DNA from: an uncultured Chloroflexia bacterium
Lineage (GTDB): Bacteria > Chloroflexota > Anaerolineae > CG2-30-64-16
Length of the DNA stretch: 64,000 nucleotides
Assembly (NCBI GenBank): GCA_963774265.1
Contig: CAVZDU010000007.1
Coordinates: forward strand, 96,001 to 160,000
Reading direction: 5' to 3'
Shown here: in pieces, positions 1 through 64,000 of the stretch
Numbering within the stretch: the first letter of the stretch is position 1
Layout of the letters: the number at the start of each line of letters is the position of its first letter
Made by a program: the position numbers and the translations under genes
The notes under the pieces: generated by a model
What the model saw: only the letters and a program-made list of their open reading frames with translations
What the model was told of the DNA's origin: nothing
Database searches by the model: none

Positions 1-12
1 TAGTTCTGCTAC

Positions 13-42
13 ATCATAAGGGCAAAAGAACACACGTGTCAA
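13..42 (-). promoter_or_regulatory. sigma70-like promoter pointing out of the window
   Basis: Minus strand TTGACA(42-37)-N18-TATGAT(18-13). Confidence 0.5.
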
Positions 43-85
43 TGGGTTTGAAGGGGGTTTTTGAGAAAAGTGGAGAAGTCAAGAG

Positions 86-127
86 TGTACACTTATTAAC
101 TCTGTACAGTTATTAACTCTGTACAGT
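86..127. repeat. 17-bp tandem direct repeat, about 2.5 copies
   Basis: TGTACACTTATTAACTC / TGTACAGTTATTAACTC / TGTACAGT. Confidence 0.85.
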
Positions 128-162
128 CTTGTTCTAATAGGCGCGGGTCGGCGTCCGGGCGA

Positions 163-191
163 TTGACCCGCGCGGCCGACCATGCTAAAAT
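163..191 (+). promoter_or_regulatory. sigma70-like promoter of the RM gene
   Basis: TTGACC-N17-TAAAAT with an extended -10 TG. Confidence 0.55.
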
Positions 192-255
192 CGCTGCCAG
201 AACACACGGCAAATCGCCAGATAGCGTTAACCAGCCACCACACCGTGAGGCGCCG

Positions 256-3200
256 ATGACGTCATCGCCGATGACCGCTCCCGCCGAGATCGTCCAACTC
301 GTCGAGCTCTTCAAGAGCAACTGCGACCAGTACCATTCCCCCGCGTTCAGCGAGGCGGCGGTCCGCCACCAGTTCATCGACCCCTTCTTCGCCAGCCTCG
401 GCTGGGATGTAAACAACATGCAGGGCTATGCGGAGCAGTACAAAGAGGTGGTCCACGAGGACAAGGTCAAGGTGAGCGGCGCGACCAAGGCGCCCGACTA
501 CTCCTTCCGCATCGGCAAGGAGCGCAAGTTCTTCGTCGAGGCCAAGAAGCCCGCGGTGGACATCCAGACCGAGATCGAGCCCGGCGTACCAGCTCCGCCG
601 CTATGCGTGGAGCGCCAAGCTGCCGCTTTCGATCCTCACCGACTTCGAGGAGCTGTCCGTCTACGACTGCCGCTCCAAGCCGGACTGAGACCGACAAGGC
701 CTCCGCGGGCCGCATCCTGCTGCTGAACTACCAGGAGTATCGCCAGCCGCTGGGACGAGATCGCGGGCGTGTTCGCGCAAGGCTGCGGTGTGGCAGGGCG
801 CGCTGGACAAGTTCGCGGAGGCCAAGGCGGGCAAGCGCGGCACCGCGGAGGTGGACGACGAGTTCCTGGCCGAGATCGAGCGCTGGCGCGAGCTGCTGGC
901 GCGCAACCTGGCGCTGCGCAACCCCGCGCTGAGCGGCCGCGACCTGAACTGGGCCGTCCAGCAGATCATCGACCGCATCGTCTTCCTGCGCATCTGCGAG
1001 GCGCGCGACCTGGAGACGTTCGAGCAGTTGCGCGCGCTGCTCAACGGCGGCGCAGACCTACGAGCGGCTGCAGGAGCTCTTCCGCCACGCGGACATGCGC
1101 TACAACTCCGGGCTGTTCCACTTCGAGCACGAGAGGGACCGCGCCGAGGCGCCCGACACCCTCACCCCGGGCCTGGCCATCGACGACAAGGTGCTCAAGG
1201 ACATCATCGAGCACCTCTACTACCCGCGAGAGCCCCTACGAGTTCTCCGTGCTGCCCGCCGACATCCTGGGCCAGGTCTACGAGCGGTTCCTGGGCAAGG
1301 TCATCCGCCTGACCCCGGGCCGGCAGGTGAAGATCGAGGAGAAGCCGGAGGTGCGCAAGGCGGGCGGCGTCTTCTACACGCCCACCTACATCGTGGACTA
1401 CATCGTGCGGCAGACCGTGGGCCCGCTGCTGGAGGGCAAGACGCCTGCGCAGGTAGGGGCACGCCTGCGGGGCCCCCCGGAGCGGGTGCCGCACACGCGA
1501 CGGCGCCGCGACCGCAGGGTCGCCTCTGCGCATCCTGGACGCGGCGTGCGGGTCCGGCTCGTTCCTGCTGGGCGCGTACCAGTTCCTGCTGGACTGGCAC
1601 CTGGCGCGAATACCTCAAGGACCCCGACCGCTGGCTGAAGGGCAGGCGGCCGCCGCAGCCGGCGAGCGGCGACAGGAGCGACCGGCGGCGACGTGGCGGC
1701 TGACCATCGAGCGAGCGCAAGCGCATCCTGATGAACAACATCTACGGCGTGGACATCGACCCGCAGGCCGTGGAGGTGACCAAGCTCTCGCTGCTGCTCA
1801 AGGTGCTGGAGGGCGAGGAGGCTGGCCAGCGCAGCATGTCGTTGCTGCCCGAGCGCGTGCTGCCCGACCTGGGGCGCAACATCAAGTGCGGCAACTCGCT
1901 GATCGGGCCGGACTTCTACGACGGGCAGGCTGGCCCTGCCGGACGAGGAGACCGTGCGTCGCGTCAACGTGTTCGACTGGAGGGCGGAGTTCCCCGAGGC
2001 GATGGCGGCGGGCGGGTTCGATGCGGTGATCGGGAATCCGCCGTATATCCGCATCCAGACGCTGCAGGAGTGGGCGCCGCTGGAGGTGGAGTACTACAAG
2101 CGCGCTACCGCGGCGGCGAGCAAGGGCAACTACGACATCTACGTGGTGTTCGTGGAGAAGGGGCTGCAACTGCTGAACGAGCGCGGCCGACTCGGCTTCA
2201 TCCTGCCGCACAAGTTCCTGACAACGGACTATGGTCGGCCACTGCGAGAAATCATCACTGACAGGAAAGCGTTGGGCGCAATTGTGGATTTTGGGCATCA
2301 TCAGGTTTTCGAGCAAGCCACGACCTATACCTGCTTGCTCTTTCTGACTGGCTCACCAAGCAAGGCCCTTCTTTATGTGAGTGCAGAACCGAGGCCGGAG
2401 AACCTCGGTCAAACACTTGAATACCGAACGCTAGCAACCGATGCTTTCGACGGCGACTCTTGGGTTATCACCGGTGATGCCTCCCCCGCCATTTACGAAC
2501 GACTGTCCAGCAAAGGGGTTGCTCTTCTGAACCTGCCTGCAGAGATGAGCAGAGGTTCGAGCACGGGCGACGATAGTGTTTTCGTTCTCCATGTCACCGA
2601 TCAGGAAGGCGTCTACCGTACTGGAGATGGAGAAACAATCGAGATTGAGGCTGGCGTTTTGAGGATGCCCATCTTCGCAACCGACTTCGGACGTTATCGC
2701 TTCAATCCGCATAATGGAAAGGCTATCGTCTTTCCATATGGTAATGACGCCCAACTGATACCTGAGGATAAACTGCGCTCTCAATTTCCCAAGGCGTTCA
2801 GATATCTGACTGCACGACGACGGTCACTCGAAAAGCGTAAACAATTCAAGGCATGGTACGGGTACAGCGCCCCACGCAATCTGATCCTCCATGATTCGGC
2901 ACACTTCGTTGTACCACTTCTTGCTGACCGGGGTCTCTTTGCGGAATTGCCGGAGACGCTGAACAGGCTATGCCTCATGGCCGGCGGTGGCTTCAGTATC
3001 ACGCTTTCCAACGCCACAGGGCTGAACACACGATACGTCCTAGGCCTCTTGAATTCCCGCTTGCTCTTCTGGCGACTTAACGCGATTAGTAACAAGTTCA
3101 GAGGCGGCTGGATTACGTGCACGAAGCAGTACGTCGGAACCCTTCCCATCCGCACCATCGACTTCGCGGATCCTGCTGACGTCGCGCGGCACGACCGGAT

Positions 3201-3381
3201 GGTCGCGCTGGTCACGCAGATGCTCGACCTGTACAAGCGGCTGGCCGCGGAGGGCGCACCTCCCGAGAAGGCCGCGCTCCAACGCCGCATCGAGATGACG
3301 GACCGGCAGATCGACGCGCTGGTGTACGAGCTGTACGGGTTGACGCAGGAGGAGATCGTGGTGGTGGAGGGGACAGGGTAG
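256..3381 (+). CDS. Type IIG fused restriction endonuclease/N6-adenine methyltransferase (Eco57I/TaqI-C-like); several apparent frameshifts
   Basis: N-terminal PDY...FFVEAKK nuclease motif; RKAGGVFYTPTYIV; motif I ILDAACGSGSFL (~1530-1570); NNIYGVDID; motif IV GNPPY; C-terminal IDALVYELYGLT; pieces spread over ORFs 163-726, 788-1312, 1095-1703, 769-1638, 1731-2261 and 1954-3381. Confidence 0.85.
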
Positions 3382-3404
3382 GGACGAAGCATTCCACGGG
3401 GCGA

Positions 3405-3550
3405 TCGTCCTGTGCTGTGTGAGGTTCATGGGAGGTTAGCAGTGCCTGCAGGTTTGCGTTCGGCGCAAGCCATGAGCGCCGCCCGCAAAGCGGGCCTCGG
3501 CCCCGGGTGAGCGGAGAGGGAGCCGCGCGCCAGGCTGAACAGCACGGCGC
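3405..3550 (+). ncRNA. putative structured RNA of unknown family
   Basis: Closing stem 3410-3418/3539-3547 encloses several hairpins, in a non-coding gap between convergent genes. Confidence 0.35.
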
Positions 3551-3639
3551 CTATTGCATTCACACGCGTGTCAGGTGCCCGCATAGCGATAGGTGACAAG
3601 CGTCTTTGGAGAGACACCTTCACCCTCTTTGGCCAGAGG

Positions 3640-3670
3640 GGAGGACGACTTACTGTCGCCCTCCTTTTTT
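3640..3670 (+). terminator. intrinsic terminator
   Basis: GGAGGACGAC-TTACT-GTCGCCCTCC followed by T6. Confidence 0.7.
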
Positions 3671-3685
3671 CATCCCATCCATCTC

Positions 3686-4583
3686 TCAGAGAGCGACCCC
3701 GGCCGGCACGATAAACCGCGCCGCACCCGGCAGCACCCGTGCGTGCACCGGCCCGGGCGGCAGCACCTCACCATCGACTTGCACCGGTTGCACCGGCGTG
3801 GCCTCGATCCGCACCTCTCGGCCCTGCCAAAGGTCGTAGGGCGCGGCCTGCTCGTCGTGGAGCACCACAGCACGCGGCCAGGGAGACGAGCGCGGGCAGG
3901 CTTTTGCTGTGGAAGATCAGCAGTCCCAGCGTGCCGCTGCTGAGGGTGATGCTGGGAGCGACCGTTACGCCGGGGATGCCAAATTGGCCGGAATTCAGGA
4001 GCAGACAACTCACTCCCTCCGTTTCGAATGACTCACCGTCAAGCGTGACCTTGTACTGGACCGTCGCCGCGTTGTGCAGCGCCTGGATCGATGAGAAGAA
4101 GTAGGCCAACACACCCAGCCTGTTCTTCAGCTCCCGATCTGCGGTCTCCGCCATCTCACCTGGGACTCCGATGCCCACGCCGACCAGGAAGCACTCGTCA
4201 CCCAGCATGCCTACGTCGACCTGGCGCACGCTGCATTCGTCGCACGTCAGCAGACGGGCGGCGGCAGCCAGATCCACGGGTACGTCGAGGGCCACTGCTA
4301 CGGCGTTCGCCGTGCCCCCGGGCAGGATGAGGATGGGGATCTCCGTTCGGAGCAGGCCGGTCGTCACCTCGCGCACCGTCCCGTCTCCGCCATACACCGC
4401 AACCGCGTCAACGCCCTTCGCAGCGGCCGCGCGCGCGAGCCTCGTGCCGTCGCCAGCTTCCTTGGTGAGAAACATCTCCCACTCGATGCCGGCATCGCGA
4501 AAGACAGAATTGAGCGTCTTCAGGATCGGCCGGTCTTGACCCGACGCGGGGTTAACGATAACGTGGATGCGCTGGAATTTCAC
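3686..4583 (-). CDS. diacylglycerol/lipid kinase family protein (YegS/DAGK-like); frameshift near 3880
   Basis: NPASG, GGDGT, PGGTAN motifs; C-terminal QVDGE in ORF 3686-3868. Confidence 0.85.
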
Positions 4584-4615
4584 GGTACGCTCCTGTCACA
4601 TTTTGGCGGGCCGAC

Positions 4616-6007
4616 CTACACCAGCGGCTCGAACCGCGCCTGGAAGAAACGCAGATACTTCGGCTCGACCACCATCTTCAGCCCGCGCGTGCCCGCCCGC
4701 GCGTCGTAGACGGCCTTCACCGCCTCCGCGGTGACATCCATGTGCGCCTGGGTGTACACGCGGCGCGGGATGGTCAGGCGCACCAGCTCCAGCTTGGGCC
4801 GGTTGTGGTCGCCCGTCTGCGGGTTGCGGCCCGCGCTGACGATGCCACGCTCCATGGCGCGGATGCCGCTGTCAAGGTACAGCTCCGCGGCGAGGGTCTG
4901 CGCGGGGAACTCATCCTGCGGCATCTGTGGGTAGAACCGCTTCGCATCCAGAAAGATCGCGTGCCCTCCGATGGGCCGCACGATCGGCACATCCCAATCC
5001 GCCAATAGCTCGCCCAGGTAGCGCACCTGGCCGATGCGGGATCGCATGTGATCGTCCTGCACCTGTTCCTCGATCCCGATGGCCAGCGCCTCCATGTCGC
5101 GGCCGGCCATGCCGCCGTAGGTGTGCAGCCCCTCGAACACCACGACCCAGTTCGCCGCGATGTCATACACATCCTGGCTGTTCACCGCCAGCCAGCCGCC
5201 GATATTGACCAGGCTGTCCTTCTTCGCGCTCATCCATGCGCCGTCAGTATAGGAGCAGAACTCCTTGAGGATGGCTGCGATGGGCATATCCGCGTAGCCC
5301 GGCTCGCGTTCCTGGATGAAGAACGCGTTCTCCGCCATGCGCGTCGCGTCCAGGTAGAGCGCGATGCCGTACTTGTCGCACAGGCTTCGCACCGCGACCA
5401 CGTTCTCCATGCTGACGGGCTGCCCGCCGGCCATATTGACCGTGCCGGCCAGGCTGACGTAGCGCACCTTTTCCGCGCCCCAACGGTCGATCACGGCTTG
5501 CAGCTTCCCGAGGTCGACATTGCCCTTGAACGGGTGCTCGTTTTGCGGCTCGTGCGCTTCGTCGATGATAACGTCGACGAACGTGCCGCCCTGCAGCTCT
5601 TGATGGGCGCGCGTCGTGGTGAAGTACATGTTGCCGGGGATCACGTCGCCGGGCTGGATCAGCGCTCGGCTGATCAGATGCTCCGCGCCGCGGCCCTGGT
5701 GCGTGGGCACAACGTACTTGTACCCGTAGTATTTCCGGACGTTGGCTTCGAGATGGTAGAAGTTGCGGCTGCCGGCATACGCTTCATCGCCCAGCATGAG
5801 ACCGGCCCATTGGCGGTCGCTCATGGCGCTGGTGCCCGAGTCAGTAAGGAGGTCGATGTAGACATCCTCGGATTTGAGCAGGAAGGTGTTGTAGCCGGCG
5901 TCGCGGATGGCGCGCTCGCGCTCCGGCCGGGTGGTCATCTTGATGGGCTCGACCATCTTGATCTTCCACGGTTCTGCCCACGAGCGCCTGCCGAACTGCT
6001 GGCCCAT
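4616..6007 (-). CDS. tpl: tyrosine phenol-lyase (beta-eliminating lyase)
   Basis: DLLTDSGT, GNMYFTTTR, SAKKD PLP lysine, C-terminal LRFF-ARF (TPL-type rather than tryptophanase LRHF). True start may be ATG 6033, after an AAGGAG RBS, with a homopolymer error. Confidence 0.85.
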   Translation of the reverse strand: MGQQFGRRSWAEPWKIKMVEPIKMTTRPERERAIRDAGYNTFLLKSEDVYIDLLTDSGTSAMSDRQWAGLMLGDEAYAGSRNFYHLEANVRKYYGYKYVVPTHQGRGAEHLISRALIQPGDVIPGNMYFTTTRAHQELQGGTFVDVIIDEAHEPQNEHPFKGNVDLGKLQAVIDRWGAEKVRYVSLAGTVNMAGGQPVSMENVVAVRSLCDKYGIALYLDATRMAENAFFIQEREPGYADMPIAAILKEFCSYTDGAWMSAKKDSLVNIGGWLAVNSQDVYDIAANWVVVFEGLHTYGGMAGRDMEALAIGIEEQVQDDHMRSRIGQVRYLGELLADWDVPIVRPIGGHAIFLDAKRFYPQMPQDEFPAQTLAAELYLDSGIRAMERGIVSAGRNPQTGDHNRPKLELVRLTIPRRVYTQAHMDVTAEAVKAVYDARAGTRGLKMVVEPKYLRFFQARFEPLV

Positions 6008-6132
6008 GGTGCGGGGGTGTTCTCGTCGTTCATATTCGCTCCTTACGCCGTCGTAGGTGAGGACATGAGGATAGCAGGTGCAGCCCTGAGTGTGCAAATT
6101 GAAGATTGAAGATCAATCCGGACTCCGGTATC

Positions 6133-6162
6133 TTGCCGAAAAACCGCTTCGTGTGATAGAGT
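6133..6162 (+). promoter_or_regulatory. possible promoter of the tRNA gene
   Basis: TTGCCG-N18-TAGAGT about 14 nt before the tRNA 5' end. Confidence 0.35.
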
Positions 6163-6175
6163 GTTGAGGTGGTAA

Positions 6176-6543
6176 GGGCCCCTAGCTCAGCGGTTAGAGC
6201 GGCCGGCTCGTGACGGACGGTCCGTCAAGGGCTGCCCGGCGGGTGACTGCCGGGTGATTACCTGCCAAACTCGGGGAAGCCTAAGTCATTCTGGTATGGT
6301 GATCCCGAGCCAAGCCCCTTCACAGGGGAAGGTGTAGAGACTAGACGGCAGGCGCCCGACGGGGGCGGCATTAATCCGACCCCACAGGGTGAAGGGATAG
6401 TCCAGCCCACAAACTCGTTTCCGGTTGCGTCTGGGGTTTCCATCTTGTGTGGAGCTCCCCGGTCGAACGGGAGTCGCGGGGCGGCGAAAGCCGTAGTGGG
6501 AAGCATAACCGGTTGGTCCTGGGTTCGAATCCCGGGGGGCCCA
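6176..6543 (+). tRNA. tRNA-Ile2 (CAU anticodon, lysidine type); exons 6176-6208 and 6504-6543; CCA not encoded
   Basis: Joined exons give GGGCCCC-TA-GCTC-AGCGGTTA-GAGC-G-GCCGG-CT|CATAA-CCGGT-TGGTC-CTGGG-TTCGAAT-CCCGG-GGGGCCC-A, a full cloverleaf. G1-C72 pairing excludes initiator Met; the acceptor stem and CTCATAAC loop resemble Ile2. Confidence 0.88.
6209..6503 (+). ncRNA. self-splicing group I intron (IC3-like), 295 nt, no homing endonuclease ORF
   Basis: P1 with U6208.G wobble against IGS AGGGCT; P2 with GTGA tetraloop; P3 CCTGCC/GGCAGG; P element AAACTCGGGGAAGCC; Q element GATCCCGAGCCAAG; R element GTAGAGACTAGACGG; S element GAAGGGATAGTCC; GAAA-capped P9; terminal G6503. Confidence 0.93.
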
Positions 6544-6545
6544 CT

Positions 6546-6574
6546 AAAAGCGAAGCCGCCAGCGCTTCGTTTTT
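6546..6574 (+). terminator. intrinsic terminator after the tRNA
   Basis: AAAAGCGAAGC-CGCCAGC-GCTTCGTTTTT. Confidence 0.7.
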
Positions 6575-6590
6575 ATTTAAGGAGTCTTTG

Positions 6591-7877
6591 TTGAGCAAGA
6601 GTAAGGTTGCGATCCTGCGTACGTCGCCAGCCACTGTCCTGGCAGACTATCACCGGCTGCTGAACCTGGCAGGTTACCAGGACGTGGTGGCCAAGGACGC
6701 GGATACGGCGCTGAAGGTTAATATCTCCTGGCACTTTTTTTATCCCGGAAGCTCCACCACGCCGTGGCAGCTCGAGGGCGTGATCCGCGCGATGAAGGCG
6801 GACGGGTACGATCCGAACCTGATCCACGCGTGCCACAACCGCACAGTGGTTATTGATGCGCACCTGGGCGAGCGCGAGAACAAGCAGCTCAACGTGATCG
6901 AAGCACACGGGTTGCGCAACATCCACCTGTACGAGGGCGAGGAGTGGATCCCCGTCCGTGAGGCGGTGGGCGATTTGGCGAAGAAGTTCCTGGTGCTCAA
7001 TGACGTCTACCCCGATGGGTTTATGATCCCCAAGCGGTTCATCGGCGAGAACATCATCCATCTGCCCACGGTCAAGACGCACATCTTCACGACCACCACC
7101 GGCGCGATGAAGAACGCGTTCGGCGGGCTGCTCAACGAGCGGCGTCACTGGACGCACCCGGTGATCCACGAGACGCTGGTCGACCTGCTGATGATCCAGC
7201 AGAAAATCCACCGGGGCATCTTTGCGGTCATGGATGGTACCTTCGCGGGTGACGGGCCGGGCCCGCGCTGCATGCTCCCCTACGCGAAGAATGTGATCCT
7301 GGCCTCGGCCGACCAGGTGGCCATCGACGCGGTGGCCGCCAAGCTGATGGGCATGGATCCCCTGTCGATCAAGTTCATTCGCCTGGCACACGACCTGGGG
7401 CTGGGCTGCGGCGACCCGCGCGAGATCGAAATCGTCGGCGACCTGGATGCCGCGGCGGAGAATTGGCGCTTCGCCGGTCCGTTCAAGAAGATGACCTTCG
7501 CCTCGCGGATGCAACACAAGATTTATTGGGGCCCGCTGAAGAAGCCCGTCGAGTGGTCGCTGAAGACCGTGCTGGCGCCTTGGAGCTACCTGGCGTCCGT
7601 CGCGTATCACGACACTATCTGGTACCCGTTCGTCGGCGCGCCGCGGGTGAAGGCCGCGTTCCGCAGCGATTGGGGCCGGCTGTTTCGTAATTGGGAGACC
7701 GTACGGCCCGATCCACTCGGCCAGGGCTACCCCGATGTGGGCCGGGAAACGCTGGAGCTGCAGCGCTCAGGCTCGTCGGTCTTCTGGCGCTCGTTCGGCG
7801 TGTTGGGCACGGCGGTCAAAGAGGCGCCGGAGTTTGCGGCCAGCCGCCGCCGCGCGGCGGTCGAGCGAGGCAAGTGA
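6591..7877 (+). CDS. DUF362 domain protein
   Basis: LKVN, TTPWQLEG, LPTVKTH, TGAMKNAFG, DQVAIDA motifs; AAGGAG RBS before a TTG start. Confidence 0.8.
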   Translation: MSKSKVAILRTSPATVLADYHRLLNLAGYQDVVAKDADTALKVNISWHFFYPGSSTTPWQLEGVIRAMKADGYDPNLIHACHNRTVVIDAHLGERENKQLNVIEAHGLRNIHLYEGEEWIPVREAVGDLAKKFLVLNDVYPDGFMIPKRFIGENIIHLPTVKTHIFTTTTGAMKNAFGGLLNERRHWTHPVIHETLVDLLMIQQKIHRGIFAVMDGTFAGDGPGPRCMLPYAKNVILASADQVAIDAVAAKLMGMDPLSIKFIRLAHDLGLGCGDPREIEIVGDLDAAAENWRFAGPFKKMTFASRMQHKIYWGPLKKPVEWSLKTVLAPWSYLASVAYHDTIWYPFVGAPRVKAAFRSDWGRLFRNWETVRPDPLGQGYPDVGRETLELQRSGSSVFWRSFGVLGTAVKEAPEFAASRRRAAVERGK

Positions 7878-8220
7878 AAGGTAGGGGGCGGATGGTTTTT
7901 CGTCCCGTGTCATAAATAGACTAAACCTGACCTGAATGAAATCTTTACGGAATCCATGATCATTAACGCGATCTTGTTGGTTGCGTTTCAACGGCGATGA
8001 TACAGGCTGATGCGAGGCCCGATCCGGCCAGCAGGTTTGCAGGCCTGCTTCAGAAAGGCCGACCGGTCTTTCAAATGGCGCGCTCTCGCATCAGTTCGCC
8101 GGGAGTCAGGGAGGCCGCGACTGTGCTCTTGTTGAGCCCTCTCAACCGCGTCCGAATTTCGTTGTCCATCTCCTCGAATTTGCGCGATAATTGCTGTACG
8201 CGGTGAAAGGAGGTCAGGCA

Positions 8221-9695
8221 ATGTTACGCAAAGTTGCGACCGCATGGGTGGTTCTTCTCCTCGCAGGGAGTTTCTGGGCGGCGTGTGTTCCTTCGGTATC
8301 CGCCGCCACGCCTGGTACTGGCGCGGACACCGCGCTACCTATACCGTCTGGCACCGTGACTCTGGCTCTTGGCCAGCGCATTTGGTATGGTTTTCAGTAT
8401 TCCGGAGACGGTTCGTCCATCCTGATCGATATGAGCGCTGAGCCGGGAGGCAGCGCCAATTTCGGCGTCTGGACGGCCGGCGATGTCCGCAATTGGGCCG
8501 CGGGCCAGGGCGAGCAGCCGACGGGCAGGGGCAGCGAGCAGACGATGACCCGCCGCCTGGCCGGCGGTGCGGTTGAAGAGATCAAGCTGTATGGCGGCGA
8601 CCTGATCTGGAGCGGCAGCTTCCGATCGGCCGGCGTCTACTACGTGGTCGCGGACCAGGCCGGTCCCAGCCCCGCGACCATCAACCTGAAGGTCACAGGC
8701 TCGGGCGTGTCTGCCATTCCGGGACCTGCCGCGCCGACTGCTGCGGTCCGTGCGCCGGCCAAGGCCGCTCCTGCGCGGGCCGCATGCACCCCGGCTGTGG
8801 CTCTCAATCTCCCGGCGGGGGCGCGGGCAGCGCGCCGGGCCAGGCGTTGGCGCTGCCGTCGACCGCCGCGTACCTGCTGCCGGTGGGCCAGGCCGCGTGG
8901 TATGCCTTCCGCTACGCAGGGGACGGCTCGCAGATCCTGATCGATTTGCGCGCCACGCCCGAGGGCAGCGCCCGGTTTGCGGTCTACACGCCAGGCGACA
9001 CCGGGACGCCGGTTGGACGGGGCAGCCAGCAGACGATGACCCGCCGGCTGGCCGACGGCACGGTTGAGAAGACGGAGCTCTATGGCGGCGACCTGATCTG
9101 GAGCGGCAGCTTCCGCTCGGCCGGCGTCTACTACGTTGCGGTCAGCCAGACCGGGGCCAGCCCCAGCACGATTACTTTCGGCATCAGCGGCAGCGGCGTG
9201 AGCGGCGGCCAGCCCGTCTCTGCGCTGCCCGGCAATTCGGAGCCGCCTGTCTGTGCACTGCCGGCAGCCGCGTCGCCGGCCGCGGTGACGCTCTCGGCTG
9301 GGGGTGCGGGCAGTGCGCCTGGCCAGGCGCTGGCTCTGCCGTCGACCGCGGCGTACCTGCTGCCCGAGGGCCAGGCCGTGTGGTTTGCCTTCCGGTACTC
9401 CGGCGACGGCTCGCAGATCTTGATTGACCTGCGCGCCACACCTGAGGACAGCGCCACGTTTGCCGTGTATACACCTGGCGACACCGGGACGCCGGTCGGG
9501 CGAGGCAGCCTGCAGACGAAATCTCGCCGTCTGGCCGATGGCACGGTCGAACGGACCAAGCTGTACGGCGGCGACCTGATCTGGAGCGGCAGCTTCCGCT
9601 TAGCTGGCGTCTACTTTGTTGCGGTCGATCAGACCGGTCGCAACCCCAGCACGATCACGCTGAAGATCGCAGGCACGGGCGTGTCCACGCCCTGA
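8221..9695 (+). CDS. secreted protein with three ~130-aa repeats; frameshift near 8810
   Basis: AGGAGG RBS; signal peptide; three copies of W.F.Y.GDGS.ILID...GRGS.QT..RRLA.G...LYGGDLIWSGSFR.AGVY. Confidence 0.8.
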
Positions 9696-9917
9696 CCTCG
9701 CCGGATGCACGTGGGTGGGCAGAGCGGATCTGTCCCCCCACGTCTCTGGGCGGACGCCCATCGGTCCACGGTGCACCCACGTCCTTCTGAGTGCCGATCC
9801 AAGCCTACTCTGCAAGTCTTCCTGCCGGTCCCCACACAAGCCTGCCAGGCTCGCAACCCGTCCGATCAACGTCCCATTTTTCTTGTATCAACCCTGCTCA
9901 TTTTTTGGTATTTTCTT

Positions 9918-9979
9918 TATTGAGATATCAATAAATCGAAAATATGTATTGACAATATTGAGACATTCGTGATATTGTC
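9918..9979 (+). promoter_or_regulatory. promoter with palindromic operators upstream of the MFS pair
   Basis: TATTGA-GATA-TCAATA; TTGACA overlapped by GACAATAT-N13-ATATTGTC (9951-9979). Confidence 0.55.
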
Positions 9980-10006
9980 TCCTCAGGATTTTGAGAGGAG
10001 CGGGAC

Positions 10007-11320
10007 ATGACATCTCCAAGCGATCGAGAGGCGGCGCGGCCCTGGGCGCGACGCTTTTTTGCGATCTGGGCCGGGCAGGCCTTTTCGCTGTTGGGCAGTA
10101 TGCTCGTCCAGTTTGCACTGGTGTGGTGGTTAACCAGTACGACCGGCTCGGCGACGGTCCTGACCACGGCGACGATCTTCGCGATCCTGCCGCAGGTGTT
10201 TATCGGACCCTTTGCGGGCGCCCTGGTCGACCGCTGGGATCGCCGCAAGGTGATGATCGTCGCGGATGGATCTATCGCGTTGGTCACCCTGGGGCTCGTG
10301 ATATTGTACGCGGCAGGCGGCATCCAGGTCTGGCACGTGTACGCTGCCATGTTGCTGCGCGCCGCCCTGGGTGCATTTCACTTCCCCGCCATGCAGGCGT
10401 CCACTTCGCTGTTGGTTCCCGACAAACAACTGGCGCGCGTCAATGGGCTGAATCAGGGTCTCCAGGGGCTGATGAATATTGTTGCACCCCCCCTGGGCGC
10501 ACTTCTTTTGGGCGTCATGTCCCTGCATCAAGTTCTGATGATCGATATCGTTACGGCTCTTTTGGCAATCCTCCCGCTTTTCTTTGTCGCCATACCGCAT
10601 CCTCCATTCCGCTCCGTTGCAGCCGACGCGAACCTCGTCAGGGCAGTGCTGATCGACATGCGCGAGGGTCTTCGCTACGTACGGGCCTGGCCGGGCCTGC
10701 TGATCCTGATACTGGTCGCCATGGCCCTCAACTTCGTTCTCGTCCCGTCAGGTTCACTTATGCCGCTGCTGGTCACCGAGCATTTTCGAGGCGGCGCGTT
10801 GCAGCTTGGGTGGTTGGAGTCGGCCATGGGAATCGGCGTGGTCAGCGGTGGGATTCTCTTGGGCGCATGGGGTGGTTTCAAGCGCCGCGTCCTCACCTCG
10901 ATGATGGGGGTGGTCGGCATCGGCCTGGGCACCGCGTTGATCGGTGTAACTCCTGCCGGCCTGATTGGAGTCGCGCTGGCCGGCATGTTCATCACCGGCT
11001 TCATGGGCCCCATGGCCAATGGGCCCCTGTTTGCCCTCATCCAATCGACCGTGGAACCTGGCATCCAGGGCCGCGTCATGTCGCTTATCGGCAGCGGCGC
11101 GGGCGCGATGATGCCCCTCAGCCTGCTCCTGGCCGGTCCGCTGGCAGACGTTGTAGGGGTCCGGACGTGGTATGTCCTGGGCGGCGTGATATGCGTCGTG
11201 ATCGCCGTGGCTTGCATTGCGGTGCGTCCCCTCATGGAGATTGAGCGGAACGGCCATACCCAGGCTGCGGCAGATGCCCTGCCTGGGAGGCTGGTGTCCG
11301 ATCCCCTCGCCGGCGACTGA
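10007..11320 (+). CDS. MFS transporter, DHA3/macrolide-efflux-like
   Basis: IWAGQAFSLLGS, motif A GALVDRWDRRKVM, about 12 TM segments. Confidence 0.9.
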   Translation: MTSPSDREAARPWARRFFAIWAGQAFSLLGSMLVQFALVWWLTSTTGSATVLTTATIFAILPQVFIGPFAGALVDRWDRRKVMIVADGSIALVTLGLVILYAAGGIQVWHVYAAMLLRAALGAFHFPAMQASTSLLVPDKQLARVNGLNQGLQGLMNIVAPPLGALLLGVMSLHQVLMIDIVTALLAILPLFFVAIPHPPFRSVAADANLVRAVLIDMREGLRYVRAWPGLLILILVAMALNFVLVPSGSLMPLLVTEHFRGGALQLGWLESAMGIGVVSGGILLGAWGGFKRRVLTSMMGVVGIGLGTALIGVTPAGLIGVALAGMFITGFMGPMANGPLFALIQSTVEPGIQGRVMSLIGSGAGAMMPLSLLLAGPLADVVGVRTWYVLGGVICVVIAVACIAVRPLMEIERNGHTQAAADALPGRLVSDPLAGD

Positions 11321-11369
11321 TCCTTTTGGTCGAGTTTCGGGTACAATGGCAGGCGTTTGGAGCGCCTTA

Positions 11370-12596
11370 ATGTTTTCTCGCTTGCGAAACCTGGGTGCGA
11401 TGTATCCCAGGCAGTTCTGGGTTTTGTTGTGGGGCATGCTGCTCACCAGTATCGGCGGCAGCATGTGGTGGCCTTTCATCACCATCTACATGCGCGAACG
11501 GCTCAATGTGCCGTTGACGCAGGTCACGCTCCTGTTCACCCTGTACTCGGCTGCAGGGCTGATCGCCACTTCGTTGGTGGGTCCCGCGGTCGATCGTTTC
11601 GGCCGCCGCAGTGCCATGATCGCAGGCCTCGCCATCCCGGGCCTTGCGCTCGGCTCGATGGGTCTTGTGCACGGCCTCGGGCCATGGGCGATCGCCTTGA
11701 CAGTCATGGGGATGTTCGCGCCGATGTACCGCGTCGGCGCCGACGCAATGGTCGCGGACCTCGTCCCCGCGGACGAGCGCGTCAAGGCTTACTCAGTTCT
11801 CCGCATGGGCAATAACGTGGGCGTCGCAATCGGCCCCGCTATCGGTGGGTTCGTTGCAGCCGTGTCGTACGATCTCGCGTACTTCTCCGCAGGCGCGGCC
11901 AACCTGGTCTTCGCGCTCCTTGTTTTCCTGCTGGTGCGCGAGACGATGCAACGAACTGGCGAGACGAGTCGCACATCTGAGGCGGCAGGCTATGGCCCAG
12001 TGCTGCGGGACCGGCGATTTCTTGCCTTCTGCCTCGTCATGGTGATCGCCACGATCCCGTCTCCCCTGCTGTGGATGTTGATGCCGGCATATGCCAAGGA
12101 GCACTTCGGTGTGGTAGAGTCGCAGATAGGATTCATCATGTCGATGAACGCCGTGATGGTCGTCGTGCTCCAGGTGATCGTCACACGCTGGAGCTCACGC
12201 CGTCCGCAGCTGCGCATCCTTGCCCTGGGTGCGCTGCTCTACGGGCTTGGCGTGGGCAGCGTCGCACTGGGTGCGGGCTTCTGGGCCTTTATGATGAGCA
12301 TGATTGTCCTGACGTTTGGCGAGCTGCTGCTGGCGCCAACGGGCACCGCGTTTTCCGCCAATGCCGCACCCCCAGAGATGCGCGGCCGTTACATGGGGTT
12401 ATACGGCCTTACCTGGAGCGTTGCGTTCGGCATCGGGCCGGTGCTGGGCGGGTGGCTGAATGACAACGTCGCGCCGGTCGCCACGTGGGTCGGCGGGCTG
12501 GCTGCCGGACTGATCGGTGTGGCGGGGTTCCTGGCGCTGCAGCGAGTGATCACACGGCGCGCCCGAGTGCGCGGGGCGCAGCCGACCACGGGATGA
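11370..12596 (+). CDS. MFS transporter
   Basis: GPAVDRFGRR motif A, MRGRYMG, multiple TM segments. Confidence 0.9.
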   Translation: MFSRLRNLGAMYPRQFWVLLWGMLLTSIGGSMWWPFITIYMRERLNVPLTQVTLLFTLYSAAGLIATSLVGPAVDRFGRRSAMIAGLAIPGLALGSMGLVHGLGPWAIALTVMGMFAPMYRVGADAMVADLVPADERVKAYSVLRMGNNVGVAIGPAIGGFVAAVSYDLAYFSAGAANLVFALLVFLLVRETMQRTGETSRTSEAAGYGPVLRDRRFLAFCLVMVIATIPSPLLWMLMPAYAKEHFGVVESQIGFIMSMNAVMVVVLQVIVTRWSSRRPQLRILALGALLYGLGVGSVALGAGFWAFMMSMIVLTFGELLLAPTGTAFSANAAPPEMRGRYMGLYGLTWSVAFGIGPVLGGWLNDNVAPVATWVGGLAAGLIGVAGFLALQRVITRRARVRGAQPTTG

Positions 12597-12790
12597 GGCC
12601 AGTTATTGGTTACCCGTTTTTGCGATCCAGTGCAAGGGCCACACCCATAGCCGCAGCGATTCGTTCCTTATGTTAAGGAATCGTGGTCGGCCGGCTCTCT
12701 GAGCGCAATGCGCGGAACACCCGCAGTCCTGGTTGCGTCTCATTGGCAAGCGGAACCACGTATCTGTCCCACCAGTCACGGAGATGAGCC

Positions 12791-15700
12791 ATGAAAGCTC
12801 GCTATCCAATAATCGGCCTGGTTGTATTGCTAGTTTTGCTCGGGGGCTGCGCCGGTCAGTCGCCGCGGCCGCCGGCAATGACACCCACCGCCCCCGCCAC
12901 ACAACCGGCTCCAGGGGCAACTTCGGCTCTAATTGCGACCCCTCTGCCTTCGGCTGATGTTGCGCCGGCGGCGGCCGCGGCGCCCACGACGAGCCCCCCT
13001 GCCCTCAGCACGACGAGCAGCAAGGTGTTCAATATCGGCCTGCCCGCTGGCGATGCCTACAGCCCAATGAGCGTGGCCATCGACGACGTGCAAGGCATCG
13101 CCTACGTCTATCATGGCGACTCAACCGAGCGACGGCCGGTCATTTCGGTCGTCGACCTTGCCGGCGGGCAGGTGACTCGCTTGATCCGGCTTGCGGAGAC
13201 CACTCCGAGCGGAGGAGGCCGGTTGCTCATGGCGCCGGACCGCAAGCAGCTCTACCTCATCAGCTTCCAAACCTGGTCACTGACACCCGTCAATGTGGAG
13301 ACCGGGGTGCTGGGACAGCCGGTGTCCGGAATTCACGATGGTGTGCTGAGCGAGGATGGACGAATCCTCTATTCGCTTGGCGCGACCGGCCTGCGCCGCG
13401 CATGTGCTGGTGGACCTGCTAGGCGGGAATGACCATCCACTTTGGCAAGTGGAGGATGTGCGCTTTGTGCACCTGGCTCTGAACGGCGAACGACTGGCGG
13501 CCGGCGCACTCGACCCCGAGCGCAGTCTTATCAGTTTCGACGTGCGGACCGGAGCGGAGATCGCTCGCGTTGCACTAACCGACTATCTGGGTGGCCTGGC
13601 CGCGGGACCGGATGGTGGCTGGGCGGCCACGGTGACTGGCGAGAAAGCCGTGTTGATCCGTTACGACGCGGCGCTCAAAGCGATCGGTGAGACTCCCATT
13701 CCGTATGCCTATGAGTTGACATATGACTCCCTGCGCCAGCAATACCTGGTCGCCGGGTATATGCCGGGCCACGAGAGCGACGCACTCCCCGTTATCCTCG
13801 GCTTTAGCGCGGACGATTTGGGGCGCGTCGCCATTCAGGATTGGCCGGATCATGAGGCGCCGACGGCCTTTCTGCCATGGGGACGCGACATGCTGGTCGG
13901 CTTTACCCCTGCCGGGACTGCACGCCTTTCGCTCTTTGATGCCGCAAGCCTGGCGCCGCGTGGACGCATCGTGACCGGCGTCCGGGCCACCGACATTGCA
14001 CTTGATGACGGGTCGGGCACGCTGTACGTGGCCGATGATCATGAGCGCATCCACGTGCTGAGGCTGCCGGAGGGCCGGGAGATCGACCTTTGGGAGGGTG
14101 GGTCGCCCCTGGTGCTGGACCCAGCCAACCGGCGACTGTATGCAGATACGAACGCGGGCGTTCGGGCATTGGACATGGGCACCGGCGAGGTGGTCGCTTC
14201 CTACTCTCAGAGTGGCTACGCCGCGCCCGATCCGAACCGCGACCTCGTCTACATCGCCCAACGTGGCGTGACGATGTTCGATCGCAGCGGAAAGCAACTT
14301 GGTAAGCTGGATACGACCTTCCCCGTTGAGGGCGGCTTCGTCCCGAATGCCTACGCCTACGCGGCCATCGTCAACCCGGTCACCGGCCATGTCGGCATCA
14401 TCCTGAACAACGGCACTCCTGGCTCGAACAACGGCAGCTTCCTGCGCATTTATCCGCCCGAGTCCGACATGCCGGTCGAGGTGGGCGGGCCGCACAGCTT
14501 TGTTCTGGATGTGCTCACCGACCACAGCGGCAACTGGCACGTGGCGTACAGTCCCGCGCGGAATCAGGAAGCGATCCAGGTGCTCAGCCCCAGCGGGGAG
14601 GAGCTGCGCCGTTTGAATGGCCGGACGGGCAACATGGTCTTGGACGAAGCGAATGGGCGCTTATATCTGCTGCTCGAGGGCACGGTTACCATTCTCGATG
14701 CGTCGTCGTTGACGCCGAAAGACTTCTACATCGGACCCGAACACATCGATTCGATGGCGTTCAGCCCCAGCCGGCGCGCGCTCTACATCGCCTCCGGTGA
14801 CGGCCCCCGCGTTGAGACGTGGAGCCTCAACAGCCTCCGGCACATGGACCTGCGACCCCAACCAGGGTCCCCTGCGCAGCAATCGTCGCATTATGCGAAT
14901 TCTGGCTTGGCAGTCACCGGTGGCGGCCGGTCGAGCTGGGTCGTGGCAGCGTTCGACGACCTGTACCGCACGCGCGACGGAGCGATGTGGGAAAAGCTGC
15001 CGGTCGGGGTGCAATCTCATTGGGGGTACGTCACGACTGCTGAACCGAACACGATCTTTTTTGCAGGTCAAGGCTCACTTGGCGCGGATGGCGTATGGCG
15101 CAGCACCGATGCCGGCGACACGTGGGAGCTGTTGGCCGCGGGGTTGACGGACCTGCGTCCGTCCGGCCCCGTCCTGGCCCGGGGCCCGGATGAAGCGTAT
15201 TTCCAGAACCGGAGCCAGGGGCTGCTGCGCTGGGATTCAGCGGGACGCACATGGCAGGAGGTCGGGGCGAAGCCTGAGGATGGCGATTGGGGCACGCTTT
15301 CGCTTGCGCCGGATGGCGTCTTGTTCCGCGCCGGTACTGATCTGCTGGCGCGCAGCGACGACCAGGGCGAAAGCTGGGAAATGTTGAAGCCACCGGGCAA
15401 GAGCGGAGAGATCATCGGTTTCACTCCCCTCTATACGGTGACGCACACGCTTTTCGGGATGTGGGGCGATCTCGATCGGCAGCTGCTGCGCTCGCGGGAC
15501 GCTGGGGAGACCTGGCAGCCGGTGACCGGCATGATCGACTTTACCCCAGACAGCTACACCCCACAGATGGTGACCGGTTTCGGTGAAATGGTTATGTTGG
15601 TGCGCCGATCCATCAACGCGCCGCTTCTCCTCCGCTCAACCGATCTGGGGGAGACGTGGCTGGTCGCGCCGGCCGAGATAGCCGCCGGCGCGGAGAACCT

Positions 15701-16355
15701 GGCAGTGGATCCCCTTAATGGGCGACTTTGGCTGGGCGTTATGGGCGGGGTGCGCTCGATCATGCTGGACGATGTGCTGCCGTGGCTTCCGACCTCAAGC
15801 ATCACCCAGACCGCGACCACGACGCCCGTCCCCGCGGGGACAGGCGTTCCGGCGATCAAGGCGACACCGGGGTCATCGCCAGAGTCGCGCGGCCTCCAGC
15901 CCACCGCGACCGCGGGCCCCTGCGAGCAGCCATTGACCGGCAATGATGTGGAGCTGAATGCGCGAGGACTTGGTCTCGGATGCCCGCGTGGGACGGCCAC
16001 TCCGGTGCCCGCGGCACGCCAACACTTCCAGAACGGCCAGATGATCTGGCGCGGGGACCAGCGATGGATCTACGTCCTCTACAATGACGGGCGGTGGGAG
16101 GGGTACAGTGACAAGTGGGTCGAGGGTGATCCCGCGGACGATCCTGCGCTGACGCCGCCCGAGGGCCTGCAGCAACCCGTGCGTGGTTTCGGCAAGGTGT
16201 GGCGTGAGAGCCTGGGCGGAGCAAAGGCCGCGATCGGCTGGGCGCAGGAAAAGGAACAGGGCCAGTCCGCGCAAATCCAGGACTGGGACTATGGCACCGT
16301 ACTGCAGTTCGGCGGCGAGTTCATTGTGTTGCTCGATCGCGGCGCGTGGCGCTAG
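12791..16355 (+). CDS. large lipoprotein with YVTN-like and BNR/Asp-box beta-propellers; frameshift near 13400
   Basis: Lipobox LGGC; Pro/Thr linker; repeated S.D.GETW Asp boxes; C-terminal QPVRGFGKVW domain. Confidence 0.75.
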
Positions 16356-16379
16356 GCTTTCCCCTGCAGTCGGAATTGT

Positions 16380-16406
16380 TGCAACCGTGGGCGGCCTTTC
16401 TGCGTA
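16380..16406 (+). promoter_or_regulatory. putative ECF-sigma promoter
   Basis: TGCAAC-N17-CGTA upstream of the DUF2807 gene. Confidence 0.45.
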
Positions 16407-16446
16407 GAATCGGGTGTAGTAAGGAAGTAAACGCAAGGAGGGCATC

Positions 16447-17178
16447 ATGTCCACGACGGTACGGATTTTTGGAGTGCTGCTGGTCTTGGCCATGCTGGCT
16501 GGCTGCACAACGACGATGGGGGGCGCAGTGATCACAGGTTCAGGTCGGGCGACCACGCAGGAATATGACTTCAGCGGATTTTCTAAGGTGAACGTGAGCA
16601 GCGCGTTCAGGGTGGCGATCAACCGTGGGGAGAGCTTCGGCGTGTCGGTCACGATCGATGACAACCTGGTCGAGTACCTTGACGTGCGCGTCGAGGGCGA
16701 TACGTTGCGCATCGGCATGAAGCCGCGCGTCAGCCTCGGCTTCCGCAACACGACACAGAAAGCGGAAATCACGATGCCCGATCTCGAAGGCATCGAACTG
16801 AGCGGCGCCACACAAGGCGACGTGTCCGGCTTCGAGAGCAACAAGCCATTGGGGGTCGAAATTTCGGGCGCGAGCCGGCTGCGCGGCGACATTACGGCGG
16901 GCGAAACGCGGATGCGGGTGTCAGGTGCGAGCATCGTCGAGATCGGCGGCAGCGCGAGCGGCCTGGATGTCGGGGCCTCAGGTGCGAGCAGCGTGCGCCT
17001 GGATGGCTTTACCACCCAGGATGCGCGGGTGGACGCCAGCGGCGCAAGCAACATCACCGTGAATGCGAAGGGCCGGGTGACCGGCTCCGCAAGCGGTGCA
17101 TCGACAGTGCATTACATCGGCGAGCCTGAGTCAGTGCGCGTGGACAGTTCCGGCGCGTCGAACGTGCGTCAGAAGTAG
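16447..17178 (+). CDS. DUF2807 (head GIN domain) lipoprotein
   Basis: Lipobox LAGC; repeated SGAS beta-solenoid motifs. Confidence 0.85.
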   Translation: MSTTVRIFGVLLVLAMLAGCTTTMGGAVITGSGRATTQEYDFSGFSKVNVSSAFRVAINRGESFGVSVTIDDNLVEYLDVRVEGDTLRIGMKPRVSLGFRNTTQKAEITMPDLEGIELSGATQGDVSGFESNKPLGVEISGASRLRGDITAGETRMRVSGASIVEIGGSASGLDVGASGASSVRLDGFTTQDARVDASGASNITVNAKGRVTGSASGASTVHYIGEPESVRVDSSGASNVRQK

Positions 17179-17198
17179 CTTTTCTTCCGGATTCTCGT

Positions 17199-17230
17199 CG
17201 AAAAGCCCGGGCTAGCGCCTGGGCTTTTCG
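17199..17230. terminator. bidirectional terminator
   Basis: CGAAAAGCCCGGGC-TAGC-GCCTGGGCTTTTCG between convergent genes. Confidence 0.75.
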
Positions 17231-17238
17231 TTTCTGAA

Positions 17239-17442
17239 TCAGTCCTTCGCGATCATGACCTCGGTGGCCTTGATCACCGCGCGGACCTCGTCGCCCACCT
17301 TAAGGCCGAGCGACTCCGCAGAGCCGCGTGTGATGGCTGCGACGACCTCAACACCAGCGACCTCGACGACAACCTCTGCCATGACTGCACCGAGCTTGAT
17401 TGACTTGATAGTTCCTGCGAGTTGATTGCGTGCGCTAAGCAT
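17239..17442 (-). CDS. molybdate-binding Mop/TOBE protein (molbindin)
   Basis: SARNQL...ITRGSAESLGL..G..VRAVIKAT; AAGGAG RBS. Confidence 0.9.
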   Translation of the reverse strand: MLSARNQLAGTIKSIKLGAVMAEVVVEVAGVEVVAAITRGSAESLGLKVGDEVRAVIKATEVMIAKD

Positions 17443-17663
17443 ATTTCTCTCCTTTTTGAGTAATGGGTGGTTCAGTGGCTTAATTGTGGGCGCAAATGCC
17501 GCGGCTGTCAACGGGGCATCCTCACAATGCGCGGTTCTTCACGGATTCTAATCTAACTTTAATGGCCATTTGGCCGCATTATGCGTATAATACGGGCGCG
17601 CCTGGACTTCTGTCCGGGCGCGGTTTCTTGTTTACATCATCCTTTCTTTGAGGCGCCCAAGAT

Positions 17664-18587
17664 ATGATTGAAGTTTCTGAACTCAAGAAATCGTATGGCG
17701 CGGTTGAAGCTCTGCGTGGCGTCAGCTTCGACATTGCGCCAGGGCAGATCGTCGGGCTGCTCGGCCCAAACGGTGCAGGCAAAACGACGATCATCAAAAT
17801 CCTCACCGGTTATCTGCAACCTGATGCTGGCGGGGTGACGGTCGATGGGCTGGATGTAATGACACATACGCGCGAAGTGCAGGCCCGGATCGGCTACCTG
17901 CCCGAGAACGCGCCGCTCTACCCGGAGCTTTCGGTGCAAGGCTACCTGAAGATGATGGCGGAGCTGCGTCAGATTCCCGAGGGGAACCAGATCGCGCGAA
18001 TCTCCGAGGCGGTGTACGCAACGGGCCTGACCGAGCATCTCACACGACCCATCGCAACCTTATCGAAGGGCTTCCGCCAGCGGGTCGGCCTGGCCCAGGC
18101 CATCCTGCACCAGCCCAAGCTTCTGATCCTCGATGAGCCGACCGTCGGCCTTGATCCCACGCAGATCGTCGAAATCCGCCGCCTGATCCACCGGTTGGCC
18201 GACCAGTCGACCATCCTTTTCTCCACCCACATCCTGTCCGAGGTGGAGGCGCTGTGCGACCGGGCGATCATCCTGATCAATGGCCTGGTCAAGGCGGATG
18301 CCCGGCTGGCGGACCTGGAAGAAACCGCAGATGCGGTGCTCGTGCTGGGCGGGAAGACCGACGGCGTAGAGCGCGGCGCTGCGATCATTGCCGCGGCGTG
18401 CGCGGCATTGAACCGCTGCGCAGCAGCGACGGCCATCCCGTCCTACCGCATCATGGGTATGGGCGATGTGGATTTGTGCCCGGCCATGTATGACCTGGCC
18501 CGGACAGAAGGCTGGCCCGTCCGTGAGCTGCGCCGCGACGTGCGTACGCTCGAAACGGTCTTCAACCAGCTTGCGACGGGGGCATGA
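17664..18587 (+). CDS. ABC transporter ATPase (GldA-like)
   Basis: GPNGAGKT, LSKGFRQR, LILDEP. Confidence 0.9.
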   Translation: MIEVSELKKSYGAVEALRGVSFDIAPGQIVGLLGPNGAGKTTIIKILTGYLQPDAGGVTVDGLDVMTHTREVQARIGYLPENAPLYPELSVQGYLKMMAELRQIPEGNQIARISEAVYATGLTEHLTRPIATLSKGFRQRVGLAQAILHQPKLLILDEPTVGLDPTQIVEIRRLIHRLADQSTILFSTHILSEVEALCDRAIILINGLVKADARLADLEETADAVLVLGGKTDGVERGAAIIAAACAALNRCAAATAIPSYRIMGMGDVDLCPAMYDLARTEGWPVRELRRDVRTLETVFNQLATGA

Positions 18588-18589
18588 CC

Positions 18590-21501
18590 ATGAAACAGAC
18601 GCTTTCCATCACTCGCAAGGAACTCTCAGCGTACTTTGGCTCGCCCATGGCTCTGATTTTCGTCGGGGCCTTCCTGGCGGCGACGCTTTTCACCTTCTTC
18701 TGGGTCGATACCTTCTTCGCCCGCGGCATCGCGGACGTTCGGCCCCTGTTCCGCTGGATGCCGATACTGATGATCTTCCTGGTCGCTGCGCTCACCATGC
18801 GGCAGTGGAGCGAAGAACAACGCTCGGGCACGCTGGAGGTGCTGCTGACGTTGCCGGTCAGCAAGGTGCAGCTCGTCCTGGGCAAGTTCCTGGCCGTCAT
18901 GGCGCTGGTGCTCCTCGCGTTGGTTCTGACCCTCTTCCTGCCGATCACGGTGTCGCTGCTCGGCAACCTGGACTGGGGACCGGTCGTCGGCGGTTATCTG
19001 GCCGCCATCCTCATGGCCGCCGCGTACACGGCGATCGGGCTGTTCATTTCCTCACGCACCGACAACCAGATCGTCGCGCTGATCTTGAGCGTGCTGCTGT
19101 GCGGCGCCCTTTACCTGGTCGGCTCGTCGGTCGTCACCGATTTCGCGCCAGGCGCCTTGGGTGAGATTCTGCGTGCCGTTGGTGCGGGCAGCCGGTTCGA
19201 GAGCATCGAACGCGGGGTGATCGACCTGCGCGACCTGGTCTACTACTGTCACCGTAACCGGCATCTTCCTGACCCTCAATGTGTTGTCACTGGATCGTAA
19301 GCGATGGAGCACCGGCGCGCGCACGGTGAGTTACCGCCGCGGCATCGTTCTGACCTCTGCGCTAGTGGTGGCGAACCTGATCGTCACGAACATTTGGCTC
19401 TACCCCCTTAACGGGCTGCGGCTGGATCTGACTGAACAGCGCGAATACAGCCTGTCGCAGACCACCAAGAATCTGCTCCAAGGGCTGGCGGAGCCGTTGA
19501 CAATTCGAGCGTATGTGAGCGAGAAGACGCATCCCTTGCTGGCGCCGCTCCTGCCACAACTGGCGGATCTGCTGCGCGAGTACGAGATCGCAGGACGCGG
19601 CAAGGTGGACGCGGAGGTGATCGACCCCACCACAAACGCCGACGTCGAAGTCGAGGCGAACCAGACGTACGGCATCCAGCCCACACCGTTCCAGGTGGCG
19701 GGGCGCTACGAATCGTCGGTCATCAACGCCTACTTCGACGTGCTGGTGCGCTACGGCGACCAGAGCGAGGTGCTCAACTTCCGTGACTTGATCGAGGTGC
19801 AGTCGAAACCGCGACGGTACGGTCGATGTGCGCTTCCGCAACCTGGAGTACGACCTGACGCGCGCGATCAAGACGAGCGACGTCTGGGTTTCAGAGTGTG
19901 GATAGTTTGCTTGCCTCGCTCAACGGTGCGACCAAGCTGACGCTTTTCGTCACACCCAACAGCCTGCCGGACTCAGTTGAACGGATGCGCCGTCGACTAT
20001 CCAGAAGGTGGGACAGGAGCTGGCCGAGCAAATCTAACGGCAAGTTCACGTTCGACGACGATGGACCCGGACGCGGCAGGGCGCGACGGTCACGCGGGCA
20101 GCAAATGCTGGAGACCTACAAGCTGCGCCCGATTGCCGTCTCGCTTTTTTCGGATCAGACCTACTACCTCGACCTTATCCTGGAGACGACCGATGCAGAC
20201 GGCCAGGCATCCGTCTCAGTTGGTGACTCCGTCCGGCGACCTGAGCGAAACCAGCATCCGCTCGGCCATCGAGTCCGCACTGAAGCGCTCATCGACCGGC
20301 TTCCTGAAGGTTATTGGCCTTTGGACGCCATCGGAAATGCCGACGCAGAACATGTTCGGCCAGCAGCAGGCGGCTCTGCGCACCTGGCAGCGACTCCGCG
20401 CAGCAACTTGGCCGCGACTACACCGTGCGCGACGTTGACCTGGCGAGCGGGCAGGTTCCTGCGGACATCGACACGTTGCTCATTGTCTCGCCGGAAGGTT
20501 TGGATGAAAAGGCGCTTGTACGCGGTCGACCAATACCTGATGCGCGGGGCGCGGTGATCGTGGCTGCGGGCAACTACAGTGTTTCCGTGGATCAGATGGT
20601 CGGCGGATTGGCGCTGAATGCCACCGAAGGCGGGCTGGGCGACCTGCTCGAACACTACGGCATCAAGGTTGAGAAGTCGTTGGTGATGGACCCGCAGAAC
20701 GAGCCATTTCCGTCGACGGTGAAGCGAAATGTGGGCGGGATGGTCGTCCAAGAGGTGCAGGCGCTGAACTACCCGTTCTTCGTGGACGTGCGCGCTGACG
20801 GCATGGACAAAACCAGCGCGATCGTCAGCCAGCTAAACGCGGTGACTCTGAACTGGGCTTCACCGGTCATAGTTGACGAGGCCAAAAACCAGGGCCGGCA
20901 GACATCTGTGTTGCTGAAGTCTACGGCACGCTCCTGGCTGCGCACGAGCCTCGACATCAATCCGGACTTGGAGAAGTATGGGGACATCGGCTTCGCGGTC
21001 GAAGGCGAGCAATCATCGCGCCCGCTGGCAGTGGCTGTGCGCGGCAGCTTCGAGAGCTATTTCAAGGGCAAAGCATCTCCGCTGCTCCAGTCAACGGAGA
21101 CGGCAGCAGAAGGCCAGCCGACTCCAACGCCGGTTGCTCAGACCGGCAGCACGATCGAGAGCTCTCCGGACACAGCTCGGCTGGTGGTGTTTGGCAGCGG
21201 CGAGTTCCTGACCGATGTTATCTTCCAGGTTTCGGCCAGTATGTCAGGGGATCGCTACCTGAACAGCCTTCAATTGGCACAGAACGCGGTCGATTGGACG
21301 GTGGAGGACCTGGACCTGCTGAATATCCGCACCCGCGGTACATCGACGCGTGTCCTGGATCCACTCACAGAAGGCCAGCAGCGATTCGTTGAGTTCCTCA
21401 ACTATGGGTTGGCGCTCGCGGCGCTAGTCATCATCGCCGTGCTGTGGAACTTGCGGCGGCGTAATGAGAAGCCCCTGGTGTTGGTCGGAGAGAAACGATG
21501 A
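18590..21501 (+). CDS. ABC-2 permease fused to a GldG-like auxiliary domain; multiple apparent frameshifts
   Basis: GldF-like part (SEEQRSGTLEVLLTLP, IDLRDLVYY) appears to continue into RLDLTEQREYSLS and GldG-like NAVDW segments. Confidence 0.7.
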
Positions 21502-22481
21502 ACAAGTGGCAGCGTATCCTGATAATCGTTTTGGGGCTCCAGTTAGCGCTGGGCGTGTTTATCTTCTGGCCGCGGCCTGCAGTCAGCAGCGCCGGTCAGC
21601 CGTTGCTGGGCGATCTGAAGGCCGAAGAGATCACTGGGCTGACGATAACCGATGAACAGACCTCCACGAAACTGGCGAAGAGCGGGGATGGGTGGACAGC
21701 ACCGGATGCGGGGGCCTATCCCGCGGACGCAGCGAAAATCACGCCCGTGCTGGAGAAGTTGATCGGCATCAAAACCGGCAGGCTGATCGCACAAACCCCG
21801 GCGAGCCAAACTCAGCTGCAGGTGGCTGACAACAAGTTCGTGCGGAAGTTGGAGCTGGCGAAGGCTGATGGGACCGTGCAAACGGTGTACCTGGGCTCCT
21901 CCGGCGGCAGTCAGGCAGTGCACGTGCGGCTGGGCGGCAAGAATGAGGTGTACCTGGCCGGCGGCCTGGCGACGTGGGAGGTCAACGCGGATTTATTGTC
22001 ATGGGTCAATCCCATTTACCTGACCGTCACGACGGCGGATATCACGAGCTTTACGCTCAAGAACCAGAATGGCGACTTCACCTTAACAAAGGATGCGCAG
22101 GGCGCGTGGCAGTTGGCTGGCCTGGGCAGCGGCGAGATTCTGGATGCAAACAAGGCGGCGAGCCTCGTCAACAGTGTCACCTCGCTGCGCATGACGAAGC
22201 CGCTCGGTAAGTCCGAAGACGCCGCCTGGGGCCTGGCTCAGCCTGGTGCGACGGTCACGATGCAGGTCAAGAGTGGGGATCAGGCCAAGACGATCACGCT
22301 GACCGTCGGCGCAAAAGATGCGGCGGATAACTCGTACGCCGTGAAGTCATCCGAGTCGGAGTACTACGCACGCGTAGCTGAGTCTTCCGTGCAGGAGCTG
22401 GTCGGTCGGGATCGGGCGGGCTTCCTGGCGGCCGCGCCGACGCCGGCAGCGACGTTACCAGCCGGCACGCCCGCGCCCTGA
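21498..22481 (+). CDS. DUF4340 domain protein
   Basis: N-terminal TM anchor; two repeat halves; typical position after GldG-like genes; ATGA overlap. Confidence 0.75.
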   Translation: MNKWQRILIIVLGLQLALGVFIFWPRPAVSSAGQPLLGDLKAEEITGLTITDEQTSTKLAKSGDGWTAPDAGAYPADAAKITPVLEKLIGIKTGRLIAQTPASQTQLQVADNKFVRKLELAKADGTVQTVYLGSSGGSQAVHVRLGGKNEVYLAGGLATWEVNADLLSWVNPIYLTVTTADITSFTLKNQNGDFTLTKDAQGAWQLAGLGSGEILDANKAASLVNSVTSLRMTKPLGKSEDAAWGLAQPGATVTMQVKSGDQAKTITLTVGAKDAADNSYAVKSSESEYYARVAESSVQELVGRDRAGFLAAAPTPAATLPAGTPAP

Positions 22482-22618
22482 GCGTGACTGAGAGCATCTT
22501 GCGCCGGTCGTGATGCCAACCTGATTATCATCATTTTCACCCGGTGCAAGGCGTGCTACACTGTCGTCGGCGTCGGTGCGGCGCCTGAATCTGTTTTGTG
22601 CTATGCGGAGGAAAGAAG

Positions 22619-22819
22619 ATGTACGTCATTACTGTTGACGTAGACAAGTGTGAAGCATGCAGCGACTGCGTCGATGCTTGCCCGAACGAACTGATGGCAT
22701 TGGTCGAGGAAGGTGGGAAGAAGTACGCGATGTATAAGGGCGATCCGGACGATTGCATCGGCTGCTATTCGTGCGAATCTTCCTGCGAGCAGGGCGCCGT
22801 CACCATTACTGAGCTCTAA
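22619..22819 (+). CDS. small ferredoxin with two CxxCxxCxxxC motifs
   Basis: CEACSDCVDACP and CIGCYSCESSCE; GGAGG RBS. Confidence 0.92.
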   Translation: MYVITVDVDKCEACSDCVDACPNELMALVEEGGKKYAMYKGDPDDCIGCYSCESSCEQGAVTITEL

Positions 22820-22894
22820 TCGACGTTTCGACTCACTGACAAGAACGAGGGACGGCCATTCGCCGCCCCTCGTTGCGTTTAAGCGCAAGTAAGG

Positions 22895-24379
22895 TCAGAC
22901 AGTTGCCGAAGGCTTGAAGCCGGACGCAGCCCTCTTAGGGGCGGCGACGCCGCGCAGCGCCACCACAGACACCAGGAACATGACTCCGTAGATTGCGAAG
23001 AGCAGGACGTAGCCTGCCCCTGGCAGGTCAGGCAGCCGCACGGTGACATAGTCTGCAATGGGCCCGCCAATATAGGCGCCCACCGCCCCTGCACCGGCCC
23101 CAGCCAGGTTCGAGATGCCCAGATAGCGGCCGGCTTCGGCCTTCGGGACGATCCGCGTGCCAAGCGCCCAGTTCGCGGTGAAGAAAAAGCCGGTGGCGAT
23201 CCCGATCAAGCTGCCGCCAGCATAGATGATATTCATGCCGGGGGAGAGCAAGACGACCAACACACCCAGGGCCGCCACAAACCCACTGATGAGCACCAGC
23301 CGTTTGTGTCCGAAGCGATCTCCCAGGAACCCGCTGGGGATGGCTGCCACGAGGATGAATACGCCGATCACGGTCATCAGCAGCGCCGCCGGCCCCACGG
23401 CTTTTTCGCGTTCGAGGCCCAGCCGGGCCTGCAAGAAGTAGACCGCGAAAGTTGACAGGTTCGTCGTGCCGACAAAGAACGCCAGCCGGTTTACGACCCA
23501 CCAGGTGAAGGATGGATTGCCCTGGGCCGCGCGGTTGCCGATGCTGATCCGGACGCTGATCCATACGCCGGCCGCAACAGCCACCACGATGGCCAGTACC
23601 CCGATGATGCCGATGAGAGGCAGCAGCAGGGCTGGTGAAGTAATTCCCGAAAGCAGGTCACTCAGGAGGCGGATTCCTGCTCCCAGGCCAAGAATGATTG
23701 CGGTGAAGATGGCGGTCATCACCACCAGGCGCAAGATCGGCGCCCAGTCCAAGGGAGGGGCCTCTTCTTTGGGCAGCGGCCGCTCCGGCGCCAGCATGGC
23801 GAATCCCATGGAGATCAACAGCACAGCCATCGCCAGCCCCAACCCCAGCCAAAGGTTCCCCGCGCTGATGAAGCGTGCGATCGTGAACGACACCAGGATC
23901 AGGGGGAGGGGAACTTCGAGCACAGCTTTGACCGCCGAGAACCGTCCGCGCTGCTCGTCAGGGACGAGGTCGGGGATGAGGCCTTGCTGTGCGCCGTGGG
24001 CCGTGTTGGCGGCGACCGCCTGGAGGACTGCAACGGCGAAAAGAAACCAATAGCCTGCCATCCCCGTCAGGCCGGGTGCGAAGCCGGTCAGGACGATGAA
24101 GACGGTCATCGCCAACGAACCGATGAGGATGAACGGGCGTCGCCGCCCCAGGTGAGAGGTGTTGCTGTCGGACAACATGCCCATGAGGGCTTGCCACAGG
24201 AGCGCGACCATGAGGCTCCACAGCCTCAATTCGCCGAGGCGCGCGCCCTTCGTCGCCTCGCCCACGAAGTTCTGGACCAGCAGCGGGAAAACTAACCCGT
24301 TGGTCTGCGACAGCGTTGTGAGCGCGAGGAAGAAGATGTTAATGGTGATAAGATCGTACCAGCGCAACTGTCGGGACAT
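22895..24379 (-). CDS. MFS transporter
   Basis: LSD...GRRRPF and LGDRFGHKR motifs; AGGAGG RBS. Confidence 0.85.
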   Translation of the reverse strand: MSRQLRWYDLITINIFFLALTTLSQTNGLVFPLLVQNFVGEATKGARLGELRLWSLMVALLWQALMGMLSDSNTSHLGRRRPFILIGSLAMTVFIVLTGFAPGLTGMAGYWFLFAVAVLQAVAANTAHGAQQGLIPDLVPDEQRGRFSAVKAVLEVPLPLILVSFTIARFISAGNLWLGLGLAMAVLLISMGFAMLAPERPLPKEEAPPLDWAPILRLVVMTAIFTAIILGLGAGIRLLSDLLSGITSPALLLPLIGIIGVLAIVVAVAAGVWISVRISIGNRAAQGNPSFTWWVVNRLAFFVGTTNLSTFAVYFLQARLGLEREKAVGPAALLMTVIGVFILVAAIPSGFLGDRFGHKRLVLISGFVAALGVLVVLLSPGMNIIYAGGSLIGIATGFFFTANWALGTRIVPKAEAGRYLGISNLAGAGAGAVGAYIGGPIADYVTVRLPDLPGAGYVLLFAIYGVMFLVSVVALRGVAAPKRAASGFKPSATV

Positions 24380-24465
24380 ACGCCTCCTTATAGGCTGGTG
24401 ACCGTGCATGGGTTTGGCGTGTGAAGATGGAGTTTGACAGCGGTTCTATGCCGCATTGTCAGGCC

Positions 24466-24811
24466 TCAAGGGAGCAATGCGATTTCCGGCAACCAGTGTT
24501 TTGCGAGACGACAGACCATCGTATAGGCCGGGTCGTAGATGTTGCCCAGGTCGTAGTCGACGCATTGGCCCAAAAGAATGCTGGCCTCAGACACCGTCAA
24601 GCCGTAGTCCTCAGTCAGCCAGCGGAGCATTTCGGTCGTTGCGTGCTGGACAGCCTGGTCCAGCGGCCGCGCGTTGCCGGTCGTGACAATCCAACCCAAA
24701 TGCATCGATCGTGGTCGTGATGATTGTATCGCCGTCCGCAACGGTGAGGGCCGGCGGATGCGAGCCAATGGTGTTGTAGTACCGGGTGGGCTTGAAGTGA
24801 TGGGTTGTCAT
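24466..24811 (-). pseudogene. acetamidase/formamidase family remnant with a large internal deletion
   Basis: N-terminus (HPPALTVADGDTIITTTIDA) joined out of frame to the C-terminus (GNARPLDQAVQHATTEMLRWL...YTMVC) near 24690. Confidence 0.75.
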
Positions 24812-24816
24812 GTGGT

Positions 24817-25794
24817 CTATCCCCAATTCTGCCGGGCCACTTCGGCCGCGAAGGCAGCGTTCGTCTCGCGCAGCGCGCTCTCCGACTCGACGCCGCGAGC
24901 CATGGCCCATGCAACCAGGTCGAACAGCACCTGGCCCAGCACTTCCGGCGCAACGGTTTCGTCTGGCGACAGATTCGCCAACGCAGCCCAGGGCTCGGCG
25001 GGTGGGCGAGAGGGACGCAGACGCGACATGCGATCCAGGTAGGATTCAGCTTGTGCGAGCGCGGGCAGGCCAGGCGGGATGCTCGCCAAGGGTGAGCGTT
25101 TTTCGCCGTTCTCCGCGCGCTCGGCAGCCTTGATCGCCTCCCAATTTGCCAGAACCTCGTCCGTGCCGCTGACGGCTACTTCACCGAAGACATGCGGGTG
25201 GCGGCGGATCAACTTGTCGACGATACGCTCTATGACCTGTGGGAAACGGTACTGCCCGTTTTCCGACGCGATTTGAGCCTGGAGCGCGATCTGCAGCAGG
25301 AGGTCGCCCTGCTCTTCGAGTACCTTTTGCGGATTGCCCGCGTCCAACGCTGCCAACAACTCGTAGGTCTCCTCAAGCAGGAACGGCCGCAGCTTTTCCC
25401 ACGTCAGCTCACGGTCCCACGGACAGCCATCCGGCGCTCGCAGCCGGGCCGAGACGTTTTGCAGAGCGGAGAAAGATCCGGGCGTGGACAGGGCCGGCAC
25501 GAAGAGCGCGCGAGCCGCTGATCCCTCCTGGCTAAGCTGACCCAGGGGCACGGTTGCTGCGGTTTCGGTAAGAAGCATCAGCTCATGATGGGGATCATAG
25601 GTTTGCAGCAACACATCGCGGATGCGATCCAAGGTGAGCTGATCCAGCCCCAACACCAGCGTCGGGCTGGAAGGGTCGAGCAGGGGATAGTACTGCCGCG
25701 CCAGCGTCGCGGCATCGACCAGTTGCAGAGTATCAAAAGCGGGTTGCCCCAGCGCCTTCAGCGCCGCGCTCACCTCAGATAGCGAAATAGCCAT
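24817..25794 (-). CDS. mazG: MazG family nucleotide pyrophosphohydrolase (YabN-like N-terminal extension)
   Basis: LRAPDGCPWD, LLEETYE, EEQGDLL, KLIRRHPHVF. Confidence 0.88.
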   Translation of the reverse strand: MAISLSEVSAALKALGQPAFDTLQLVDAATLARQYYPLLDPSSPTLVLGLDQLTLDRIRDVLLQTYDPHHELMLLTETAATVPLGQLSQEGSAARALFVPALSTPGSFSALQNVSARLRAPDGCPWDRELTWEKLRPFLLEETYELLAALDAGNPQKVLEEQGDLLLQIALQAQIASENGQYRFPQVIERIVDKLIRRHPHVFGEVAVSGTDEVLANWEAIKAAERAENGEKRSPLASIPPGLPALAQAESYLDRMSRLRPSRPPAEPWAALANLSPDETVAPEVLGQVLFDLVAWAMARGVESESALRETNAAFAAEVARQNWG

Positions 25795-25860
25795 GCATTT
25801 ATGCCTCCGGCGGCGATTATACCTTGCCCTTTCTTCTTGCCCAAGGAGCGCCTGTATCCG

Positions 25861-25896
25861 GAAACAAAAATCCACCGGCCATTTCGCCGGTGGATC
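25861..25896 (-). terminator. intrinsic terminator
   Basis: Minus strand ATCCACCGGC-GAAATG-GCCGGTGGAT then TTTTGTTT. Confidence 0.7.
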
Positions 25897-25917
25897 AAGG
25901 GTGAGTTTTTCTGGCGA

Positions 25918-26289
25918 TTACATCTCACCGCCAAGGGCCATCTGTACGTGTTCGGCGTGCATGATCAGATGCTCTGCGCACGTGGCGTCAATGGTGATTC
26001 CCGCCTGCGCCTCGACCTTCATAATGAACACATCAAGCTGCTGAATGGCCTTTTCGGGTTGTCCCGCCTGCCCGAAGCTCTGAGCACGGGCGAGAGTAGC
26101 TTGCAGGCTCGTGTAGACGCCCTGGTTATTGATGTGGGCCATGTCGTACGCGTGATGGACATGCATGTCGAGTGAGGCTATCGTGGCCTCATGGACCATC
26201 TCGTGATCGCACGCCTCCATGGCGAACGCAGGTGAGGCGGTGAGCACAACGATCACAACCAGGAGCAGGGAGACGAGAAAACGTTTCAT
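25918..26289 (-). CDS. secreted His/Met-rich small protein with a FIMAH-like helical domain
   Basis: Signal peptide ending AFA; SLQATL..A...G..EKAIQQLDVFI.KVEAQAG..I pattern; GGAGG RBS. Confidence 0.65.
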   Translation of the reverse strand: MKRFLVSLLLVVIVVLTASPAFAMEACDHEMVHEATIASLDMHVHHAYDMAHINNQGVYTSLQATLARAQSFGQAGQPEKAIQQLDVFIMKVEAQAGITIDATCAEHLIMHAEHVQMALGGEM

Positions 26290-26513
26290 GCGAAACCTCC
26301 GTGAATGTAGCAGCACGTTCTGTGCTGATAGTCTCATTGTAAGCCCAGCACAGAGCCAGGGCGAGCGCTATGTGGCGTGTGTTGACCGCGCCATTTGACC
26401 CATCCGGCGACAGCGCCGTCAGGCTCGCTGCGATAGGTGCAACTCTGCCGAACTGCCGAAGCATGATATGATTCAGATTGCTTCGGCACGCTGTTGAATG
26501 CGAAGGAGGAATC

Positions 26514-27572
26514 TTGAACGAAGGGAAAGAGTTCTTGCTCTATGGGGCGACAGGATACACAGGCGCATTGACCGCGCGCATGTCTGTGCAGCAGGGGCTG
26601 CGGCCTCTCCTCGCCGGGCGTAATCGTGAGAAGGTTGAGGCGCTGGCGGGTGAACTGGGGCTGCCGTGGCGCGCGTTCGGGCTTGATGACAAGTTGGCGC
26701 TGCAGTCCGCTCTTAGCGAGGTCGCCGTCGTTCTGCATTGCGCGGGCCCATATTCGCAAACCTACCCGCCCATGGTCGAGGCATGTCTGCGAACGGGAAC
26801 ACACTACCTGGACCTCACCGGGGAGATGGCCGAGCACGAAGCCCTGGCCGCGCGGGATGCTGAGGCAAAGGCCGCGGGGGTGATGGTGCTGCCCAGCGTT
26901 GGCTTCGACGTCGTACCGTCAGACTGTCTCGCCGTGCACGTCGCGGGGCGACTCCCCTCTGCAACCCACCTTGCCCTCGCTTTCAGTTCCGCTGGGGGCT
27001 GGTCGCGTGGGACTATGATTTCATCGATGGAAGCGGCCGCGCATCCGGGAATCGTGCGGAGAGCCGGAAAGCTGACGCGGGTGCCGGCGGCGTACAGATC
27101 ACGTAAGATAGATTTCGGGAGCGGGCCGGTGAATTGCGTGACGATCCCCTGGGGTGACGTGGCGACCGCATACTACTCGACAGGCATCCCGAACATCGAA
27201 ACTTACATCGCATTGCCCGGGACGCTGCAACGTGTGCTGCGCAGCGCAGATGCCGTTGCACCGTTCGCGACGAGCAAGCTGGGCCAACGTGTGCTTAAGG
27301 GTTTGGTCGGCCTGCTGCCTGCAGGGCCGGACGAAAAGTCGCGCGAGCAAGGCTACGCGTTGCTGTGGGCCGAGGCGAGTGATGAAGCTGGGAGACGGGT
27401 TGTGTCGCGGATGCGCACGCCCCACTCTTACACGCTCACCGCGCTGACGGGGTTAGACATCGTGCGTCGTGTACTGGCAGGCGATGTGCACCCTGGGTAT
27501 CAGACGCCGGCAAAGGCGTATGGGCCGGAATTGGTGATGGAGATCGCAGGGGTGACGCGATGGGATGAGTAG
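26514..27572 (+). CDS. saccharopine dehydrogenase-like oxidoreductase
   Basis: YGATGYTG, HCAGPY, HYLDLTGE, GFDVVPSD. Confidence 0.88.
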   Translation: MNEGKEFLLYGATGYTGALTARMSVQQGLRPLLAGRNREKVEALAGELGLPWRAFGLDDKLALQSALSEVAVVLHCAGPYSQTYPPMVEACLRTGTHYLDLTGEMAEHEALAARDAEAKAAGVMVLPSVGFDVVPSDCLAVHVAGRLPSATHLALAFSSAGGWSRGTMISSMEAAAHPGIVRRAGKLTRVPAAYRSRKIDFGSGPVNCVTIPWGDVATAYYSTGIPNIETYIALPGTLQRVLRSADAVAPFATSKLGQRVLKGLVGLLPAGPDEKSREQGYALLWAEASDEAGRRVVSRMRTPHSYTLTALTGLDIVRRVLAGDVHPGYQTPAKAYGPELVMEIAGVTRWDE

Positions 27573-27576
27573 CTCC

Positions 27577-27909
27577 TTACGGGGCAAACTCCCGGTAGAA
27601 GCATGTCTCCTTCCCTGAGTGACACGCGGGTCCTGCCGGCTCCACCTGCACCAACAACGTATCGCCATCGCAGTCCACGCAGATGCTCAGCACGCGCTGG
27701 ATGTTGCCCGACGTATCCCCCTTGTGCCACAGCTCCTTACGACTGCGGCTCCAGAAGTGGGTCTGGCCGGTTTCCAGCGTTTTGCGGAGTGACGGCTCGT
27801 TCATCCACGCCATCATCAGCACATCACCAGTCGAAGCATCCTGCACCACAGCCGGAATGAGGCCCTGGTCGTTCCACTTCAACTCGCACCAAGCGACTTG
27901 CTCTGCCAT
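27577..27909 (-). CDS. hisI: phosphoribosyl-AMP cyclohydrolase
   Basis: WSRSR.ELWHKG.TSG, DCDGD, ACH.G..TCF. Confidence 0.95.
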
Positions 27910-27964
27910 CGCTCCTCCTTCCCGTAAATATACACTTTATGCCCCAGATTACAAAATAAATGGC

Positions 27965-28939
27965 CTATCGTCGCCGGCCGGGTAGGATGTAGGGATAGGG
28001 ATGCTGGCGCAGCAGGCAGACGCGGCGATCGACACGGCGCAGGAAGAGATAGGTGCGCCAGATGAAAGCGTCCCGCCGATGGAAGCGTCGCACCTCTTCA
28101 AGCGTGACCGGCCGGAAGTGATGCTCGCGGCGTTCGGCGAGGAAGTACCAGTTGACCGCATCGATGATGCCAGGCACCAACTCGGATCGGCCCTCCTGGT
28201 GGATCTTTGCCACCAGGTCCATGGCGACCCGGCGAAAATCGTAGAAACGTGTCAGGAGCTCCGGGAGGAATGTGCGGCGAATGATGGGCACTAGCACGGT
28301 GGGTGCAGCCCGGAGGAAGGGTTCCGGATCCACCTGCTCCACACCATACCGGCGCATAAAGGGAACATTGGTATGGAGATAAACGAGTTTAAGCCGATCG
28401 GGCAGTTCGCCTTTGTCGGGATCGAAGCCCAGGAGCGCCCAATTGGAGATTTCGCTGTCGATGCCCAGTTCGAGATCCCCCTGGTGCACCCGGTTCAGGT
28501 CGAAGACCTTCGCCGTTTCCCCGAGGATGGCCATCACCAGCCGGCTTACGTCTGGGGGTGACAGCCGGTAGGTGGCCATGTGACAGATCGTGTCCTCAGG
28601 GAGTAGCTCCTGGACAATGTAGACCACGACATAACGGTGGGACGCATCCGGCAACTGCACCGTGGTAGAAGACGCCACGCGCACTCCTGCCCGCTCGCCA
28701 AGGGTCTTGATGTACCGCCGGTGCAGCGTCTCGTACTTACCCGCATCGTCTGTTCCCAGAAAAACTGGAAGGCGCTTGTAGACCAGTGCCGGTGCGCCCT
28801 TGCCGCCTATGGTCATAATGGTGCTCGTCTCGCCGTAATCGAGGACGCGCGCGGGGATGACGCCATGCTCGGGACGACGCGGATCCAGTCCCGCTTCGAA
28901 GCGAGAAAGCAGTTGCAGGTCGATTGAGGTCCCAGTCAT
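27965..28939 (-). CDS. hypothetical protein (DUF6206-like)
   Basis: Intact 324-aa ORF; YGE.S...YKRLP N-terminal pattern recalled for this family. Confidence 0.6.
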   Translation of the reverse strand: MTGTSIDLQLLSRFEAGLDPRRPEHGVIPARVLDYGETSTIMTIGGKGAPALVYKRLPVFLGTDDAGKYETLHRRYIKTLGERAGVRVASSTTVQLPDASHRYVVVYIVQELLPEDTICHMATYRLSPPDVSRLVMAILGETAKVFDLNRVHQGDLELGIDSEISNWALLGFDPDKGELPDRLKLVYLHTNVPFMRRYGVEQVDPEPFLRAAPTVLVPIIRRTFLPELLTRFYDFRRVAMDLVAKIHQEGRSELVPGIIDAVNWYFLAERREHHFRPVTLEEVRRFHRRDAFIWRTYLFLRRVDRRVCLLRQHPYPYILPGRRR

Positions 28940-28958
28940 CTTCGGAACGGGATCCAGG

Positions 28959-29852
28959 CTAGGGCATATACTCCGGGCGGACCCGCCGCACTACCTCCAG
29001 CGAGGCCATTGCTTCCGGCACAGTCAACTCGAACACCAGCGGACCGCCGTATCCCGACCGGTGCAGGTGGTCGAGGAAGCGGCCCAGGTCCAGGTCGCCA
29101 CTGCCGAGGGCCTGATGGTCCTTGCCGTAGACAATATCTGTGCCGGGCATCCAGTGCGGCGAGTCGTGCAGGTGAATGTTGGCCAGCCGTGGCAGCAGCC
29201 TGTCGACTGCATCGAATAAGTCGATGGCGCCTGAAAAGCCGGACAACACGTGTCCGGTGTCCAGGCAGTACGACAGATCCAGCGCCTCGACCAGCTCCAT
29301 GGTCAGCTCAAACGGGAACTCAATTGTCTCCACCGCGAATTTGCGTGGGGCGACACCCGTCTCTCCGGCAAGCATCTTGAGGCTTTCCAATGCCCGGCCC
29401 TGGAATAGCTTCAAGATGACGAACCGTCCCACCTCGGGCAGGGCCATGCGATAGAACTCAGCGGCCAGCGAGCCGGTGGCGTGGACGACGTAAGCTTCGA
29501 CATCCAGCGGTTGCGTGGCGCGTACGACCTGCACCATCGACGCCACAGAGCCAAGGCGCACAGGCTCCAGCAGCGCGGACGGCTCGATCGACCAAAGGGG
29601 CAGGTGGACGGTGTACTTCACGCCTGTTTCGGCCTGAAGCGCCGCCAGTTTTTCGATGGCAGGCGGTGCATAGGTGTGGGGCATAAACATCACCAGGTCG
29701 CCGCCCAACTCGACCGGGTTGAATCCGTAACCGTGCAGCCGCCGGACGAGTGCGGCATGATCGAAGCCGGTGATGTGGGCCGGGATTTGAGCAGGGGCGA
29801 CGTCAGTCGGGATCAACGCGCCGATCTGCATAGCCATGATGCCAAAACGCAT
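28959..29852 (-). CDS. AP-endonuclease-2/xylose-isomerase-like TIM barrel (CbiR-like)
   Basis: VHLP, VVHATG, VETIE, CLDTGH, IHLHD, DHQALG metal-binding motifs. Confidence 0.75.
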   Translation of the reverse strand: MRFGIMAMQIGALIPTDVAPAQIPAHITGFDHAALVRRLHGYGFNPVELGGDLVMFMPHTYAPPAIEKLAALQAETGVKYTVHLPLWSIEPSALLEPVRLGSVASMVQVVRATQPLDVEAYVVHATGSLAAEFYRMALPEVGRFVILKLFQGRALESLKMLAGETGVAPRKFAVETIEFPFELTMELVEALDLSYCLDTGHVLSGFSGAIDLFDAVDRLLPRLANIHLHDSPHWMPGTDIVYGKDHQALGSGDLDLGRFLDHLHRSGYGGPLVFELTVPEAMASLEVVRRVRPEYMP

Positions 29853-30075
29853 GGGTTGCCTCGCTGCAAAGCAGCCTGGGCTGCCGTGGATAGGCAAATT
29901 ATAGCACAGACTCCAATTTGACGTTGCATGGCCTCCCGGCGAGTATCTGCCCTGACGCGCGGACATTCTCCTTTGAGCGTTTGTAATCAGCATACTTGCT
30001 AGCGTTTGTGCGCTTATGGTATTCTCCTTGTGCCATTCTTCGAAAGGCAACATTCGGTAGTGCTCAGGAGGCACG

Positions 30076-31016
30076 ATGTCCACGATGAGAGCCGTACGTA
30101 TTCATAAATACGGCGGCGTTGAAGTTCTGCAACTAGAGGACGCGCCGCGTCCTGACTTCGGTGAGGGCGAGGTACTCGTTCGCGTCTTTGCCACCTCGGT
30201 CAATCCTTTTGACTGTGCTGTCCGCGCAGGTTATATGGCTGCGTATCTCAATAACACGTTACCCTTGATCCTGGGGACAGATCTTTCCGGAGTCGTGGAG
30301 GCGGTCGGGCCCGGCGTGACGGCGTTCAAGCGCGGCGATCAGGTCTATGCGCGCGGTGGGGTGGTCCGAGACGGCGCCTACGCTGAGTATGCAGTCGTGC
30401 CAGACTCCGCCGTGGCCATGAAACCGCAGTCCCTCGATCACATCCATGCGGCGGCGCTTCCGCATGTGAGTCTTACGGCGTGGCAGGCGCTGATCGAACA
30501 GGCCAAACTAGCGGCAGGCCAGACGGTCCTGATCCATGGGGCGGCGGGTGGGGTCGGGCACGTGGCCGTGCAACTTGCCAAGGCGCGGCGGCGCGCGTGA
30601 TCGGCACGGGCTCCCGGAATCTCGATTTTGTGCGCGAACTCGGTGTGGATCAGGCGATCGATTACTCGGTCACCCCGTTCGAGAACGTCGTGCAGGATGT
30701 GGACGTCGTGCTGGACACGGTTGGGGGTGATACTCACGACCGTTCGTGGGCCGTGCTCAAGCCTGGCGGCATCCTTGTCTCGGTCATTCAGGCGCCTTCG
30801 CAGGAAGCTGCCGAGGCCCATGGCGTGCGCGCAGCGATGGTCGCCTCTTCGCCACCGATCGGGAAAGTGCTAACGGAACTGGCCGAAATGGTCGACAGCG
30901 GGAAGATCCGGCCGCACGTCTCGGTCATCTTCCCCCTGGAGCAAATGCGTGAAGCTCATCGCACTGTCGAAGGTAAGCACGCTCGCGGCAAGGTCGGCAT
31001 CCTGGTAAACCAGTAA
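30076..31016 (+). CDS. NADPH:quinone reductase/MDR family oxidoreductase; frameshift near 30590
   Basis: SVNPFD, LIHGAAGGVG, C-terminal GKHARGKV. Confidence 0.88.
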
Positions 31017-31138
31017 TTCCCACGTCGCGAAATCGTGCGCTTGCGGGCCCGAACAGGCCTTGCAGGCGCACGATTGATGTTATTGGGTGCGGTCCTCGAT
31101 CTCCCAGGCGTGATCGAGCGCGTCATTCGCTGCCACTC

Positions 31139-31600
31139 CTATCCGCCTGACCGCTCGCGCCATTTCAATATCGCCCTGGCGTGAATCGGGTAGTGGCTGT
31201 ACGAATCGAACCTGAGGCGACGCCTGAAGCGGGTCTCCTGGGTAAATTGCTCATCGGGCGCATTTCGGACGTAATCGACGAGCCGGCCGTGGGTCTCATC
31301 CAACTGACGCAGCACCTCGAGGAGTGAGAGGCTGCGCTTCTGTTGGGTCATCTGCGCGTTGAACGCATCGATGCCGCCGTACTTCACAGAATAGCGGGGT
31401 GGTCTGCCTCCTTCGTTGATGAGCGGCAGATACTTCAGCGCCTCCTCCTCCCATGTGGTGACGTGCGCCAGGATGTCCCTAACGGACCAATCCCCCATGA
31501 TACCCGGCTCAATCAGTTGCGAGTCTGATAAGCCGGCGTACGATTCTTTCAGCGCTGTCCAGGCCTTATCAAGCCGTTTGAGAAGTTGCTGCTTGTCCAT
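31139..31600 (-). CDS. DinB/ClbS-DfsB-like four-helix bundle protein
   Basis: WSVRDILAH...HY..H pattern. Confidence 0.75.
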   Translation of the reverse strand: MDKQQLLKRLDKAWTALKESYAGLSDSQLIEPGIMGDWSVRDILAHVTTWEEEALKYLPLINEGGRPPRYSVKYGGIDAFNAQMTQQKRSLSLLEVLRQLDETHGRLVDYVRNAPDEQFTQETRFRRRLRFDSYSHYPIHARAILKWRERSGG

Positions 31601-31770
31601 GATATAGGTCTTGCCTCCCAAACTCGGGCTCGAGATAACGGTGAACTTGTTACGCTCTATTATATCACCAAATTAGTCCAATAATGGCACGAGTCCCAAG
31701 GAATCTGTGGCGCAAATGAGTCTGACGCGGGGACTCTTCACTCATCGGTGCCAGACGAGAGACTAAATGG

Positions 31771-31806
31771 AGACCGGGGCGGCTCACTGACAAGCCGCCC
31801 CGGTCT
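31771..31806 (-). terminator. GC-rich hairpin after the sugar cluster
   Basis: AGACCGGGGCGGCT-N8-AGCCGCCCCGGTCT. Confidence 0.6.
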
Positions 31807-31837
31807 GGTGTCAGGTTAGGGGTTTCGCTCCCCAGAC

Positions 31838-33972
31838 TTACTTATCGGGGACGGTGGGCTTGTCGTTGTCGGTCTCGGGTGAGCCGGCGACCGGATCGGT
31901 CCAGAGCTTGCCGGCCAGATAGTCGGCCAGGTTCTCCGGGGTGACGACGACGGAGGGGGTCAGGATGATCTCGGGCACGGTTCTCACCGGCGAGGACCTT
32001 CTGCATGGTGTCGATGACGGTGACGCCCATGCGGAAGGGATCGACGCCGAGGGTGGCGGAGAACTTGCCCTGCTTGAGCAGGTCAAGGGTGGGTTGGTTG
32101 CCGTCGATGCCCACGGCGAAGAAGTCCTTGTTGATGACCTTGCCGAGCTGCTCGCCGGCCAGGCCGGCGCCGATGGCCATCTCGTCGGAGTTGCCGTAGA
32201 AGACGTCGATGTCGGGGTCCTTCTGCCAGGCGATGGTGGCGACCTCGGAGCCCTTGGTGCGCAGCCATTCAGCGGTCTGCTCGCCGACGACCTTGACGTT
32301 GGGGCAGTACTTGGTCAGGCCGGCCTTGAAGCCGCCGGTGCGGCGATGGGAGAAGATCGAGTCGATGCCGAGCAGGATGAACACCTTGCCGGTGGTCTTG
32401 TCGGCGGTGGTGTTGTACTTCTTGGCGATCAGGTCGCAGGTGGTCTTGGCGAGCTTCTCGGCGCCGCCCCACTGGTCGTAGCCGATGTAGGAGACGACCT
32501 TGCCCTCGGAGAAGGGGGTGATGAAGTTGTGGGCCAGGATCGGGACGCCCTTCTCGTTGGCGGCCTTGACCGCGGTGACGGCCGAGTCGGTGCCGATGGG
32601 GTTGATGCGAGATGGCCTGGACGCCCTTCTGCAGCAGTTGCTCGACGGTGGTGACGAAGGCCTGGAAGTCGCCTTCGATGGCCGGGGCCTGGACGTCGAG
32701 CTTCCAGCCGAGCTCCTTCGTGCGCGGCGGTCGCGCCGTCCACCATGGCGACGTGGAACGGGCTGGTCAGCGCCGGCGGCACAAAGCCGACGTATGCCTC
32801 CTTCACGCGGCCGCGGCAGCGGGCTGCGGCGGCTCTCGGGCACGGTGGGCTTGTCGTTGTCGGTTTCGGGTGCGCCGGCGACCGGCTCGGTCCAGAGCTT
32901 GCCGGCCAGGTAGTCGGCCAGGTTCTCCGGGGTGACGACGACGGACGGGGTCAGGATGATCTCGGGCACGGTCTCGCCGGCCAGGACCTTCTTCATGGTG
33001 TCGATGACGGTGACGCCCATGCGGACGGGATCGACGCCGAGGGTGGCGGAGAACTTGCCCTGCTTGAGCAGGTCAAGGGTGGGCTGGTTGCCGTCGATGC
33101 CGACGGCGAAGAAGTCCTTGTTGATGATCTTGCCGAGCTGCTCGCCGGCCAGGGCCGGCGCCGATGGCCATCTCGTCGGAGTTGCCGTAGAAGACGTCGA
33201 TGTCGGGGTCCTTCTGCCAGGCGATGGTGGCGACTTCGGAGCCCTTGGTGCGCAGCCACTCGGCGGTCTGCTCGCCGACGACCTTGACGTTGGGGCAGTA
33301 CTTGGTCAGGCCGGCCTTGAAGCCGCCGGTGCGGCGATGGGAGAAGATGCGAGTCGATGCCGAGCAGGATGAACACCTTGCCGTTGGTCTTGTCGGCGGT
33401 GGTGTTGTACTTCTTGGCGATCAGGTCGCAGGTGGTCTTGGCGAGCTTCTCGGCGCCGCCCCACTGGTCGTAGCCGATGTAGGAGACGACCTTGCCCTCG
33501 GAGAAGGGGGTGATGAAGTTGTGCGCCAGGATCGGGATGCCCTTCTCGTTGGCGGCCTTGACCGCGGTGACGGCCGAGTCGGTGCCGATGGGGTTGATCG
33601 AGATGGCCTGGACGCCCTTCTGCAGCAGTTGCTCGACGGTGGTGACGAAGGCCTGGAAGTCGCCTTCGCTGGCCGGGGCCTGGACGTCGAGCTTCCAGCC
33701 CAGTTCTTTCGAGCGGGCGGTCGCGCCGTCGACCATGGCGACGTGGAACGGGCTGGTCAGCGCGGGCGGCACAAAGCCGACGTAGGTCTTTCCCGCGCTG
33801 CTGGCGGCCGCTTCCGCGGGCTTTGGGCGGCTCTGTGGCCGCAGCCGGCGCCTGCGTAGCGGCAGGTGCTGGCTGAGCCGGGGCCTGGGTGGCAGGGGCC
33901 ACGCAGCCGATCAGCATCACAAGGATGGCGATCAGCGACGATGCGGTGAGTGACGAGTCTCTTCTGTACCAT
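31838..33972 (-). CDS. sugar ABC substrate-binding lipoprotein with two tandem RbsB-like domains; several apparent frameshifts
   Basis: AAGGAGG RBS; lipobox LIGC; two copies of [14 protein letters not shown]...NSDEMAIGA...GIDG; no stop or new RBS evident between the copies. Confidence 0.75.
31845..33784. repeat. near-identical ~950-bp tandem duplication (31845-32794 and 32836-33784)
   Basis: Direct comparison: offset about 990 bp, scattered substitutions. Confidence 0.92.
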
Positions 33973-34044
33973 GATCAGTCCTCCTTAGGTGAAGCTCGAT
34001 CAACGTACCAGCAAAGAACTCGAAGGTTTGCTGGTTCCGGTGGA

Positions 34045-35189
34045 TCATAACCGTGGTGTTTTGTATTCTTTGCGATTGAACCCTCCGGTCTCGATACAGG
34101 CGCGCCGGCTCAGGCTGCTGCCGGGCGACGCGCGCGTAACCGCGCAGCCAGGGGATTTGGCCCTGGCGGATGCCACGTCGAGCGCGACGGCCAGCACGAT
34201 GATCGCGCCGATGACGATCTCCTTGGCGTTGGATGGCACGCTCAGGTAGACCAGGCCGGCTTCGACGAGGCGCATGATGAAGACGCCGATCAGCGTGCCC
34301 CAGATGCCGCCGATGCCGCCGGACAGGGAGGTGCCGCCGATGACGACGGCGGCGACCGAGGTCAGCGTCATGTTGGTGCCGTTCTGGTAGGCGCCCGACT
34401 GCAGGCGGCCCATCACCAGGATGCCGCCGATGGCGGCCAGCAAGCCGCTGATGCCGTAGATCACGATCTTGTAGAGATCGACGTTGATGCCGGACAGCCG
34501 GGTCGCGGTCTCATTGCCGCCCATGGCATAGGTGTAGCGGCCCAGCTTGGTCTGTCGCAGCACGAACCAGGAGATGGCGTAGATGATGCAACGGCGATGA
34601 GGAACGGCATGGGGACCTTGACTGCCCGCCGACGCGTGATGGTGCCGGTGAGGAAGGTCAGGAAGGCGTCTTTCTGGATGTTGATGCCGGCGCCGCGCGT
34701 CCAGACCAGCGACGACGCCCAGCAGGATGCTGCGGAAGCCCAGCGTGACGATCAGCGGGTTCATGCTGCAGTCTTGGTGATGAGCAGGCCCTGGAACAGG
34801 CCGACCAGCGCCGCCCGCGGCCACGGCGATCAGGATGGCCTGCCACGACAGCAATGCCGTTGGCGATCTGGCCGCCGGCGACGTTGGTGCCGGCGATCAG
34901 GATGGCGGCCACCACGCCGCTGAACGACACCATGGCCTCGACCGACAGATCGATGCCGCCCGTGAGGATGACGAACGTCTGTCCGGCGGCGACGACGCCG
35001 ATGGCGGCCGCTTCCAGCGCCGAGCAGCATGATGCTGGTCGGCGAGCGAAAGGCCGGCGCGGTGACCCAGAGGATGACGCCCAGGATCAGGAGCACGACC
35101 AGCGGCCCGGTACTGCGCGATCAGCTCGCCTACGATGGACTGCCTGCGCGTCTGTGGCGCTTTCGTCGTGGTCGCCGGTCTGCGCTCAT
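34045..35189 (-). CDS. sugar ABC permease (RbsC-like); frameshifted, end approximate
   Basis: [39 protein letters not shown]. Confidence 0.82.
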
Positions 35190-35194
35190 CATGC

Positions 35195-36768
35195 TCATGC
35201 CTTCGTACGCCAGCCTGCGGTTCGAGCTGGCTGCCGGCCTGTGGCAGTCGCCAGTTCCATGATGCGTCTCTTCCGTCGGCCTCGGCCGCGGGTCAGGAAG
35301 CCGCGGACGCGGCCGCCGCCGATGACCATGATCCGGTCACTCATGCCCAGGATTTCGGGCAGCTCGGAACTGATCATCAGGATGGCCACGCCCTGCTCGC
35401 GCCAGCTCGTTGATCATTTTGTAGATCTCGACCTTGGCGCCCACGTCGATGCCGCGGGTCGGTTCGTCGAAGATCAGCACCTTCGGGCTCGGTGGCCAGC
35501 CATTTGCTCAGCACCACCTTCTGCTGTGTGCCGCCCGACAGGTTGATGGCCAGTTGATCCTGGCTGGATGCCTTGATCGCCAGGTTGTCGATGAAGCGCT
35601 GCGCCAACGTCCGCCTCTTTGCGGCGATTGGTCGACAGCCCGCGGGTCAGCCGTTCGAGCACGGCCAGCGTGATGTTTTCGCGCACGCTCATTTGCAGGC
35701 AAAGACCCTGCTGCTTGCGGTCCTCGGTCAGCAGGCCGATGCCGTGGCGGATCGCATCCTGCGGTGAGCTGATCGTGACCGGTTTGCCGTCGACATAGAA
35801 CTTGCCGCCGTCGATCGGATCGGCGCCAAAGATCGCGCGCACCAGCTCCGTCCGCCCTGCGCCGACCAGCCCGGCGATGCCCAGCACCTCGCCCGCGTAC
35901 GCCGTGAAGCTGATGTCCTGGAGGCGCGTGCCCTGGGTCAGCCCTTCGACGCGCAGCACTTCGTCGCCGCGGTCGGCCGATTCCTTCGGGAACTTCTCGG
36001 AGAGGTCGCGGCCGACCATCAGGCGGATCAGCTTGTCGACGTTCAGCTCGCTGCGCCGGCTGTGTGGTCGACCTGTGCGGCCGTCGCGCAGCACGGTGAT
36101 GCGGTCGCTCACCTCGAAGGTCTCTTCCAGGTGGTGGCTGATGTAGATCACGGAGACGCCGTGGGCGTCGCAGCTCGCGCACGATGGCAAACAGGTCGTT
36201 GATCTCGCGGATGCTAAGCGACGAGGTCGGCTCGTCCATGATGATCAGGTCGGCCTTGTGGTGCAGCGCCTTGGCCACCTCGACCATCTGCTGTTGCGCC
36301 ACGCCGAGCTTGTTGACCGGCGTGCGCGGGTCGATGTCCAGGTGCAGCTTGGCGAGCAGTTCGCGGGCCCGATCGTGCATCTCGCGACCAGTTCGAGCGC
36401 GACGCCGCTGCATGAGCTCGCTGCCCAGGAAGATGTTCTCGGTGACGGACAGATAGGGGACCTGGTTGAGTTCCTGGTAGATCGTGGCGATACCGGCAAC
36501 CTGCGCCTGGCGCGGGTGTGGTGAAGCGCACCGGTCTGGCCCTCGAAGATGACCTCACCGCCGTCGCGCTGTAGACGCCGGCCAGGATCTTCATCAGGGT
36601 GGACTTGCCGGCGCCGTTCTCGCCGACCAGCGCGTGCACTTCGCCCGGGCGGACGTCAAAGTTGACGTCGGAGAGCGCCAGCACGCCGGGGAAGCGCTTG
36701 GTGATGCCGCGCATCTCCAGCAGCGGCGGGACGGGGTTGGTTGGGTCAGGTGTTGTGCTCAAGGGCAT
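35195..36768 (-). CDS. sugar ABC ATPase (RbsA-like, two NBDs); frameshifted
   Basis: [38 protein letters not shown]. Confidence 0.88.
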
Positions 36769-36777
36769 TCACCATCC

Positions 36778-38205
36778 TTACACGTGATGGTACACATCCC
36801 AGTCCAGGTACTTTCCGAGCGCCTCATCGACCGGCTTAGCCACTTGCGACAGGTTGACCGCGGTGTGATGCTCGAAACCGTTGTCGCAGATGTAACGGAG
36901 CAAGCCCTGCAGGTTGGGGATCATCGCCACGCCATAACCGCCGAAGGTATCCAGCGGGTCGTTCGTCAGCTCGCCCTCGCCGAGGTAGGCGGAAATCATG
37001 CCGTTCAAGTCGTCGGTCGAGACACGGCAGTAAGTGAACGGCTCGGACTTGACCCGACCGACCACCGTGCCGAAGGTGTTCTCCTTGCCCACCGTGCCCG
37101 CGATGATGGCCTGGTAGTCCATGACCATGATGTCATCCGCGCGGATCGACTGGGGGACGAAGAGATCCTTGGGCAGATTGGAGCAGTGGAAGATAACGCA
37201 TTTATCAGGATCCTCGCCGTAGTTGTTGTTCCAGTCGATGAGTGCGCTGGGCTTTTGGGAGGCCAGGGCCATGGCCAGCATGCCAATCACGCCCGCGATA
37301 TCGGTCTCACACGCGGAGGGCATCAGCCCGTTGCTCATGATGCTCATCAGCGTGCATGGAACGACTCCGTAGAATTCCTCCATCGCGGTCCAACACTGAA
37401 TCGCGGAGGCGGAGAGCCTGTTTTCGGCCATCCAGTCGTCGATGACGACGCCCAGCGCGGCCATTTTCTCCAGCGCCGCCTGCGGGGTGTCACGCACGTT
37501 CACGTAGGCGCGGATCTGTTCCAGCTTCTGTGCGACTTTCGGGCTGCCCGCGACCTTGCGCGCGTGGCCGAACACCTCTGACAGGTCGATGGTTTCGGTG
37601 GAGATGCCAGCGTGTTCCAACAGCTTCTCACTGAAGCGAACGGTGATGAAGTTGGCCGGCCGCGCACCGATGAGGCCGACGCGCGCGCCCTTGAGGCCGT
37701 GGACCACGCGGCACGTCGCCACAAAGTCGTGCAGGTCCTGGCGGAAGGATGGGCTGAGGGGGTCGACGGTGTGCTGGGTCGTGAGGGTGTATTTGAACCC
37801 GTATTGCTTGAGGTTGTTGCAGGCCGACATCTTGCCGCAGAACGAGTCGCGGCGGTATTCGACGCTCATCTTGCCGACTTCATCGGGGGTGGCCTGGACA
37901 AGGATGGGCACGTTGAGCCCGGACCAGCGCATGACGTTCGCGATGGCGCGCTCATCGCCGAAGTTGGGCAGGGTCACGATGACGCCGATGATCTCTTCGC
38001 GGTGTTGCTTGAACAGATCCGCGCACTTCTGCGAGTCCGCAACGCTTTCGACACTGCCGTAGGGCGTATCGTGCGGGCCGAGCGCGATGGCCTTGATGCC
38101 TTCGCGGGCGAGCAGGTCGAGCATTGTCTGGCGGCCGGTCTCCGAAAGGTGGCCGGGGAAGAAGCCGCGGTTGCCGACGATGACGCCGAGAGTGGGTTGG
38201 TTCAT
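36778..38205 (-). CDS. L-fucose/L-arabinose isomerase family protein
   Basis: NRGFFP, PNFGDE, RRDSFCGK.S, QCW, ACETD, FHCSN, FEHH. Confidence 0.85.
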   Translation of the reverse strand: MNQPTLGVIVGNRGFFPGHLSETGRQTMLDLLAREGIKAIALGPHDTPYGSVESVADSQKCADLFKQHREEIIGVIVTLPNFGDERAIANVMRWSGLNVPILVQATPDEVGKMSVEYRRDSFCGKMSACNNLKQYGFKYTLTTQHTVDPLSPSFRQDLHDFVATCRVVHGLKGARVGLIGARPANFITVRFSEKLLEHAGISTETIDLSEVFGHARKVAGSPKVAQKLEQIRAYVNVRDTPQAALEKMAALGVVIDDWMAENRLSASAIQCWTAMEEFYGVVPCTLMSIMSNGLMPSACETDIAGVIGMLAMALASQKPSALIDWNNNYGEDPDKCVIFHCSNLPKDLFVPQSIRADDIMVMDYQAIIAGTVGKENTFGTVVGRVKSEPFTYCRVSTDDLNGMISAYLGEGELTNDPLDTFGGYGVAMIPNLQGLLRYICDNGFEHHTAVNLSQVAKPVDEALGKYLDWDVYHHV

Positions 38206-38234
38206 AGTTTGCTCCTGGTTGCTGGATGCTTTCC

Positions 38235-39740
38235 TCACGAGATGCCGCGCAGAAAGGCCTTCATCAGGGGCCAGATCTGGCGATACTTTTCGTATTGCGG
38301 CTCGTAGGCCGCGTGGACGTTTGGGCGCGGGTCGAAGGTGCGGTCGAGGGTGACCATCGTGTCGACGGCCGCATCGTACGACGGCCACACGCCCGCGCCA
38401 ACGCCCGCGATGATCGCTGCACCGAGTGCACCTGCTTCTGTGACCGCCGGGCGCACGACCGGGATGCCGAAAATGTCGGCGGTGAGCTGGAGCCAGGAGT
38501 CGGATTTGCTGCCGCCGCCGACGGCTCGACAGGTGTCGACCGCGATGCCTGCGCCGGGGAGCGCGTCGAGGACCTCGCGCTCGTAGAACGTGATGCCTTC
38601 GAGCAGCCCCTTGAGGATGTCGCCGCGCTGCGTTTCCAGCTTCAGGCCAATCAGGACGCCCGCAGAATCGTCGACGAATTCAGGGGGACCCGTGGGCGCA
38701 AAGTGGGGCAGCGCGAGGATGGAGGAGAGGCCCGGCGGCATCTCGGCGATGAGCTCGGCGTAGATGTCGCGGCCCTCGCGCTGGGCGAGCCTGCGATCCA
38801 GCGCGCCGAACGTGTCGCGGTACCACTTCAGTACGGAGCCGCCGTGGTTGAAGATAAAGCTGACATAACAGCCGGGCACGGCGTGGTGCTCGGTGTTGAG
38901 ACCCTGGCGGATCATCAGCGCCGGGTCGGGGCGCTGCTCGAACACGGGGGTCAGGCAGACATACGTGCCCATGCCATACATGGCGCGGCCAGCGCTGATG
39001 GCGCCGCAACCGACCGAATTGGCACACTGGTCGTGTGTGCCCATGGCGATGAGAACGCCGGCGGGCAGACCCAACTCGGCTGCGAGGGCAGGGGAGACGA
39101 TGCCCACGGGGGCGCCGGCCTGGCACAGGGGAGGCAGCTTCGCGCGTTCGATCCCGCCCCACGCCAGCAGCTCATCCGACCAATCCCCGCGATCCACGTC
39201 GAACAGCAGAGAGCGGTTCGCCAGCGCGTAATCGAGCGCAGGCTCGGCGCCCAGCATGAACGAGACAAAGCCAGCCCAGTGGAGCAGCAGGTCTGCAGCC
39301 TCGTACAGGCCGGGCTGATTCTCTTTCAGCCATTTCAGCTTGGGCAGGGAGTAATGGTTGCCCAGGGTGTTTCCGTTGATGCGATAGAGCGCGGGGTCGG
39401 GCAGGGCGTTTCCCAGAACATCGAGGTAGCGCGCGCCGCGCACATCGAAATTCAGGATGGAAGGACCGAGGATCTGGCGGTCAGCCGTGACAGGGACGAC
39501 GGCCTCGCCCATGGAGGAGACGGCCAGCGCACGGATGGGGTCGCCGGGCTGCTCCGCGGCCGCGCGGCGGATGGTCAGTTTGACCTTCTCCCACACCTCT
39601 ACGGAGTCGAGCTCCGCCCAGCCGGGCTGGGGTCGCTGGATGTCGTATTCTTCGTAGGCGACGGCGAGCAATCCGCCCGTCTCGGAGAAGACGGCGGATT
39701 TGCAGCCGGTGGTGCCGATGTCGATACCGAGCAGGGTCAT
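38235..39740 (-). CDS. FGGY carbohydrate kinase (xylulokinase-like)
   Basis: GIDIGTTGCK, HDQ, GGGSKS, EAGALGAA. Confidence 0.9.
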   Translation of the reverse strand: MTLLGIDIGTTGCKSAVFSETGGLLAVAYEEYDIQRPQPGWAELDSVEVWEKVKLTIRRAAAEQPGDPIRALAVSSMGEAVVPVTADRQILGPSILNFDVRGARYLDVLGNALPDPALYRINGNTLGNHYSLPKLKWLKENQPGLYEAADLLLHWAGFVSFMLGAEPALDYALANRSLLFDVDRGDWSDELLAWGGIERAKLPPLCQAGAPVGIVSPALAAELGLPAGVLIAMGTHDQCANSVGCGAISAGRAMYGMGTYVCLTPVFEQRPDPALMIRQGLNTEHHAVPGCYVSFIFNHGGSVLKWYRDTFGALDRRLAQREGRDIYAELIAEMPPGLSSILALPHFAPTGPPEFVDDSAGVLIGLKLETQRGDILKGLLEGITFYEREVLDALPGAGIAVDTCRAVGGGSKSDSWLQLTADIFGIPVVRPAVTEAGALGAAIIAGVGAGVWPSYDAAVDTMVTLDRTFDPRPNVHAAYEPQYEKYRQIWPLMKAFLRGIS

Positions 39741-40652
39741 GACGCGTGTCCTTGCACTGCGGCAGCAGTTCCGGCGATGCCAAAGAAGTCAACCAGGAGT
39801 TCTGTCGTGCGGCGGTAGACTGCTGTCTGCGCCCGGGCGACGTCGCGGTCCTGACGCAGGGGCTGCTCGTAGGCCTGACGGATTTCGGTGCCCACGTTGA
39901 CCTTCGTGATGCCCTTTTTGAACGCCCCGAGGACGTATTCCTGGCCGATTCCGGAGCCGCCGTGGAGGACCAGCGGGACGCGGGTCGCCGCGCTGAGTGC
40001 TTCGAGGCGCTCGAGGTTGAGCCGGGCCTGCACCTTCTTCTGGTCGCTGCGCGCCGGCGGCGATGGCGCCGTGGATGTTGCCGATGGCCACCGACAGCCA
40101 GTCGCAGCCGCTCTCCTGTACGAAGCGCCGCGCCTCGTCAACGTCGGTGAAGCCCTTGCCTGAGGCGAACAACTCCTCGTAGGGCGGCAGGGGGCCGGAT
40201 TCGTGCCCCATGACCGCGCCCAGCTCGGCCTCCACGGGGCGGCCGGCGGCATGGGCGACCTCCGTCACCGCACGCGTGGCCGTAATGTTGTCGGCCAGGG
40301 ACAGCCGGGATCCGTCGACCATGACGGACTCGTAACCCAGGGAGATCGCCTCCCTGATGATAGCGAGATAGTCGACCAGCGCATGGTCCTCGTCGATGAC
40401 GGGAACGTGATCGAGGTGCAGGCGAACGTGCTGCGGGTCTTGCCACCTGGCGAACTCCTCCGCGACCGCGGCCAGGCTCTTGCTCTCGAACTTCATCCAT
40501 TCGAGCCGCGCCACTTCGATGAGGGCGAAGGCGCCGGCGTCGGCGACGGCCTGGCAGACCGGTTCCATCATGGGCAGGTAGGGGATGTTGAAGGCGGGCA
40601 CGCCGATGCCCAGGCGGCGTGCATTTTGCATGATGTGGGTGACAGTGGTCAC
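39737..40652 (-). CDS. class II ketose-(bis)phosphate aldolase; frameshift near 40060
   Basis: HLDH, SVMVDGS, VEAELG, GNIHG, LVLHGGSG, KVNVGT. Confidence 0.88.
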
Positions 40653-40653
40653 G

Positions 40654-42078
40654 TCAGTGTGCTCCGTTCGTTTGCGGTGTGCTGATTTCGAAGCCGAGAT
40701 AGTGGCCGAGCGCTTCTTGCAGCGCGGACCGGAAGCGGCCCGGCGTGATGCTGACATGATGGCGGTGGCCTTCCTTGCCCATGTGCAACAACAGGTTCTG
40801 CAGGCCCGGGATGTGCGCGACGCCGGCGACGCCAAAGAACTCGGGCGGGATGGGATCGGACGTGATCGCGCCCTCGCCGAGGAACATCTTGATCTTACCC
40901 GACTCGGTCATCAGGCTGCCGAAGGTGAAGTCGGTGGGGGCCAGGCGCCCCTGATTGCAGCCATAACTCTTGCCCTCACCCAGGCTGGTCATGATGATAG
41001 CATGATCGGTGACGCGGCCGCCGGGCAGCATCAGGCTGGCGGGCGCGGGGCCGCAGTGGAAGAGGATGCATTTGTCGTCCTCATCCTCGTAGTTATTGTT
41101 CCAGTCCATGCACGCGGGCGGCGCATATGACGCCAGGCTGAGCGCTTTCATGGCAATGGCATTGCCGAGGTCGACTTCACAGGCCGCGGCCAGCCCTTCG
41201 TCGTTGAGTGCACCCATGGCGACGCACGGCGAGATGCCGATCTGCTTCTGCATTTCGTCCCAGCAGCGGATGGCCATGGCGTCGAGACCCAGCTCTTCTG
41301 AGATGTCATTCAGCGCGACGCCAAGCCGTACAATGTTGTCAAAGGCCGAGCCCGGCACGCCATCCCAGTTCGAGAACCCGGTCATCAGCTCCCAGCGGGC
41401 CCGGTATTTGGCGCTCTCGGGATCCACCGACCGCATCCGGAGGAACAGGTCCGAGAGATCCATGGTCTCCACGGTGATGCCGTGGCGCTGCAGCGCTAGC
41501 TCGTCGATGCGCACGGTTTTGAACGGCGTGGTGCGCGCGCCGATCGCGCCGACGGTCATGCCCTTGATGCCGCGAACGACGCGGCACACGCGGTCGAATT
41601 CATCGACGTTCTGCCGCCAGCGCGGGGATGACGGTTTGACGGTGTGCGGCACAAGCGCTGTGAACTTGACCCCATGTTGATAGAACACGTCCATGATGGA
41701 TAGCTTGCCGCAGAACGAATCGCGGCGGTTGGCCGGATCCATCTTATCCATGTCGTCGGGGTATGCCTGGATGAGGATGGGCACGCCAGCCTCTTCCAGC
41801 GCGGTCACCGCACCGTTTTCATCGCCGAAGTTCGGCAGGGAAATGATGACGCCGTCGAACTCGCCGTGGTGCTGCTGCAGAAAATTGGCGTACGCCTGAC
41901 CCTCGCGCACGGTCTCTACCGCGCCGTAGCGTGTGGCGCTTTCATCCATGATGAGGACTTTGTGGCCCCACTTTTCCAGCGTCTCTGCCATCTCCTGGCG
42001 CGCCGATGCGATTGACGACGCAGGGAAGAAGCCGCGGTTGCCGAAGAAAAGCGCGAAGGTGGATTTGCGAGTGTCCAT
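40654..42078 (-). CDS. second L-fucose isomerase family protein
   Basis: NRGFFP, PNFGDE, RRDSFCGK.S, RCW, ACEVD, FHCG, HRHH. Confidence 0.85.
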   Translation of the reverse strand: MDTRKSTFALFFGNRGFFPASSIASARQEMAETLEKWGHKVLIMDESATRYGAVETVREGQAYANFLQQHHGEFDGVIISLPNFGDENGAVTALEEAGVPILIQAYPDDMDKMDPANRRDSFCGKLSIMDVFYQHGVKFTALVPHTVKPSSPRWRQNVDEFDRVCRVVRGIKGMTVGAIGARTTPFKTVRIDELALQRHGITVETMDLSDLFLRMRSVDPESAKYRARWELMTGFSNWDGVPGSAFDNIVRLGVALNDISEELGLDAMAIRCWDEMQKQIGISPCVAMGALNDEGLAAACEVDLGNAIAMKALSLASYAPPACMDWNNNYEDEDDKCILFHCGPAPASLMLPGGRVTDHAIIMTSLGEGKSYGCNQGRLAPTDFTFGSLMTESGKIKMFLGEGAITSDPIPPEFFGVAGVAHIPGLQNLLLHMGKEGHRHHVSITPGRFRSALQEALGHYLGFEISTPQTNGAH

Positions 42079-42089
42079 GCGTTGCTCTC

Positions 42090-43130
42090 TCACTTTCTAA
42101 GTCGTCGACTGACTACGGTCTGGATGCCGACGGAGACGAGGATGATCAGGCCGTAGATGAGTTGCGTCCAAAAGCCGGTTAGCCCGGCCGCGACGATGCC
42201 AGCGTTGATCGCGCCGATGATGTAGCTGGCGACGAAGGTGCCGAAGATGGTGCCGGTGCCGCCGAACACGGAGGTGCCGCCCAGGAACACCGAGGCGAGG
42301 GTGTTCAGAAGCTGGCCTTCACCGACGGTCGGCCAGAAATAGGACACATCCAGGCTTTGGACCAACCCAGCGAAAGCTGCGGCGAGGCCAACCATCACGA
42401 AGGTGAGGGTTTTCACGCGATCCGTGTTAATGCCCATCAGGCGGGCGCTGTCTTCGTTGTCGCCGGTCAGGTAGACGTGTGCGCCGAAGCGATGGCGGTT
42501 CAGGATGAGCCAGATGACCACGGCGAAGACGATGGTCCACAGGAAATCCGCGGGAATCTTATCGAATAGCCGACCCACCAGCATCTGGTCCAACACGCTG
42601 CCCTTGCTCGCGCCGAGGGACTGACCGTTGCCGCCGCGCATCACGAGGACCACCCCGCGCCAGAAGAACTGAGTGCCGATGGTGGCGACCAGCGAGGGAA
42701 TGCCGACCTTCGTGATGATGAGGCCGTTTAGCAGCCCGGCAATCAGGCCCGCGGCCAGACAGCCGATGAATGCGATCCAGACGTTCTGTGTGAGGCTGAA
42801 AACCAGCGCGTAAAAAGCCACGCCGAAGGCCGTAATGGACGGGAAGGAGAGGTCGATTTCCTTGGTGATGACAACCAACGTGAGTGGAATCGCCATCAAC
42901 GCAAAATAGGGCGTGGTGGACATAAACGCGTTGTAGATCGGGTAGGACAGGAAGGTGCGCGGGGATCCGATCAGGAAGAGCAGCCACACCACGATCGCGA
43001 CCCCGAGGATGCCGATTTGCATGCCGTAGCGCTGGAAACCCCGCCGCACCGGGCTCTTTTTTTTGCGGTTCGTGCCAACTGGGGGGTCGACCTTCATCTC
43101 TTTCCGGGACGGTTCCCTATCAGCGCTCAT
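42090..43130 (-). CDS. sugar ABC permease
   Basis: EIDLS, SARLMGIN, VFLGGTSVFGG. Confidence 0.9.
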   Translation of the reverse strand: MSADREPSRKEMKVDPPVGTNRKKKSPVRRGFQRYGMQIGILGVAIVVWLLFLIGSPRTFLSYPIYNAFMSTTPYFALMAIPLTLVVITKEIDLSFPSITAFGVAFYALVFSLTQNVWIAFIGCLAAGLIAGLLNGLIITKVGIPSLVATIGTQFFWRGVVLVMRGGNGQSLGASKGSVLDQMLVGRLFDKIPADFLWTIVFAVVIWLILNRHRFGAHVYLTGDNEDSARLMGINTDRVKTLTFVMVGLAAAFAGLVQSLDVSYFWPTVGEGQLLNTLASVFLGGTSVFGGTGTIFGTFVASYIIGAINAGIVAAGLTGFWTQLIYGLIILVSVGIQTVVSRRLRK

Positions 43131-43908
43131 TCTGCACCTCGCTGTCCTTGCCGAGGTCGCCCGTCCTGGCAACCAGGTAGAGTCGCTCGATGAGTTGGTC
43201 CAGCGTCAGTTCGCCTCTCATGTACTGGCCGGCGATGCTCCCGCGGTCCAACACCACGATCCGATCCGCGACAGGGTGCACGTGGAAGATATTGTGGTCG
43301 ATGAAGATACATGACTTGCCCGCTCGTTTGATATCGGCAACAAACTCGAGCGCCTTCCGCGTCTCGGCCAGCGACAGGCCCATGGTTGGTTCATCCAGGA
43401 TGATGAGTTCGGCCTCGAAATAGAGGGCCCGGGTGATTGCGACGCCCTGGCGCTCGCCGCCGGACATAGTCTTGACCGGGGATTCCGGGGTGATGGCAGA
43501 AGAGGTGAACCCCATCGTCTCCTGCATGAGGTGGCCGGTTTCAGCGCGCATCCTTTCGACATCCAGGATGCCGAAGCGCTTTGTTAGCTCGCGCCCCATG
43601 AAGATGTTGCGCCACACCGACTGCTGGTCGGCCAGGGCGCGTTCCTGATACACCGGGTTGATGCCCAGTTCGCGTGCCCGCGCCACGCTCCAGCGGTCGA
43701 TGCGCTGGCCCTTCCAATACAGTTCGCCGCCTGGATCGGGCTTGTGATAGCCCGTAATAATCTTGATCAGCGTGGATTTGCCGGCGCCGTTATCGCCGAG
43801 CAGGCCCACGATTTCGTTCCGGCCGACCTCAAAATTGACGTCGTGGAGCGCGCCGACCTCGCCGAAGGTCTTGGAGACGTTCTTCATCTGAAACAGGTAG
43901 TCCATCAT
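43120..43908 (-). CDS. sugar ABC ATPase (single NBD)
   Basis: GDNGAGKST, MSGGERQ, IILDEPT. Confidence 0.92.
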   Translation of the reverse strand: MMDYLFQMKNVSKTFGEVGALHDVNFEVGRNEIVGLLGDNGAGKSTLIKIITGYHKPDPGGELYWKGQRIDRWSVARARELGINPVYQERALADQQSVWRNIFMGRELTKRFGILDVERMRAETGHLMQETMGFTSSAITPESPVKTMSGGERQGVAITRALYFEAELIILDEPTMGLSLAETRKALEFVADIKRAGKSCIFIDHNIFHVHPVADRIVVLDRGSIAGQYMRGELTLDQLIERLYLVARTGDLGKDSEVQNER

Positions 43909-43915
43909 GGCTCCC

Positions 43916-43951
43916 TGTTTCAGGGGTGGAGACGTCTCCACCCCTGAAACA
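43916..43951. repeat. 36-bp perfect palindrome, intercistronic
   Basis: TGTTTCAGGGGTGGAGAC|GTCTCCACCCCTGAAACA. Confidence 0.9.
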
Positions 43952-43958
43952 AATCAAA

Positions 43959-45005
<1,047 letters not shown>

Positions 45006-45169
45006 GACAGTCTCTCCTCCGTTAGAGATGGAACCGACGATGGTTACGGCGACCGCGAATGGGCGATCGATCGGGGTGGGGCATCCCATCTTACGGTGAG
45101 GGTTGCCCCTGCGTCTTCGTCAATGAAGGACCTTCACCTCCTTTCGGACGCGTATGCGAGACAGGTGCT

Positions 45170-46189
45170 TCATCCGCCGGAGCTTTCTCGGATGATGAGT
45201 TCCGGACGGGGTGAAGTGATGGCTGGCTCGGGTGCAGATTCGCCTCCCAGACGAGCGTCGATAAACCGGTTGAGGATGCGCACCGCCTCGCGGCCGACCT
45301 CGCGCAGATGCTGTTCGACGGTGGTGAGGGGCGGCCAGAAATACGCGGCTTCGGGTGTGTTGTCGAAGCCGCAGACGGCAAGGTCGCGGGGGACGCGGCG
45401 ACCGGTCAGGTGTGCTGCGCGGAGTACGCCGAGGGCCATTTGGTCGTTGGCGGCGAACACCGCGTCGAGATTCCGGTGGCGATCCAGCAGCGTCTGCAAG
45501 CCCAACTCGCCGCTGGCCGCGAACCAGTCACCCTCAACGACCCACGAATCATCGCACGGGAGGCCAGCTTCGGCCAGGGCCTCAGTCCAGCCGGCTCGAC
45601 GTTCACGCACCTCCCACCAGTCTGCGGGTCCGGAGATAAAGCCTATGGATCGACGGCCCTGCAGGATCAGATGTTGGGCAGCCAGTTTGGCGCCGCACCG
45701 ATTTCCGGCCGCGACGATCGAGAGGCTGGGACGGGGCGCCATGCTCAGGAAGACAATAGGGGGGAGTCGCTCCAGATTCGCGTCGAGCACCCACTCACGG
45801 TTATTTCCGATTTCTGGGACTGCCCAAATGATGCCGTCCACCTGGCGACCGGCAAGGGTGGTCAGCGCCCGCAACGCCTGGCTCCGGTCGAGCCACGGGA
45901 CAAGCTCCAAGATGATGGAATAGCCGTTGCGATCCGCTTCGCGCTCGATGCCGGTGACTGCTTGTGACGGGCCGAAATACTCCAGCCCCGAAGCGACGAC
46001 TGCGAGGGTGTCACTACGGCGGTTAATGAGGCTGCGCGCGAGGATATTCGGCTGATAGCCGAGTTCCTCGATCACCTGCAGGACGCGCTCCCGGGTGGCG
46101 AGCGCCACCGGACGCTTGCCGGTTAGGACGTTGGAGACCGTCCCGGGCGAAACGTGAGCCTTGCTAGCGACATCCTTGACGGTAGGCAT
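45170..46189 (-). CDS. LacI family transcriptional regulator
   Basis: TVKDVASKAHVSPGTVSNVL HTH; YQPN, NDQMALG, GFDN, PLTTV. Confidence 0.93.
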   Translation of the reverse strand: MPTVKDVASKAHVSPGTVSNVLTGKRPVALATRERVLQVIEELGYQPNILARSLINRRSDTLAVVASGLEYFGPSQAVTGIEREADRNGYSIILELVPWLDRSQALRALTTLAGRQVDGIIWAVPEIGNNREWVLDANLERLPPIVFLSMAPRPSLSIVAAGNRCGAKLAAQHLILQGRRSIGFISGPADWWEVRERRAGWTEALAEAGLPCDDSWVVEGDWFAASGELGLQTLLDRHRNLDAVFAANDQMALGVLRAAHLTGRRVPRDLAVCGFDNTPEAAYFWPPLTTVEQHLREVGREAVRILNRFIDARLGGESAPEPAITSPRPELIIRESSGG

Positions 46190-46213
46190 GGCTGCGTGGA
46201 CCTCCCGCAAACC

Positions 46214-46242
46214 ACTATATCAAAAACCTTTTAAGGTGTCAA
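46214..46242 (-). promoter_or_regulatory. sigma70 promoter of the sugar cluster with a possible LacI-type operator in the spacer
   Basis: TTGACA-CCTTAAAAGGTTTTTGA-TATAGT (N17). Confidence 0.7.
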
Positions 46243-46272
46243 TAGGGAGTTTTTTGTGCTCGCTTCGCGGTT

Positions 46273-46974
46273 CTATTGGGTTGGGCAGGGCGGCGCGGGG
46301 CGAGACTGAACTACCGGTTCCATTTCGAAAAGCGCCAGCATATTGGTCACGGCAATGCGGCCGTCCTCAGTGGCGCGTCCCAGTATGTCCTCGTCGCAGG
46401 CGGCCGCGAGAAGTTGACTCTCCGCGGCTTGGCGCGCTTCCGTCTCCAGGTTCTCGTTTGGCGGCGCTAATAGCCCCTGTTGACGATCGTATACGCGCGT
46501 TTTGGCATTATCCAGGATGCTGCCCAGATTGAATATCTGGGCAGCAGGCAATGTGACGGTAACCGTCTTCCCGTCAGCCGAGACGACTACATCCGACGGC
46601 TGAAGCTGTTCCATGTCAATGCCAGCGATCACTGTGCCGTGAGCAATCAAGAGCAGACGGTCCCCACGGAGCCAATCAGGCCAGTTTGCATCCGACTGGC
46701 GCACCTCAATGACTCGCTCGATCGAGAATGTCGTCGTCTCCAGTCGACTGATCTGTCTGATTTGCCGGACGATTGCATCGCCCGAGATGATGGTCGCTGT
46801 CGGTGAAGGCGCAGGAAGGACGCCGAGTCCACTCAGTATCCGGTCGACCAGCGATGCTCCACCGCCCAGGACAAGACCGGCCATGAAGAGCGAAGCCGTC
46901 AAAACAAACGTCAACGCCCCAATCACCACATAGCGCCAACCCGAGGCCCGGCGCGGTGTCTGGCTCTCTTGCAT
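46273..46974 (-). CDS. DUF4230 domain protein
   Basis: N-terminal TM; LLLIAHGTVIAGID, LPAAQI, A....IL.RA pattern. Confidence 0.8.
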   Translation of the reverse strand: MQESQTPRRASGWRYVVIGALTFVLTASLFMAGLVLGGGASLVDRILSGLGVLPAPSPTATIISGDAIVRQIRQISRLETTTFSIERVIEVRQSDANWPDWLRGDRLLLIAHGTVIAGIDMEQLQPSDVVVSADGKTVTVTLPAAQIFNLGSILDNAKTRVYDRQQGLLAPPNENLETEARQAAESQLLAAACDEDILGRATEDGRIAVTNMLALFEMEPVVQSRPAPPCPTQ

Positions 46975-46979
46975 GCGGA

Positions 46980-48092
46980 CTACTTTCTCACGAGCACCAT
47001 CAGAGGTTCGCCATCACTGGCTGTCAGGGCCAACTCATCACCGCTGATGGCATAGGCGCTGGTTCGCAACAGCGCGTCGATGAACTCGACCTCTAGCACC
47101 ATAACGTTCGCGGCACAAGCTTTTCGGGTCATCAACGCCGGCGCGGTCACCGTCGCCGCAGCGATATCGGTTGTCAACATGGCGCGGTACTGATTGCAGC
47201 CTGTGGACCCGCTGATGCGAATGCCGTCAGCAGCCACGTCGAGCGTGACGACCGTGTCCTGCACGGGTGGGATGGCCTGTCCGTTCACCCACAGACTTTG
47301 AAGCACCCAGCTTGTGCCCTCGAGGCCGGTGGCTTGAACGGTCTGTGGCGTTGGCTGGGCCGGTGACGTGGGCGTCGGCGCGACCGTCGAGGGTGGTAAG
47401 GTAGGTGTCGGCGCGACACTCACGATCGGCGCAGTGGGCGTCGGCGCGACAGTCGGGAGCTCAACGGGGGCACCGGGCGTGGAAGGGGCGCCTTCGAGTG
47501 GCGCGGCCTCGCCTGCGCGAAATTCCATGACGCCGGCCTCGTCCAGCAGGTATATCGTCAATCCGTCATCGTTGATCTGGTGGCGTTCGATGTTCCGGAT
47601 TTGACCGAGAAATTCCGAGTCCAGCGAGTCGGGTGGACAGGCCATTTTAGTGGTGCCAATCGGGCCGAAGGAGAAACCTGCGGCGGTCTCCTGATAGGTG
47701 GCCGTGCCGAAGTTGCAGTCGGCCTGCACCAGCGCATTGCCGTCGGGCAGGAGCTGAAAAGTGTAACGCGCAGGGTCACCTGGCGTCAGCACAGTGCCAT
47801 CCTTGAAAGTCGACGACACCCATTGCCATGCCTCCCCAACGATCGTTGGCCGGGGCGTCTCGGAAGGGGGTACGGCAACTGTTGGTGCGAGGGGAGCTGT
47901 CTCTGTGATGGCTGCCGGGGGTTGTAGCGGCGACGTCGCGATGCCAGGTTGCTCGACGCCAGGCAGGTACACAGTCACGGTGGGTGTCTGGGCGCCGGGG
48001 GGCACTACGGGCATCGGGGCACACGCGGCCACGATGATCATTACGCCCAGCATCACGCTGAAAACTCGTATAAGACGCAAGCCCGATTTCAT
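46980..48092 (-). CDS. lipoprotein with two META domains
   Basis: Lipobox VAAC; ADCN...TKMAC and GCN...TRKAC. Confidence 0.82.
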   Translation of the reverse strand: MKSGLRLIRVFSVMLGVMIIVAACAPMPVVPPGAQTPTVTVYLPGVEQPGIATSPLQPPAAITETAPLAPTVAVPPSETPRPTIVGEAWQWVSSTFKDGTVLTPGDPARYTFQLLPDGNALVQADCNFGTATYQETAAGFSFGPIGTTKMACPPDSLDSEFLGQIRNIERHQINDDGLTIYLLDEAGVMEFRAGEAAPLEGAPSTPGAPVELPTVAPTPTAPIVSVAPTPTLPPSTVAPTPTSPAQPTPQTVQATGLEGTSWVLQSLWVNGQAIPPVQDTVVTLDVAADGIRISGSTGCNQYRAMLTTDIAAATVTAPALMTRKACAANVMVLEVEFIDALLRTSAYAISGDELALTASDGEPLMVLVRK

Positions 48093-48135
48093 TAGCGACA
48101 CTCCTCTTTGACAAAAATGCCTTAGCGTTCCGGGT

Positions 48136-48960
48136 CTAGCCGAGCAACTCCACTCCCGCCTCGCGAAGCCGGCGATATATCAGATCCATCAGCCTCAGCT
48201 TGATCGTGGCCGCCTTCGCAAAAGAGCAGTGGGCCATGACAGTTAATTCGACTTTGTTGCTCATACTATCTGACGTGGAAAGCACCTGGAAAGGTTCGAC
48301 TAATTCCGGCAACCACTGACTTGCTGATTCACTCATCTCTTCCAGCACAGCGATAGCTTTCCCCAACTCCTCGCTGTTTACCACGAGTCTGACGCGCGCA
48401 CTGGAGTATGGCGCGCGGCTGAAGTTGCGAATCACCATAATGTCGCCATTTGGAACCACATACAACTCGCCGGAAGCAGCGCGCAGCAGCGTATTGGTTA
48501 CGTTGACTTCTTCGACCGTGCCCTCCACCGTGGCGCCGCCCACAGTCAGCTCCACCTTCTCGCCGATAGCAAACGTATTACGGAAGATGAAGCGTGTGCC
48601 GGCCAGGATGTCGGCCACCAAAGAGCGAGCGGCGAGACCGAACGCGGCGCTAAACAAGCCGACGATCCAGATCAGCCGTTCCGAATCGACAAAGAGCGAA
48701 AAGGTGCCCAGCACGGCCACAATGAACGCCACCAGGCTGATCAGGCTACCGATCAGGCTCTCCAGGGTTTTCTGGCGCGGCTGCGCCATCGCTCGCTTCC
48801 CGGGTAGGCGACGTCCCAGCGCAACAAACGGGCGCGCCAGATACCGAGACAAGAGCGACGCCAGGACGGCGAAAAGGAAGTAAATGGCGATTCCGCCAAT
48901 CGTCCGCAGGGCCGTGACCGTACCCGGCGCCTGCCAGAAGGGACTGTCACCTGTCCCCAT
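48136..48960 (-). CDS. MscS family mechanosensitive channel
   Basis: 3 TM segments; GTVEEV...T.LR...GELYVVPNG.I..IRNFS. Confidence 0.85.
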   Translation of the reverse strand: MGTGDSPFWQAPGTVTALRTIGGIAIYFLFAVLASLLSRYLARPFVALGRRLPGKRAMAQPRQKTLESLIGSLISLVAFIVAVLGTFSLFVDSERLIWIVGLFSAAFGLAARSLVADILAGTRFIFRNTFAIGEKVELTVGGATVEGTVEEVNVTNTLLRAASGELYVVPNGDIMVIRNFSRAPYSSARVRLVVNSEELGKAIAVLEEMSESASQWLPELVEPFQVLSTSDSMSNKVELTVMAHCSFAKAATIKLRLMDLIYRRLREAGVELLG

Positions 48961-49094
48961 CGCACCTCACCATTTGAACTTGTGTCATGTTCGCGTTAGA
49001 ATCGCAACAGCGATGTCCGTTACCGGCGCTCACATTCTAGCCTAACTTCGGCAATGCGTAAACAGCGGGCGCTGGTCTCATTGTGGAGGACCTC

Positions 49095-49748
49095 ATGCTG
49101 CTGAACCTGCTTGGCATGGCTGCGCTCATTTTCCTCACTTACGTCTTCTTCACACTGTTCTTGCGTCTGCTGCGATCACCAAGCCTGGGGGTGAAGCTCC
49201 TTGGCGGGCTGCTCTCCGGTGTGCTGGCCACGGCATTTGCCGTGGCGACGGGTGCAGCCCTGTTTGGGGTTTGGAGGATGGATTCTCCACGCGATCGGCC
49301 CGTTACCGATCTGAAGGTCGCCGGGACCTCCGAGCAGGTGGCCCGCGGCCGGGAACTGGCGCTGGCATGCATTGCGTGCCACTCCAGTGACGACTCTCCG
49401 ATCCTAAACGGCGGGATGACGAATTTGGTCGCCCAATTGGGCCCCTATGGTCAGCTTTATGGGCCGAATTTAACTCCTGGCGGCGAAATCCGGAACTGGA
49501 GCGACGGAGAGATCGTCAGTGCCATCAGGGAAGGCGTTGATGACAAGGGCGTGCCGCTCATGGTGCACCCTGCCAGCGACTATTATTGGATGAGCGATGC
49601 GGATGTTGAGGCATTGGTGGCCTATTTGCGCAGCTTGCCGGCCCTGCGCCACGATCAACCCCGGCGGAATCTGAATTTGTTCGCAAAACTGGCAGTGGCT
49701 GCCGGGCTACTGACGACATCTGAACTGCCGCCGCGAACCATCCCGTAA
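49095..49748 (+). CDS. membrane-anchored cytochrome c
   Basis: CIACH heme motif; PNLTP, WSD.EI..AIREG, SD.DVEAL.AYL. Confidence 0.85.
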   Translation: MLLNLLGMAALIFLTYVFFTLFLRLLRSPSLGVKLLGGLLSGVLATAFAVATGAALFGVWRMDSPRDRPVTDLKVAGTSEQVARGRELALACIACHSSDDSPILNGGMTNLVAQLGPYGQLYGPNLTPGGEIRNWSDGEIVSAIREGVDDKGVPLMVHPASDYYWMSDADVEALVAYLRSLPALRHDQPRRNLNLFAKLAVAAGLLTTSELPPRTIP

Positions 49749-49768
49749 GTTCGAGTGTCCAGGGGCGC

Positions 49769-50029
49769 GTGACGGATACCCAGAGTCGAACTTATCTGGT
49801 TCGCGCACGGGCCGGTCAACCCATGCGAATCGCCCTGGTGTCTGCGAATACCAACGCGAACTTCTCGATGGTCGGCGTAACCGGCGGACAGCCGTACAAG
49901 CGCGTCGACGTTGGCGAGCCGTGGTTTTACCCGGTGTTGCTTTCCAGCCAGGACTATCGCATTGACGTCCGGGTGGCATCGGGCGCAGGCTTGGCCGGCT
50001 ACGTCCTGGCCATCGCAATCGCACCATAA
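49769..50029 (+). CDS. small beta-sandwich domain, possibly a gene fragment
   Basis: Y.VRARAGQ.M.I...QDY.I.V pattern; no signal peptide or clear RBS. Confidence 0.4.
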   Translation: MTDTQSRTYLVRARAGQPMRIALVSANTNANFSMVGVTGGQPYKRVDVGEPWFYPVLLSSQDYRIDVRVASGAGLAGYVLAIAIAP

Positions 50030-50272
50030 TCTACCATGGCAGGGACGGGACCGCCCGGTCCCTGCCATGGCGTCCTCAACATCCTCGGAACCTGGTCTCG
50101 CCTACGGTCATCCTGCTCCCACCCAAGGTCACGGTTTGATGCTTACCTTATTCATGGTCTGCTATCCAGTTGGATAGTTGCTTTCTATCCAGAAACGCGT
50201 ATACTGACTTCGGTGCACGTATCCTGTTAGTGTGGCAACTGATTGTTTGACCCCAATAGAAGGAGGCACTTC

Positions 50273-50677
50273 ATGGCGAACCTGAAGATGATCGAGGGCA
50301 TAGGTGAGGCTTATGCGGCTAAGCTGCTGACCGCGGGCCTGGCTACGACGGAAGCCTTGCTCGCCAAAGGCGCGACGCCCGAAGGCCGCGCAGAAATCGC
50401 AGAGAAGGCCGGCATCGACGTCAAGAAGATTCTCGAATGGGTGAACCGCGCCGATCTGTTCCGCATTAAGGGCGTGGCAGAAGAATACTCCGATTTACTG
50501 GAGAATGCAGGCGTGGACACCGTGCCCGAACTGGCGCAACGCAACCCCACCAACCTGCTGGCCAAGATGACAGCTGTGAACGCTGAGAAGAAGCTGGTCC
50601 GCCGCCTGCCCACGCAGAACGAAGTCAACCGCTGGGTGGAGCACGCCAAGGTGCTGCCACGCAAGTTGACTTATTGA
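50273..50677 (+). CDS. DUF4332 domain protein
   Basis: IEGIG, WVNRADLFRIKGV, AGVDTVPELAQRN. Confidence 0.88.
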   Translation: MANLKMIEGIGEAYAAKLLTAGLATTEALLAKGATPEGRAEIAEKAGIDVKKILEWVNRADLFRIKGVAEEYSDLLENAGVDTVPELAQRNPTNLLAKMTAVNAEKKLVRRLPTQNEVNRWVEHAKVLPRKLTY

Positions 50678-50808
50678 TTCCAAAGCGGCTCGTACTTGCG
50701 GGTTGATGTCCCCTTAGCCGGCGACGCTTGCGGCGCAGCATTTCACGTCCGTGCAGGAAATGCTGTGACGTAGGCGTCGCCTGCGTTAAAGCGTGCTCCA
50801 GGAGCGTC

Positions 50809-51330
50809 CTAGTTGTTATTACCGCTGCTCAATACGCTGATGATCTCGCCCACGTAGAAGCGATGAAAGTCACGCTGTTGGTAAACGGCCCCCATCACCT
50901 TCGCATCCACAAAACCCGCCTCCCCGATATCACCGAAATAGAGCTTGCGACATTCCAGGATGAGCCGAGCCTGTTCAAATGCCACGGCGCCCGTCGGCGT
51001 CGCAAACGGCGTGAGCCCAGTCTCGTGTGTCTTGTTGACGTCCCGGCCCGAGTGGCTGCCGCAATACTCCAATGCTTTTCGCCAGGTTGCATCGAAGAAG
51101 CTGAGCGTGTAGCTGGCGCTGCGCTCCATGAAGTTGTAAGTGTAGCGCTGCGGCCGCACATAGCAGATGGCGACGTCGCGCTCCCACAGGTGTCCCCAAG
51201 TCCCCCAGCTGGCAGTCATCGTGTTGAAGTTATCCAGGGGGCCCGCCGTGATGAGCATCCACTCTCTGCCGACGGTCTGAAATGGGTTATGCCGGATGTC
51301 TACGGGCGCGATTTCCGAGAAATTATTCAT
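50809..51330 (-). CDS. flavin reductase family protein
   Basis: WMLITAG..NTMTASWG, RPQRYT, GSHSGRD. Confidence 0.88.
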   Translation of the reverse strand: MNNFSEIAPVDIRHNPFQTVGREWMLITAGPLDNFNTMTASWGTWGHLWERDVAICYVRPQRYTYNFMERSASYTLSFFDATWRKALEYCGSHSGRDVNKTHETGLTPFATPTGAVAFEQARLILECRKLYFGDIGEAGFVDAKVMGAVYQQRDFHRFYVGEIISVLSSGNNN

Positions 51331-51631
51331 AACTGGCCTCGCTTTTTGATGTGGGTGGCTGCGAAGACGGCCGCGTCAATTGTTCGAGTAGCGTGAGATA
51401 CGCCATCGCCTCTTCAGAACTTGTCCCGCACATCTCCGGCATGGGTCGCAGATTCACGCACACCTGGGGGCGCTCAGGCAGGCCAAACAGCCGGCAACGG
51501 TTGTCATCGGTCAATTGCATGCAGCGCACGCCGGCCGGCTTGCCCTCGGGCATCCCAGGGATAGGTGAAGAGATGGACAGGGCAATGCAGCATGCGCCGC
51601 AGCCCACGCGACAACTGAATGTCTCCGTCAT
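51323..51631 (-). CDS. YkgJ family cysteine-cluster protein
   Basis: CRVGCGACC, C..L...NRC, RPQVC. Confidence 0.88.
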   Translation of the reverse strand: MTETFSCRVGCGACCIALSISSPIPGMPEGKPAGVRCMQLTDDNRCRLFGLPERPQVCVNLRPMPEMCGTSSEEAMAYLTLLEQLTRPSSQPPTSKSEASYE

Positions 51632-52632
51632 CCCGCGGCTGCGGTCAGTTCCATCATGCCTCGCACTGCTGCGCCTACTAACGCGGCTCTCGGATGCATG
51701 ATGAGTTGGACGGGCACCTGTGACAGCACATCAGAGAAGCGGCCTTTCTCGCGGAATGCTTGCGTGAAGTGCTCGTTGTGATCCAGCCGCTTGACGATGC
51801 GCGGGGGAATGCCACCACCGATGAACACGCCGCCGGTTGCAAGCACCTTGAGCGCCAGGTTGCCGGCTTCCGATGCGAGTATAGAGATGAATACGTCCAA
51901 AGTGAGTTCGCACAGCGGGCATCGTCGCTCGGTGTCCAATCCAGCGTTCACGATGGTGGGTGTCGGGTCCTTCACGAGATCCAGTTGCTCGCGCAGCCAC
52001 GCAGGTTCCTCCGCGGCGCCGCTGGCACGCAAATAGTCGTAGATATTGGGGATGCCGATGCCTGAGCAGACCCGTTCGAAGCTGACGTGACCCATCTTGC
52101 CCATCAGATAACTTAGCATGTTGATCTGCAGCTCATCGATGGGCGCAAAGCTGGCATGTCCGCCCTCGGATGCTTGCGCACGGTACTTTGTGCCGTCCCA
52201 GGCCAGGAACGCCTCGCCCAGCCCCGTGCCAGGTGCGATAACCGCAATGGCGCCGCCGGGCACGGCTGAACCCGGGATGAGCGTGTGAATGTCCTCGGCT
52301 GCCAGATGGGGCACCGAGTTGGCAATGGCATCCAGGTCGTTGATGAGCACTGCCCGTCGCACACCCAGTGTATCGGCAAGATGTTGCTCGTCCATCACCC
52401 ATGGTAGGTTGGTGATCTCTGCGCGGCCCTGGATGACCGGGCCTGCAACGCCAAAGACCGCTCCTTCAATGGGCAGATTCACTTCGGCCAGGAATGACAG
52501 GGCAATGTCTTCCAGGCTATCGTATTCAGCGCTGCGATAGGTCTTCTCGACCAGGGGCCGCCGCGCACCAACATCCGCCGAAAAAACGCCCAAGACCGTC
52601 TTCGTGCCGCCGATGTCGCCTGCCAGGAGCAT
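51628..52632 (-). CDS. glk: glucokinase
   Basis: GDIGGTKT, ITNLPW, IND, PGTGLG, SEGGH, FREKGRF. Confidence 0.92.
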   Translation of the reverse strand: MLLAGDIGGTKTVLGVFSADVGARRPLVEKTYRSAEYDSLEDIALSFLAEVNLPIEGAVFGVAGPVIQGRAEITNLPWVMDEQHLADTLGVRRAVLINDLDAIANSVPHLAAEDIHTLIPGSAVPGGAIAVIAPGTGLGEAFLAWDGTKYRAQASEGGHASFAPIDELQINMLSYLMGKMGHVSFERVCSGIGIPNIYDYLRASGAAEEPAWLREQLDLVKDPTPTIVNAGLDTERRCPLCELTLDVFISILASEAGNLALKVLATGGVFIGGGIPPRIVKRLDHNEHFTQAFREKGRFSDVLSQVPVQLIMHPRAALVGAAVRGMMELTAAAG

Positions 52633-52851
52633 AACGCCCTCCCTCACAAATGGCTGAAATGATGGATAATCGTACCACGCCTCTGCGGTCGCGACAACAA
52701 ACGGAGCAGGCCGATCAACAACCCGATCGATGTGCTGCTTGACTTCCTGTCTCAGTGGTGTACCATCTTGCTATCTGAAAGAAGCGCGCCGCCATCCATC
52801 TGATACACCATTGCAGGATCGGCTCCGTCAGGAGAAATATAGGGAGGGCAC

Positions 52852-53496
52852 ATGCTCGTGCTTGACTTGAAGAAGCAATACAAGCACTTTTATCAACCGC
52901 CGGCAGGCAAGGTGCAGGTCGTGGATATGCCGGAGTTACAGTTCCTGATGATCGATGGTGCGATCGAGCCCGGGCAGGAACCCGGGACGTCGCCCGGCTT
53001 CGAACAGGTTATGGGCGCCCTATACGGCGCGGCATACACCCTGAAATTCATGTTCAAGAAGCGCAACCAGGACCCGGTTGACTATCCGGTGATGGCGCTG
53101 GAAGGCTTGTGGCGCATCGAGTCTGGCGAATTCGATATTAGTGTCAAGGACAACTGGGGCTACACCCTGATGATCCTCGTCCCTGATGTGGTGGGACCCG
53201 ATGATTTTCTGGCTGCAATCGCGCAGCTCGACAAGAAGAAACCCAATCCGGCAAACGCGCGCTTGCGGCTGGAGCGGTTTCGGGAGGGCCTGTGCGTGCA
53301 GGCATTGCACGTCGGGCCATATGCCACCGAGCCCGCAACGCTGGAGAAGATGCACTTGTTTGCGCAGGCGAACGGCTACCGGGTGCGCCAGGGTCACCAT
53401 GAGATCTACATGGGTGACCCGCGCCAAGCCGACCCGAGCAAGCTGAAGACCGTGTTGCGATATCCGATTGAGCCGGAAACCAGCATCGCGCGGTAA
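52852..53496 (+). CDS. GyrI-like small-molecule-binding protein
   Basis: LEGLW, LHVGPY, HHEIY, LKTVLR.P. Confidence 0.82.
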   Translation: MLVLDLKKQYKHFYQPPAGKVQVVDMPELQFLMIDGAIEPGQEPGTSPGFEQVMGALYGAAYTLKFMFKKRNQDPVDYPVMALEGLWRIESGEFDISVKDNWGYTLMILVPDVVGPDDFLAAIAQLDKKKPNPANARLRLERFREGLCVQALHVGPYATEPATLEKMHLFAQANGYRVRQGHHEIYMGDPRQADPSKLKTVLRYPIEPETSIAR

Positions 53497-53566
53497 GCCT
53501 CAACCTCACCCCGCAGGCTCGACTCCCTCCTGTTACTCATGAGGGAGTCGCTGCTTAAGATCCCCC

Positions 53567-53621
53567 TTGACAATGCTCGATCATGGGCGCATACTTGTCA
53601 GTGTAATACAAGTATACTACA
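53567..53621 (+). promoter_or_regulatory. promoter plus palindromic operator
   Basis: TTGACA-N17-CATACT followed by TGTAATA-N6-TACTACA (53602-53621). Confidence 0.6.
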
Positions 53622-53656
53622 AGGACTGTGCAAGGTCACAGGACGGAGATTAAGCT

Positions 53657-54346
53657 ATGGAAATCGCTCCGGGGATTCATAGTTTGGGGCAGACGAAAGG
53701 CGCGTATGTGCACGCGTACCTGGTCGACACGGGAAATGGACTTCTCCTGATCGACACTCTCTACGACACGGACGCCCGGCAGATCCTGGCTCTCATCGAA
53801 AAACTTGGGCGCACGGCCAAAGACCTCCAGCATATCGTCATGACTCACGCCCACCGTTCGCACTTGGGCGGTCTAGCGCTTCTTAAGGCGCTGAGTGGAG
53901 CACCGGTGTACGCTCACGAGTGGGAATCCGATCTGATATCGGGCGACCGGTCGGCACAGCAGGTGTCGTGGCGGCCCCAACCTGCCTATCGCACCTACAT
54001 TTATCAGGTCGCCAATAACCTAAACCTCACGCATCACCCACCTGCTGATGTGGACCACTTCATTCATGAAGGTGATCGGGTAGGGCCTTTGCACGTAATG
54101 CACACGCCGGGTCATTCACCCGGTCATCTCGCGTTTTATTGGCCCGAGCGCCGCGTTCTGTTCTCAGGGGATGCCATTGTGGCGTGGCCGCGGTTCGAAT
54201 TGGGGTGGCCTGGCTTCCTCCTCAACAAACGCGCCCATCAAAAGTCACTTCGCAAAATGGCGGAACTAGATACCGAGCTCTTGTGCACGGGACACGGCGA
54301 ACCGATCACGAGAGATGCTGCAGCACGTATTCGTGAGGCATTGTGA
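53657..54346 (+). CDS. MBL-fold metallo-hydrolase
   Basis: THAHRSH (variant of HxHxDH), TPGHSPGH, SGDA, GHG. Confidence 0.88.
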   Translation: MEIAPGIHSLGQTKGAYVHAYLVDTGNGLLLIDTLYDTDARQILALIEKLGRTAKDLQHIVMTHAHRSHLGGLALLKALSGAPVYAHEWESDLISGDRSAQQVSWRPQPAYRTYIYQVANNLNLTHHPPADVDHFIHEGDRVGPLHVMHTPGHSPGHLAFYWPERRVLFSGDAIVAWPRFELGWPGFLLNKRAHQKSLRKMAELDTELLCTGHGEPITRDAAARIREAL

Positions 54347-54360
54347 GAGGGTAGACACAA

Positions 54361-55203
54361 ATGGTTTCGATACCACGATCGTTGCGTCTTTGGGGATTGA
54401 TCGGCGCCGCTGTCGCTGCGGCCTTCTCAATCTGGATGTTCTTTTTCCCGCAGTTCATCCCGATTCACTTCGCCTGGACCGTCGAACCGCGTATGGCGCA
54501 GGCATTCATCGGAGCCGGCTACCTGTTTCGCACCTATTTCTTCCTGTTGTTTGTGTTCGCAACCGACTGGCGCCTCCTGCGCTGGTCATATCACGGCAAC
54601 CTCCTTTTCACCGGCGCGCTCCTGTTGGCAACGCTTTGGCACGCCCAGGAGATGCATTGGCGCAGTCTGGTGGGCCACCTCTGGATTGTTTTCTATACCA
54701 TGGAGCCGGTCGTTATGCATTTCGCCATCCCGCGCGGAGAAGCGGACCGGGGGACCCCCACCACTGCCGGCGGGCCGATTCTGCCCTGGTTCCGACGCTT
54801 TTTGATCGTTGAGGTGGCTGTCACCGGCCTGTTCGGCCTGGCGTTGATCATCAATCCTGAATGGCTGAATGCTCGATGGCCGTGGGAACTCAATCCATTC
54901 GATGCAAGAATCGTGTCAGCGTGGTGGGTGGGTTGGGCCGGCTGGGCGGCCGCGATGGCTCAAGCGCATGACTGGGGCGAAGTCCGTCTCGCGGCGATCG
55001 GTAACCTGATCTTCGGTGCTGCCCTCACTGTGGTGAATTTCGTTTTCATCCGAGACTTCAACCATGCACATCCAACCGTTTGGGCATACATCATTGGGGT
55101 CATGATTTTGACGGTTGGGATGGCCTTCTTCTTCTGGCAGCAGGAGAGACGGCGACCCACGCACGGCGCGGCAGCGCCGCGAAGCCTGCTGCCGCCGCGT
55201 TGA
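54361..55203 (+). CDS. integral membrane protein with two-fold internal repeat
   Basis: About 8 TM segments; F.W...P..A / WPW.L.P..A repeats. Confidence 0.7.
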   Translation: MVSIPRSLRLWGLIGAAVAAAFSIWMFFFPQFIPIHFAWTVEPRMAQAFIGAGYLFRTYFFLLFVFATDWRLLRWSYHGNLLFTGALLLATLWHAQEMHWRSLVGHLWIVFYTMEPVVMHFAIPRGEADRGTPTTAGGPILPWFRRFLIVEVAVTGLFGLALIINPEWLNARWPWELNPFDARIVSAWWVGWAGWAAAMAQAHDWGEVRLAAIGNLIFGAALTVVNFVFIRDFNHAHPTVWAYIIGVMILTVGMAFFFWQQERRRPTHGAAAPRSLLPPR

Positions 55204-55215
55204 GTTGATGAGGTT

Positions 55216-56907
55216 CTAACCTGCACCGCTCCCTCCGCCGCCGCCTGCGCCACCACCGCCCGCGCCCCCAGCCCCACTGGAACCGACGGACTGCGCTGCA
55301 GACGTCATGGCGATGAACGACGCAACGCCTCCATCTCCCGCATCGGCCACGGCTCGAAACCAGGTGGGGATCTCGGCCCCGCCGCGCTTCTGGAACGCCT
55401 TTGCCCATCCTTCCGCAAGGCCGAACGCGGTCGCGTACGGCAGGTAGCTGTCGAAAAGCTTCAAATCCCACGCGGGTTCGCGACCCTTCACCACATCTTT
55501 AAGGTATTTCTGGAATCCTTTCCACCTTGCCGCCTCCCGCTCACCCTCGTCAGAGAGAGGTGAGTAGGCGGCTGCCAGGATAAACGCGGCGATGCCCATC
55601 AGGAAGACAACTGCGACCAGCAGGAACGGCCAGCCGCCTACTCGTGGCATGAAAACCACACCCAACGCGCCGAGCGGAATGATCGTAAGCAGCAGCCCCA
55701 CCCCAATAAGCATGAATCGTTTGGCAGTCGCCTGACGCTCGGGATCGATCAATCGTGCCGCCAAAAGCTCCTCAGTCAGCGGCTGCGAGAAGCGACTTAG
55801 CTTGGTGGTCAGCCGCGTGCCTACATCAGACAACTTGATCGTATTTGTTCGGCCTGCCTTCTGCATGAACAGGAGGTCAAGGAGCCCTTGCTCGTGGGGC
55901 CGCAGATCACGCGGCGCGGGATCCACCAACCGCACGCTAAACTCGTGCGGGCGATACCAGTGCTTTTCGAGGGACTCTTCGATGACAAGGACACCGCGTT
56001 GAGCGAGACTAAACAGGGCGCCCAGAGCTTGGGTCGCGCCGGGCTTTGCATCTGCCGCCACCAGGGTGCCTGCGATTGCGGACGGCGTTTGATCGGGTAG
56101 AACGGAGGATCGCAGCGCGGCGGAGCCGAGAGCCGTCTCAGGCCGCCGCCCCCGTGCCCATACCGCCCACAATGCCGCAATGCCGGCCGCCAGCAGCGCC
56201 CCTGCCGCAACCAGGAAACCCGGCATGGCTTCCTGAGCCGCCGCGGCACGCGTCTGCCACACGGGCGGGGCGGCGATCAGTGAGCCGCTGGGGAAGGGCA
56301 GTGCCACGGTCAAAGGAGTTTTTGACTTGATATCCCGCGTGCTCCAGGTCACCTGGCCAGCCCCTTGGGTTACCTGTGCAGCGCCCCGGCGCACCTCAGG
56401 CGGGCCGCTGGGCTGAAGGCCGGGTGGGAAAGTGAGGCGCACGGTGGTTGACGCGATGTCGTATTCGTAGTCGGTGGGCAATGCGTTCCACCAAAACAGG
56501 TCCGCGTGCCCCTCCGACCGGATCACGCCGAAGATGTTATACCTGAGCTGGAACGTGTGATTGGAATCTGAGGTAGGTGCGAAATGCCAGGTCACTTTGA
56601 TGGGGTTGTCCCCGTCGATCTCCACCTGGCCAGCTTGCGTTCCTTGCGCCAAGGGCTGCCCATCCAGGCTGGCCTCGATGCCCCAGATGCCGTCGGAGTA
56701 GTCTGTTGGCAGATCACGATAGACATAGGTGAACGGTCCACCCTCGAATCTAAAAACGACTGTCTCGGTGACTTCGAGAAGGCCACTCTCCGTCAGGTTC
56801 CAGTCGACATCGAACCGTTCTGCGGAATAGCTCTTCGCCGCCCCAACTGAGAGGGGGACTGCACAGAGCAAAAGCACAGCCAACCACAGGAATAGTCGCT
56901 TGAACAT
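55216..56907 (-). CDS. DUF2207 membrane protein
   Basis: LEVTET, YLPYA.AFG, C-terminal glycine-rich tail. Confidence 0.85.
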   Translation of the reverse strand: MFKRLFLWLAVLLLCAVPLSVGAAKSYSAERFDVDWNLTESGLLEVTETVVFRFEGGPFTYVYRDLPTDYSDGIWGIEASLDGQPLAQGTQAGQVEIDGDNPIKVTWHFAPTSDSNHTFQLRYNIFGVIRSEGHADLFWWNALPTDYEYDIASTTVRLTFPPGLQPSGPPEVRRGAAQVTQGAGQVTWSTRDIKSKTPLTVALPFPSGSLIAAPPVWQTRAAAAQEAMPGFLVAAGALLAAGIAALWAVWARGRRPETALGSAALRSSVLPDQTPSAIAGTLVAADAKPGATQALGALFSLAQRGVLVIEESLEKHWYRPHEFSVRLVDPAPRDLRPHEQGLLDLLFMQKAGRTNTIKLSDVGTRLTTKLSRFSQPLTEELLAARLIDPERQATAKRFMLIGVGLLLTIIPLGALGVVFMPRVGGWPFLLVAVVFLMGIAAFILAAAYSPLSDEGEREAARWKGFQKYLKDVVKGREPAWDLKLFDSYLPYATAFGLAEGWAKAFQKRGGAEIPTWFRAVADAGDGGVASFIAMTSAAQSVGSSGAGGAGGGGAGGGGGSGAG

Positions 56908-57066
56908 GGGGTCCTCCTCTTAGCGAGTTGTCCAACCGACCTCATTATAGCGCCTGGGTTCGTCATATGATATGACGAAGGACATCCCTCAGCATACTTG
57001 AACCGCGTGCGACCCTCTGGTGAGAATAATTAGCTTTCTTGATGAACCGCGCGTCTTTCGTCTAGC

Positions 57067-58368
57067 CAGGGTGATTTCATAGTGCGGGTGCGCCGAATAA
57101 ATGCAGGGCGCGTTGCGGATGGGCTGCGTAGCAACGGGTGGCGGCGGCGAGATTGCTCCAACCGTGGAAGCGCAGGGTGGAGATGACGGCATTGCGAATG
57201 GCCGCCAGGGCCTGGGCCGCGGTGCCGGTATGCACTTGACAGCGATCTTCACCGAAGGTCCCGTCCCGCACGTAGTGCAGGCGATTCTCGATGGTCCAGT
57301 GGCCGCGCCAGACCTGCTCCAACTGGTCCGGACCCGCCCAGGCGGCCGGCAAACTGGTCAACCCATAAGTGACCTCGGTTTCGTATTTGCCGGTGCGCTC
57401 GTGAATGCGGCGGCAAGTGCGCCGCAGCACTTGGGCTACGCCTGGCCAAGTCAGATATGCATTCAGGGCCGTGGTCGTGACCAGTGTCCGCCGCTCCCAG
57501 CGCCCATGCGCCTTGTCGGTCGTACGGTGGGACGCGCACTCGCCCGATTGGCGCGGCAGCGGTGGTTCGTCAAAGACCAACTGGGCGGCCCAGTAGAGCG
57601 TCGGCTGATTCTTCTTGAGGATCATCAGGTAGTGGCCCCCCTGATCCAGGATTTGTTGGGCGAGGTGGCGCTGCGTCAGCAGGGCATCCATCGTGGTGAT
57701 GGTGCCGGTCAGATCGCGACCGGCCAACAAGATCGGAACGGCCGTGATCTCATTGGTTTTGACATCCACGGCCGCTTGGCCCAGGACATAGGCGCTCTCA
57801 TGGCGCACGAGACTGACCAGAAAGGTATGCTGCCCGTGGGCGCTGGCCCCGCGCACATCCTTGCCGTCGACCGCCTGGGCGCGCAGCACCTGACCCTGGC
57901 GGAGCCGAATGGCGCCGCAGGTGACATCCGCCTGATCGAGCGCCTGATGGTACGCCGCCACTTGCTGCTCCAGGCTGTACATGTCGATGTGGGCCACCAA
58001 CCGCCGCCAGGTCGCCGCACTGGGCAGGCGGGGACAGGCCGGCTGCAGGGTGGTCAACAGCTCGCTGCGCTGGTCACGCGCCCAACCGACCATCGCCAGC
58101 ACGCTCGTTTGGCCGGCTGCCATTGCCGCCGCCAGCAACGCCAACAGATACGTCCAGGCAAAGCGGCGGCCGCGGGTACAGCGAAAGTCAGGAACTTGGC
58201 TCAGGTAGGCCAGCAAGGTAGACTGCAGTGGATCCATCGGGACGAACCTCCTTGTGATTGCTGTCACTGAGATTCTAACCGATGGATCCTTGCCTGGCCC
58301 ACGTGTGGATGCCGAATTGCCACAAGCGCTGCTACCTGCCGCCTCGGCCGCAACATGACTTCGCCCTG
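57067..58368 (-). mobile_element. ISAs1 family insertion sequence, 1302 bp
   Basis: Terminal IRs CAGGGTGATTTCAT / CAGGGCGAAGTCAT; 9-bp TSD TCGTCTAGC (57058-57066 and 58369-58377). Confidence 0.92.
57077..58237 (-). CDS. ISAs1 family transposase
   Basis: VDGK, KTNEI, TMDA, LKKNQ, HGR.E.R, HWTIENRLH..RD..F.ED. Confidence 0.93.
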   Translation of the reverse strand: MDPLQSTLLAYLSQVPDFRCTRGRRFAWTYLLALLAAAMAAGQTSVLAMVGWARDQRSELLTTLQPACPRLPSAATWRRLVAHIDMYSLEQQVAAYHQALDQADVTCGAIRLRQGQVLRAQAVDGKDVRGASAHGQHTFLVSLVRHESAYVLGQAAVDVKTNEITAVPILLAGRDLTGTITTMDALLTQRHLAQQILDQGGHYLMILKKNQPTLYWAAQLVFDEPPLPRQSGECASHRTTDKAHGRWERRTLVTTTALNAYLTWPGVAQVLRRTCRRIHERTGKYETEVTYGLTSLPAAWAGPDQLEQVWRGHWTIENRLHYVRDGTFGEDRCQVHTGTAAQALAAIRNAVISTLRFHGWSNLAAATRCYAAHPQRALHLFGAPAL

Positions 58369-58386
58369 TCGTCTAGCGAAAACGTC

Positions 58387-58415
58387 TTGATTTCTAGCTG
58401 CGGCAGGAATATAAT
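58387..58415 (+). promoter_or_regulatory. sigma70 promoter of the LysM gene
   Basis: TTGATT-N17-TATAAT. Confidence 0.65.
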
Positions 58416-58452
58416 GAAACTCGGTAGCCATTCAAAGAGGGAGGATCGTTCG

Positions 58453-58899
58453 ATGAGACGCGTCTATGGTTTGCTCACCGTCGTCGCGGTCGTTGCCATG
58501 TTGCTCGTCGCTGTACCTGCTTCTGCGGCCCCGGCATCCTCTGCCGGCGGATCAGGATGCGACCAGTTCTACACGTTCCGGAGGGGCGATACGCTTTTCC
58601 GCATTGCCACGCACTTTGGCACCTCGGCTTGGGCGCTCGCCAACTTGAACGGCATCCACAACCCCGACCGAATTTACGCGGGCCAGACTATTTGCGTGCG
58701 GGCCGGCGGCATGCATGATGGCGGCGACCATCAAGGCGGAAAGCCGCATGAATCCAGGTACACAGTCAAGTGCGGAGACACGCTCTACTCCATCGCCAGG
58801 CGGTTCGGCGTGAGCGTGGATGCGCTGGCCAGGATCAACCACATTTGGAACCCGGACCGGATTTACGCGGGCCAGGTGATCCTGATTCCCCGCCGCTAG
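58453..58899 (+). CDS. secreted protein with two LysM domains
   Basis: Signal peptide; two YT...GDTL..IA..FG...LA..N.I.NPDRIYAGQ repeats. Confidence 0.92.
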   Translation: MRRVYGLLTVVAVVAMLLVAVPASAAPASSAGGSGCDQFYTFRRGDTLFRIATHFGTSAWALANLNGIHNPDRIYAGQTICVRAGGMHDGGDHQGGKPHESRYTVKCGDTLYSIARRFGVSVDALARINHIWNPDRIYAGQVILIPRR

Positions 58900-58997
58900 A
58901 CGCGTGCCCGTGACAAAGCAGATTTTCTGCTGAATCCATCGTATCCTCCGGTTGTAGGGCTGCGACAGAATCAGCGCAGCGATCAACAACCGGAGGA

Positions 58998-59915
58998 TTA
59001 TGATGCCTCCGCGCTGAGCGCCTCCGCGATCCGGAAAAACCCCGGCGGCACAGCGCCGCCATCCTCGATGTCCCAACACGCCGACAATAGGGTTGCAACG
59101 AATGCACACGCGGCCAGTCGCTGGCGGTCGAGCGCGAGGTGATCGGCCAGCAGGTCAAGACGCCGGGCAGTCACTCGCCGAATGTCAGGCCACGATAGCA
59201 CCCGGGGCACTGGGTTATAAACAAGCGGACCCACCTCGAACGCGGGCTCTGCTGCTACGCCCTTCGGGTCGATCGCCAGCCATGGCTCACGTTCTGCTTG
59301 GAGGATGTTCCAGTGATGGAAGTCGCCGTGGATGAGCGTAGGTGGCGGTTGTGAGGCAAGGAGGTCGGCCAGCAAGTCGTTGGAGCGGGCAACAAGCAGC
59401 GCAGGCAGTGCATTGCCTCTTGGAGGGCTTTGCTCTGCATACCGCCGCAGGCTGCGTGTCCATCGTCGCAAATCGGGGAATGGGTGGCCGGCGCTCAAGG
59501 GGCGCCACAGACGGCGCATGACATCTGCAGCAATCATCGTGGCAGCATCGTCATCGCCTAAGTGCGCCAGGGGCATGCCTGGCCGTACTCGCTCCATCAG
59601 AAGAATGCCGTCCGTGGCATCCGCATCGAACAACTGCACCGCGCCTGCACCGTCATAATACCGCAGCGCCTCGATCTCGGTCGTCAACTCCGGGTTTGGC
59701 ACGCCGAGCTTGAGCACCGCCTCGGCGCCGTTGGGTAGCCGAACCGGCGCCACATAGTTGTAGGACAGGGAAAACGCGGGCAGCACCCGCAACCCCCAAC
59801 GCTCCTCACACTCGGTGATCAGCGCCGGAAGCCGCTTCAAAAAAACGGGCCCGGCCTCCGGCCAAGCCCCTGTGACTGTGGCTGTGAACGCTTGGGGTAG
59901 TGTAGACAGGCGCAT
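58998..59915 (-). CDS. aminoglycoside/hydroxyurea resistance kinase family (APH(6)-like)
   Basis: AVLKL, HGDFHHWNIL, AIDPKG. Confidence 0.85.
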   Translation of the reverse strand: MRLSTLPQAFTATVTGAWPEAGPVFLKRLPALITECEERWGLRVLPAFSLSYNYVAPVRLPNGAEAVLKLGVPNPELTTEIEALRYYDGAGAVQLFDADATDGILLMERVRPGMPLAHLGDDDAATMIAADVMRRLWRPLSAGHPFPDLRRWTRSLRRYAEQSPPRGNALPALLVARSNDLLADLLASQPPPTLIHGDFHHWNILQAEREPWLAIDPKGVAAEPAFEVGPLVYNPVPRVLSWPDIRRVTARRLDLLADHLALDRQRLAACAFVATLLSACWDIEDGGAVPPGFFRIAEALSAEAS

Positions 59916-59916
59916 A

Positions 59917-60660
59917 CTAGCAGACGATAAGGTCGTCGATCCGCAATTCGATGCCATCCGATGGGAGTTGGATCACAAGGCGATGCTTCCCAGGAGGAAT
60001 GCCAGGAAGGGAGAAGGCGCCAAGATCATCCACCGATGCGATGGATGTGATTGCTTTCCCTATCTCGATTCTTGCAGTCACGCCGGCGAAATCCGAGGCG
60101 CCTGCGATCGATCCAACGATCTGGCGCGTGTTTCGGCCCAGTCGCTCAGACCGATTCTTGAGTGTCACCAGGACATGCTCGGCATCATATACCAGCGGTG
60201 CATCGCCTGCGGAGGGAGCGTCTCCGCGCAAGGCAGGTGCAAGCATCCCCGCACCGCGGTCCAGTGTCAAGCTAGACAAGCGCGCATGCACGGTGCGCAG
60301 CATCCCAACACCGTCTATTACTCCGCCGCAGTCACTTGATCGGGCGAGGTCCGCCACAAACGCGTCGAGCGCGGCCAACTCCGCTCGACATGTCGGGCAG
60401 TACGGCAGGTGTGCTGACACCTCGCTTGCCCGCTCTTCGGTGAGCAGGCCCAGGCGAAATTCGCCCAGTTCGAGAGACCGAGGGCAGCCGGTGCGGTAGA
60501 GCAGAGCCTGTAACATGAGTTGCTCGCGTACAAGGGCGTTAGCCCGCGCCCGGCACGTTGGGCAAGCTGACAGATGATTCACAATCTCGACGCTCGTTAA
60601 CTCATCCGCATAGGCGAGAAGCTCAAAATCGTCTGGCGTGGCAGGGCCTATGCAGGGCAC
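59917..60660 (-). CDS. putative anti-sigma factor with two zinc-finger (HxxxCxxC) motifs
   Basis: HLSACPTC and HLPYCPTC; directly downstream of the ECF sigma gene. Confidence 0.7.
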   Translation of the reverse strand: MPCIGPATPDDFELLAYADELTSVEIVNHLSACPTCRARANALVREQLMLQALLYRTGCPRSLELGEFRLGLLTEERASEVSAHLPYCPTCRAELAALDAFVADLARSSDCGGVIDGVGMLRTVHARLSSLTLDRGAGMLAPALRGDAPSAGDAPLVYDAEHVLVTLKNRSERLGRNTRQIVGSIAGASDFAGVTARIEIGKAITSIASVDDLGAFSLPGIPPGKHRLVIQLPSDGIELRIDDLIVC

Positions 60661-60726
60661 GTCTGATTCCTTTCCATTGCGCTTGATTCGGCGATCTACC
60701 TGACTTAACGTCTGGACAGCGTGTTT

Positions 60727-61419
60727 TCAGGCATACGGAGCCAGGTATTTCCGAAGCGTGCTGTCTCGCCGCAGCCGCTCCAATACGTTTTGTTTGGTGC
60801 GATAGACTTCCTGCACGGTGGCAAATGTGCCAGGGAAAGCGGGCGGGATCTCCGCAGGTTTCATCGCCAGCCCGAAGCAAGCGTGGAGCACCACGCGCTC
60901 CTTCTCGTTCTGCAGCCGCCCATCGACAGCCTGCCAGAATTCGGTACGCTCCGCATCGGAGAGCGGCGAGTCGAGCGCTTGGGGCTCGTATGGCGGCGAG
61001 TCTTCGTCTCTGCCGTCCAGGGATACTGTCTGTTGGGTGAGTCGTAAGTGGTCGACGATGCTCGAGTGGACGCACAACTGGAGGTAGCGCAACAGCGCTT
61101 TGAGATCGGGAAAGCGTCCGAACCGTGCGGGTGGAATCGCCATCCAGAGCTTGCTGAACGCGTCATTTACAAAGTACGAGGCGTCCTCTTCAGAACGTGC
61201 GAAGCCTGAGTGCCGATGGACCCAATGATCCACGAGACCGCTGTAGTTGCTCACCAAAAGTTCGAACGCGTCGGAATCCCGTCGCTCCAGCGAACGGCGG
61301 AACAACTCATAGCAGAAGCGAGTGTCGTGAGCGAGGCGGTGAAAGAAGCGCTCTGTCTCCTCACGGCAGCGGCGCACAACCTCAGCCAGCGACGCCGGCA
61401 TCTCAGGTTCGTGCGACAT
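60727..61419 (-). CDS. ECF-type RNA polymerase sigma factor
   Basis: Region 2 (AF..L...Y...V..W, DAF.KLW, L.RYL...V...I.D..R); region 4 (ER.V....F....KP.EI). Confidence 0.8.
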   Translation of the reverse strand: MSHEPEMPASLAEVVRRCREETERFFHRLAHDTRFCYELFRRSLERRDSDAFELLVSNYSGLVDHWVHRHSGFARSEEDASYFVNDAFSKLWMAIPPARFGRFPDLKALLRYLQLCVHSSIVDHLRLTQQTVSLDGRDEDSPPYEPQALDSPLSDAERTEFWQAVDGRLQNEKERVVLHACFGLAMKPAEIPPAFPGTFATVQEVYRTKQNVLERLRRDSTLRKYLAPYA

Positions 61420-61461
61420 AGCAAATCTCCAGACCGATGTGCGCGACAACAGTTGGACGTT

Positions 61462-61490
61462 AGTATAAGGATGAGCCAGCGCTAAGTCAA
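61462..61490 (-). promoter_or_regulatory. sigma70 promoter of the ECF unit
   Basis: TTGACT-N17-TATACT. Confidence 0.65.
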
Positions 61491-61505
61491 CCGGCCTATT
61501 GAATC

Positions 61506-62066
61506 CTAGCTGCCGGTGAGCCACAGGAGAGCGATGGCAATGGCGGCGGCCCAAGGCATGAGTTTGAACTCGCCCTGCCTGAGTGCGGCCCGCGCTTCGG
61601 CTTGCGTCAGGAACAGCATTTCTTGCTCCTCGAGGTCGTCGCTGGCTGGCGCAGTGACGCACCGGGCGCCGCGCGCCAGGAAGAAATGACCGCTGCCCAC
61701 GCCACGATTGCCATCCACGGGATACGAGCCCAGCGAAACCCATTCGGTTGCTTCGTAGCCGGTCTCTTCGCGCAACTCGCGCTGTGCCGAGGCAAGCGCC
61801 TCCTCGCCAGGCTCCTGATATCCTCCGACGATGGCAAGGCTGGGCCCATCGAGTGCGTACTTAACCTGACGGAAGCACAGCAAGTGTCCATCGTCCGTCT
61901 CGGCCACGACGTTCACGTAGTCCGGGGTGATGATCCAGGCCCAATCATCGATTACCTTGCCGTTGGGCCACTCCACCTGGTGTAATTCCACCCGCAGAAA
62001 CTTCCCGCCATCCAGGATCGTGCGCCGGGCGTGCGTCTTTGGCTCTGCAAGCTTGTGGTTGCTCAT
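61506..62066 (-). CDS. NUDIX hydrolase (ADP-ribose pyrophosphatase-like)
   Basis: GGYQEPGEEALASAQRELREETGY Nudix box. Confidence 0.9.
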   Translation of the reverse strand: MSNHKLAEPKTHARRTILDGGKFLRVELHQVEWPNGKVIDDWAWIITPDYVNVVAETDDGHLLCFRQVKYALDGPSLAIVGGYQEPGEEALASAQRELREETGYEATEWVSLGSYPVDGNRGVGSGHFFLARGARCVTAPASDDLEEQEMLFLTQAEARAALRQGEFKLMPWAAAIAIALLWLTGS

Positions 62067-62208
62067 AGCCTTCTTCCGATGAAATGGTGTGGCAAAAGTT
62101 TAACCTTGATGCCCGTATTCAAGCAAATGTTCCTGCGTTGTTAGTATTGTATGGGGTTTCATACGCGCAGCCCCAGCATGACGGCAGCTTTTCCTGGGAG
62201 GAAACCGT

Positions 62209-62463
62209 ATGAACAAGCATGACAGCGCGGTATGGCGCAAACGGCCTCGTGACGGTCACCCGTTCGATCGGCTGAATCGCGCCGAGCTAAAGGTAATGCA
62301 GCAACTCACGATCGATGGCTCGAATGGAGAAATTGCACGGCATCTCGATCTGCCGGAGCAGGCAGTGCGGGACCACGTCCTCCAGATTCTTGAGAAGCTG
62401 GAGCTTGCGAATCGGGGTGAGGCCACGCGCCTGGCTCGACAAAACGGTCTGCGCGCGATGTAG
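62209..62463 (+). CDS. stand-alone LuxR-type HTH protein
   Basis: L...E..V......SN.EIA..L......V..HV..IL.KL...NR. Confidence 0.75.
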   Translation: MNKHDSAVWRKRPRDGHPFDRLNRAELKVMQQLTIDGSNGEIARHLDLPEQAVRDHVLQILEKLELANRGEATRLARQNGLRAM

Positions 62464-62484
62464 CTGAGCTAACAAAACACAACG

Positions 62485-62524
62485 AAAAGGCCTGGCGAGC
62501 AGCAACCTGCCCGCCAGGCCTTTT
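62485..62524. terminator. bidirectional terminator
   Basis: AAAAGGCCTGGCG...CGCCAGGCCTTTT. Confidence 0.75.
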
Positions 62525-62544
62525 GTTTGCCTGTCAAATCAGCA

Positions 62545-62724
62545 TTATGGTGTCGTATCCTCGTCCGCTGCGATCTCCTCCTCTTTGGGCCTGAAACGCC
62601 GCGCAACCAGGAAGATCACCACACCGAGGACCACGCTCAGGATTGCCAGCGTGACGGGAATAATCTCATCCCACGCGCCGACCGCACCGTGTGCTAACAC
62701 CGTCAGGAACGACGTATCGATCAT
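62545..62724 (-). CDS. small membrane protein
   Basis: LAHGAVGAWDE followed by one TM segment. Confidence 0.5.
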   Translation of the reverse strand: MIDTSFLTVLAHGAVGAWDEIIPVTLAILSVVLGVVIFLVARRFRPKEEEIAADEDTTP

Positions 62725-62786
62725 AGTAATGACGATTGAACCGCTCAATACGCTGTGTGACTGTTGTTGCACTTCCTATTGTGTCG

Positions 62787-63155
62787 CTAATTCCGGGCGA
62801 ACACGCCGATCAGTGCTCCGATGCCGGCCAGGATCAACAGAACGGGCCAGAACAGGCTCCAGTTGAAGTTGAAAAAGAACATGGCGAACACAAACAGCAG
62901 AATGACACCGCCTACCAGTGGTCCCCGCACCGCTGCATCGACCGCGCCGTGTGTCTGGTAGAGTTTCCACGCGGAAGTCAACGAGCCGATGGCCGGTATG
63001 AGGATGAACAGCGCCCACCAATTGCCGAAGTTCAGGCCTGTGAGATTCTGCAGCAGCATGAACACACCGATGACGATGAGGATGCCGCCGAAGACCCAGG
63101 GTGCCGCGTCGCTGCGATGATGCTGCGTCGAGTTGGGTGTTTGGTTATCGTCCAT
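62787..63155 (-). CDS. 4-TM membrane protein (DUF5668/LiaF-N-like)
   Basis: G.ILI.IG...LL.N, WWALF, WPVLLIL.G. Confidence 0.75.
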   Translation of the reverse strand: MDDNQTPNSTQHHRSDAAPWVFGGILIVIGVFMLLQNLTGLNFGNWWALFILIPAIGSLTSAWKLYQTHGAVDAAVRGPLVGGVILLFVFAMFFFNFNWSLFWPVLLILAGIGALIGVFARN

Positions 63156-63200
63156 AAGAACCCTCCATGCAATTGCATTTTTAAGCATTCCACTCCTCAT

Positions 63201-63226
63201 TACGCTCGTACTGAATCAAGGTTGCA
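63201..63226 (-). promoter_or_regulatory. putative ECF-sigma promoter
   Basis: TGCAAC-N16-CGTA. Confidence 0.5.
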
Positions 63227-63237
63227 TGAGGCTTCTT

Positions 63238-64000
63238 CTACGTCAGTGAGAAGAATGCTTGGACATCCTCGAACCGCCGCGTCGGCCGGCCGTCGGGCAG
63301 CGCCGCGAGGATCTTCTGGCCGTACGATTTTTCGAGGATGCGTGAGTCGAGGAGCGCGATAACGCCCCGGTCGTTTTCTGTACGCACCAGCCGGCCGGCC
63401 CCTTGGCGCAGCGTCAGGATTGCATGGCTGAGTTGCAGCTCGTTGAACGGGTTGCCCTTGCGATCGAAGATAAGCTTTTCCTGCCGCTTGAGGACCGGGT
63501 CATCCTGTGGCAGGAATGGGATTTTGTCGAGGATCACCATGGAGAGCGCGTCACCGGGCACGTCGACGCCTTCCCAAAAACTGCGCGTCGCAAACAGCAC
63601 CGCCTGGCCGTCGGCCTGGAAGCGCTCGAGCAGTTCTCGGCGAGAGGTCTTGCCGTCCTGGCTGAGGCACAGGAATGACACCTGTGGCGCCACCGCTTCG
63701 TAAAGCTGCTCCGCACGACGCCGGCTGGTGCAGAGGACGAACGCGCGCCCCCGGCTGCTGAGCACCAGCCGGCGCACCTCCGAGGCCAGTCGTTGGAGGT
63801 AACGTTCCTCGCCGGGCCCCTCATACGCCGGGATCAACCCCGGTGGTGTGTAGATCAGCACATGGCCCTTGAAGTCGAACGGACTGGTGATGCGCACCAG
63901 GGAGGTCGGTCGTTTCTCTGTCCATGCGCCAATGCTCCGCTGAAACCAGGTCAGATCCGTTCCCACTGCCAGCGTGGCGCTGGTGCAGACCACCCGCGGC
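63238..64000 (-). CDS. DinG/YoaA family helicase, C-terminal part (runs off the window)
   Basis: TSATL, SPFD, FWEGVDVPG, KIPF, QGAGRLVR...DRG, D.R....YG. Confidence 0.92.
   Translation of the reverse strand, partial: PRVVCTSATLAVGTDLTWFQRSIGAWTEKRPTSLVRITSPFDFKGHVLIYTPPGLIPAYEGPGEERYLQRLASEVRRLVLSSRGRAFVLCTSRRRAEQLYEAVAPQVSFLCLSQDGKTSRRELLERFQADGQAVLFATRSFWEGVDVPGDALSMVILDKIPFLPQDDPVLKRQEKLIFDRKGNPFNELQLSHAILTLRQGAGRLVRTENDRGVIALLDSRILEKSYGQKILAALPDGRPTRRFEDVQAFFSLT

Follow-up and report, generated by a model that had tools for sequence, protein, structure and literature searches.

Between positions 6176 and 6543 of the window, by which we mean the whole 64,000-nucleotide stretch of DNA analysed here, the two halves of a tRNA with a CAU anticodon are set apart by 295 nucleotides. 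The question is which tRNA this is, whether the insertion is a self-splicing intron that the cell depends on, and where such an intron belongs among those already known. Standard annotation passes over the locus, as the preliminary description of this DNA had anticipated: ARAGORN run without introns called 0 tRNAs in the 64-kb window, Rfam at its gathering thresholds gave 0 matches in the whole of it, and the longest open reading frame call of the downstream gene (6447-7877) begins within the intron and overlaps the 3' part of the tRNA gene. We read 6176-6543 as the sole detectable gene for tRNA-Ile2(CAU), with an IC3-like group I intron of 295 nt separating U33 from C34, and give this reading a probability of about 0.88.

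The borders of the insertion were determined by comparison with orthologous genes. BLAST of the locus against 101 genomes (this genome, G000, and 100 relatives) gave a match in 83, from which 30 loci were extracted. Among these 30 loci, the genes of 17 relatives carry an insertion at the same site (206, 237, 261-262, 290, 299-301, 343, 350-355 and 605 nt in size), and 8 orthologues have none, including one (L023) in which both uninterrupted halves are the same as the window's exons. Direct reading of exon 1 gives the acceptor strand GGGCCCC, the D arm, the anticodon-stem strand GCCGG, and then C32 and U33; exon 2 supplies CAUAA and, after the CCGGU strand of the stem, a variable loop of 5 nt, the T arm, the GGGGCCC strand of the acceptor and the discriminator A73, with C34 as its opening base and with no CCA encoded. 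When joined, the exons form a regular cloverleaf with the anticodon loop CUCAUAA, and because all 8 intronless orthologues read CUCAUAA, we take this to be the loop of the mature tRNA.

The comparison with orthologues leaves a one-base ambiguity at the border, since the intron and exon 2 both begin with C. Only the register that breaks between U6208 and C6209 and again between G6503 and C6504 provides both a U at position -1 and a G as the last intron base, and by this U-1/omega-G rule the site is 33/34. All 18 Ile2-hosted introns (the window's and those of the 17 relatives) begin with C, end with G and occupy one site. By the standard of sequence comparison, the intronless orthologues thus prove both the insertion and the predicted mature tRNA; the borders first proposed (exons 6176-6208 and 6504-6543, insertion 6209-6503) proved exact against them, and the placement at 33/34 by the U and G rule was borne out by the sole fitting register and the 8 uninterrupted genes. 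The features of the locus are collected in Table 1.

Table 1. Coordinates of the split tRNA gene, the intron elements and the downstream hairpin in the window.
Feature	Position	Strand	Remarks
tRNA-Ile2(CAU) exon 1	6176-6208	+	tRNA positions 1-33; same letters as 5' half of intronless L023
Group I intron, 295 nt	6209-6503	+	RF00028, pair counts and fold; IC3-like, without an ORF of its own
P1	6204-6234	+	6204-6208 and C6209 pair with guide 6229-6234; splice-site wobble U6208.G6230
P2	6235-6254	+	8 pairs, GNRA-type loop GUGA 6243-6246; 5 of 8 pairs double-changed; 98.4% of cells paired
P3, 5' strand	6261-6266	+	partner 6347-6352; 100% of cells paired
P4 enclosing P5	6270-6309	+	P4 6270-6275 with 6304-6309; P5 6280-6299
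P6/P6a	6310-6332	+	3 of 4 P6a pairs double-changed; 100% of cells paired
P7, 5' strand, bulged A6338	6337-6342	+	partner 6399-6403; 5 of 5 pairs invariant in 23 of 23 introns
P3, 3' strand	6347-6352	+	pair counts, 23 introns
P8, two helical segments	6353-6391	+	basal helix 100% paired; one pair double-changed
P7, 3' strand	6399-6403	+	pair counts, 23 introns
P9 domain	6406-6500	+	closing helix 6406-6410 with 6496-6500
P9a	6414-6417 with 6477-6480	+	3 of 4 pairs double-changed
P9b	6481-6494	+	GAAA loop 6486-6489
Terminal guanosine (omega-G)	6503	+	G in 18 of 18 Ile2-hosted and 7 of 7 fMet-hosted introns extracted
tRNA-Ile2 exon 2	6504-6543	+	tRNA positions 34-73; same letters as 3' half of L023
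Hairpin 6551-6569, then T-run	6551-6574	+	hairpin scored on minus strand by the scan; T-run read directly

A group I identity for the insertion was examined with the Rfam model and with the pairings themselves. RF00028 matched 6212-6420 over its full model length (1-253) with 48.1 bits and an E-value of 3e-11 (7.5e-11 in a search of the whole genome), 1.9 bits below its gathering score of 50; the model search that the preliminary description had put forward as a check gave a low E-value over the full model with a score just short of the cut-off. A survey of tRNA introns worked with cut-offs of 18-20 bits (Williams 2020, bioRxiv 10.1101/2020.01.27.920355). The model's own alignment of P1 is misplaced, such that the U.G pair would fall at 6221/6231, within the intron. 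A P1-P9 fold was drawn from the window sequence and its pairs were counted after 17 Ile2-hosted and 6 fMet-hosted introns had been aligned with MAFFT, two copies with long ORF inserts (L019 and L031) being omitted. Across 72 proposed pairs in these 23 introns, 95.5% of the 1593 cells pair, as compared to 37-48% when the 3' partners are moved by 1-3 columns, a slide control that favours the drawn fold because the fold was taken from one of the aligned sequences.

Covariation was measured on the same alignment. Changes on both sides of a pair were found in 20 of the 72 pairs, and none of 500 shuffles reached the observed covariation score. Most of the double changes fall in P2, P6a, P9a and the P1 extension; P7 and 4 of the 6 P1 pairs are invariant across the 23 introns, and thus display conservation without a covariation signal. 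Folding of 6199-6513 by energy alone (-149.3 kcal/mol, z = -3.2) recovered P1 and its extension, P2, P3, P4, P6a, P8 and the P9 domain.

Individual elements are consistent with a group I ribozyme. Within P1, the U.G, C-G, G-C and G.U pairs are unchanged in 23 of 23 introns, while the extension hairpin (6212-6226) shows double-sided change in 3 of its 6 pairs. Two of the 6 pairs of P3 vary on one side (U-A/U.G and C-G/U.G), and the closing helix of P9 is built from C-G, G-C, G.U or A-U pairs, depending on the sequence. P7 is presumed to be the guanosine-binding helix, pseudoknotted with P3. P5 contains CCUAAG...UAUGG, a putative 11-nt tetraloop receptor that would accept the GAAA loop of P9b. 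P10 amounts to one base pair at best; by analogy with established work on tRNA introns, the anticodon stem would help to hold the exons. Of the marks of the class, the U.G wobble at -1, the terminal G, and a conserved P3-P8 core with the P3/P7 pseudoknot are present. IC3 introns are compact, possess P2, and lack P2.1, P5abc and P7.1/7.2. The window's intron, which consists only of P1 with its extension, P2-P8 and P9 with P9a and P9b, has this architecture. P1 with its wobble, the P2-P9 pairings and the terminal G that had been described from the letters are all there, and the structural reading holds: a tRNA-Ile2(CAU) gene into which a group I intron is set at U33/C34.

We next consider the identity of the host tRNA. 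It has G1-C72, G3-C70, C4-G69, C5-G68 and U12-A23, and it lacks a GGG/CCC anticodon stem. According to Silva 2006 (PMC1635315), G3, A3, C70 or T70 exclude both Met and fMet, in which C3-G70 is usual; C4-G69/C5-G68 are typical of Ile(CAT); and A11-T24 together with G12-C23 mark fMet. By these published rule-of-thumb discriminators the window's tRNA classifies as Ile2, which upholds the identity originally suggested for it, and it displays no initiator features. ARAGORN called 50 tRNAs in the 5.5-Mb, 10-contig assembly, two of them from intronless CAU genes: one at C9:102941-103014, of the Met type (C3-G70, CCA encoded), and a degenerate look-alike at C9:114241-114310. Allowing introns added a third CAU gene, C9:102438-102788, whose anticodon is immediately preceded by an insertion of 277 nt (32.3 bits against RF00028) and whose exons bear C1.A72, A11/G12 and the GGG/CCC anticodon stem of an initiator. 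On the basis of the discriminator positions, the genome is counted as having one initiator (with an intron), one elongator tRNA-Met and one tRNA-Ile2.

The surrounding genome is equipped for decoding through an Ile2 tRNA. It encodes TilS (TIGR02432, 196.6 bits as compared to a cut-off of 93.6) and uses ATA at 2.35 per 1000 codons, or 5.2% of isoleucine codons, in 1738 long high-GC3 ORFs. ARAGORN found no tRNA-Ile(UAU) in the assembly, the sole isoleucine tRNA that it called being GAU. A non-initiator tRNA whose anticodon is CAU and whose acceptor pairs are of the Ile type, in the company of TilS and AUA usage, is what is expected of Ile2. A short-word BLAST search with an uninterrupted orthologue returned the two halves at this locus and no second copy of the exons in the assembly, which is 84.19% complete. 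In three relatives that are 93-94% complete (G010, G033 and G036), the intron-bearing gene is the only match, and in a fourth (G024, 98%) the other match is a 24-nt intron-like piece alone. The preliminary description had made the dependence of AUA decoding on splicing conditional on this being the only copy: no other was found, in an assembly 84% complete, and the relatives agree. From these sequences, two translation-critical tRNAs of this organism, the AUA reader and the initiator, appear to depend on ribozyme self-splicing. If this is true, AUA decoding and TilS action in carriers without a second copy lie downstream of ribozyme catalysis.

The second split tRNA gene provides an internal comparison. 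The tRNA-fMet gene of the same genome (C9:102438-102788) carries a related intron at the same 33/34 site; the two host genes share the 11-nt GGCUCAUAACC (GGCU before the site and CATAACC after it), and the two introns share the guide GGCUG and most of the core. A quick maximum-likelihood tree was made of 98 intron cores over 214 columns, with one 101-nt core and one locus without an anchor omitted. This tree placed 42 Ile2-hosted and 56 fMet-hosted cores on opposite sides of one branch (SH-aLRT 81.6, which is not strong), a separation by host that has moderate support. The window's intron sits with the 41 other Ile2-hosted introns and outside the fMet-hosted lineage.

Open reading frames within the longer introns differ between the two hosts. 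We examined introns of 400-1000 nt, of which 15 are fMet-hosted and 7 Ile2-hosted. Sense-strand ORFs of 131-179 aa, alike by eye, occur in 14 of the 15 fMet-hosted introns; the two that were scanned matched PD-(D/E)XK, PF11645, at 171-172 bits, and one of them matched PDB 2OST (I-Ssp6803I) at E 4.9e-63. Five of the 7 Ile2-hosted introns (L019, L060, L065, L099 and L110) carry an antisense ORF within the P1 loop, 123-145 aa long. Between Anaerolineales and Saccharibacteria the five share 61-68% identity, and they contain, as read by eye, the motifs CxxC...HH...N...CxxCH. Pfam run on three of them gave HNH in one, where the score of 19 bits falls below the cut-off of 21.4, and a profile of the five found no match among PDB sequences at E up to 1; mainly from the motif, and with weak Pfam support, the antisense ORFs would be HNH-like. 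The window's own intron has no such antisense endonuclease ORF.

Other accounts of the locus can be judged from the same evidence. With introns allowed, ARAGORN's sole call here is a tRNA-Thr(CGU) whose 295-nt intron follows position 36, three bases rightward at 6212-6506. An intron so placed would end in U and not G, and its product would read CUCGUAA, against CUCAUAA in 8 intronless orthologues, which refutes the register; as an ordinary tRNA-Thr(CGU) also exists at C3:1566-1639, we regard this call as having next to no chance of being right. The interrupted gene might otherwise encode an elongator tRNA-Met, with AUA read by other means. The anticodon is indeed CAU, identity was judged by rule-of-thumb positions, and BLAST against annotated E. 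coli tRNAs failed to tell the two non-initiator CAU tRNAs apart: the top 8 matches of the intronless orthologue were 'tRNA-Ile', and the Met-type control also returned 'tRNA-Ile' along with 'tRNA-Thr'. We set that search aside because the Ile2 and Met candidates both match 'tRNA-Ile'. By the rules of PMC1635315, G3-C70 excludes Met and fMet completely and C4-G69/C5-G68 are typical of Ile, a separate Met-type tRNA is present on contig C9, and tilS is found in a genome where neither another Ile2 candidate nor a UAU tRNA was detected; a tRNA-Met at this locus is accordingly very unlikely.

An Ile2 gene could still be a dead one, its intron unable to splice, with a working intronless copy in the unassembled 16% of the genome. 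The completeness of the assembly leaves space for such a copy, and one relative (L018) holds the intron and exon 2 without a recognisable exon 1. RNA data bear on this as well. Public sequencing runs contained at most 12% of sampled words in any run, and contigs from four RNA-library runs, with 88% likeness, derive from relatives; two of these (X17 and X18, covering 6376-6535 with 14 differing letters) bridge the junction of intron and exon 2, as precursor RNA or DNA carry-over would. The 6208/6504 joint was absent from the four metatranscriptome contig sets, where it would in any case be indistinguishable from transcripts of intronless relatives. Against a dead gene stand exons that are the same as in intronless relatives, a ribozyme core kept across 18 Ile2-hosted copies, with compensatory changes among them, and the intron-bearing gene as the sole match in the relatives of 93-98% completeness, and we consider decay of this gene to be very unlikely. 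Recent copying of the tRNA-fMet intron within the genome concerns origin: one genome contains both introns, which sit at the same site and have a shared target and a shared guide. Identity between their cores is no more than 71% (149 of 210 columns), each intron clusters with same-host introns of other phyla such that one host change explains the 98 rows, and the long copies of the two lineages bear different endonuclease ORFs. The tree rejects recent intragenomic copying, which, because each intron has its closest relatives among introns of its own host tRNA, we hold to be highly improbable.

The best explanation of these sequences is that the window's intron belongs to an Ile2-hosted lineage spread over multiple phyla, sister to the classical tRNA-fMet intron. 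The shared GGCUCAUAACC target and GGCUG guide are the reason that a single historic host switch, which would have occurred by reverse splicing, for example, could explain both lineages. More tentatively, and with the odds somewhat against it, the Ile2 33/34 introns may be an undescribed old sister lineage of the fMet intron that has its own antisense HNH-like homing endonuclease and arose through one host switch.

A scan of public species-representative genomes was carried out with a 23-letter motif that takes in the P9b loop, the intron end and CATAAC. It returned at least 120 stretches, and 80 loci were classed by their exons, four candidate-phyla introns with a 4-nt variable loop being counted as fMet since their exons are initiator-like. 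Initiator-type genes account for 51 of the 80 loci listed (at least 120 stretches overall), in cyanobacteria including Trichodesmium, Nitrospirota, Bacteroidota, Chloroflexota, Acidobacteriota, candidate phyla and others. Ile2-type genes account for 24 of the 80 loci listed, again with at least 120 stretches overall; among these loci are 12 records titled Chloroflexota, Anaerolineae, Chloroflexia or Thermoflexales, 5 Saccharibacteria and 1 bacterium that groups with them, 3 Bacillota, 2 Chthonomonadaceae, and 1 MAG titled Janthinobacterium. Five of the 80 lie outside tRNAs, and five Chloroflexota records have the same cores as relatives that were already in the count, a match that also puts the window's genome with the Anaerolineae-like Chloroflexota. 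The Ile2 33/34 setting hence spans at least four phylum-level groups among the loci listed. Closer to the window, genus g15 has the intron in G030 and G035 and not in G021, and genus g8 has it in G026 and not in G014 (the latter read from abutting match coordinates), a distribution by which the intron apparently comes and goes within the family.

These counts weaken a suggestion made at the outset, that Ile2 with a 33/34 intron might be an unreported combination. As far as sequence can tell, the arrangement is real but not rare, being common among public genomes from several phyla of bacteria. With tFind, 80,413 bacterial assemblies and 1,028 archaeal ones were surveyed, giving 5,292 introns and 17 new settings (Williams 2020), and Ile2 33/34 may well be among these 17. 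In the literature searched, no text names an Ile2 33/34 intron and the string 'Ile2.2Ug' is absent, the settings table of Williams 2020 being legible only as an image; the accessible portions of PMC4033280, PMC11915505 and PMC3984707 make no mention of such an intron. The accessible part of the tRNAscan-SE 2.0 paper (PMC8450103) attributes missing fMet or Ile2 in 36 genomes to group I introns and names Ile2 introns in Acidovorax and Burkholderia, with the site not given there. What may be modestly new is an Ile2 lineage beside the fMet introns, with a different endonuclease, and the coexistence of both in this genome.

A course of events for the locus can be proposed. A gene of the beta-eliminating lyase family (4616-6097) lies on the opposite strand on the 5' side, and a gene for a DUF362 protein lies downstream, most likely starting at TTG 6591 behind AAGGAG. 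A scan of 5900-6800 gave no sigma-70-like promoter; the hairpin and T-run beyond exon 2 are likely the intrinsic terminator of the tRNA gene. A single precursor would be transcribed to this terminator, and the intron would fold into P1-P9. The tRNA nucleotides 29-33 (CGGCU) would pair with the guide GGCUG, with the 5' splice site lying at the U33.G wobble. Free guanosine would then attack that site, after which G6503 would move into the P7 binding site that the guanosine had used, and joining of the exons would give the loop CUCAUAA. End-processing and CCA addition would presumably follow, and TilS would then convert C34 to lysidine, such that AUA is read as isoleucine.

The known working of group I introns is unchanged by this finding; its weight lies elsewhere. 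Genomes of this group seem to be without tRNA-Ile2, and often without tRNA-fMet too, unless annotation tools are intron-aware, and sister introns with one shared target and different homing endonucleases make a tidy case for the study of host-gene change.

Among known systems, the classical settings of bacterial tRNA introns are Leu.3Ug, Arg.5Ug, fMet.2Ug (33/34) and Ile2.5Ug (36/37), all four marked IC3 (Williams 2020, bioRxiv 10.1101/2020.01.27.920355). This confirms the background on which the preliminary description had drawn, that the Azoarcus Ile intron lies 3' of the anticodon and that 33/34 is the fMet site. Like the settings of that survey, the window's intron has regular tRNA exons, a U at -1 and a G as its last base. 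It resembles the cyanobacterial-type fMet.2Ug intron in the 33/34 site, the context (GGCU before and CAUAAC after the site), the guide GGCUG and a homologous core, and differs in that the fMet.2Ug intron has an initiator host and falls on the other side of the host split in the tree. Some copies of the fMet.2Ug intron encode the homing endonuclease I-Ssp6803I. Long fMet.2Ug copies mostly bear a sense ORF, PD-(D/E)XK in the two scanned, whereas most of the long Ile2-hosted copies bear an antisense ORF that is HNH-like by its motif. With the Azoarcus-type Ile2.5Ug intron the window's intron shares its host isoacceptor, Ile2, and presumably also a compact form, GNRA-type L2 and L9 loops and a receptor-like P5 motif. 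By contrast, the Azoarcus-type intron follows U36 (36/37), and the window's intron follows U33.

The source genome (G000) carries a second split gene outside the window, a tRNA-fMet gene (contig C9:102438-102788; positions 1366-1714 of extracted locus L002) whose 277-nt group I intron lies at 33/34, the insertion site of the window's Ile2 intron, and matches the Rfam model RF00028 with 32.3 bits. An elongator tRNA-Met gene (C9:102941-103014) follows ~150 nt downstream, and a 70-nt degenerate elongator tRNA-Met copy at C9:114241-114310, with identical D and anticodon arms and a mismatched acceptor stem, probably represents either a pseudogene or a spurious prediction. Judged by eye, four odd ARAGORN calls in this genome look like false positives within other sequence (table). 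Within the window, the DUF362 gene downstream of the tRNA gene is called at its longest as ORF 6447-7877, which starts inside the Ile2 intron and overlaps exon 2; the DUF362 gene more likely starts at TTG 6591, which is preceded by AAGGAG.

In the related genome G018 (contig C321; L018:597-846), a tRNA-Gly(UCC) gene is followed immediately by an Ile2-type intron with its exon 2 intact, but no exon 1 is recognisable before the intron; gene breakage, rearrangement or faulty assembly could each account for this arrangement. Among the public loci listed, L080, from a betaproteobacterial MAG (record title: Janthinobacterium lividum MAG), has an Ile2 33/34 intron. In the tree of intron cores its core groups with that of the relative G076 (L019; SH-aLRT 96), and the intron could represent horizontal transfer or a misbinned contig. 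The 23-letter motif spanning the P9b loop, the intron end and CATAAC also occurs outside tRNA genes among the matches listed (L048, L050, L097 and, from Paenibacillus, L083 and L100); the two Paenibacillus matches share downstream sequence, which may indicate a related intron in a non-tRNA gene type.

Intron-borne ORFs, long fMet-hosted introns and odd tRNA calls
Feature	Location	Strand or source
Antisense ORF in P1 loop, Ile2-hosted intron	L019:1640-2077	antisense
Same	L060:4608-4979	antisense
Same	L065:4344-4721	antisense
Same	L099:5582-5953	antisense
Same	L110:5609-5980	antisense
Long fMet-hosted introns	L031, L044, L051, L055, L057, L059, L069, L075, L076, L079, L088, L102, L108, L112, L116	
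'tRNA-Pyl(cta)', 92 nt	G000 C1:1112899-1112990	ARAGORN
tRNA-Arg(cct), 80 nt	G000 C1:157680-157759	ARAGORN
tRNA-Thr(cgt), 96 nt	G000 C2:588897-588992	ARAGORN
tRNA, anticodon undetermined	G000 C7:428841-428926	ARAGORN

The antisense ORFs listed for long Ile2-hosted introns encode 123-145 aa and carry an HNH-like Cys/His motif, and Anaerolineales and Saccharibacteria copies share 61-68% identity; one of three scanned matched Pfam HNH, below the Pfam cut-off, and a PDB sequence search with these ORFs returned no relative. Long fMet-hosted introns of many phyla hold sense-strand ORFs that are similar by eye, the L031 copy appearing interrupted. Both ORFs scanned (L055 and L076) are PD-(D/E)XK endonucleases (PF11645), and that of L076 matches PDB 2OST.
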